A stretch of DNA of 59,485 nt, the filler included, from Platydemus manokwari (taxonomy: Eukaryota), in NCBI GenBank assembly GCA_037951405.1. It is 4 parts of 4 records of this genome, joined end to end, with 100 filler letters (N's around TTAATTAATTAA, not from the genome) between each part and the next. Parts side by side here need not be neighbours in the genome. Positions count along the whole stretch, not along the records: positions 15,281 to 28,710 come from JBBMOY011732508.1; 3 more parts are not named here. One strand, given 5' to 3'. This document shows, one piece after another, positions 1 through 59,485 of the stretch (position 1 is the first letter of the stretch; the number at the start of each line of letters is the position of its first letter). A model generated the notes under the pieces. That model searched no databases, was not told the DNA's origin, and saw only the letters and a list, made by a program, of their open reading frames with translations. Both the position numbers and the translations under genes were made by a program.

Positions 1-504
1 AAAAGTAACTATTATTATTATTTTATAATATTAATATTATTATTATTAATATTAGAAAAATTTAATAATAATATTAATAATAATTAGCTATATATTTGTT
101 AAGTAAGCCAAATGTAAGTTTTCTATAATAAGATTAATAGGTGTTCTTGTTTTGTCCAAATAATTAAAGTGAAGTAGATAGGAATGACCAAAATCGATGA
201 TGAATAGATAAAATTAAATTTATTAAACAGACAACATAGAATTTTCAGATAAAACAAATACTCAACAAATCGAATTATGTCTTTGCATTGAAAAATACTC
301 TTGATATAATATTTGATTGTGTAGGATATTGATTATTTTGCCTTGGAATTTCTATTGGGATGGATTGATCCAAAAATATTAATCATTGTTTTATCATTGA
401 CAATGAAAACGAAAGAGAAAATGAGAATATTTTTTTTATCAGCCGGGATAATTAGAAGATTAAATGAATTATTATTTAATAATTATTATTGGAATATTTG
501 GTAT

Positions 505-860
505 TCATTTGCAATTTGTTCTTCCAATCGATGATTGAGGTCTGGCGACAGTGAACAATTCGAGCTTGTATATTGACATTGTGTTGAAATATTTTTCATC
601 AATAATCGCTATTTTATTGATCTGATATTCGAGATCTGATATCCATCCATGAAACAATCTGATTTTGTTTTTTATATTCATCCAAAATTTATCGATATTA
701 TTTGTTTTATTGCAGACATCTCTGAGGATGTTCCCTAAGTTACAAGAATCGAGCCCATTTAAGAGAGAGCTGTCATTAAGACTGGCAGAAATTCCAACAT
801 CCAATCAAAAAGGAAGTGATAAAGGTAATAAATCTCCATGAATTGATAAGCATGTTTCCC
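505..860 (-). mobile_element. Degenerate L1/Tx1-like non-LTR retrotransposon ORF2 fragment (end of endonuclease and linker)
   Basis: The minus frame reads ETCLSIHGDLLPLSLPF*LDVGISASLNDSSLLN...DKFWMNIKNKIRLF. This resembles the SDH.P..L...LN.SLL...W...K..IR pattern that follows the APE domain in L1/Tx1 ORF2. It has an in-frame stop. Pattern recognition only. Confidence 0.4.
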
Positions 861-891
861 TAAACACTTATTTTATAACATGCTATATATA

Positions 892-1738
892 CCGTGTGAT
901 TCATAAATCTCAGTCTCTAAAACTAAAATAAAACAACAATAAGAACAAAATAAATGTATTGAGTTACTGTAATGCACAACAAAACACAATAACAGTAGGA
1001 ACAAATACCGGTAAATAATAAGCAATTTCATAGCAACTGTTCAAAATGTTTACCATCTTGCTCTAAACAAAGAATACATCGTTTCCTGAAGCTTGAATAA
1101 CATTTCCGGACGACTTCTTGATTGATGTTTATTAATTCATTTGAAATTGTTTCTTCGAGTTCGTTGAGCGTTGTATAATTGTTATGGATTGCATAAACTC
1201 GATCTTTGATATAATTCCATAGTCAAAAGTCTCATATCGTGAGGTCTGCAGATCTTGATGGCCATTCATTTGGTTGTCTACATCCAATACACCGCTGTGG
1301 AAAATGTTGATCAAGCCATTGTCGTGCTAAAAATTTATGAAGTCATACACACTCATGCAATTTCTCGTTGATTTGTGCCATCATTACCTATTAGAAAATT
1401 TACCACTTTTCTTCTTAACTTATATATACTTAACTTCTGTTTCCAGTATTGAACTGTTATTCTAGTTGGTGGTGCACGATTAAAATGTTGTTCAAATTCT
1501 TGTCAAGATTTGGTGCACTATTGCATGGCTAACAATAAACACTATCAGCAAGCGAAAATTTAACTTCACCAGCTGCATCCTCCATATTGTAATGCAACTG
1601 ATTAATAAGAAATAAGAAATAAAGTACATTAATCAGTGAATAATAATTAATATCAATGAGTATAAATATGTGAGTATAATTTATAGTGTTTTGTTGTTTT
1701 ATTTTAGATTTAGAGAGGGAGACTTATTAATCGCACGA
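892..1738 (-). mobile_element. Non-autonomous, internally deleted Tc1/mariner-superfamily DNA transposon with 48-bp imperfect TIRs and TA TSD
   Basis: TIRs at 892-939 and 1691-1738 (ttgttgttttattttag.ttagaga..gaga.ttat.aatc.cacg), with TA at 890-891 and 1739-1740. The minus strand has an N-terminal HTH remnant (QEFEQHFNRAPPTRITVQYWKQKL, about 1430-1505) joined to C-terminal transposase motifs WLDQHFPQRCIG..EWPSRSADLT.*DF*LWNYIKDRVY and SFRKRCILCLEQDGKHFEQLL* (stop 1028-1030), with stops and frameshifts. Confidence 0.9.
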
Positions 1739-3014
1739 TATTATTAAATTAAAAGATCAATCATCATGATCCTAAACAATATACCAACGAAAAGAAGAAC
1801 CAAATGAATCCAAGTCGTGTAAGATTAAGTTGAAACCAGATAAAAAAGCATCGCAGATTCAGGACAGAAGTAATTTGTAAAAAATTTAAACAAATTCATT
1901 AATAGTACCAAGAATCTAAACTTATTAAGAATTCAATAACACAGCCGGATGCCTGTCTTGTCAATTTAAGTAAATTAATTATCCGAAAATATTTTATTTT
2001 CTGTTATTTTATTCTGGTTTATTAATTTCCACTATTTTATCCGAAATAACTTTGTTATTCGAACTCATTCTATTTGATTTAATTAACTGAACTAATATTA
2101 AACTATTTAGATTTCTTGAGGGTGTATACGAACCTGTTAACCCATGATTTAAATTTATAGGATTCTGGCATCAAATTGGCTAAAATAAATTAGCTAAACA
2201 TCATAAAATAACAGAATAAATTTCGTTACAGGGACAAGTAGCGACATTTATTATATCATCTCACATACCATATTCTGATCGGATTAAAATCACATTTGAT
2301 ACTAATAATTGATTCTTTTACAGAGCTGCTATAGGAAATTATTTCTATCAAACAGCCAATTATATTTATCATGTATATCTATTTTGTAATATAAAAAGGA
2401 TTTATTCAACAATTTATTTAATTGCGAACATTGCCATGAATCATCAGAGAACAGCCACAACACAAAATATAACAGCCTTGTAGTATTAATGGAGACCCAC
2501 AGGGTGGGGTCGTAGACTCTATTTTCGAAAAATCAATAATGCCCATAATTTTTTAAAAATATTTTATCAATTCTAATTAAAATCATTATTTTCTTGATTT
2601 CTGATTTTCGATTAGCGAGCTTATTTAAAAAATACTATTACTAGAAAAGATTCTCTTTTCATTTTTTACTGTCAGATTTTAATCAAAAAATATTCGTTTT
2701 ATTTCTATAATGGGATATATATTTTGTTTTTATGCATCATCATTTCCAAAAGTCGGACATTCTCATTAATAATAAATAAAGTCTTTTATAAATGAGAGAT
2801 CTATCTTTTGATTAGTGAAACAATAATGAAACAATAAAATCTACTAATAAGAGCAGAAAAGAAGTTTAAAGAACACACCAGATTAAAAACTAAATTAACA
2901 TTAATCGAATTTTATTTTAACCCCCCCCCCACTCAATACCCTTGAAAAAATAAAAATAACTGAAAATAATTTATTCATAAAAATCCAAAAACAAAACAAG
3001 CACAATAACTCAGA

Positions 3015-6000
3015 TCAGATAATCGTACGGGGTTCATAAACCGAATCGGTTATATCTTTGTGAGGTAGCACTAATGCTCCGTTGAGGAATAGTTCAGGAT
3101 TTACTTTCACATCCTCACCTAAAACTGTGATATTTTCCATTCGTACCTGAATAAAAAATACTACTATCACATCTATAAGTATGGAAATACGTACCCATGA
3201 ACCGACTTCACAATTCCAACCAATGAGACAAGAATCGATCCAGCAGTGTGATTCAATGACTGTATCTGACAAAATAGCGCTGTTACGTATCCTGGTTCCT
3301 TCTTTAACAATGACTCCAGTACCAAGAACTACATTTGGCCCGATAAGGCTATTTTTATGAACCGAGGCCGTTGCATCCTGATTATACATATAATTCCACG
3401 GAATGCCAGTAAAAAGAAAACAATAAGCCATTTCAAAGCATAATAGAAGAGATTATAAAATTACAAACTTAATTTCTCTTAAGATAATGTTAAAATAAAA
3501 CAAAACCGCATCTAAAGATCGTAAGAAATTTATTGATAAGAACCAAAATCCAATAACAACAGTTGACCGCAGTCCAGTGATAAATCAATACGGATAAAAT
3601 GACCTTTGATTCCATTTATCCGACACAGATGAGTAGAAATGACTACGAAATCGGTCTACCGGTAGACCACCCATCGGAATTGTCAGTAATTTAATAATGA
3701 AGCAATCATAAAAAAATAATCAAACAAAATTTTCTTGATATTATCGATAATCAATTAAATGATACCCCATGATGAGATTGAGATAATTATAATTATTAAT
3801 ATTATTCAAAAAAAAATTTACATTCCAGTATAAGATATTTCAAATTATCAGCGACGTCGATGGGGTGGGAAAGCATAAAACACAATGCGCAACTGACTTC
3901 ATTTAAAACGAATTTTTCATTTTTCAAAAATACGAAAGAAATTCAAGCAAAGCTATCATTATATGACAATTGATGGGATGGGAGGGCGTCTAATTTCGGT
4001 CTGTCTCTCGCAATGTTTTTTTGGCATATAATGGAAAATTTTCGTTTTTTTTAAATTAATAAAATTTTTCAATATCCACACGCTCATACAATTACAATGT
4101 TAGCTTAAATATTGTCAATGAGTCTCGAAATGAAAGGAAATTTGAGCCACGTAAATATTTGTCAATTTGGCTGATGAAAATAATAAAAATGAAAACAGAA
4201 TTTTCTTAGCTTATTTAATGTGGAAAAATATTTCGAATTGATTTCTTTTTCAAAATAATTTTAAAACAAACAGAAAATATTTCTGAGAGAATTTTAATAT
4301 CGATTATGAGTAATTTTTCGAGATTTTATCGATGGTTTGTGTGATAATTTCACAATCAATAAATTTAAAACGATCATTTTAAATAGAAAATATATTGATA
4401 TTAAAAAAATATAAATCATCGATTTAATTTGTCTAAATATTTGATGAAATATACTTTTGTAGGTTGAAATTCTTAGATTTGTTTTCAATTCGTATTTCAT
4501 GAAGCAGCAGCAGCTAACGCTGGAAAAGTGTAGATGATATAGTAAAAATAGAATATACTGATAAGATCGAAGATAATTGGAGATGTTTACATTGATAAAT
4601 ATATTTGATAAAAATATAAAATTTAAGATAGAGAATATGGAAAAATAAATAGAGAATTCGATAACAAGGAATGTTAGGAAAATCGAAGATTTCAAATAAG
4701 CAGGGATGTAGCGATTTTAAAACCAGTAAATATTTAAATAATCACTTTAAAGAGAAAATTTAGAATATAACAATTTTTGTGGATTGAACTTCTTGAATCA
4801 TTAGATAAATAAATATAAGCATATAAATAAAGCCATCCCTTTTAACTAAACACCACGAGTTCCGAAGAAATTTTCGATATCATTAGAACAACCGATAAGC
4901 AAGTACTGACAAGCAACTAAAATGTGCACAACAATTTCTCGAAAATTTCTAATTCTGTCATCAATCGACGAATATGGATGTAACAACTTATAACTGACTC
5001 ATTTCACATAAAAATTGTTATCGATTGAGTTTGTGATGGCCAGTTTGTAATGCTGATTTCTTTAAATGAAACCAAGTTATTGATTAAATTTAAAATTGAA
5101 GAAAAATCATATTTTCAAACATTAAAACAATCGACTGATAAATTCGACCAATGAAATTGCAGGAAATTTTTCAATGCTCAACGAGACGATTTAAAACATA
5201 ATTGTGACTAAATTTTCATCAAATACGATACAGTTGCTGTTTAAACGATGCTGCGTACAAGTAATGAGTGAAAATTTTTTGTTTATCTAATTGAAATAAT
5301 TATCAAATGGAAACAAAACTCACTATGATCACATTGCCGATGATATTTTCTCCTTTAAATAATTTTGGTGAATTTTTCTCAAACAAATAACCCAAAAACA
5401 GCTTCATGCCAGTCAAATAATCTTCGGGTTGACCGATATCCATCCAAAATCCTGAAAATCAAATTTTAAAAAAACAAAAATTTTCTGTTAAAACATCAAT
5501 AGATAAAAGGGATTCAAGTAAAATTTATAAATATTAGAAAATAAACTAAGGCTGCAAAGTCGACATGGAGATCCGACGACACAAAGATAGGCTGTGAATA
5601 ATTTTTGTGCAATGATTCCGTCCACGATAAAAGCCAAGTTTTTTTGTTGTAAAAATAGATAAATAATGAAAGAGAATTGATAAAGAATCTCTTTAAGTCG
5701 TTTGTCTTTTCGATCTTATCAATTCATTTAAAAATTCATGTTCATTTCTTGTCAATTCTGTGGGAGAAATATGTCGTTTGAATCTCTTTTTATATATGTG
5801 TGTCATCCAATTTTATTCAACAAATTCCATAAAGAATACTTTTTTTCTAAAAATGACAACCATCTCGACTTGTAAGAGTACAGAAAAAGAGTACAGATTT
5901 TCTATATATGTCAGGAAAAACTTTCGTTCGGTAATCCATTCGTTACTGATTAAACGTTAAGGTATACATATCAGATAACTTGGAATCACTTAAAATAATC

Positions 6001-9000
6001 GATTCCTTCAAGTGAAAAATTGTCTTAAAACAACACCGACCTTTGGACAGCATTATAAACAACTGATAAAATGACCTTTTGAGAGCATCATTTAAATTAC
6101 GATCAAAAATATCCAAAAAATTCAAACATTAGAAAGTATAATAAGTTGATGAGCCATATTGATGATTAAAGAGTTCAAATTTTGGTGATAGATCTCGATG
6201 TTTTTATCTAGGGTGCTTCAGAACTATAAAATTAAAAATGACCAATTTTTATAAATCCACTTTAGTCCAAGATAGGCTAATGCGAAAAAAACTTCATTTA
6301 TTTGCTGATCAAAACAATAACGATTCCAAAAAACAGACCATTCATCGAGTAGTTCTTTCAACTCATCAATATCAAATAGAACCCCTAATTCACTAATTTA
6401 TAATTTATTCATTGGTGGATTCGAACTCATGGCTATTTCATTCACACTCACTATCACTTGCCACTTGGCAATGAGAACTGCAATGTATGGATTTCGGTTT
6501 CAGATCAATATAGCCCACATATTGTCAAGAATAAGCTATTGAGATTGATCATCTTATAAAAGTAGAATAATACAAATTGGTAAGTACCTTAACCGCGACC
6601 ATCGATAAAGAACATTTTTTTAAAATGTAACTTATATATAGGATACGGCCCGTATGTAACTTTCTTTTTTATTCTTTTTTTTTATAAAAAATGACTAAAA
6701 ATAAAAATGATTTATAATAAAAATAAACTAAATCCTGAAATATATAAATAAATGATGAAAATCTAAAAATAGATAATAATAATTATTAAAACAAAAATTA
6801 TTATAAAAATACCAAATTCGGATAGAGAAAGAAAAATGAAATAAAAATAATAAATCAGCAAAAACACCCATGATGTACATTATTCTGTTCATGACATCAC
6901 TCATTAAAGTAGATATTTAAAATTAACTTGACGCATTTCTAACCAACCCGTGGATTATTTACATGACAACAAATCCGATTCAGAAAACAATCGATCGAAT
7001 AAATTTCTATAAAAATAAACGCAAGTGAATTGGAAACACCAGAAAAATTTACACTTCGAATCATGTTCCAGAATGATTTTTCGCGACGTCCGAAGCCACG
7101 TAAATAAAAATTTAATAAAATAAAAACTTGATAAAAACGAAACTTTTCCGAATCAATAAATAAAACAATTTAGTGATTGTAAAATATTATAATTACCTTT
7201 GAATTCGGTACAATACAATTCGGATTCAGCAACCATCTTAGGGAAAACATCGATTTCTATTGATGTCCTCATTGTCTAAACATAAAATATCAATTTCTCC
7301 CAATCGATATAGGATTATATCAATAAATATAAACGATAAATAATAGGTTGATTAAAACTTTAATATGTTTAAAATTAAATAACATTTTAATACAAGATGT
7401 GAAAAAGTTGTGAGAGGTTACAGAATGGCCCATTGAAAACTCAAACAGTTGGTTTATCGATAGACAGGTTTCACAATCCTTACTACTGCTACTGCCACCG
7501 CTTCTTCAGAGATTTCAACATTACTATTAAATCTATTTGTACTTGGTTGTCTAACTAGTAGATTACCAATGATAAACCATTGAGATTACATTTGGGTTCA
7601 TACCAGCATAACTGAGAGCGATGTGCTGCTATGAAACCAAAAATGAAATTCCATTGGATGAAATGACTGAATTCGAATTTATCAATGATTGGATTTTCAA
7701 TCCGTAGTTCTGTCCGGCACTCATCAACTCTTCAAGACCGGTTTATTGATGAATTACTCGTAGGAATCATCAATGGTTTAATCAGTAAACTCTCACAACC
7801 GTTACACAAACAATAAAAGATTCGATAATTCTATTTACTTCGTTCGAATGAATTCTACTATTTTCGAAAACCTACTAGAAACAGATAAGATACTTTTATT
7901 TTGAAGATTTAAACAAATAAATCATAAAGAATATCCTATTTGAAATGCAATATTATTCTGGATAATATGCTATAAACGAAACACACACATTATTGGCTTT
8001 AAATATCGATTGTAGGCAGCTACTATTTTACAAAACATGCATCGAAAACGAACTGAAAAGACAAGACATCAATTTATATACAATTATATAAGCAAATTAA
8101 TACCATTTAATGTAAAATTTGAATTAATTCTTTAAAAATTTAATCCATTAAAAATTCTCACATCTCCCTTTCTTTTAAAATCTTTGATTTTCTTAATTGT
8201 CTCTGTATCGAATGCTCTACATATTTCTTTACATGAAAATTCCAAATCTTCTATCTTCTTAATATCTTCTTTTCTATCTCCTTTATATCGTCTCTACAAC
8301 TTCTTTATATCTTCTCTACAACCTCTATTTCTTCTCAAGAACTTCTTTATATCGTCTTTATATATTCTCAACATAGTCTCAATATCTTCCTCCTTCTCTT
8401 CTATAATTTTCATTCAATTATCTTCTTAGAATCGAATACAGGAGCGTTGTCGCTATATAAGCCACTACTATTTTATAAACACGATTTTAAAACGAAATGA
8501 AAAGTCACGACACCAAATCATATTTTTAAATACAATTATATCAACAAATTGATGGTATCTTATAAAATTTGAATTGAATCTTTGAAAATTTAATTCATTT
8601 AAAAATTCTCACATCGATAATAATCAATAAAATAATTATTTAAATCTCAGAACTTGAATATTTAATCCCTTAGATGGATCTGAGAACATAATGACATTTC
8701 GTCCATATTAAAGAAAACAATAACGTTCTTAAAGATCATTAAAGTCAGTGGGAAAAAACTCATAAATCGGAAATAAACACGTTTGACCAGAAGAAATTCT
8801 TAGGAAATGAGCACTGCTGCTTTGAGACATTGTGTCAATCAATACAAATATCCATATTGCATTGAAGCAGGAATCGAATAAAATTAAGAGTAATTTTAAT
8901 ATTATTATTCTATTGAAAAGTATTACACGAAAGACTAAATTTTTGTTTTCTTTATTGAGACTAACCGATGAAGTGATTCATCATCAATAAGGTTATTGGT

Positions 9001-12000
9001 TAAAATGGTATAACAATACAAATCTCTTTTAATTGTATCGATAATTATAAATATCATTTCAATGTACTATCATCATCTCTTTCTCACACACATTAAAGTA
9101 GAAAACATCAAGAAAAAAAATCCATCTTAAAATAACGAAAGAATGATCTATTGGATAATTTTCCTCTTATAAAATTTGGTGTGATGATAAACGTTTGAGT
9201 TTGAATAAAAAAACAACACCATGCCAGGGAATAATATGTCCGAAAATAAATTTTTATTGGAAATAAATATCCGTTCGTCATTCATCACATATGGGGATCA
9301 ACAGAAATTCTGGTTGGAAAAAATTACATAAATAAATTATATCGGTAAATATTATTTTATTGGATTTAATAGACGAGAATGTGTGCTTTATCAAGCTCAG
9401 ATAATTCGAATCATTTAAGCACCAGTGATATTTGAAAAGCAGACGCATGTCAAGGAGAGAACGAAATCGGGTTTAGTCGATTGAGAGATTTTGTCCCAAT
9501 TATTTCAAATTGAATTAAATATCAGCTAATAATAAATGAAAATAATCAATAAGCAAGATTAATATAATTGGTTAGAAATTTAGTGATTTGTAACCTCGAC
9601 GAAACGATTTAATAGATATTATGTATTATTATCAGACATTGTTAGATATTTATAATCAGGATAAATAATATAATAAAGGATAATTTAAATAAATCGATAG
9701 GCACGTTATTATTTAATTACACGATAAAGAACATAAATTTTCTTAGCAGTTCTTTTGATTTTAGCGCTTTAGTTAGCACATTTAAGCTCTTAACAATCGA
9801 TTGAAAATAAAGTAAGAAAATCAATTCATAAAAATTGAAAAGTCAGTTAATAATTACAACCAAGAAGAAAAACATTTAAAAATACGATAAAACGATTCGC
9901 AATTCAAAATTAGGTTAAAGTTAAGCAAAACTGGGTCCTAAAATAAAATTTTTGATTTGTTGAGTGTATTGCAAAAATCTATATAGTTTATTTAATTATA
10001 TTATTTAGAAACATTTTGAAGTTTTTATATAAGTACACAAGCAGAATTTTAGTGTTTTGAAATCAAATATTAAACACACTAGTGTTTCGAAATTTCCTTA
10101 AATTTGATTATTTGAAAAAAGGATGAAATTAGGTCGAATTGCAATTTATTGAAAATTAGCGATGATCCCTTTTTTAGCATTAGGAGTAAATTGATAGGTA
10201 TTCTCAATTTTTACAATTATTTTATAAAAATAACCAATGATATCATTAAACATGTCTGTAGTTAACTAACTCGATTTATAAAAATTAAAATAATCATACA
10301 GAAGTGCCGTGATTACAGTAAGAATTTGGTTTAAAAACTATGTTTTGTCCTAATTATATATCCCAAAAAGTGAGATATTAACTGAATTATACGAATAAAT
10401 CAAATATCGTAATTATATGTAAAAGTCGGTTATAAAATTATCTCATGTGCGAAAATTCATTATCACGAAAATAGGTCAAAGGACCTCTTTTCTTAAGTTA
10501 AGCTCAAAATTATATTGCAAGCTGTGATGATTATAAAACAATTAAAACAGATTATGAATTCATAATCTATGAATTTGGATTATCAAATCTCCCAATCGGA
10601 CAAATAGAGGGACGAGGATTATTGGGCGCAGGATATTAGGAATTCGTACTAAGAAGTAAATCGGTCGGTAATTTACACACAAGATACGGTTATGGAAGCG
10701 AAAATATCCATCACTCAAGAAACAATACATCGGGTAAATTTATGGATTACTTAACTATTTTATGGGATGCATCGAATTAAACAAACATGTAAAATCTCCC
10801 ATAATCTAAAATCAACCTTTTTACTACATTTAAAGAAGTTAGACAAAAGTTGGTATCATTAGTCCCAGCAATAGTGTTTTATGTCAAGAGCCTTTAGAGC
10901 ACTGCATTTATCTTTGTCAAATGATATGAAAAATTGTACAATCCTTATTTGTATTTATTTACTAAGAATAAGATTGCCAGTGTTAACATCCAGCAATCGT
11001 CCTTTTGTAGCGGCCTCAGTTAATTTTTTTCTCAACATTAACAATATTAGTTATATTTGATATTTGAGTAAACAAAATCCCATTAATAACAATAGGGAAA
11101 GATAAATATATTAATTAAAAATCGATATTTTATACTAGAAGTGAAAAAATATTAGTAACCGTTATTAGACCAATTATATTTTTCAATATCGATCGGTGTA
11201 TTATTTACTAACAATAGATGCTGAGTAAATATTCTCAATAAATGACAAATCGATAAACTAATAAACTTTATTGCAATGAACTAAATAACATCCATCAAAT
11301 TATCTAAATATCAATTTTCAGTCAGAGGTGTTTAGAGTAAATTTCGAAATAATGTTTTAAAATTTTTCAATAGGAACATTGGTTTGGGAAAACTGCATTA
11401 AATAATACGAATTACATAATGAAGGTATATCAAAGCAGTATCTTAACGTTGAGTATTTTAAACGACAATTTTTAATAAATTATTGAATTTTTCTAACGAT
11501 ATAAATCGATATCAGGAGGAAAATTAAAATTGTCATTTCACAAAAAATCTGACAAATGGGACGAAAATTACCAGTCTAAAAAGGCGGGTAATTCTTTCTT
11601 TGATCAGAGTATATCTGTGGGGATTTGTGAATAAATTAACGGAATTAAAATTTTGCTAAATCCTTTAAAAATATTGAAAAATTTCCCAATAATTTTTTAA
11701 TTCTCCAATTGTGAAATTTAATATTTTTGTACATTCAAAGATCAGACAAGTGGTTTCATATTGCTTCGGGAACAATATACTCGATTTTATAATTTTGATC
11801 ACCAAGGTAACAAAATCGACCAATCACATTTCAGAATGGGAGAGAGAGATTTTAAGCTAAACAATCTCTATTGATAAATATTAAATCGGGCTATCAGTTA
11901 ATGAATATTTCAATTTTGAAGAATCAACATTAAATTAATTCAGATTTATCTACAATTTTTTTTGTTATTTATTCCCATTTTTCAGAAAGCATTTTTCTAA

Positions 12001-14178
12001 ATTTTATGCGGGGATTTCATTGAGGGATCTTACACTAAATTATAACTTTGCCTCGGCACTGTAGACTCACCACTAAATACAATACAATACAAGCTAGGTT
12101 GGATATTCCGAGCAAGAGTGCGAACGATTTAGTTTGAACAAGAAACTTTTATGTTTTTAAACTGAAAAAAATATCTTGGAATTTCTTGAATTTCCAAGGT
12201 GTACGTGAGAACGTATTTTTAGATTCTATCAGTAGGAGGAGGTATCGAACACTGTCTTATAATCCTTCATTGCTGTTAAAAATATCAATTCATATATTTC
12301 ATACCGACGAATAAATGAAAATGAATCTGCAGCAAACATACAGCTGGAATTTGAAAAAACAGTCTTTGAAAACAGGATAAAATTATCGATTTCAAAACAA
12401 CAAAAGGAAAAATAAAAGAATCCCAATCCAGTTTCTTACCTCTATCCTATTTAGAATCGATTTATTAAAAATATAAAGTCCAGCATTGATTTTATTAGAC
12501 AGATACGAATCAGGTTTCTCCTGAAATTTGATTATCTTACGGGTTTCCTTTTCAAAAACCACTGCCCCGTATTTGGCAGGCTCATCCACTTGATAGATCT
12601 TAATGAGAGAAATGCAACGATAAACAATTTGGCAGAATTGGCAAAGTTCCACAACATACTGCCATCGTTCCTTCGTGTCCGTGTGCCATGTGAAAGTCGA
12701 GCATCTGTTTGAATGGATAATTGCAGATAATATCACTATTTAATACAAAAAAGCAGTCACAATCGCTACTTTCAATGAATGGTTTTGCCTGAGCCAAAGG
12801 GCCAGCTGAAAAAAATGCATTTTTTTATTGAATAGACCACGCATATCACACACCAAATGATATGAAAAATAAATATTAAAAATATTATAAAAAAAATTAA
12901 TAAAAAAATCTTGAAAATTTATTGATTGCTCAATAATATTGTTTTTGATATTTTTATCCAATGAAATCAATGAAAAACAAAATTAGCACCAATTGTCCTC
13001 TTGTAGAGCAATTTTAGCAAATTTATAATGAATAAAATCATTACTACTAATTCAGAGGTGGCGGTTTTAACGCCATTGATTTATGAAGGCTATAAGAAAT
13101 ATTGGTAAAGAACAGGAAGCAACGAGATCAGCCAAAGAATCCAGAGAAATTTATATAATATTTTGAGTTGTTGAGTGTAAAGAATTTATTTTATATAAAA
13201 TTGCTAAATATCTCGTTCAAATTGTTTGGATTTATTTACTTATATAATTTTGTGACAATCTTCGGATATTCATATGTGATGAATTTTTTTCCGAAACATC
13301 GTTCAAAATCATCTGATTTTCATTTTCATCCCAATTCAAATTTAAGCTTTCTTACATTCAAAATATGAGCAACAACCACGTGTACTAGATTTTCTCGATG
13401 AGGTAGAATCAAACAAAGTTTGACAACCTCTAATCTGGTGTGTAAGTTTTTTAGACACGAAATAATTGAAAAATAGGAATATATTCTAAGAATTAATATT
13501 ATTATCATTATTATTAGGAGATTAATGAAAAATAAAACATTACACATATCAAAATTGGAGCAAATAATTTCATCTTGTCATTAGTTGTGTGAAAAATGGA
13601 TATGGTGACCATATCAGACTAACAAGCTAAAGAAATACACACTCACGAAGGGCTTACACACTAATTGAGATCTAATTTCCATATACAGAATTTGAATAGG
13701 AATTCTCGTGACCAGACTAGCAAACTTAACTCGTACGAAACCAGAATGCAATTACAATGGGTACCAAGGGTCAAATGGTGAGAGTAAGTAAAATAATAAT
13801 GGATTTGAATCTAAAAAATAGTAGAAGGTTCTGCGAAAACGGTAGACCAAAGTATTGCCTAGTAGAATTTTCAGTGGTCTAATAAGCAAACCCACAGAGG
13901 CGGTGCATATTTTAAATCGATGATCTCAAGACATTGAATTTCGGAATATAATTTCTAAAATTTCTACTTGGTCACCAATCATTTCTCGTGAATGCAAGCC
14001 AATTCGACAAGATGTCAATTAATTCATATTTTTTCTCCACAAGTGAAATTCCAATCGACTGATGAAATTATTTTCCCATTCAGATAATTGATGAGTAGTT
14101 GTTGAAATATAATACAAAAAGAAAATTACCCGTTCCCAAGGGTTTCGCTTCATAGGAAAACTGAAGTTTGACATCAAG
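3015..14178 (-). CDS. GMPPB: Mannose-1-phosphate guanyltransferase beta (GDP-mannose pyrophosphorylase B), 5'-partial, 7 exons seen
   Basis: Exons, all GT-AG and in phase: 14178-14130 ([16 protein letters not shown]), 12805-12660 ([27 protein letters not shown]), 12598-12440 ([26 protein letters not shown]), 7275-7197 ([11 protein letters not shown]), 5451-5324 ([21 protein letters not shown]), 3377-3195 (hexapeptide repeats, IGPNVVLG), 3146-3015 ([23 protein letters not shown]). The N-terminal GGYGTRLRP exon(s) were not found before the gap. Confidence 0.95.
6412..6475 (-). mobile_element. tRNA-derived SINE head or tRNA pseudogene
   Basis: The minus strand has an A-box-like TTGCCAAGTGG (6471-6461) and a B-box GAGTTCGAATCC (6428-6417) at tRNA-like spacing. 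No clean cloverleaf. Confidence 0.45.
8011..8613 (-). mobile_element. TRIM-like miniature or internally deleted LTR retroelement
   Basis: Direct repeats at 8011-8162 and 8456-8613, both starting TGTGAGAA on the minus strand; the 3' copy ends in CA. TCGAT flanks both sides (8006-8010, 8614-8618). A polypurine tract AAAAGAAAGGGAGA (8176-8163) abuts the 3' LTR, and a PBS-like TAGCGACAAC follows the 5' LTR. Confidence 0.85.
9905..10510 (+). mobile_element. MITE-like dispersed repeat with terminal or subterminal inverted repeats
   Basis: 9905-9940 and about 10480-10510 are imperfect inverted repeats. 9905-10235 matches the reverse complement of 15428-15745 (shared blocks gagtgtattgcaaaaatctatatag and ttgaaaattagcga.ga.ccctttttt). 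Confidence 0.7.
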
Positions 14179-15180
14179 CTAAATAGAAATGATAATCAAA
14201 TAAAAGCCATCATTTGAAAATACGCGATATTTTATTATTAAGAAAAAAATTTGTAAAAATTAAAAAAAATATTAAAATATAATTCTCCATTTCCAATATC
14301 AGCAAATCAATTTCAAAACAAAATGTAGATAAAAGAGAATAAATTATTCGACAAATGATGAAAATTTCTAAAGATGTCTCTGATTTGAAGGACATAAAAA
14401 TATCAATAATAATGATCAGCGCTGTTAATGTTTTACATCAATCCATCAAACGCTCTATTATCTAATCGGCTGATAGAATTCATTGAAACATTGCTTACAT
14501 ATAACGTGTATGTTGTAAATAAAACCGTATTTGTCGGCAAACCAGTTCGATCGTGTATTATGTTATGAGTAATTCAATGCAATTTGATTGGATGAATGCG
14601 AAGTTTTGTACGTGATATCGTTTTTATTAAAAGATGGCGATGGAAATAGTTTTCGTAAAACATATTCGATAACATTCCTGTGTCTTGATTTATTTGAATT
14701 AAGATGACAAAATATATTACCAAATATGAAAAGAAATTTTTCTGAATTTATTTATTCAGATACAATTCTAGTGGTCTTAGATAAAAGATTCCAGTATATT
14801 ACACGTATTTAATATTTTATTCAATATAATTATCGATTTTTTATTTCTCAATATCGATTTATGACAGAACCGTGTTCTGAAAATTGATGAATTTAATTCC
14901 ATGCATTCTTTCCTTTATTTTGAAATATTTTTCAAAGGGCCATCGGATCGATAATTTAATAATAAATTTATATATATAAAATTCGGTCACATACACGTTT
15001 ATAAGAATATTTGATATCAAACACTTTAAGATAAATATCAGCTGAAAATAAAACATCACATATTCGGAAATTTTCCTTAAATGATACAAATTAAAACAAA
15101 CTATAATTTCTGAACTGGGGGGAACTATGAATAAAAATCGATATAATATGTTGATATAATTATTCATTGATTTAATAATT

Positions 15181-15280
15181 NNNNNNNNNNNNNNNNNNNN
15201 NNNNNNNNNNNNNNNNNNNNNNNNTTAATTAATTAANNNNNNNNNNNNNNNNNNNNNNNNNNNNNNNNNNNNNNNNNNNN
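15181..15280. other. Artificial assembly gap spacer (N44-TTAATTAATTAA-N44)
   Basis: Exactly 100 bp, with a central 12-mer that gives stops in all six frames. The same spacer occurs three times. Confidence 0.98.
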
Positions 15281-15427
15281 TTATTTGATTTGGATCAAAT
15301 CTACATTTCATTACAACATCGACAGGTTTCGGATCTATGTATCCAATCTATTAAATAAATATTAAAATACTTATTTTGAGAGAAAACCCAAGTACCTTAT
15401 TCCTGGCACTTCTCAATAATTTCAAAG

Positions 15428-15745
15428 TCACTTTTTTATAAAATAACTAAGATATCATTCCAATTGCTTCTAATGTTAAAAAAGGGGTCCTCGCTAATTT
15501 TCAATTAATTGCATTTGACCTACTTTGACCCGTTTATCAAATAGTTAAATTTTAGTAAATTTTAAAAATCCTATGCATATATTATTTGATTCTAAATAAC
15601 TAAAATTTTACTCAAGTGCTAAAATATAAAATTCAAAATGTTATTAAAGAATTTAATTAAATAATCTATATAGATTTTTGCAATACACTCCAATATTTTA
15701 AAATTTTATTCTAGGACCCTTTTTTTAACTTACGCCAAAATTTGG
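15428..15745 (-). repeat. Second, inverted copy of the 9905-10235 MITE-like repeat
   Basis: Colinear reverse-complement similarity over about 320 bp, read by eye. Confidence 0.75.
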
Positions 15746-16436
15746 TTAAACTGGGTCCAATACAAATAAATTATTAAACATTGAAAAGTCATTAGATATC
15801 ATAAGAACGATTAACAATGAATTCATTAAAATGTAAATCGTAAAATAAAGCAATAAACTTCTTTTGAAGGAATTTCCAAAATTTAAATTAATTTTCAGAA
15901 TAATTAACTAATAGCAATAAAAATACAATTTTTGCTTGTTGCAATTGTCAAAATACGGGGAGATTTTCTAAAAATTTTTATGTCAAGATTTACAATTTGC
16001 CTCATATTGAATTGTTTTCCCTTTTTATTAATAATTTTTCTATAAATTGAACACTATTTTTGTTTTCAAAATTATTACTTAATATATTTAATTAAGAATG
16101 TATGTTCAACTTAAAGATATCATTTTTAGTTTGATTGGCCATAATGTAAATATATTTAGAAAATCAAATTCATGATTATTCTATTATGGCGGGGTCTGTA
16201 ATCAACATTATCTATAAATCATTATAAATAACGAATTATAATGTATTGATTTTTTTTAATAAAAAGGTGAAACAAATATTAAGATACTTTTCCCTAGTTC
16301 AAAATGTACTCATACAAACATTACAATTAGAGAATGTGAAGTGACTTAAAAGTTGAAAGCATTCCTTTACACTGGCATGGATAGGCATGAAATTTAATAA
16401 GGTTTATTTAAAACGACAAGCAAAAGGCATTTATTA

Positions 16437-16660
16437 TCGATCAACAAAAAGCTATATAAAACATGAATAATATTACAAGAACAATCTTAAGATATAATCG
16501 TAACATCAAATATCTTTATCCAATTTCTCAATAACTAAAAAAATAAATTCCTCGATCAATAAAAAGCTATACAAAAACATGAATAACATTGCAAAAACAA
16601 TCTTAAGATATAATCGTCACATCAAATATCTTTATCTAATTTCTCAACAACTAAAGAATA
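16437..16660. repeat. Tandem duplication (period about 115 bp) of the HAT1 last codons, stop and proximal 3'UTR
   Basis: 16437-16545 and 16552-16660 share tcgatcaa.aaaaagctata.aaaacatgaataa.att.caa.aacaatcttaagatataatcgt.acatcaaatatctttatc.aatttctcaa.aactaaa. Confidence 0.9.
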
Positions 16661-18066
16661 ACATTGTTCCAATCTTTCATATTCCTTTTCAATCAATATA
16701 GATTTATTATCAGTATTCATTTGCACAAATGAATAATTCATGTTAATGAGTTCCTTAGGTTTCTAAACATTAGTTATGAATATAATTAATATAATCATTA
16801 TAAAAAGTACCCCGTATAAATCATCTAATCTCTTGATGACTGTCTGCTTGTATCTCATTACATCAATCGAATTGGATTTATCAATGTATTTGAAGCCTAA
16901 TATTTCATAAACACGCAAAATTTGTTTATTACAGAGCTTCAATTTTCGTTTAACTAAATCTGAAAATGCTTTGTACATTCCTTTTTTCAAGATAGCGGTA
17001 TCAAAATCTGGAAGACTAATTATATTTTTACAATCTATGTAATCTCTTAAAGTTTGAAAAGAATCAGATGGATCTTCAACGGTTATATCCTTAACCAGGA
17101 TATTCGCTTTTACTAAATTATAAAAATTGGTCATTAACCGTTCACCATGTCCCTGCTTTTGAAAAGGTGGAAAGATTAAAACTTGACTTATTCTCTTTCT
17201 TATACTATCAGGATACGCAAAAAAATTGAAAATCGTCATAAATCCAATGGTAGCATATTTGTAATCTTGATTACAATCTTTATACTTTTCATATCTAAAA
17301 CATTTATCAAACTAATTTTAATAAAACTTTCATCTTACATGATAATATATTCCCAACTTTTATCTGTAATATCAATAATTGATGAACCATTAACAAAAAA
17401 CATTGATAAATATTGAAGATTATTGCTATAAGTTTGAAAATCAACAGAATCCAAGTCCTTTTTTGAGACATGATAAATTTCATAAATTTTATCATCTATA
17501 CAAATTCAAAATTCTCAAAATTATTGAAGAAATCAAACTTGATATAAACAGATCAATTAATTTACCAAAACAGGTAAAATTATCATTAACTACGGCATGT
17601 TTAAATGTTTCAACATTGTGTTCGATTTTAAGTTGAGAAAACAAATTCTTCTCAAAATTATATGGCTAAAAGAAATAACTTCAAATAAATAATTAAAAAA
17701 ACTACACGGTTAACCGGAATACATCTCGAATCATTGATCTTATCATCGTAAGAAATATTAACACATGGAGTTAAACGAGAGGCCAATAAATGAATATCAA
17801 TTTGCAGATTTTTATAACCGAAAATTTTTTCACTTAAATACAAAATATTATAAATATATAATAAATAAATTGTACTTTTCGCCAAAAAATTGATGACAAA
17901 ATTCTGGATTTATTTTATTATCATCTTTTTCCATTTCATCAATGTTTCTAACTAAAGTATCCGATAATTACTACAAATTAAAAAAAATAAAGATACTAAA
18001 TCTGAAGTTAATGTGCTTATTAGCTTGACATGTATAATTATCAAATATGGATTCAACTAAATTCAT
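16622..18066 (-). CDS. HAT1: Histone acetyltransferase type B catalytic subunit, 7 exons
   Basis: Exons 18066-17997, 17951-17876, 17832-17715, 17665-17539, 17495-17339, 17294-16811 and 16762-16622, with in-phase GT-AG introns of 43-49 bp. Motifs PEFCHQFFGENEKIFGYKNLQI, YAT.GFMT.FNFFAYPD..R.RISQ.LIFPPFQKQGHG (acetyl-CoA motif A) and DITVEDPS..FQ.LRD..D are all HAT1 hallmarks. Confidence 0.95.
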
Positions 18067-19674
18067 TTTTTTAATATAAATGCCAGATAATAATTATTAA
18101 AACACAGTTTTTATGTATTTAATAATTTATATTTAAAAAACTTTGAAATATGATTAAAATCTGATTTAATTACTACCTGAATATTTTGATAAATTTATTT
18201 TAGAAATTATTTTTTAAATCCTAAATTTAAACAGTATATATGAAAACGTTAATTCAGCCTAATCCGTTAGTTAAAATTTAATTTTTTAAAGTTAAACAAC
18301 AAAAAATGGATCATTCAAAAATGTCAATTCATTTAAAAATTTTCACAGATTTGACAATATCAATAGAAAACTTTCTATTCTTACTTTATATGGCAAATAT
18401 TTAAATTTAACTTTCTTTAAATTAAGGTTTAGTACATATTAATAATTGCTTGACTAATGCATACGTTAAATAAAGATACTTAAAAAAAATTCAATTTCCT
18501 TTTCTTTGTTTATATCTGATAAACTTCTAATTATACTATGTGGATTCTTGGAATCTAAAATGTTACAAAGTTAGAGATAAATAATCTTCTTTTTCTCAAA
18601 ACTCTCAATTTCAGAATATCAAAAGATATCTTTTGAAACCCAACCATATCAAAGCCTGGGATGGTCTCACATGAAGCCACAATCAAAGTCCAACTAGAAT
18701 GGAGTCATGTTGGAATTAAAGAATAAATCCCATATTAATCGATTATTTCGATATTTCTGACTTGCATATTTTTGACATTAATCTAAAATTATTTGGTTAT
18801 CTATTATTTTACAGATTTATTTATTTTTTGAAGAATTCTAATAAACAAATAGTGCTTAAATTTCGTAATATTGTGTATTTTGTACAAAATTTATCGGTAA
18901 AACTGAAATATATAATTTCGCCATAGAAAATCAAATAAAATCCAATTTTGAAACTCAAATAAGTGTTGAGTAGATCACAAATCTATTAAAATGCTCAGAA
19001 GAACAAAGGAAAGAACCCTAAAAAGGGTCTATACACACGGACCGGGTAAGCACACGTGCCGTTATCTAATCACATTTCTTCTAATATTATTCCATAATTA
19101 GAAGCCGTGAATTGACTCTCACAAATTCAAATATACCCAATGACACGAGAGATGCGAGAAAATTTCAAGTATATCGATTAAGGAACAAATTCAGCAAATG
19201 AAAAACTAAGGTTCTCGATATCAAGTAGACACACTCGATAGGTCTATACAAGTAATTGAGTTTCAAGAATATCCCCCAGTCTTTATTGGTTAGTAACTCG
19301 AGTACTTTTGATTACTTTCCATTCTGTTGCTGACTTTCGGGCGCTGACTCCATTTTGATATACTATTGTGATTGTGAAAAGATGCATTGCAGTCATTAAG
19401 ATTTTGATTGTGGAATTTTGGTTAATACATTTTAGATCTAAATCATTGATTAAAATACCCAACATAAAATAAAAAATAACAACCAAATTATTAATTCATT
19501 TAGCAAATAAGTGAATTTATTTTTAATTTCAACCAGAAAATTTAGAGATTATTAATATAAATAAATAGTGTTGGGTTTTAAGTGCTGGTTGTTCGAATCT
19601 GTAATTATTTAAATTATTTAATTAGAAATTATTTACATAATTTCAGATTTTTAGAAAATATGGTATTTTGAAAC

Positions 19675-19787
19675 AATGCCTTGAGACACATATGTCCCTG
19701 CAGTAGTTTATTGTGAATATTTTTCGCATCAGTAATTTGTGACTATTCTCTGGGACTTATATATCCCCGCAGTATTGAAAGGGTTAA
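19675..19787 (-). mobile_element. piggyBac-like transposon terminus (one end only)
   Basis: The minus strand reads TTAA|CCCTTTCAATACTGCGGGGATATATAAGTCCC, a TTAA target followed by a CCC terminus. A second subterminal near-palindrome GAGACACATATGTCCC lies at about 19683-19698. No partner end found. Confidence 0.5.
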
Positions 19788-20047
19788 TGTTAAAATCCCT
19801 TCTTTTTCACATATACTGTCTGCCTCTTAAACTTTAACTAAAATTCAATCCGAGTTTTTACATTGTAGATTTGCTGTATTTGTATTATTTACATTATGCC
19901 CTTTAAAACTGAGTTTGATTTTGAAATAATTTTATTAGTGAAAGATAAATTAATATAAATAAAGTTTTATATATCATAAATTAAAGTTATGTTGTACTCG
20001 TTACCAATGGTGAGAAGGATTATTATATTTTAAAATTTTAATTCGAA

Positions 20048-21007
20048 ATGAATTCCAATATAGATCTCAAAGTAAGATAAATTTGAAAATTAATGATATC
20101 AGAATTAATGAATTTTATACTTATTAAGTCATCGAATATATGATTAGAAAAACTTATCAAATATATCAAAACTTATACATTTTTTCAGATATTTCTGTTA
20201 ATTTAACATTATAACGTGTATTTTATAAGCCTTTTAGAATTTGGAAAATTCCAAAATTTATCATCAGTGGAGATTTTGCTAAGTCTCCAGATGAAACAAA
20301 AGAAAAAAGTAAGACAATTATAAATTTAAAAACTTATAAAATCAAAGATAAACAACCGAATATAACCCAAGAAAATCGGTACTTTATTGGAACTAATCAA
20401 AATCAAATAATTGAAAGAAAATTAGTAACAAATATTTATATATAACACAATAAATGTCATGTTAAGAACGTCCAAGAATCATCTGTAGATAGAATACTGT
20501 CTTTCGCAAATTCAACAGAAAGAAAATCAATTCTGAAATTTTTTTCAATTTCCGACTTAAAATTTACCAAATGTTCGCTGAGACAAGCATTGATGCCAGA
20601 AACCGAGAACAGAATACGTAATTGGTTAAAATCAACAAACCTAACCGGTTAGAAACACGACTGTAACAACGGATTTATTTATTATTAGAAAAATCGATAG
20701 CAATAAATTTTTTCCAAACTGTGATGAAAAACGAAAACTTGTATTCGGATGATAAATATTTCATTCAAAGTATTTTACAGACAATATATAAGTATGTTTA
20801 TACTTTTTTATGCTTTAAAAAAGTAAAAAATAAAATTAATTCAGTGACGAAGATTACTGGATAAAAGACAATACTCATCAAAATGGTGAGACCAAATTGA
20901 AATTCTTAAATCTTCACAAACCGGAAACAAGACGCCAACGTTGGATGTTCACTTCATGGAATCATTTACCGACATATAAACAAAAAGCTTTAAATAATTT
21001 TAGCTGA
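20048..21007 (+). CDS. Uncharacterised protein, about 221 aa, 5 exons (not in the ORF track)
   Basis: Exons 20048-20071, 20230-20424, 20467-20647, 20689-20791 and 20845-21007 total 666 nt with no internal stop. The GT-AG introns are 158, 42, 41 and 53 bp and phase-compatible. AATAAA lies at 21044. Exon 1 and intron 1 are less certain than exons 2-5. Confidence 0.8.
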
Positions 21008-21167
21008 AACACAAACGGAAAACAATGATACAACTTGTTTATCAATAAACAATTGTTTTATTAGTGACATCAAATATTATAAAACACAAATTTTAAATAA
21101 TAAAGCAAAATATAATCATTCAAAAAATAATATTCAAGAATAATTGCTATTGTCGATAAAGACAACC

Positions 21168-24100
21168 TTAATAGAATATAGGCTGTAATTTCTTCTTTAT
21201 ACAAACTCTACATCTACTAAGTTCTTTGTAGACATTTTGATTCTTCTCGTCTTCAGCTTTAATGTATTTGCCAGCTGGAACCTCAAATTGCTTGTCTACG
21301 TGTCTCAAGAAATACGACTTAGCGTCATGCCAATGATTACACCGATCCATTCCGTTATTGCATTCTAACATTGGCGAAAAGCGGAAATATGGTAAGCAGC
21401 TGCCAGGAGATGACAAACTTTGACCACCACCATTTCCACCGGTAGTATGCTTAATAAAATAATTTTATAATTACAATTTTATAAAAATTATAAAATTACC
21501 ATAACAAAACTATATCCGCTCCACAATTCAGTCCATTCATCGGGACAAACAACATCACTGATATTATTGGTTTGAGAATGAAATGCGTAGGGTTCTGTTG
21601 GACTTTCACAAGTGACACACCTTGCAATGTACTTTTCAACATTTTGGACTTCAATCATATCACCTGTTACCGGAGCTAATGAAGCAAGCCAGTAAGATTT
21701 GTCAGCTCTTATTTTCTGCTTGCAACTTCCATCTCTTGAACATTGTTGGAATGGCATAATGTTAAAATAGTTTAAACAAGAACTATGAGTTCCAAGATTC
21801 ATTACATTAACTTCATGATTTCCACTGGCCATTACAAAACTGTATCCTTCATAAATTTTGTTTGAACCAATCGGACAAACAAGTTTATCAACTCTATTTT
21901 GATAATGCCTAGTAAACAAAAATGTACTTTCTAAAGCTTGTCCCTGTTGACCTTGTTCTCCCATTTCACCCTTAGGGCCTGTAGGACCCTTATCACCCTT
22001 TTTTCCAGGCAATCCTCTAGGTCCAGAAGGTCCAATTTTACCTTTATCACCAACTTCACCGGGTTCTTGGCCTTTATCACCTACTAAACCTTGATCACCT
22101 TTATAACCCTTAGGTCCCCTAACAGCTGGTTCTCCTATATCTCCCTTAAGGCCCTGTTTACCAGGAATGCCAATATCTCCAATATCACCAATATTGCCCT
22201 TTTTATCTTCACCTTTTAATCCTCTTAATCCTTTTAGGCCTGTCAAACCTATATCTCCCACACTACCTTTGTCTCCTAAAATTCCTGTTATACCGATTTC
22301 ACCTTTTTGTCCTATAATTCCTTTTTCACCAATAAAACCCTGATCACCTTGAAATCCTTTATTGCCTTTAATTCCTTTCTCACCAAGGAAACCCTTAACG
22401 CCTTTAGAACCTGGTAATCCAATTGCTCCATTTTCACCTTTATCTCCGGATAGGCCTTTTTCTCCTTTTTCACCTTTTTTACCCGATTCGCCGTTTTCAC
22501 CGGTTTCACCTGATTCCCCTTTGGGACCTGCAAAAAAGGTTTGTTAGAAAAACTAGGAAATGAATAATGAACCTTGTTTTCCTTCCCGTCCTTTGTCTCC
22601 AATACCACCATCAGGTCCATTTAATCCATTTCCTGGTAAACCCTTGTCTCCAACTCTTCCCATTTTACCAGGAAGCCCTTAATATATAATTAATATATTA
22701 TTATTATTATTATATCTAATCATACCTTCCAATCCTTTTTCACCTTTGGCTCCTACTAATCCTGGTTCTCCCATTTCACCCCTTTCTCCAGATCGGCCTT
22801 GGACACATTTACCCGGTACACCCTTTTCACCCTTTGGTCCGACTTGACCATTTTCTCCTTCACTTCCAATTTCACCTTCTATGCCGGATTGCCCTTTATC
22901 TCCTTTGTCCCCCATAATTCCTATATTTTAATTCAAAAAATGATATTAATAATAGATATTAATAACCTTGTATTCCTTGAGGGCCGATGTCACCCTTTTG
23001 ACCACTTTCTCCTTTAAGACCTATGCTTCCTTTTTCTCCCTTTTCTCCTAGTTTACCCTCCGAACCAGTAATTCCTAAATTAACAAGTTAATAACTAGTA
23101 GATAATAGTAATATTTTTTAAATACCCTTATTGCCCTTTTCACCTCTATCACCTGGCAAACCTGTTTCACCTGGTGGACCATTATTACCAGGCTTACCAG
23201 TCTCTCCTTTCAATGATTGACCTTTCTTTCCCTTATCACCATTTAAACCCATATCACCTTTAGGTCCATTTTCTCCAACTGGTCCCATTTCTCCTTTTTG
23301 GCCGTTTTGACCCTTTTTCCCTTTTTTACCAGTATTTCCCTTTTCTCCTTGTTTTCCTTTATCCCCCTTTTCAAAAATTTGAAATTATACTATTATCAAA
23401 AACTATTACTCTAGCACCGACATCTCCAATTGGACCTTTTTGACCTATGGTTCCATCTTGTCCCTTATCTCCATCTAAACCCTTGGAACCTTTTTCACCA
23501 AACTCACCCTTATCACCAATCATGCCTTTTTCTCCAATTGTTGTGTCACCTGGTTCACCTTTGTCACCTCTCATACCAGGAATTCCACTTTCTCCTTTTT
23601 TACCATGTGAACCTGGTAACCCTTGGTTTCCAATGTCTCCTTTGGAACCAACAAGGCTTTCACCCTTACCTCCTTTATCTCCTTTAATGCCTTGATCACC
23701 CCCAACACCATTAATACCTGTAACATAATATTAGGTATTAAAATAAAAGAAAAATATCACCTTGATCTCCTTTGAATCCCTTAATTCCTTTTGACCCAGT
23801 ATCACCAACAGGACCTCTTGATCCTAAATAACCTTTATCTCCCCTGTCTCCAACTTCCCCAATTTCACCCTTAGATCCATTATCACCCTTATCTCCTCTG
23901 ATTCCTTAATTTATCAGTAAAAATAATAAAATAAATAAGTATTGATACCTATTTCACCACTTCTACCAAGTATACCAGGTTCACCTCTTTCTCCAACCTC
24001 TCCTTGAGATCCTTTATTGCCAATATCACCGTTCGCACCAAAATCACCTCTATCACCAAAATCCCCTCTACCAGTGCATTCACCATTATCCCCCACCTGC

Positions 24101-27100
24101 CCAATCGAACCCTTTAGACCTTTAATATTTATTATAGTTTAGTAACAATATTTAATATTAATACCATCAACACCAATTTCACCCTTTTGACCCTTGTCAC
24201 CCTTTATTGATTGATCACCTTCTAATCCAGGTTTTCCAGTATCACCTTTTGATCCTTTTGAACCTTTAACTCCCATATGTCCTACATATCCCCTGTCACC
24301 AGGCATACCTTTATCCCCAATCTCGCCAACATCGCCTTCAACACCAATTGAGCCTGCAGAACCTTTTTCACCATTAGGACCAGTAAGACCTTTGATTCCA
24401 CTACCAGGAATGCCAATGGCACCCTTATCACCCTTCATGCCTAAATATTTTTATATGATGATAAAAGTATTAGCAAGAATTTACCGTTTAGTCCGACATC
24501 ACCAATTTCACCTTTAATACCTTTTTCTCCGTAATCACCATTTTCACCATTATTACCTTTTTGACCAATTTTTCCAGGAATTCCAGGTACCCCTATAATA
24601 TATTATAGACTTATTATAGAGAATTAAATAATAAACCTTCATATCCTTTATGACCTTTCGGTCCTTTAGCTCCAGTCTTTCCTGGTTTACCTTTTCTACC
24701 AGGTATTCCATCCATCCCTTTAGAGCCTTTATCACCTTCAATACCTTTTTTTCCAACAGGACCTCTTAGCCCAGTTTCCCCATCATCACCAACATCTCCT
24801 TTAACTAATTTAGTACTAATATATAAATTCTATTTAAATTTCATACTTGTCGAATTAATTAATTTAACAAAATTGACTGTACAATTTCCTGAATCACCCT
24901 TTTCACCCTTTTCTCCTTGGGGTGCTTTCAAGCCTTTGTCACCTTGCAATCCTCTTTCTCCTTGAACTGGATTTGCATCTTTACCTCTTAATCCTTTTTC
25001 CCCAATTTCACCTTTAAATCCCTTAATACCTTTTTCTCCAATTTCACCTTTATTTCCCTATAAATGATTTCATAAATGATTTCATCTATAAAGCAGATAT
25101 TACCATTTTTCCATTATCACCAAATAATCCAGTCTTGCCAATAGCTCCTGTAGAGCCTTTAATGCCTTTATAACCCTCTATACCATGAGGCCCGTTATCA
25201 CCTTTAGAACCTTTGATTGCTGGGGATTTAATAACCATATTATCGCCCTTGTCTCCTTTAGTTCCTTTTAATCCAGGCTCACCTCTGTCACCATTATCAC
25301 CCTATATTAATTCATATATATATATATATATATAGAAATATATTTAATTAAATTACATAGCCGCCATCGAGTCCAATCGCACCATCGTTACCTGGACGCC
25401 CTCTATCACCTCTAGTCCCTGGATTTCCATCACGACCAGATGATCCATCTATTCCTTTTTCACCCTGCTCACCCATGAGTCCTTTATTACCCATTTTGCC
25501 TTTCTGGCAAACCTTACAAGCAGATCCAGGGAAACCTTTCATTCCTTTTGGACCTTGTTTCCCTTGTTTTCCATCCAAGCCATTTAATCCCTTCTCTCCT
25601 TTCGGACCTTTATCACCCGGAGTACCGGTTGTTGGCCGTCCAGAAGGACCCCTCTCTCCCTTAACTCCTTTCGAACCAGAATAACCTAATAAATAAAATA
25701 TTACCTAATATAAAATTTCACATGTAATAACCTTTGTCGCCCTTTTCACCATCATCGCCATCATCGCCCTTAATTCCTTTCACAGTTTTACCTTCTTCTC
25801 CAATATCACCTTCCTCTCCAAAATCTCCCCTAAATCCAATATCTCCTCTCTGACCATCAGAACCCGGTTCACCTAAATAATATTAAAGATACTTTATATT
25901 AAATTATATTCTAATACCAGTTTCCCCCTTTACTCCAACTTCACCTTTCCTGCCAGGTGCACAAGAATCTCCAATATCACCAACTGGCCCACTTGGGCCA
26001 ACAGATCCTTTATAACCCTTATCTCCTTGTTCGCCACGGTAACCTGATAATCCTTGATTGCCTTTATCCCCTTTATCTCCAATTATTCCTTGAGGACCTG
26101 TCATATTACCCACACACGTTCCATTTCCCTTTAATAATTTATATACAGATATTATATATAGATATAATAAAGATTTACCCCTGGTTCTCCAACTTCCCCC
26201 TTATAACCTCTGTTTCCATCTTTTCCGGGTGCTCCTTGAAAACCTTTAGAGCCCAAAGATCCTTTCTGCCCAATTGTTCCATCAGTTCCTCGAACACCCT
26301 ATTAAAAATTAATAGGGTTTCAAATTAATATAAACAAACTTTAGATCCTTTTCTTCCAATTTGGCCTTTGATACCAGGTGCTCCCTACATAAACAATTTA
26401 AATACAAAAACTAAATATCGATAAATTCAAACCCTTATTCCTTGATTACCAGTTTCTCCTTTTATTCCAGGATTACCTATAGTTCCATCAGAACCCTAAT
26501 AATTTAAATAATTATAACACTAATTATGTTGTTAATGTGATTAATAAATATAAAATTATTAACATAAGATTATAATAATAATATTATGAAATAAGTATTT
26601 TACTAACAGGTTCACCAGGTCTACCGATTGGACCCTGCTTTCCTTTATTCCCAAGATGACCTTTTTCACCAATATCACCACGTTGATCAGGTGGTGTTTT
26701 TCCTTGAAGTACTACCAATTTGCAGTCTGTGCCAGACTCACCTTTAAAACCAGGAACACCCTTTTCTCCTTTCTGTGCAAAGGCAGTAGGTTGACTACCG
26801 GGCTCACCAGGAATTCCAACTGGTCCTTCATTTCCTTTATGACCCTAAAAAGTTTTATATTTTCACCAACATTTGTGAAATAGATTACTTTAATTCCTTT
26901 ATCTCCTATCTCGCCATCTTTACCACGTTTTCCTAAAAAACCTTTACTACCTTTTTCGCCGGAATTTCCTTTATCACCGATAAGGCCCTTAATTCTTGTT
27001 TAATATCTGTTTTTTGAATTATGAAATACCTTCATTCCTTTTTCTGGCTGAAAGACATCCCCAGGTTCCCCAATGGTACCTTTTAACCCTTTAACACCTT

Positions 27101-27766
27101 TGTCTCCAAGAATTCCATTTCGACCAGTTAAACCTATATTTCCTGCTTCACCTTTTGTACCATTACACCCAGGTATCCCTAATTCACCCCTGTCACCAAA
27201 TAAACCGATATCACCCTAAAGGTCAAATCATTACATTATTAAATAAAGTTATAAATTTTACTGGGTCACCATGGGAACCGGGTACTCCATAATCTCCAGG
27301 TTCACCCTGAAATGTGTTTCGATATTTAATATACCAATATTAACACAGAAATAACATTACCCTGTCACCTGGTATACCGTCAGCACCATTAATACCACTA
27401 TCACCCATCGTTCCTTGTGGACCAAAAGGACCCATACTTCCTACATATCCTTTAGGACCTCTAGGACCGGGGTTTCCAATCCTGCCATAATCACCCTGGA
27501 AAAATTTAATTATTCAATTCAAATTATAAAATCACTTTAGATCCAGGAATTCCTATACATCGGCATGTATTTTGAGTGCAAATAGTATTACAATTCTTTC
27601 GACCCGTCCATTGCTGCAAGCACACATTATTTCATGTATCAATTTTAAATAAAACTTACGGAATTTGCTATAAATAAAGTACTCAGTACGAACAACCTTT
27701 AAAATTAAAAGAAATTAATTTTATTTTAATATCAAAAGTATACCAAGTCAATTGAATTTTATTCAT
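21168..27766 (-). CDS. Collagen type IV alpha chain (alpha2-like NC1), about 28 exons, roughly 1,750 aa
   Basis: ATG at 27766, signal-peptide-like MNKIQLTWLFVLSTLFIANS (exons 27766-27744, 27696-27660) and Cys-rich 7S start CNTICTQNTCRC (27613-27536). A long interrupted Gly-X-Y domain is split by mostly 40-65 bp introns. The C-terminal NC1 has 12 Cys (TRHYQ..CPIG..YEGYSF; DKSYWL; RCVTCE; GGGQSLSSPGSCL; SRCRVC), an intron at 21450-21499 and a stop at 21170-21168. DKSYWL and SLAPV resemble alpha2-type chains. Confidence 0.97.
25315..25333. repeat. (AT)n microsatellite in a collagen intron
   Basis: An atatatat run of about 9 units is directly visible. Confidence 0.9.
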
Positions 27767-28710
27767 TATATTGAATATTTTGTTGATTCACTAATGTAAT
27801 AGATCTCCAGCAATGAAACTGAAAAAATTCCAATCAAATTCAAAATTAAAATAAGAATTACAATCTTCTAATTCCTATTGATGATAAATAAAATTGGGAA
27901 TTCACTGTTTATATATGAATGATTTTCAGTGTGTGAAATTATTAATTTCAATATCAAGAGGTATGTAATAAAAATCGATGATGTGATTATTTTCCGATTG
28001 GTTTATCAGTTATACATCGATATTAGGATGACTAAAATCGTTGTGCTTGTAAATTTATGGGGATAATTATATGTAGGTGCTTAATATTACAGTTACGTGT
28101 GCATTAAAGATTTTAATTGAGATTTCTATATTTTTCGATTTCTAATAGTATTATTGTTAATTTTACAATTTTTTAATTTTAATTTTTTTATTTACTGTGT
28201 AATAGTAAAAATATCGAAATTATCATTTTAAAATAATCAAATTTCCATTCTAAATTAAATATTTTAATTATTATGAATAATATAATTATTAGTCATCACA
28301 TTCACTAATTAATGAAAATTGACTCCACTGTACTTTCAATAGGTGGTTAATTTCTTTTGAATTAAACGTTAAATCAATGCAATTAATACCTACTTAATAT
28401 TTAGTAAAAATTGTTAAATCTTACTTTCCTTTGGACTTTTTAAATTTTAATAGAATCTTAAATAAATCCAAGTTAAATAATCTATATATTGTACAAATAC
28501 TATCTTTAAGCTACATATAATAATTACTATTTGCTTGTGGTTTTATATGTTGATAATGATATTTTTAATTATTAAAATGTTGATGAGTATCTACAAAATT
28601 CAAAATTATAGAATTATCAAATTTAACCATGGTTATTTCTTGAAATAATAAGTAAAAGGGAAGTTTATGACTCTTAAGAATAATCTACTATAAATACTAG
28701 GTTTTTTCTT

Positions 28711-28810
28711 NNNNNNNNNNNNNNNNNNNNNNNNNNNNNNNNNNNNNNNNNNNNTTAATTAATTAANNNNNNNNNNNNNNNNNNNNNNNNNNNNNNNNNN
28801 NNNNNNNNNN
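28711..28810. other. Artificial assembly gap spacer (N44-TTAATTAATTAA-N44)
   Basis: Same 100-bp spacer as at 15181. Confidence 0.98.
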
Positions 28811-30305
28811 AATTTCATTAAATAAATATTTTAAAAAATGTTTTTGTTTTTTAAAAAAAAGCCGGAATCATACTAATACACCTAATACTTGTACAAATTT
28901 CAGATAAAATTTGCTATATTGCTATAATAAACGTTAAACGAAATGCATTGATGACCACATCCTTAGGAAACCTCAATGATATCTTAAGGATAACGTGGTG
29001 GCAGGTCATATAGGGGCTCCATTTTCACATCTCTGGAGCAAAAACGCATAGTCAGCGAATTAACAACCGCATGACAAACAATATCAGTTGTTTCTTTATT
29101 ATTAGTCCATTTATATCAAAAAATAATTAACATGTTTTTAAAATTATCAAATTATAATTAATTATTATCACTGCACTTTTAATTGCCACGATCACTTTCC
29201 TTTTTGTGAACTATGTTTATTTGTCTGACCTTCACATTTCTTTTTGAACACTTGATAAAATTTTGTCGAATTAATGATTTGTATATATTTCTTATCTTTC
29301 AATATTTCTTTAATAAGATGTTTACTTGGATTAAATTCCAAAAACATATCCAGCTAAGCGTGTCATAAATTTAACTAAATTCTGTAATCATAACACAATT
29401 GCTTAATTTTTGACTACGACATTCTTCAATTAATACCGTAAATATGAATTCATTCTTTTAATAATCTATAAACTGAATAAGATCATCAAACAGCTGGGAA
29501 TTGGATAAAATTTAATATAATTCAATCTCCCAATTTGTGCTGTCGCATCAAAATATCAAAACCAAACAAATATGACTCAATCATTTTGCTAATACCAAAA
29601 CAAATTATTACAGACGACTCTTTAACTCACGAACCTTTAAAGATCTTTCTTTCATAAGATATGTAGTTAGAAAATAGTTTGGGCTCAACAGTCTGTTTCA
29701 ATTCAAAAGCAACTCAGCGCGAGGCTTTATTATGGGGCTGATACTGGATAATTAATTAATTGCTAATTACTTAGGATACTGTTTGTGTTCATTTCATTCA
29801 AATTTAAAATAATATTTAGACTATTATAATTCGATAATCAATACAAATCAAGTGGATAAATAAAGTTTGTAAGAAAATATTTATTTTAAAACATAATTCA
29901 GTAGCTCTAGTCATAGTAGGTGCAATACAAAATAAAAAACCAAAGTAGAGAAATTACATTTATCATACATTCTCCAGTCACATTTCAAACTTGGATTAGA
30001 TATCTGATTTATGCTAATTTAAAAGTTCTTTTCTTATATGCTATGTAAAAGTGTACTTAAATTTTTTATTGCAAGATGTGTTTAATATTTTCGATACTTA
30101 AATTATTATTTAATCGTTTCGATTTCATTTTTAAAGTCAAATTTCATAGAACAGGTTAATACTTAATTGAACAAAAATTAATAATAATTAATTGAAATTT
30201 AACTTTATTTAAATATTAAATTTTGAATGCTTTGTTTAAATAATAAAATTAATTTTACTTTTGACAAAGTCTGTTAGGTGTTGGATTAAAATTTTTATCT
30301 GTCAG

Positions 30306-30366
30306 GTATGTAATAATTTTTTTAAAATGCATGCGTTATTTTTTTCATTTAAACTTTTAATACCAG
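30306..30366 (+). other. Probable 5'UTR intron of POR
   Basis: CAG|GTATGT donor at 30306 and TTTTAATACCAG acceptor ending at 30366, one base before the ATG at 30368. The 61-bp length is in the local short-intron range. Confidence 0.55.
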
Positions 30367-30367
30367 A

Positions 30368-33300
30368 ATGGAAACTAGTAATCCAGAAAATATACCAGAA
30401 ACAATAAAATCTAGTGGAATAGCTGGTTTTCGCTTCCTTAATTTAGGCCCAGTAGATTTATTAATCTTGCTATCTTTTCTTGGATTTATAATATTCTTTA
30501 TATATTCTCGTCGTAAATCTAAAGCGGCTGGAGATGGTGTTTCAGATAATTTTACCTTATTGTAAGTGAATATTGTAAATATTTCCGCTACACAAAGTAT
30601 TTATGTATATATAAAAACAAAAGTAACTTTATCTTTCAATATAAAAATATCCCAAAAATTATAATTCCATAAATATTGTTAATATATAACTTAAACCGAG
30701 GTTTTATTTTATCAGTTAGTTATTATTCTAATTTCAAATTTATCTATCTTATGATTGCTTATTAATTATTTTTTTACTTGTATTTTTTGACATATGTGAA
30801 GGGTATATTTGAAATATATGTTTACTTTTTTTAATGTTGAAATTTGAATTATCGATAGATAAATTTATTAATTTTAACGAAGAGTAATAATTAATTTTAG
30901 TGCCTATAATGCCTAAGGTCATTGTAATATATTGTGATTTAAATAAACAAATTTGCATTTATATATTTTGTCTACAATATTTATAAATGTTCTTTTTACT
31001 TTACACCCAGATTCACTTATTAAACATTTTTTATATTAATAATAATTTATGATTATGACTATATGAATGTTTGTGAGTAGGCTTTGTAAATAAGTTTTTA
31101 CACACTAATTTTTAATAATTGAAGTATTGTTCTATTGCTGAAGTAGAATAGGTTGTATGTTAAGCAATACATTTTCTTTAAACATATCCCATCTACCAAT
31201 AATATTTATTGAATATTAATTTAACTGTGTGTTATCTCTTGAAAACTATTTATATAACATTGAATATTGATTAAATAATTGTTAAGAAAATCACCAGAAT
31301 TATTACGAAGACGATCTTCATTAGCAGGTGGATTTATTGAAAAAATGGTTAAAGGAGTAAGAAAAATCTTTGAAATTTTTTTATTGGTATGTCAACTGAA
31401 TGCAGGGTAAAAATGTTGTTGTTTTTTATGGTTCACAAACTGGAACAGCTGAAGATTTCGCCAATCGATTGGCTAAAGAAGCTGTTCGTTATGGAATGAA
31501 AGGAATGGCTGCCGATCCAGAAGAGTGCGATATGGTGGGTTTCTTGTTTAACGCGATGAGACGTTTGTTTAAAAAACGAATCCCTATCTTGTTTCAGGAA
31601 GAATTGTTAAATTTATCTAGCATTGAAAATTCGTTGGCAATTTTTTGTATGGCTACTTATGGCGAAGGAGATCCAACGGATAATGCTCAAGAATTCTACA
31701 ATTGGCTTCAAAATGCAACTGACGTCAATCTAGATGGACTTCGTTATACGGTTAGATTCTATAATTTATCAATTATAGCATACACATAATGTACCACCTA
31801 TGTGATTGATGTTACGAAATGAAATATTGTCAATCACACTTGATTTTCTGTAAATATCGATTTTACTTTGTACAGTCTTTAAAAAAATGATTATATTGGG
31901 CATGTTTCAGAATATGGATTGCACAATGGTTGATAGTGTGTGTTTTGTTTGGTTAAATTTGCATTACTCATTGATTTTACCTTTCATCAAAATTTATTGA
32001 TTACAATATGATGAACATTGTTGATGCACAATGCATGCATAACCAATGATGTTCTAACTCGTAGTACCTGATATGATTGGTTGATATAAGTTTTACAATG
32101 AATTTAAGTTTGTTGCTTGTATCAGTTTATTAAATGACTTTGGTAAAACACTTCTAAACAATTGGAGCACTTGTAATAATTTTTGTAAATTATGGAAAAT
32201 TTACAATTAATTGATTTTTATTTTCTGTGAATTAATTAATTTAATAATTTTTTGAGATTATAAATTTTATCGATTTTTAAGGAAAACATGGTTTATAAAC
32301 CAAAGATACATAAAGTCATGTTAAATAACAATAGATAAAAATGTTCGTGCGATATCTTTAATTTGTTGATTGGAATGATCTTTATCAAGGAAAATTTAAT
32401 TTTTCTCCAAATATATCGGCATATATATACAAAAAGTTACATCAGGATATTTCGGTTTATTTTTATATTAAATATTAACCAGAGTCAAAAGTGAGAAATA
32501 CAATCGTATAATCAAATAAATTAATATAATTCTTTTTAATGATAATCACTCCAATTGTTTTTGAAATGAGCATGGCACTCCATTTATGAAAAGATTTGAA
32601 ATATTCACGACATTTATCGATTAAAAATCAAGTGTAAATGTATTTTAAAAAATACCGAAAAACTTTTAATCATAATCAATAAGGCTATTGAAGTTGTTAA
32701 CATTATAATTATTATTGAATGATTATAAGTGGAACGATTTATCTGTGATTCAAATGTGATCTAGGTTCAAAATATCACTGTCTAATGGATTTGTATAATG
32801 TCTGTATTAATATATTAATTACAAATTAAGTACGATTTTGCATTAAGTAATGAAATACACTCAAAATTTAAAACATCATAAACATGAAATGACAAACATT
32901 TCGTATTAATTATTTAAAATCCAATGATGATAATTATTAGCTAAAATGTATTTCACAGCGAGCATCCTTCAAGAGTCGTTTTAGCAAAGCGATGAAATAT
33001 TCACATAAGCTCAATCATAAGATCAGGTTCATCTTCTTTAAGTTCTTGAATTAAAGAAAAGTGATTGGTTTTTGGATCTAGCTTCATTTTAAGAATGCGA
33101 TAAGCCGAAGATTTTGAAATACTAAAGCTCTTAGATATGGAGAAATTAGTATCTAATTTATTCGTAATAACAACTTTATTTTCCTATTTATCATCACAAG
33201 ATTTCCCTTCTAGTTTTTCGACAACATTTGCAATTGATTCAAATCTCCAAATTAATGAATTGATTGATTTATCATAAAAATCCTCGAAAAGACCGGCTTC

Positions 33301-36300
33301 TTCCCAACAGTTTCCTGTTTCTTTACAATAAATATGCGCTCTTTTAATCCTTTGATGGTTTGGCATAGTTGAAATTGAATAGACTCGCTCATCAAACAAT
33401 CAAAGAATTATAATTTTTTAAGTTAGTAGAATTTACTGCGATAGAACGAGTGTCATTTTTAAATATTCATAAATTCCTGCAAGTTTTGATTGGAATTAAT
33501 TGTGGGACACCATTTTTCAGAGGAAAAGGAATAAAATTTCAAAATTATTGTTTACTGAATTGTAGGCACTTTAATTTTGGATCGGCAACTATTATAGTGC
33601 TAAAATATTATTAATTATCATTATTATTCACGTTCAATCAACTATACGAAATTATTAGCTCTCAAAGTATATACTAGAATCACAAAATTATAATTTAATT
33701 GTTAATGAGACAATGGAATCGACGATAAAAGTAACTATGGCAATAAACAGTAAATCTTGTCTAAATTTTATGAACGGAAGTTCTACCATTGATTTTGTTG
33801 CTGTTCTTGACTTATAATTTTAATAAATTAAAATGAATATCTACTCATATGTTAATAAAGACTTAGAAATTTAATTTACCGTTCATGTCTAGGTGTTTGG
33901 ACTCGGTAATAAAACCTATGAAAATTTCAATGCTATGGGTAAATACTTTGATAAACGATTGGCAGCATTGGGTGCTACAAGAATTCATGAAATGGGAACT
34001 GGTGATGACGATAGTAACATTGAAGATCATTTTATTACATGGAAAGAGGAAATGTGGAAATCAGTGTGTACACATTTCGGTATTTCTGGCGATAAAATCG
34101 ATGTGAAGTTGGTTAAAATAATTTCATGATTCTCATGGATAAGTAATGATTCAGTTTGCGACAATATCAACTAGAGCCACCTAGCAATATTCCGGAAAAT
34201 AAAATATATAAAGGTGAAGTCACTAGATTGGGAGCATTTGAAAAACAACGACCGTAAAATATTTCTTTGTTGTTAATGATTTAATTATTTTGCAGGCCTT
34301 TCGACGCAAAAAATCCTTTTCTATCAAAGGTTATTGCCAAAAGGGAATTATGTAAAGGTGGTGATCGATCGATCCTATTTCTCGAATTTGATATTACTGG
34401 CTCGAGAATGAAATATGATTGTGGAGACCACGTTGCCGTATTACCAACAAATGATCCTATTGTTGTTGAAAAATTAGCTAAGCGGTTAAATGTTAACCTC
34501 GATCAAGTTTTCTCGATGGTTGCGATTGATGGTTGGTTATTCATAAATTTTAGACTGTTTTCCGGTTTCCTATTATTTCCAGATGATAATCCCAAACGCC
34601 ATCCATTTCCTTGCCCAACAACGTACCGAACGGCCTTACTCCATTATGTTGACATTAATAACCCACCGAAAACCAATGTTCTTGGTGAATTATCAGACTA
34701 TGCCACTGACAAGGAAGAAATGGAATTTTTGAAGAATCTTTCATCGATTGAAGGCAAAGTATGGAAATATGTTATTTTTTTTATTTCCGTGCTAATTTTT
34801 CCATTGAATTTGTTTCCTATCTTATAAAAATCTATCAGTGAAAATTGAAATAATTATTGTTTTCCCGCTTTTTATTAAGCAGTTTGTTAAATGTAAAACG
34901 ATTTTCATAAAACACAAAATAATTTCTCAAAACCTGTTTGCCATTCATGAATATCGAATGGCTAATCGGTCATTTAATAATTCTATCATTGGTTAATTCT
35001 AAATAACACTCATATTTCATTTTGGTTCCATATCAACACAAGCCCTTACATTTGATGCTGACCAATTGGCCGCACTAGATGTATTTTTATTCGCTCGTTT
35101 TTGATAGAGCTGTATCTGTGACATGAGAGGAGGTACTTTAATATGATTTATTAGCTATTATTTTCACCAGCGCGACGGAAGGTTGGTGATTATTGATAAA
35201 GATTTACTGCGTTTTGATTGCAAGATCATTTGTTGAATTAAATTATGGCGATGTGCCAACGAATAATCTGATTCATTTCATCTGATTCACCTGTTAAATC
35301 ATCACTTCGATATAGACAACAAAGTCCTATTAATGATACAAATCAATTTCTGAAATAATATAAAATAATACAATAAATAAAATTCAACGTATTTGTACTA
35401 TTATTGATTTTTAAATCATAAACCGTTTTGTCTTTAATTAGTGGCTGGAAAAATACTAGTATCGATTATTGATTCTAATCCAAAAGAAAACGAGGAATTG
35501 AGTTTATAGGGTTATCGATAGGCTGTTTTCTCAAGTTCCTGCTCACATGTTTGTAAATTGATCAACTCTTTAAGCAGCTTGTGCATGTGTGATTAATATT
35601 AACATATTCAATTAAAACAATTACCGGAACGAGTACTTGTTGAAATAAAGTTTTATCTATTTTTCTATTGATATGGCTTTTACTGTCCTATTTTTACTTG
35701 ACTTGACTTTAGTGTAAACAGTGTCTTACACACTATTGATCGCAGCATTTTTTATTGCTCTTTTTAAATGCGATAAAGTGAAATTTAAATGATCAATTTT
35801 TCTTTTGAAGGAATTTTTTATTTTAGATTTTATACACTATTTTAAATAAAGTTTTAAACAAAACCAGAGCAGGCGGAAAAAGGTGTTCTAAAAAAAATTT
35901 GGTCGTTAAGTGTTTTAAAAAATAATTGGAATGGAGGGGTTTATATTTAGAATGAATTCGATGAATTTAAATCAAAAATTATATTATGATAATAAAATGA
36001 TATGATATTATTTGGAACTTATATTTAAAAATAAAACGAATCCTTTATAGTTAAAAATTTTTCATGGACGGTGTGATTCAATTATATCATGTAACTTCTT
36101 ATCGTTTGTGCTGGGCCACAAAATAAGGTGTAGTAGTAAAAGTTCTGCCGGAGGATGTTTTTACCGACAAAATATTATTGAATTTTAAATTTATCTGCAA
36201 ATAATCACAGATCAGTTTTTTCAGTAGGATTGTTTCATATTATTAACCTTTATTATTGAATATTTAATAATTATCGGAAAATAATCTTATAGTTCTTATG

Positions 36301-38184
36301 TTACGATTAATCTGTGGTTTTATGAATAAATAGTTGCTTCTAAAATTGCAATTCAAGTTTTAATGAAAATAAAATGTAACCTATTTATTTGTCAATAATA
36401 TTTATTGTTTGTCACTTTTTATAACTTTATTAATTCAACGTTGAGAATCAACGAAATCTCAATAAATAATCTAGTTCCATTTGAATTGCATGTGTACAAA
36501 TCAAACTGATTGCTAAAAATATTTCCCATTACAGAAAAAATACCAAGAATGGATTCTCGATGACAGGCGAAATATCTTAGCTGTCTTAGAAGATCTTCCA
36601 TCTCTGCAAGTTCCAATCGATCATTTATTAGAATTGTTGCCACGGTTACAAGTGCGTTATTATTCGATTTCATCTTCCCCGAAAGTCTGTCCAAATTCAA
36701 TTCAAATAACATTCGTTGTCGTCGATTACATGACAAAAACAAGTAATTTATTTTTTCACATTTTTTCATGAACACCGCTGGTTATATTTATCTTCATTAA
36801 CAATTATTTGAAACCAATCTGAATTTTCTCTTGTCTTTTGTATCTTATTTTTATTTTGCAATCAAGAATAACCTCTTTACACAGAAAAAGTCGATTTTCA
36901 AAAGGTTAAATTGCAATTATTCTATCTAATCATAAAATATTAATATTTATTTCATATAAATATATTTTGCTTCACGACGCAGTGGTAGAATACCTCATTG
37001 TGACTGTAAGATTTCTAGTTAAACGATTGTTTAGTTCAGCTTTCTTGAGTGGACGAGAAATTTATCTACAGCCCTGTTGATAATGTATCATCAAACAAAT
37101 CTGTTCACTTGGTTTATACAAAACACAAACATTTGAAGTTGTTAAAATATGTAGTTGAATCACGTAGTTTTAATTCTTTCATGGTAATAAGATAATATTA
37201 TTGAATTAATGATTTGAAAATCAATGATATTGATTTTTTCATTAGAAATTGTTTAATTTATTAATATTTTGCAATTTTCAAAACCATTGGTAAAATGTTT
37301 ATTATCTCCAATTTATCTGTGACAACTTAATGAATTATTAAAAGTGGTTGATTGGATTGAATATAATGTTGTTTTATATACGTCACGTAGAATTTCATAA
37401 CAGATTTCTAAATTAAGAAACTTTACGTCAATTCATTGAGTTTGTTTAAATAATTAAAGTACATCTAATGAATTGTAATGATTACGATTGTCAATAGATC
37501 GAAACATGAAGGGCACAGCTACACATTATTTGGATATGAAAACTCCTTCATCAACGGAGGTGCCAGTAGTTCCAATTTATGTACGAAGAAGTCAATTTAG
37601 ATTACCATTTAAAAGCAAAATGCCAATTATAATGGTGGGTCCCGGAACAGGTATTGCACCTTTCATGGGATTCATCCAAGATCGATCAGTGGCCAAAGAT
37701 GCTGGTATAGCTACATATTTGAAAAATATTTTATCTTCGATACATAACTAATCTATTAGGAAAACCAATTGGCGAAACTATCTTGTATTTTGGTTGCCGT
37801 AAACAAAAAGAAGATTTTATCTATGAAGATGAATTAAAGAAAGCTCACTCAGATAATGTTTTAACCGATTTCTATGTGGCCTTCTCGAGAGATCAACAGG
37901 AAAAAAATTATGTACAGCACATCATGTCTAGAGAGAAAAATCGAAAGCAGATTTGGGATATAATAAATGGTGGTGGCCATTTCTACATTTGCGGGTAATG
38001 AGAACTCAGATTTGTTATTGAATCACTTTATCGTTATAGAGATGCAAAATATATGGCTAAAGACGTCAACAATTGCTTGTTACAGATTTTCCAAACCGAA
38101 GGTGAAATGACAAGTACTCAGGCACAAGACTACCTTAAGGTCATGCAAAACAAAGGTCGACATTCGTCGGACGTTTGGAGTTAA
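30368..38184 (+). CDS. POR: NADPH-cytochrome P450 reductase, 12 coding exons
   Basis: Exons 30368-30561 (membrane anchor), 31287-31356, 31406-31534, 31598-31750, 33893-34107, 34155-34253, 34296-34531, 34583-34758, 36535-36742, 37498-37704, 37760-37994 and 38040-38184, all in phase. FMN motifs [21 protein letters not shown] and FGLGNKTYE; FAD motif RYYSISS; NADPH motifs [18 protein letters not shown] and YICGDA; C-terminal DVWS. Confidence 0.98.
32980..33400 (-). mobile_element. Degenerate Tc1/mariner-type transposase N-terminus (HTH region) in a POR intron
   Basis: The minus frame reads [61 protein letters not shown]. This matches the RF..TGSV / IS.SSV.RIL / L.QEL..DD.D pattern of mariner-like transposases. 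Contains stops. Confidence 0.7.
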
Positions 38185-38774
38185 TCTTTGATGGAAAATA
38201 TAAAACATTAATCGCAAATTGTTTGAAATTTAGTGATTTTAAGGCTAACATTTCAGTGGTTTCTATTTTATTGACTGCTAATATTCTTTTAGATACTCAG
38301 ATTTGATTTTTAATAACATGAGACTTTCTCGAGCTTTGTACTAATTTCATTTAACTTTGTATACCAATTTTAATTAATAATCAAAAGTAATTCAATAGAT
38401 ATTTGTCTTTTTAATTCATGAAATCAACATATATTTCAACAAAAATATCTCTCTTATATCAATGCACTATAAATACAAACAAATCAATTTGCTAAACTGC
38501 TAATCAAATTTGCTAATATGGTGCTTTTTGAAATACGCTAGCTTTTAATAAAGACTTTTGAAACACGATTTTATTAACAACCATACTCACTATAATGTTG
38601 TAAGACACATTGCAATGTACTTCTTTAAAAAAGCAAATAACAATTTGGTCTTTGAAATTCTGTATAAGATAACAAGTTGTATTGTACCAATATGAACTTT
38701 ATGTGGTTTCAAATTTATAAAATAAAAATATCTAATAATAAAAATTGCAATCAATAATAATTATCATTATATAT

Positions 38775-38874
38775 NNNNNNNNNNNNNNNNNNNNNNNNNN
38801 NNNNNNNNNNNNNNNNNNTTAATTAATTAANNNNNNNNNNNNNNNNNNNNNNNNNNNNNNNNNNNNNNNNNNNN
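38775..38874. other. Artificial assembly gap spacer (N44-TTAATTAATTAA-N44)
   Basis: Same 100-bp spacer. Confidence 0.98.
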
Positions 38875-39570
38875 AGTTCAACGAAAAGTAAAATAATAGT
38901 AATAACTACTTAAAAATGTCAAAGCAATCAAAAATGTCGAAAACAGGAAATTCAAATTTATAAATAACAAGGGTCTTGTTCAGTTAGAAACATCGTGGGG
39001 AGTAAGCGCATCAAAGGGATGTACATAGAAAATTTAGTATTTTATCAGCAGAGATAACTCTTTAAATATGTAAGGTAAGATTTTTTTTTATTTAGAGCAT
39101 TCCTCTTTGCAGCACGTGTCATTGCATAATCTGTAAAATATCTGTGAAAATATTTTTGGAAGAGTTAGTAGATATTTAACTGTAATATATCGAGACTGTG
39201 CTTGATACAAGAGTAGTTTGTGATGACAGCTGGAAGTAGTTTCTCTGCTGATGATTTTAAAAGAAATTCGAGACCGTATCCAGGTTTGTAAAACTAAAGA
39301 TTGAAATTAAAATTGTATTCTGTTTGATAAATTCTTTGTAAAAATTGTTGTTATAAATGTAGTTTCTTGATAAGAATTGGTTGTTGATTTATTCAAAACT
39401 AATCCATATATAGTGTTGCGAGTCAGATTTAGGAATAAAGAGCACTTTTAGTTTGAGTAGTTCCAAATATAAAATAGGTATTTCAACCGTTTATTATTAA
39501 TTAGAAATATAATATTTCTATTTTTATTTTCTAGATATTTCCTAATTTAGCCTCATTAATTCTCTGATAG

Positions 39571-39647
39571 ATTAAACTTCTTATTAAACTACTTATTAAA
39601 CTTCTTATTAAACTACTTATTAAACTACTTATTAAACTACTTATTAA
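39571..39647. repeat. 12-bp minisatellite (ATTAAACT[A/T]CTT) x about 6
   Basis: Directly visible head-to-tail units with no spacers. Confidence 0.95.
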
Positions 39648-41544
39648 CCACATTCTAGAATAATTGAAGCTATTTAATTCAAATTTTCCATCCAATTTTC
39701 ACTTCACTTAACAAATATAAAAAAATTTATAAATAAAAATACATTCTATAAATAAAACTGCTTGGAGAAGCTTTTTTCCAGTGCATAAATTAGCAAAACT
39801 TATTGATCAACAAATACTAAATTTCAACAAATTATATTAATAACATAATTGGTACAAGATTCCTATGTTTAACACGCGTTTCATTTTTAAAATCATATCA
39901 TGACATTTTGTTTTAGAATGTTTTTTTTTATATATATTTAGTTGATCACATTGAAAATATCGATATGTTACACCATTAAAGGCTCAGATCGACATTATTC
40001 AATCAATCTGATAAGCACCCACTATTTTGATTAATAAATTACAACACAACAACATATAGATTAGTTTTCAATTAATTTTATCTCTATAAGAGGCTTCCCT
40101 AGATTAGATTTGAAAGAGTGGACTATTTGCAGTGTTTATAATTTGGTGGTGATTTATAAAATTGTAGACATTCACAAATATACACACGTACTGGCATAAA
40201 GGAGAATGCATGTTTAACGTAGTGAATTTATGAATCCAATTTGGTGATTTCCATTTTAACGGTTGAGATATAACAACGGTGTTAAGTAGTAAAGTGCAAT
40301 TTTTTTTTAAAATATATTAAAACCAATGTTTACGATTCCCCGACTTTTTAGTGTTTATAAATATATTTTCTCCAATGTCTATTTGAAAGTAATTTAAGAA
40401 TAAAATGAATAAGTGATTTTTAGCAAATAATTAGGGGTTTCATTTTGTTTTTTATTATATGATTCTATTAAGATAGAACTATAAATTTATATCGACCTCT
40501 TTTGGCTGTAACCGTAACAGCCCTCAATTTAATTTATTGGTGGTTAGGACTAAAATCACCGTAACCACGTTGTTTGATTTGTTTTTTAGATTTTAGTTTT
40601 TTAATTCTTGATTTTAATTTCAGACTAGAAATATTATTACATATGTAGAAATGTTTGTCAAAATATAAAGATTCAATTAGAATTAATTTTTAAAAATTTA
40701 TACAGGAATGATAATTATTCTTACGTTTTCTGGTTAGAATTTTCCTGATAAGAATAAGATAGCAATGATATTGTATCGATTTACAATTCACAATGTTTTC
40801 CGAGTAATGGCTTTGTGAGATGGAGATTAGTAGAAATATAATTAATATATTTGACTACGGATTCAAAATAATTAACTTTTTCTTTTTATCGCGATAATCC
40901 TTTGTAAATATCGCTTGAGAATATTTTCTGTTTTGCTTTGTAGGTAATAAATGAAATCTTTAAATACTCCGTTGACAATGCTAAATCAGATGTCGGTCAT
41001 TATTTTGGAGTTTTGAGACGAGACTCTTGAAATTCAATGTTCAGAAAGTTACAAATTCTTTTATCGTAATAGTTATATTTCGGGAAAACTTTATAATTAC
41101 ATTACCTTATTTATATCAATAATTTTTTCTTTGTCTTGTTTTTTATTTATTATTGGAATTTATTATTGCCATTTTAACCCTCTATTTATTTAGTTGTTAT
41201 TTTTAGTAATCTGTTTATTTAAATTCTATTTTGGGATGTGTTTTCTTCTATATTTAGATTTTTAATTTTATGAATCTATTTTTGGTTATATTAATAATTT
41301 TAAATTTGGGGTGAGTCATGATGTTATTAATTTTAGGAACAAAATTTTATATGAATTATTACTATTATTTCTTTATTGTAGAGTTGTACCCAACAGAAAT
41401 AATGAATTTAAAAATAAAATAATTTTAAGGAAAATAAATTGTTAATAAATTTGTCAATAATCTTTTCGCAATTTTGAAAATTAACAATTCCATATTTAAT
41501 ATTCGATGAAAATAATTGCTTTGTACATCCAAATATTTTTTCAG

Positions 41545-44500
41545 GTCCTCAATCACCAAATAATGGAGTTAATTGATGTTCAAAATAAAGCTCGAAAACA
41601 GCTTGATGAAGCCGTTATAGAAACAAAAATATTGCAAGTCGAATTAGATAAAACCGCTGATCAATACAGGAAAGAGCATCAGTCTAGAAAAGAAGTTATA
41701 AAAATGTGGCAAACAACCATTGAGCAGATGATCCGACGCGATCATGATATTTTACGAGTTTCTAATGTGAGTTTAAATTATTTTTCAGATTAAAATTCGA
41801 TATTTTTTCCAACATTTTGATTGAATTTACGATTAACTCTAATAACAGTTTTCCTTATAAAGTAAAATATAATCCCATAAAATATTGGTTTATTTTAATA
41901 GATTTATTAAAGCATATTTACTTAATCTTGAAACAAAGCTTCAAAAATATACAATGAAATGAAACAATAAGTTTTGAAACAATCCAACAATGTTATATGT
42001 ACTTGTTTTGACATCATTCTTTCTTCCCTATTGCTGACATCAATATGTATTTGGTGATATCATGTTATTTTCCAACTATTTGACTTACGAATTGAATGAA
42101 GTGAATCTCCAATTTCAGTTAATATGTTTTATGATTTTCTGGAAAATAAATTGCTGATATATGACCAAATGATTGCAAATATTTCAAATTTTTAATGAAA
42201 ATCGAATATGATTTCGAAGGAATTATTAAAGTCTTATTTGAGTTGGTTGACAAGAAGCTGTTCCACTTACAAATGGTTTTCATAATAAAATTTAAATAAA
42301 AGAACCCCATCATCTACCTGTTGATAAATTCAAATTCAGACCAATTCATTAAAACTTGTTGTCATTGGTTTTGGTTTTCATAGCAACTAGATATGTCAGA
42401 TTTATAGTAGTCATAAAGAAATATAAAGTTATGAACAATCAGTCAATTGAATTGTTTAGGAATTGAACGACTATAAAGATAAATTACGTCAAACTGAAAT
42501 CGAAGTTCAAGAAAAGAAAAATGTTTGTCAAGACATTAATAATGAAAACAATGCCATGGAAAGTAGTGTCAATAAAGCAGATAGGGATATCGCGAAATTC
42601 AGAGAAGTCTTTGTCGATCTTCTACACGAAAATGATAAATTAAAGAGAGAGGTAAATTTAGTTATTTTATAAATAATTCAACATTCTAATGGTTCAAATA
42701 TATTTCATTGGGTTTGTATTATCATTATAGTAAAAATAAATTTCTTAATGACTTGGTTTTTTGAAATCCATTATCGGTGAATAATTTTTCAGTGGTCTTT
42801 AGCCAACTTTCCTTGGAATTCAGGGACTCTATGTGAAGAGACTGCGAAGATCACGACTCACTTGTGCTCAACACGTTTCAAGATAAAAAAAAAATACAAT
42901 AGCTATATAACAGTTTTTTGCGCAATAACATCCTTTACATTTTTCTTTCAAAAAGCATTTTCTGTTTCTTGTGTTTGGGGCCATAGAAATGAATAACTAA
43001 ACTAAAAAAGTACATTGTCATTCATTTATCAGTGTTATTCATATTTAATTTTAAAAAGTTATTGGGTCCCACGACGAATTGGGTATTTGTAAGGGGGTTC
43101 CAAACCCACAAATATTGAAAAATACTGATTTATATATTTTATATTTTATATTGGTACATTTTTGTAGCATTGTTTTATTCATTTTGAAATTCACGTCATC
43201 GCTGTTTATTTTACTCAATAGTTGGATTTTTTAAAAACAACAATAGAGCGCACAGCTAGAGAATGTGAGATTGAAAGAGCCGCTGTGAGACATATGAAAG
43301 ACCAAAAGGATAACGAACAAAATAAGTAATTTCTCATTTAAATTGATTCGAAATTTGTTTTTAAGCCTTCATTATCAGTTTGAAGATGCTTACGAAAAAA
43401 ACTGATGAACTCAAGGAGAAATATGACCTAATCATGTCTGACAGTATCGATATAAACCAAGCGTTTACAATGGCTGAACATGCTCTGAAAGAAGAAGAAA
43501 TGTACATTAGACAATTGAATGAAGAGATGAACAAGTTGCGAGAGAAACAATATAAAATCACTTTGGATCTATCTTGGCATGAAACTATAAAACGAAATAA
43601 AGAAGCTGATGCAACAACTTATCGGGCGAATTTACGTAATCTAATCAGTAGAAAATCTAGATGTGAATCTGTAATATATTTTTCGATATTTTATTACATT
43701 TGATATGATAATATAATATATGATACAGGATCTCTTGAAACTTGATGAATTGATTTACAAAACCGATTTAACTGTTCAAAATCTCCAACACAGAATTTCC
43801 ACCATTGAGGGTGATAATACGCCTTCTGAATTAGAGAAGGAACTGAAAATGAGAATCCGATATTTGAATGAAGAATTGGATGCGGTTAATCGCGTATCTA
43901 AACAATTGAGCGACATGATTCAAAGATTTCTCGTAAGCTTTTCTATTGTTTGTACAAAATATGAACATAATTTTCGTTTCAGAATGAATCACGCATCCAT
44001 CGATTAAATATTGAAAAGCTGGGCAGTTTGAAAAAGATCGAAGAAGATAAAATTGTCGCTGAACAGATTTCCATTGAGAATGCATTGTTACAGCTACGAA
44101 AGATTAAAAAAAATCGCGAAGAAACATTGGTGTTCAAAAATATGGAAAATTTTCAAGTACTATTAATACCATTTATTATTAATAATTTCTAGATATGTTA
44201 GAAATATTAAATTTTCGAAAAACTTACGGAAAATTAAAATCTATATTTACCATCGTTTCCCTAAAGTATTTGTAATAATAAGGGCAATTATTCTACTTAC
44301 AACTATCAACAGTTACAAATTAGATTAAAAATATAATTGTAAAATGTGTATTAACGAAGAATATTGTACTTGTAATTCTTGTTGATTTCGAAACAGAAAT
44401 TAGGTGATCATGTCGAGGAAATAATTATTTTTTATCAAAATGAAAATAGATAATTAACTCCATTTAAGTAAAATGATATTAATATTAAAATATTATGTTA

Positions 44501-47500
44501 AATATGCGAATTATATTACTGATTTATATTTGATTAGCTTAAGAAATTGATAACGATTCGAGATTTTCATTTCAACAAAGTGACTGATTTGGAAATCCAA
44601 AAGGAATCTCTCAATGCTATTGTCACTGAAAGAAGAATAGAAATCAATTTCTTTAAAGATATTCTCAAGAAGGATATTAGAACTTTGGAAATTGATCTGG
44701 CCAACATTCATCGAGAATTGTCGGAGGTCAATCACAGATTGGAAAATACCATTTCAAAGTTAATTGATCCGTTATTCAGTATTGAAATTATTTATTTGAC
44801 AGATATGAAGTCGTATCGAAAGTTTCCTATTTTACAAACAAAGAGGGCACTTTAGCAACAATCGAGGTTATTAAAAGTTTTTTTTTGTTATTTTTAAATA
44901 TGACATTGTTGATGATGTTTGTTTTCAACTTAAAATGCATAATTTTCATATAATGGTGGACACATAATTTTGTGTCAGTGGAGGCATTATTCAAAGGTAA
45001 AAACAAACCAAAAGTAATCAGGAAGAAGAAAGTTCAAAATGACAGAATAAAATTATACAACAAACAAACAGATTTGGCAAAAAATTAAAACTTATAAGGT
45101 ATCACTTATACAAGTATTTCTAATAGAATTTTTATTAATTCCAACATGCCGCCCACGTACATTAGCATTATGTAATCATTTAATTCATCAATTACACAAT
45201 GAATCCATTATTGATCGAATATTCATATCTATTTACAACTCACCATTCGAGGTTTTGCCTATTTTCAAAAAATCTTGATAAATTTCAAACAGTTAATTTA
45301 ATTTATTTTTATAAATCGCCATAATCAAATATCCTCAGGATAATTCTTGATTTTAGTGAATTATATATTTTTGATTTTCTTAATTCGATCTGATTTTATT
45401 TGATAGCAAGAATTTTGTGAATTTCTTTCATTCATCCGATAATTTTCCAGGCTGCAATAGAAAAGGAAGAATTACAAAAATATGGCGATGAATTAGATTT
45501 GAAAATTCGAAAATCAGAAAAAGAAATTCGAGCTCTGGAAAACACTGTCGTTCTTCTCAATTCTTGCAACGAATCATTCAGATATTTGTACACTAAGGCT
45601 ACATCAAGCTCTTCGGAACTGGTTCTGAAAGACCAAGCTGAAAACAATCTTAAAGCAGAAATTAAAAACTATTCTCTTAAAAGATATCAATTGAGAATGA
45701 TTTTAAAAGAAATCGAAGTATGTGATTTTTGTTATCTTTATATAACTGATAATGAGCATTTTTCAATTTCAAGAAGATGTTTTAATTTGGACTTTGGCTT
45801 TAAAATATTAAACTTTTTTAGATTTAAGAAAATTATTATTTATATAAACAACCATTATTAACCCCCCCCCCAACTGGACTATGACTCATTAAATATGTTG
45901 GTTTAGATATACCACTATGTTGCTTTTAGTTTTCAATATGTGAGGAACATTGAGAATTAGTTAATAATTTATTAATTTAATAATGGATTTTAAAATTCTT
46001 ATTTCAACTCTATTTCATAATTATTCACACACATATGTGCGCATATATAATTCTGATTTGGAAAGACATTAAACCTTTATTGAAAATATTTTAATATATT
46101 TGAATAATCTGTTTATGGGAAACATATTTTGGTAAACATCTTAATGAATGATATTAACAATTTTAATAATTTCGATAATATTGCAATCGCTAACCTGGCG
46201 ACAACGCATTTGAAAAGCAATGAAAAAGTATTGAAAATACCAAATGTAAAGAATAAAGAGAGAAAAGAGAAAAGAGAAAAGAGAAAAGAGAAAAGAGAAG
46301 AAACTGAAAACATGAATATAGATAATGAGAGTAAATTGAATGAATTCGTTATCAAAATAACAGACTAAAAGAAAATTCGATGAAAATGTAATTTAAAAAA
46401 TCAAAAGAAAATACGATTTGAAGATCTACATGTTTAGGTAATTAATTATTAAATAATAAAATATAAATAAATATTCAAAAATGATAATTGGTTTAAATAT
46501 TGAAGCTAAGTATACTTTTTGTGTTGACTTTTAAAGATCTTTTCCAATATGGATTTGATGATATAGTAGCAGCTAATAAACGGTAAATCTAAAGTATTTT
46601 TTAAATTAAAGTTTGTGTTTGACATGAAAAGATATTTATAATAAAAAATTAATATCTTAAACAAGGTCAAGATATTTATTACTGGTTGTGATTTATTGGA
46701 ATGTATTTTCAAAATTATGGTTATAACATGATAAAAATTTAAATCACACAATCAATCTTTTCTACTTTGTTTTGCCAATTTATCTTCTTGATAAATTCAA
46801 GTTTTGTTTCTTCTGTCTTTAATTACAGTATTTAGTCTTGACCATATTGCGCTTATATCCGAAATCAACAGTATTATCAATTCTTATGCGGTTTAATTTG
46901 CAATATAAATATTCAATTTGTTTGGCATTTCAATATTATAAATTCAGTTGACATTCAAATGTCACTTTTTATTTCTTTACAAGCTACCGCGGTGCTCTTA
47001 ATGCACACTTTCTTTTAGATTATTTTTAAGTGATTCAAATACAATAATCTATCTTTGGTCTGTTGGCATTTCGTTAAAAATATTTTATTTTACTATTACT
47101 GCTACTTAATATTATTTTTATTATTATTTCTTGATTCTAATAATATTTCTCATTTATTTACATTTACTATTTATTTATATCAACGATATATTTATATCTA
47201 TTATTTATTTATATCAACGATATATTTATATCTACTATTTATTTATATCAACGATATATTTATATCTACTACCACTAGTTATAAAATGAGTGCATATTAA
47301 GTACGCCTTTATACAGAATAGATAACGAATCAGTTAATTGAATAATTTTCCAATTATCTTTTTCGGTTTATATCTGTGTTTGTTGGACCAGTAATGGTTC
47401 TCACAATTTGCATCAAATTATCTTTCATATTTTTCTGACAAACCAATTAGTCGATAATTAATAACTTCATGTATTTGGTTGAGCAATTCATCACAACTAT

Positions 47501-50500
47501 CGGATAGAATTAATCATAAATAATGAAGTATCAACCGAAAAAAGTAATTGCAAAATTTCAATTTTACTGGATCAAATTATTGTTTGATGACTTGATTTTT
47601 TTTGCTCAGAAAGTGAGTTACACTCTGAAAAATCTGGAGAATGAATATGATCATATTGTAAGTAGATCTATTGAAACGCAAGAAATGACAGATAAGAAAT
47701 TAAAAGAAATTGAAAAAATGAATATAAAAATTGAACGAGCCGATAATGACAAAAACATGGCTTATTCAAGTGTAGCGACTGACACGACAAGTTTACGAGA
47801 TATCAAGGTTGGTTAATTACAATGTTAAAATAATTAATTAATTAATTTTTAGTTAATTTGAGAACTGCTTTTATTTTTTACATCAAAATCGAATACATTA
47901 CACCAATTTAAAATAAAAATCAATTTTATCTATTCAAACAAAATATTTTTGACATAGTTTGGTTACTTATACTCAACATTATCTTTGTTAGATTTTCTGG
48001 TTGTCGGTAAATTTACATTATATATAAATAATTATTCTGTTTCTGGCTGAACTCTTGGTAATTCTAATAGGTAATTCATGTACAAATCATTATTGGATAA
48101 CACTTCAAATCATTTATTATTTTTCTTGTTGATGAATTCAAACTACTAACCATTTCATTCAAATTGATTATCAATCACCACTAGGTCGTGAACACCTGTT
48201 ATAACTGTATTTTTGATTGGATTTTGTTTCATAGGAGCATAAATCTCATACAAAAATATTTTAATTTCACATGATTTGATATGTTTATCAGTTGATATAG
48301 AAATATGATCAATTAAATATGATAAGCTTTGAATTATTTAATTATATTGATCTACTTAACCTTCAATTATCCTCTGATTAATATTATATTAACGGCATTA
48401 TTAATGTAAATATTTCTGATTGTTTGTGATCTGCATATTTTATAACAAATCAAACGATTACAAAAAATTTTAATTGAGAGATTTGAATCAACTGGAAACA
48501 AGCACACGGTAAACCTCCCGAAGATAATAATGACAATAAAGTTGTTGCGGTTTCTGATGCTGTGAATGCTATGAGCGATATTTTCGCGATACGCAAGGCA
48601 TCTAAAATCTTAAGATTTCAATATCTTCGGTTAATCACATTCTTAAAATGAACTTTGGTCTCAACAGTTATTACTTGCTTCTAGAGCTTGATGAGATGTT
48701 TTGAGTAGATTTTATTATTTTAATTCAACATTATTCTCAATTTACGGGAAAATAGAATCTGCTAAGGGTTATATTCTCGAGTTATTGAGAAGCAAAATAA
48801 TCATTTTATTAATGGAAATGAAGGTCTTGTTAAAAATAAAAATTGAAAGTCAGTCTTTCTAAAATAAAGCTTGAGGGGGAGTTCGCTGTGGGAACGCCCT
48901 GCTTATATAGATGATAAATGAGTTTAATTTTTTCAAATACTCCTTGAAATCTTATTAATTTATCATAACATAAGTTTCCTATTTGGTTTTTATTTTGAAT
49001 AATATATTTATAACATAAATCTATTCCTTTTATTATTTTTACTGATAAATTTAAGGTATCTAACTCAGTATTATGTTATTTTTAAATTATGATCATCTGA
49101 ACTAAAGGATAATGGTTATCTACTGAAATAAGACCGATATCAATGCTCGAAGATAAATATGTCAATAAATAAATACTTAGTTTTAACAAATGTCATTCAT
49201 TGATTACAGGTACGAGTGGGTGGTTACATGATTGGATTGTTTATCACTGAGATTGTTCATACATTGACCAAGAAATTTAACGATATATGGGAAAGTGTTG
49301 GTCAAGCTTATTTCGAAAATTTCAATATCGATACAAAACTTCCACCCAAGAAAGCTAATCAACAAAATGGTATGCAAAATTTGATTATTATATTTATCTT
49401 CATTGACAAGAATTTTATGATCTGATTAAACAGGAAATGTTATTCATATTGAAATTATGAGAATGAGGTTTTTATCATTTATATAATTTAGTATTATTAT
49501 TATTATTGATTTTATTATAAATTTTTTTATATTATTTTTTTTAACAATAGTTATTGTTTTTTGTTATTATGACAAATATTAATATTCGATCAATATCAGG
49601 AATTTATTATAAGACGTGAAATACAAGATCAAATTTATCACATCCATTTTATATCGACAGTTTCCAAGATTGATGGTTAATCGACCAGAGATATTTCTGA
49701 TTAATCTGATATCGATGACTCAATTATTTAACACACATACACAAATAATCATTGGATAAGAAATTATTCAGTATATTATTAATCTTTTCAACCAGGATTT
49801 GTAAATTAGATATTTTAAAGACCCGTCATATAAAAAAGAGTGATGATTGTGTGCCTCAACACTTTAAATGTTCATATTGTAAAAACTCATCGATATTCTA
49901 GGAATAATTTGATTATAAATTTAATTTTTAGTGTCAAAAGTCTTATATAAATCATTTTAAAATTATTAAATTAATTATATAAAATTTACTTTGCTATTGA
50001 TATAAATGATAGAATACATAATTAGTTGATATCATACGTTCTTCGAAAATGGTAGATTGATCGAGTAGGAAATTAGTTATTAGCAGACTTATGGCATTTA
50101 TTTATTTGGAATGAATAAAAGTGCCCCTCTGTCTTCTCACAGATGCAATATTTCTAATTATAAAAATATTAAGTTTTGTTCTACTGATTTAAGAATATTT
50201 TGATTTATGTTTTACCCAAATATGAATATTATTGAAGGTGCTTAATATTGCTTAATCAGGAACAGAGGACTTTTTATTTCAGTCTTTGACCCGAATATGC
50301 ATATAATAACATATCAAGAACGGTCCGACCGAAAATTTATCTTGCCAATAAAATATTGATTAACTAAAATTATAATTTTTAAAACCCTTTTCCGGGTTGA
50401 ATATAAACTATCTCATTGTATGTAATACTAGAAGATTTAATATTATCAATTCAGTTTGTTGGTTTAATCTTATATTTAGCAAGCAATCCACGAAGTTCGT

Positions 50501-50622
50501 CAAATTTAAATAATTCGAGAAATTCTTCCAGACCTCTTCAAATGTCAGTAATTAATTTAGCCTCAACTTTCAATGGTGAAATGGTGTCATCGGATCTATC
50601 AACAAGATCGCATAGTAATTGA
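41545..50622 (+). CDS. CCDC39: Coiled-coil domain-containing protein 39 (axonemal 96-nm ruler subunit), 5'-partial, 12 exons seen
   Basis: Exons 41545-41766, 42460-42651, 43222-43325, 43379-43670, 43729-43932, 43983-44156, 44538-44758, 44803-44866, 45451-45717, 47610-47807, 49210-49369 and 50480-50622. ET..LQVELDKTA.QYRKEH.SR.EVIKMWQ.TIEQM.RRD.DI and AA.EKEELQ..GDELDLKIRKSEKEIRALENT..LLNSCN match CCDC39 blocks, followed by a Ser-rich tail. N-terminal exons not found. Confidence 0.9.
43030..43127. mobile_element. Short hAT-like MITE
   Basis: Ends CAGTGTTATTCA and TGAAAAATACTG form a 10/12 inverted match. ATTTAT lies on both flanks and the interior is GC-richer. The expected 8-bp TSD is not clean. 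Confidence 0.35.
46258..46298. repeat. 7-bp purine tandem repeat (GAGAAAA) x about 5
   Basis: Directly visible in a CCDC39 intron. Confidence 0.9.
47167..47270. repeat. 34-bp minisatellite x 3
   Basis: Unit ctatttatttatatcaacgatatatttatatcta starts at 47167, 47201 and 47235. Confidence 0.9.
48455..48660 (+). mobile_element. Degenerate Tc1/mariner-type transposase N-terminal fragment in a CCDC39 intron
   Basis: With frameshifts it reads LIERFESTGN / GKPPEDNNDNKVVAVSDAV..IRKASKIL / SISSVNHILKM, the same motif order as the relic at 32980-33400. Confidence 0.6.
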
Positions 50623-51210
50623 TATTTTCTATCACAGATAATTATTTATAACGAGATTTTCGATCAATTTAATCATTTTCTCCTTTTTAAATAATTATCC
50701 ATTTCTAAGATCGAATATATTTTCATTCTCAGTTTATCTTTCATTTACTTTTTAATGAGCTGGTCTTTAAATATTCTCAGCAAATACAATTAAGAGCTTT
50801 GCTCAGTCTAATAAAGGATTTTGTCTGAAATTAATTATAGATATTTATTATTTTACTTTTATTCTCTTTAACGATAACATAAAAAAAGATAAAAGCTTTT
50901 ATCGACCCATAATGTAATTCAATTGACATAGATAACAGCAATAGATAGATTTTTGTAAAATTGAATTAAGTAATTGCGTTGGCGTTTGAATTAGTTGAGG
51001 TATTTATATTTGGTCTCTGACTTTATCGATTTGATGCTTTCTGTGATAGGCTTTATTTTAATTTAGATGAACAAAATGTATTTGAAATCGGAAAATCTCT
51101 TATTTCAATGAAGTATAAATAAAACAATTTCATAATTAATTATTTATTTATGTACTGACGATATTTTTGGTGATCACAAATAAGACCTGTCGATTTTATA
51201 TGAAATACTG

Positions 51211-51541
51211 TACTGTAAAATCCCAAATATTAGCTGCATCGCGTATTAGCTTCAGTTACAGTATTTTTGATAAGTATTCTTTAATCGTATAAGCAGTCAT
51301 GTATTAACAGCATCACTTGAAATATTTATGCAATATTTTTGTTAATTTTTAAAAGGATATTAAAATTGGATATTAAAACAAAAAGAGTAATGAAAATCTT
51401 TTAGTTCAGCATTGACAAAAAACTTGAAGTAGGTCGTCAATTAGGAATCACTCGGGAAGCTGCTCAACGATATTGTATCAACGAAGCAGTAATTCGACTG
51501 TTTATAGTGGTACAAGCTACAAACCGTATTAGTTGCAGCTC
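51211..51541 (+). mobile_element. pogo/Tigger-like transposon 5' relic
   Basis: Terminus-like TACTGTAAAATCCCAAATATTAGCTGC with repeated (cg)tattag.tgca/ttca motifs. From 51405 the frame reads FSIDKKLEVGRQLGITREAAQRYCINEAVIRL, resembling the Brinker-type HTH at pogo transposase N-termini. Confidence 0.5.
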
Positions 51542-52619
51542 AAAAATGTTACATTTCAACATTGATAACTTCCATTACATTCAGATATTATATAATTTTA
51601 AAAATTGAGTCGATATGAATTCTGAATAGACCTTCTCAATTGGCGCCTTTAAATAAAACTTGAATCAAATTTCAACCCATTAAATTTTAATGTCATCTCC
51701 TGTGAATTATCATGGTGTGTTTAATGATAAGCTAATCTTGCAATCCTTCACAAAATTGGAATTTAATAAAATCAAATCTTTATATTTCACTAATGGATAC
51801 AAGATGATGTTATATCTAGATCAGAGTTTCTGATTCATCTTTTCATAAATTATATATCATTATAATTATAAAGGCAAAAAAATTATTGTGTTATTCGAAA
51901 TAAATATTTATTCCACAGATTCAAGCAGCTCTAGCAGTTCATCATCCGTGAAATTGCGTTTAAAGAATCAAGGATTGAAACCTTTCTCTCCTAATTCTTG
52001 AAGAATTCATTAGACAATTTAATGATTTATTCGATGATACTTGTAGGGATATTTTAAATGTGTAATAAATTAAATTGGTGTTGACAATTTTTGCTGATCC
52101 GTTTGAAATCATTTGATGATTTTCTCCCCAATTCTAGGTGAATGATTTGGTATCAGATATATCAATGTTTTCTAATATTAATCTTTTCATTTGAAACAAT
52201 CACATATTTCATTTTTGTGAGTTGTTGTTTGAGGTTGATTATGAAGAGAATGATTTCATAAATTGGTACATTTATTAACTTCTTCGTGATGAACATTAAA
52301 ATTATCTATTAGAAAAACTAAAAAAATTTTAATTTATTTTCACAATAATAATAGTTCAGATAAAATATTTGAAACAAAATTTAATATGATACAGGTTGTC
52401 TGGCTCTACTAATCTAATAATCGGTGTATTTTATAATATTCGTTGATTTTGTTTTTATCTTTGTCATCATTTGGTTTCAAATATCAGCCTTTTAATATAA
52501 AAATTAATTGATGCTACTATCGTTATTTTAAATATATAATCCACATCGTTCATGGATGCAACACTTTTGCTGTTTGTTTGCAATAAAATCTTTTTTTTCG
52601 AAAATATTATTATTTTATC

Positions 52620-54330
52620 CCAAGTGGTCAACATGATTAAGAATTATGTATACCAGAATGCATAGAAATAACTTAAATATTATCTAATGCCATTGAATAA
52701 ATTTATTGTTTTTATGTAATCGATGGAGCTTAGTTTATTTTAAAACCCTTAAAAGGTTTAAAATAATAATCATACCAATGAAAAATCTTCCAATATTTTA
52801 ATAATTACTGAGTCTATTTAATTTGACAATATTTCTGTTTAATGTACTCCACCTACATGATTTATTTCTAACTTGATCATTCTCAATCCATCGAGTGAAA
52901 TTTGCCGGGAGGAGAAAATATAAATTCTATTAAACACCGCGAATGAGTGGTATTTGATTTTGTTACGCAATCGTTTTAAATTGATTTTCTTGATAGAGTA
53001 AATAATTGCTTGCTCCATGCATGAATATTGAACGTGATTTGCAATACATAAAATGACTACTTTTGTAATGCAATCTTCAAACTGAAAATTTCATCCATGT
53101 TGTTTTAATCGACAAAAAAGCTAATGATATCAAATGAATGATGAGGAGATTTGCAATGCATAATTACACATGAATTTTTTAATATGGATTTTTTTTTTGC
53201 TCAATTTAATTTTTTTTTAATTTCAATTAAGCTATCTATTTTTATTTTTTTGTAAATTTATTTAATAGCTTTGAATGATGAGAGTATGCTGATTCAGCCA
53301 TTGACAATCCCGAGTGGTTATAGCTTAGTCGATAGATCGATTTTGTAATCTCTTGTTACTGGTTTTTACTAAACTTCACTACACCTTAAAATTTGAACGA
53401 GGTCGTTGATGGTTGTATTTATATTTTTGTTTTATTACAAAATAATGATACAATCGATCATTTTAAATAATTTTCATTATTTGATTAAAAAAAACTTGTA
53501 TTAAAAACAGATTATTTTTTGTTTTTATTAATCAGCTTCGTAAACAAAGAATTCCCTGAGAAAAAATCAATATTTTGAAAGTGAACTTATAGAAAAATAA
53601 GTTGGTATTAAGTGAAAAATAATCGATATATCAGAATAGAATTTTGTTTGAAAATTCACCCAATTCACCAAATTGCGAAAAAAGTTAAATAATTGTAATA
53701 ATTTATTATGCTAATCATTGAACTTAAGCCATCAACAAAAACAATAGATGAACAAATTGTTCGTACGCTAGAGTTTGTTCTTATTTTAATGACAACAAAA
53801 TGCAGAGGAAGACAATAATGGTTCTTTCTGTTGAATTACTTTTACTTGTTTCATCAATTGCATAATCCTTTTGTGAAATAGATAAACGCCGACTACATCA
53901 CAACATGAAGCTCTTTTCGGTACAAACGTTGGACTTACTAAATCAATTTTAATATTATTTTTCTGTTTAACAATTGTTGCAATTCATTTTACCAACGGTA
54001 ATTGCAATTTTCAGTCTCTGACCGATTTTGTTTTGTTGTGAAATAAATATTTTTATGATTTACTTTCGCTTGTTAGTAATTTGTATTGAGAATTATGATG
54101 GATATGCTGATATGAAATCAAAGTTCAATTAAATGAAATGTTCATGTCTAAGGCATTATAGATAGGCAATGGTGGTCACATGACTGTGGATTCGATGTTC
54201 TATCTGATATCAATTTAATCATCAGAAATTTCTTTGAAAAGATTCTTTACAAACCGCAATGAAATGTCTTGAACTAAGAATACCACAAGAAAGCTACTTG
54301 TCGCTACAAATTATTAGATATTTCATAAGG
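52620..54330 (-). mobile_element. Highly degenerate BEL/Pao LTR retrotransposon relic
   Basis: Colinear minus-strand remnants in BEL/Pao order: zinc-knuckle-like SCGILSSRHFIAVCK (about 54290-54245), RT-start-like HYCLPLHFVV...VR...DGLS/ND (about 53825-53715), integrase-like LFC...EDCITK / SRSIFMHGASNY / IEFIFSPP (about 53120-52890) and LSYFYAFWYT*FL (about 52680-52635). Many stops and large deletions. Confidence 0.5.
53313..53380 (+). pseudogene. Degenerate tRNA-like sequence (Tyr-like) or SINE head
   Basis: ATAGCTTAGTCGATAGA resembles a D-arm/A-box, followed by TTGTAAT at the anticodon-loop position. The B-box is destroyed (GGTTTTTACT). Confidence 0.3.
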
Positions 54331-57300
54331 TTATCAATTCATCGTTTGAAAATAAGTCAATGGAAATTGTGATAATTTGGTTTTTAAGATAATCATTAAT
54401 TTTTTTTTCGATTTAATGTTTATTTCTAAGCTTTATATGATAAAATAACAAATTACTTTCAAAGTATATAAGAAACAAAAATCCATTTTAGGAATGATAT
54501 CCAATTACTTTCAAAGTTCAGTTACAAAAACAAAAAATATTAATTTTCTCCTACTAGTTTTCAGCTAATATTTAATGGACCTGTTGATGATGAATGACAG
54601 AGTTTCAGAGACAAAAATGAAAAATAAAAACATGAAAAATAATCTTAAATAATAATACTTGTTACTGATGATGACATAAATAAACTGAAGGCCTACAAAA
54701 ACAATATCATTTTTGACAAATATATTTTGTATGATACACATAATAGATGTAAATATATATCGAAAAATAATAAGAATACCCAATCAAAGCCGTGGTCTTT
54801 GTCATTTCAAAAACTAAACCAGAACAAATTCCTAAGATATATTTAAGATATCTGCTGTATTGTTATTAAGAGTCAATAGGCAGCGCGTTAGTATTTGGTA
54901 ATACCACTGATGTAGTTAAAGTATATTACAAGTATTCGCTTTCAATTTCCTTTATGATTTAAAGCCATTTTGCAAAATAAATATTAATAGAAGAATTTCT
55001 AATATTTGAAACTAAATTAGTACAGGGTCCTTAGCATCATTTTGAGTAACTGTTGTTCGGGACTTAAACCTTTGTGTAGAGCCCATTGTTGTTATTAAAA
55101 TATAATTTTTCAACAGAGATCCGATTTATCAGAGTACACCTAATAGACAAATTGAGGTAGAGTTGAACTTCTAATTGGGTTCGCCGTAGTAGCAAAATTT
55201 ATATATAGTAGCAGAAAAATTTTTGAAGATCAATTCATGTAGATATATTACCACTTCTTTTTTAAAATCATAAAAATTTTGTTTAAGAAAACCAGCGTAC
55301 TGTGATTAAATTTAAATCCTTTAAACACTAGCAAATATATGTAAAAGCTAACTAATTTTAAATGACAAGTTTCGACTTAAAAAGTCTTTTAATTCCCCTA
55401 CAGAGTATCCAATTTTTTGGTAATAAGAATCATTATTCTGCCACTCGTAAAATCTTCGTCTATTATTTTAATGAGATAATAATCAACTTGTTTATTAGCT
55501 ATTAACGTAAACGACATTGTTAAGAAAACATCAATTTTGCTTTAAAGAGAAGAATGTGTTAAGCAATTATGGTAAAGATCAAATTAATCGTAATAGTTAT
55601 TGATTTCATTAAGTAGTAATTCTTATCGATAATTGGGTTGCTGGAGAAAATAATGCTTTAAATAATTAAAAACCAATAAAGCATTCAGAAAAAAATTTCT
55701 GCAAAAGAATTTATTTTAGTAAATCAGGATTAAAATAAAATCCAAGATTGATGCAAGAATAAGTCTAATAGAATGTCTCCAATCATGTCTTTGTAAAACA
55801 TGAAATAAATCTTTCACTGTGAAGTATAACGTGTGGGGAAGAGACTACAAAGCTAATCTATGAATAAATTGTGCACACAATCGATGCACAACACATATTA
55901 GAAATCAATTCAATTAAAATTCCAAGAACTTGATAATAAGTAGAAAAATACATTTATTATTAAAACTAAATTGTTGTCCTTAAAATTATAAACATATTCA
56001 TGAAATCGATATTATAAACAGAGATTATCATTTGCATGAGTTGTTATATTTTTATCATATCGTGAAATCCATCACAAATCTTGTGTTAAAATGAATTGAA
56101 AAGATATTCTTTCCGGGATAATTCAGTAATGAGAAACATCTGTTTTTACAACAAGAAATAAATTCTCGTTTTGTTTTCTGTGGTTCTTGTATTGCTGATG
56201 GAATCATTTGAAGACTTGAGATAATGACAATGCAATCCGAAAATAGGGCCGATATATTTCTCGACAATTTTCGCTTAATGGTTAAAAAAATGAGAAGATA
56301 TTTTTCTCAGTTACAGCTGATTTAATAATACAATGCTAATTTCTATTCAAATGGGAATTTGTGTGAGTTCGATTTTGTTTAGTCTTTTCCTAGAATCTAT
56401 TTTGATGTTAGTGGTGATAACAAAACAATTATAAGAAAATTTTACAACTAATTATATCAGAATTATCTTTAAAAGTTCCTGAATCTCAGTTTGTTGTGAT
56501 CTTTCTTTATTTTTTAAGTGAACGTATTGTGAGACTCTTGATTTGTGAAATAAACTTTTCGTGTTTAATGAAAAGATTTATTGCCCTACTTATCATTAGT
56601 GTAAGAAACACGTTTAGTAGTCTTGTGTATGTGCGATATGGATATAATTCTGCCAATCCCAATTATTTCGTAATAAAGATGTCATAATATTTTGTTTATC
56701 TTAACCCCTTTGGTTTGTTTTATAAAATATATCAGTTCAAGCAGAATAATAATACATACGGTTATTATAAGTGTGAGGATTTTAAAAGATTTTATAAATT
56801 AATATCAAAAGACATGAATTGGAGTTCGATTCGTTTTCAATGAGTGGTTTGTTACAGATTATACATGAACAAATTTCCTAGTTATTTGATAAATCCATTA
56901 TTAAGGTTTGGAAGAATTCATTTATTGAAACATTGACAATCGAGTAAGAAAAATAGTTGAACACACTGTTATTCTAATAACTTACAATCACTTACCAATT
57001 GAATGTCAGCATTTTTTGTATTTCTACACAACTTATTGTATGATGCAGAGGAGTAAACGGGAGTAATCTAGACCTTGTGTCCTCTAAGTAAATCTTTCAA
57101 TTCATTTCATCCAGTAATATTTCAAACTAGAAAGGCATGATTTAAAAATTAAAATAAAATTCACCACCAGATCCATAATATGAATATGCAAATGAAAGAA
57201 GGAAAGATAAGAAAGAAAACATGCATAAAAATCTCTAGGAAATACTGCATATAAAAAGTCAACTCTGAACATAATCATGTCGAGTCCCAAAATAGTAGTA

Positions 57301-57559
57301 ATAAGAATTGAAAAGGAACTATACAAAATACTTGATCCAACTTAGAAATTCTTAAAATATTAACCTTAGGAATGGAGCCGATATCGATTTTCCCAAAACT
57401 AAATTGAATTATCCAATGATGAACGAAGGAAACGACAATGAAAGGTGACTATTGTGTTTGTGCCTGATGGTCAGCGTTCAGTAAACCGATTTTAATTAGA
57501 TAGCCTTCGACCAAGAAAGTGGTTTTGAAATATAGATGTGCAAAGACTCTTATGCAGTA

Positions 57560-57949
57560 AGCATCGCCAAATTCCAGGCTGGTGCCAGTTAAAGCTTTTG
57601 TCGAGAAGATATTTTCTAGAAGAACTATCATTTTGAGAGTCCAACATACAAACACTTAAGATTCAAGGCATAAATCCCTACCCACTCACCGCATTGCATT
57701 TCGAATAATTTTCCTCCAGATTACAAGAACAGCTAATCTTAAGATCACAGGCACTTTCCTGTCAATAATACTGGTGTTTTTTTCCTGTATCTCTTTTAAT
57801 GAGTTCGTGAAGGAATTTTGTGTCCACATCAATCGTCGGATTTCGATATCAAAGTGATATTCTAGAGCCTCCAAAAGCTTTCCAAGATTACCTGGAAGTA
57901 AGTTAAGTTTATAATTCACTGTGTAGTGAGCTGCTGGACAGTTGTTCAT
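57560..57949 (-). mobile_element. Possible Gypsy-type gag relic
   Basis: LLEALEYHFD...F....IQEKNTSIID....LRLA...FVC/QND...RKYLL resembles the L..HF / Q...ES..DY...LR.LA / FVCGL.N..I..KLL gag pattern. Contains stops and frameshifts. Confidence 0.35.
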
Positions 57950-59485
57950 AATATAATAAGCTATCTCAACATATTATTATAAGAATTGAAAGAAATAATC
58001 GATAAAATAAATCAATAAATAAATCTCGGGAAAGATTTGTGAATAACTGGCCAATAATATGAAGAGCTTTACTGGGATATTCAACTTAATTTCGAAATTT
58101 TTTTATCAATTTGATTCACATTGCTTCGATACACTGAGAACAGTAAATTCGTTCGCAACATATACAAATAAATAACCAAATTTTCTAAACTCATATCACC
58201 AACGTAGTTGGGAGAAATTTCTATCACAAAGTCTACTCACGAAAGAGAGCTAATCAAACCGAATCTCAATTAATTTCGTGACAAGCCAAAGATATTTATC
58301 ACTCAAAAAAAAATGAATGTCTACGATTATCAGAAATGGCTGTCTATGTATTTATAGATTGATAATTCCTAGTCCAATAACTTTGGAATAATCTTTGATA
58401 AATTGTCAAAACAATGGTTTCAGTTTCGTAATTGGGTCGATTTTTATCGATTTCTATTTGGAATTGATTGGAAAAATTTGATTTTTTTTTACCCAGTATT
58501 AATTTCGATATTTTTATACACTGTATTTTATTAGAATCAAGCTTGAATTCGGTGGCAATGAATTATTACATGAAAAATTCTCGATATTATTTAATTTATT
58601 ATTTAAGTCACTACGGATATTTAAAATGGGAGGCTTTCACATAATAACCTCTGTAAAGACTTTCCGACATTTATGATCATATTTTATATCAAATTCAAAT
58701 TTAAATACACTACTTCATATTTGTTAGTAAAACAAAGCCCACCTACATGAAATTTTTTGCAACTTAAAAATTTTCCAACCAAATATATTTCTCATTGCCA
58801 AGAGAGATGGAAACGAACTGACAAATGATCGGCCAAACACATCTATTAATTTGGATTATTTTTTTATTCATTAATAATGGATTTTTGCTTTTAATAAAAA
58901 AATATATATATATTAATAATGAAAACAAAATAACCAATTCTTTATTTTCGCAAATATTTTTTCCAGTGAAATACATTTGATTATCTCCAATGAAACAAAA
59001 AAGAATAATTCCATGTTTTGTTGAGGAAATTATATGAAGTAATCGAAGATGAAAATCATTTCCATCATTTTTCGCAATTAATCGATATCTAGAAATCGTT
59101 GAATTGGTGTGACACTACTAAATAAGATGATTTTCGATGTGGTGTGTTTTGTTTTACTTTTCTTATAATAATAGATTCCGATACATTATCGATGTGTTGA
59201 GAAAAGCATGCATTGCAGCGTGCGATGGGAACGGCATTTGTAATGCAAATAATTAGTATTGGCATGCAAATTATTGTTAATGGGTTGGAATAGAATAAAT
59301 ATTTATCTGGTTTTGGTTAATCTAAGATGCCTGATTGTCTATGCGCAGTTTTAAATGAATTTAATATTATTATTTTATTTATTATTCTCTGTTTATTACA
59401 TGTATATGAATATATTAGGTCATCCGAAAAGTAATGTCCGTTTTGACAATTTCAAATTTTGATTGATATATTATCAATCAATAGG

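Follow-up and report, generated by a model that had tools for sequence, protein, structure and literature searches.

Two described classes of genes come closest to the locus reported here. Animal orphan genes have no detectable homologue or domain; their products are short, basic and hydrophilic, and the genes consist of few short exons, are present in single copy and lie in an ordinary gene neighbourhood. De novo genes and proto-genes have a composition near that of the surrounding non-coding DNA, lack periodicity of the bases over the codon positions and have no relatives. These properties are shared by a candidate gene on the plus strand of a genomic piece of Platydemus manokwari (JBBMOY011732508.1, positions 15281-28710), which has a GC content of ~25%. 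All positions count along the window, that is, the whole stretch of DNA that was analysed (59,485 nucleotides). Our preferred reading, to which we assign a probability of roughly 0.6, is that the candidate is a real, lineage-restricted gene. A preliminary description of this DNA had called it the strongest novelty candidate in the window; that ranking was overstated, and at best we are dealing with an uncharacterised orphan gene.

Locus and neighbouring genes

The candidate is situated between a HAT1 gene and a type IV collagen gene. The HAT1 gene (histone acetyltransferase type B; ~16509-18063, minus strand, introns of 40-48 bp) is divergent to the candidate at a distance of ~2 kb, and the open reading frame at 16766-17239 on the minus strand was matched by Pfam HAT1_C at 2e-15. 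Two further HAT1 exons, proposed by the chain finder at 17495-17339 and 16601-16509, are unlike HAT1 and probably wrong. The collagen gene runs on the minus strand from 21171 to ~27631 and has at least 18 exons, some of the Gly-X-Y type, and no fewer than 11 introns of 44-55 bp; its C-terminal NC1 domain was recognised as two Pfam C4 halves (2e-31 and 1.5e-17). This gene and the candidate are convergent, with 163 bp between the two stop codons (21008-21170). A possible poly(A) signal, AATAAA, is found on the plus strand at 21044..21049, 37 nt past the candidate stop, which is weak evidence in AT-rich DNA. The collagen gene's own AATAAA (21057-21062, minus strand) lies 8 nt beyond that of the candidate, and the two 3' UTRs would thus abut or overlap. 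The placement of the AATAAA is consistent with the gene model, but as evidence it is weak. Rfam returned zero matches across the piece 15281-28710.

Two repeated elements are present upstream. A high-copy dispersed repeat occupies 19506-19907 (core ~19630-19790), with ~2000 copies as judged from a summed contig depth of up to 28,640 versus 13-18 in the flanks; it is the site of many contig ends and branches and lies at a distance of just ~250 bp from the proposed start codon, on its upstream side. The second, moderately repeated element (18948-19370, depth 160-350) is delimited by a pair of 19-nt inverted repeats (18948-18966 and 19248-19266). The stretch 19020-19282 is absent from one contig, and at 19157 a variant with an inserted G is seen. 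The element resembles a small non-autonomous, MITE-like transposon.

The candidate itself is single copy. The depth over 20042-21113 was ~13-16, equal to that of the single-copy flanks, whereas an open reading frame of a transposable element would be expected to be multi-copy.

Exon-intron structure of the candidate

The preliminary description had joined five exons into a 221-amino-acid protein that escapes the ORF track. Translation of the exons gave sequences identical to those quoted, the introns are of the GT-AG type at 20071/20230, 20424/20467, 20647/20689 and 20791/20845, and the exons join in phase, so the junctions are compatible with splicing. With the proposed exon 1, the model totals 666 nt, equivalent to 221 codons plus the stop. 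The mechanical ORF list contains a single 47-aa GTG ORF on the plus strand here, and the track thus does miss the gene.

Exon 2 (20230..20424) comprises 65 codons, is Lys-rich (pI 9.9) and lies inside an open stretch at 20215-20442. It is followed by intron 2 (20425..20466; 42 bp, GTAACA..TTAAG), which has one in-frame TAA, and by exon 3 (20467..20647) with 60 codons and one base. Intron 3 (20648..20688; 41 bp, GTTAGA..ATTAG) takes out one stop per joined frame and shifts the frame. Exon 4 (20689..20791) consists of two bases, 33 codons and two bases; intron 4 (20792..20844; 53 bp, GTATGT..TTCAG) separates it from exon 5 (20845..21007), which has one base, 53 codons and a TGA stop at 21005-21007. 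GAA (E) and AAT (N) are the two codons that introns interrupt. The chain finder chose 20844-20890 as the last intron, which scores -14.8 versus -2.6 for 20792-20844. Precisely opposite exon 3, the minus strand has a 63-codon open stretch (20460-20648) that is not part of any chain on that strand.

Exon 2 is without an in-frame ATG, so that an upstream exon is needed and the model rests on a putative one. The tentative exon 1 (20048..20071) has an ATG with A at -3, eight codons (MNSNIDLK) and the donor GTAAGA, and would be joined to exon 2 via the tentative intron 1 (20072..20229; 158 bp, GT..AG). This intron is ~3 times the modal local intron length, and its composition resembles that of intergenic DNA. 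Both features read as first described, but the choice of this exon is arbitrary, as it is one among 26 in-phase solutions with an ATG exon. We take 20048-20071 as the best guess for the first exon, plausible but unproven. A strong-looking, acceptor-like TTTTTTCAG is found at 20188, inside the tentative intron 1.

Length of the open frame compared with chance

On the plus strand, 20215-21004 is covered nearly without gaps by four open stretches that abut one another (76, 68, 65 and 55 codons). In the proposed frame the exons have no stops, whereas their two alternative frames have 19 and 16; the off-frame counts equal the expectation from base composition (8.3% per codon). The longest stop-free chain was then determined by dynamic programming, in which exons had a minimum length of 90 nt and GT-AG introns could span 38-60 bp. 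At the candidate a chain of 660 nt was recovered and, as a positive control, the HAT1 gene was found on the opposite strand. The remaining non-genic DNA of the piece yielded chains of at most 276 nt; on the plus strand upstream of the candidate (17980-20040) the limit was 186 nt, and no chain there was longer than the candidate's.

For comparison, sequences of 1.1 kb were simulated (n = 3000) from a third-order Markov model of the local non-genic DNA. None of the 3000 sequences reached 660 nt, the maximum being 519 nt. When the model was trained on the region itself, which is conservative by design, 3 of 3000 reached 660 nt. The search for tandem or dispersed repeats revealed none that accounts for the open frame. 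The spliced reading frame thus exceeds the length expected by chance.

Introns, splice sites and coding signal

The local reference set consisted of 14 bona fide introns, 11 from the collagen IV gene and three from HAT1. They measure 40-55 bp, start with GT followed by A or T, and end with A or T followed by AG. Introns 2-4 of the candidate (42, 41 and 53 bp) fall within this size class. The donors differ: three of the four candidate donors have G at +5 versus 0 of 14 true local introns. The absence of G at +5 from all 14 local donors is in itself an unusual consensus for an animal. Splice-matrix scores of the candidate were between those of random GT-AG pairs and true introns, with matrices that are biased by the Gly codons of the collagen, and 14-61% of random GT-AG pairs scored equally well. 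In the only public sequencing run that holds the candidate DNA, contigs of genomic depth continue through the introns without a break, which indicates that the run is of genomic DNA. The putative introns have more T and less C than the exons, the direction seen in true introns (p 0.06 for introns 2-4; 4e-4 with intron 1 included).

The base composition by codon position was flat (chi2 6.8 over 211 codons, p 0.34). This equals 3.2 per 100 codons, versus 3.8 for junk ORFs and 14 for both HAT1 and NC1. For calibration we used L001 (ENA ERZ26858887), a related AT-rich eukaryotic contig of 26 kb and 27.6% GC, the genes of which are mostly intron-free: TIP49, a SPATA2-PUB-like gene, 5'-nucleotidase, HAT1 (split by one tiny intron) and NDUFA12. 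In 211-codon windows from four real genes of this contig, chi2 was never below 22.9.

Codon usage was assessed by a phase test with a codon model derived from the 1944 codons of these four L001 genes. Stops were skipped in this model, and the stop-freeness of the candidate therefore adds nothing to the result. The proposed frame was preferred in all four exons, in exon 2 by 0.55 bits per codon; the pooled advantage was 0.54 bits per codon versus 0.88 for HAT1 and 0.65 for NC1. Seventy-seven junk open stretches showed a phase preference of 0.03±0.42, and sets of four junk stretches, when pooled, gave 0.11±0.21, with 2% matching the observed value (pooled p ~0.02). The coding-versus-junk log-likelihood ratio (LLR) was -0.025 per codon for the candidate, ~0.01 for HAT1 and -0.24±0.17 for junk ORFs; simulated A-rich chance chains had an LLR of -0.18±0.07, and 0.9% of these attained the value of the candidate. 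A codon model built from the window alone gave intermediate scores, on too little training data.

Search for relatives

Homology searches were run on single exons. The preliminary description had recognised no family, and our exon-level searches (Pfam, PDB, word, phmmer and metagenome) agree, as none returned a real match. Exon-wise Pfam searches at E<=10 gave zero matches; exon-sized pieces of the neighbouring genes are recognised by Pfam. A word search of exons 3 and 5 against 5.8 billion proteins yielded nothing, and phmmer against the PDB with exons 2, 3 and 5 had no significant match (best E 0.032, a designed protein). In the ESM Atlas, exon 3 had a low recognition score with a best match of 0.76.

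The search of exon 3 with phmmer against 1.84 billion representatives had a single match, P0001, with a summed E-value of 3e-4. This is a 764-aa ORF composed of ~59-aa tandem repeats, evidently a translated satellite. It is 33% identical to exon 3 over 35 residues, and its E-value adds three copies of one repeat unit, which is no evidence of kinship. The metagenome scan with exon 5 also had a sole match, a bacterial contig of 68% GC that shares the seeded peptide KPETRRQRW, and this was rejected. Synteny with L001 via HAT1 was discarded as well, since the neighbours differ and no match to the candidate is present; a 24-residue match inside the 5'-nucleotidase ORF of that contig was gone at E<=0.05.

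For the neighbouring HAT1 exon, the nearest relatives in the databases reach an identity of just 59-61%. The lineage is thus poorly sampled, with no close relative in the searched collections, and the absence of relatives of the candidate is for this reason weak evidence.

Predicted protein

The product of ~221 amino acids would be basic, with 37 Lys and Arg versus 23 Asp and Glu. As stated in the preliminary description, there is no signal peptide or membrane segment: the highest 19-residue Kyte-Doolittle mean was 0.44 and the GRAVY was negative in every exon. A hydrophilic protein without a long hydrophobic segment is probably soluble and intracellular, and from the sequence this is the most likely state of the product. 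The Lys-rich part encoded by exon 2 is probably disordered, and the part encoded by exons 3 and 4 is weakly predicted to be helical. Folds were computed for single exons. From the single sequence of exon 3, AF2 returned four helices (mean pLDDT 60.6), and for exon 5 alone a hairpin and two helices (mean pLDDT also 60.6); at this confidence the models do not qualify for a fold search. The low AF2 confidence and the low ESM Atlas score of exon 3 point to weak protein-likeness, which counts against the gene. The hydrophobic-moment test gave no amphipathic helical signal, in a comparison that had no discriminating power. Judged by its charge, the protein might bind nucleic acid or the cytoskeleton, which we offer as a low-confidence guess.

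Two sequence features had been pointed out earlier. The internal helical repeat found no support: the two segments are no more similar than shuffled sequences (p 0.15 and 0.56), BLASTP does not align exon 3 with exon 4, and there is no DNA repeat beneath the segments. The Trp richness, noted earlier for the C-terminus, is mild: there are five in-frame TGG codons versus 1.1 expected (p 0.005), but three further TGG occur in another frame, so that it is not frame-specific.

Discussion

That the locus is a spliced coding gene, as first proposed, is partly supported, namely by the significant chain, the intron sizes and the phase test, but not by the codon-position composition, and no conserved copy was found. 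A gene is favoured by the significant length of the chain and by a codon signal specific to the frame. What counts against it is that the periodicity is flat, that the donors are atypical and that nothing external supports it. In the reading that we prefer, a single-copy orphan protein-coding gene would lie on the plus strand between HAT1 and collagen IV; three introns of 41-53 bp would separate its four well-defined coding exons (20230-21007), and the start codon would reside in an upstream mini-exon, with 20048-20071 as the best guess. The gene would be transcribed, spliced and translated.

Among the alternatives, the least improbable is that open stretches of non-coding intergenic DNA, which may be transcribed but not translated, form a chain by chance, and we regard this as rather unlikely. 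AT-rich DNA is rich in GT and AG, and neighbouring open stretches are therefore always 'spliceable' on paper; the non-genic DNA of the piece often contains open stretches of 35-70 codons, and 14-61% of random GT-AG pairs match the splice scores of the candidate. The flat codon-position composition, which is well under all real-gene calibration windows, is what such a chain would show, and the lack of relatives in the searches and the genomic nature of the only run with this DNA are in keeping with it. There is also a selection effect, since very many windows were scanned, and among these some events with a frequency of 1 in 1000 per kb are bound to be picked up. However, chance accounts poorly for the 660 nt, given how rarely either set of simulations reached this length, and the phase signal (p ~0.02) and the LLR (0.9% of the A-rich chains) are independent of stop-freeness.

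Part of the same evidence would also fit an ORF that is very young (born de novo, or evolving extremely fast) or a gene relic in decay, with weak or absent selection on the protein. Such an origin would explain a significant open frame alongside a non-coding-like base composition and weak periodicity, and it would be in line with donor sites that are atypical for the genome and with the failure to find relatives, although close relatives are unsampled. We think it improbable, as the pooled phase signal amounts to 60-80% of the level of HAT1 and NC1, the intron model has no internal stops or frameshifts, and a de novo gene with 221 amino acids in four or five exons would be a large one. To read the locus as an intronless ORF that has broken, one would have to assume two or more nonsense mutations as well as two or more frameshifts, since there is no overlap between stretches 2 and 3. 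Slightly less probable again is the more specific case of a recently born multi-exon gene caught early, with a full 221-codon frame, an emerging codon signal, a non-coding-like composition and odd donors. Finally, the exons may be real and the gene model different: it may have a different first exon, further exons upstream or the intron at 20844-20890. The number of alternative ATG exons, the other last intron chosen by the chain finder and the strong-looking acceptor in the tentative intron 1 speak for this; the far lower score of that last intron, the short chains at 17980-20040 and the high-copy repeat that fills 19506-19907 make it very unlikely.

If the preferred reading of a real, lineage-restricted gene is correct, the candidate would add one more uncharacterised lineage-specific protein for a poorly sampled animal lineage, and it would illustrate that ORF-based tracks miss genes with short exons in AT-rich genomes. 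It touches no long-standing question. The combination of a highly significant frame with near-absent base periodicity would make the locus, once transcripts are available, a fair test case in studies of young genes, and, if recently born, it would represent a rare de novo origin, including the acquisition of introns, in a compact animal genome.

The comparison with the described classes can now be completed. Membership of the animal orphan genes requires proof of expression, and in this the candidate, which is known from its DNA sequence alone, differs from them. Compared with de novo genes and proto-genes, the candidate is much longer, has more exons and carries a frame-specific codon signal.
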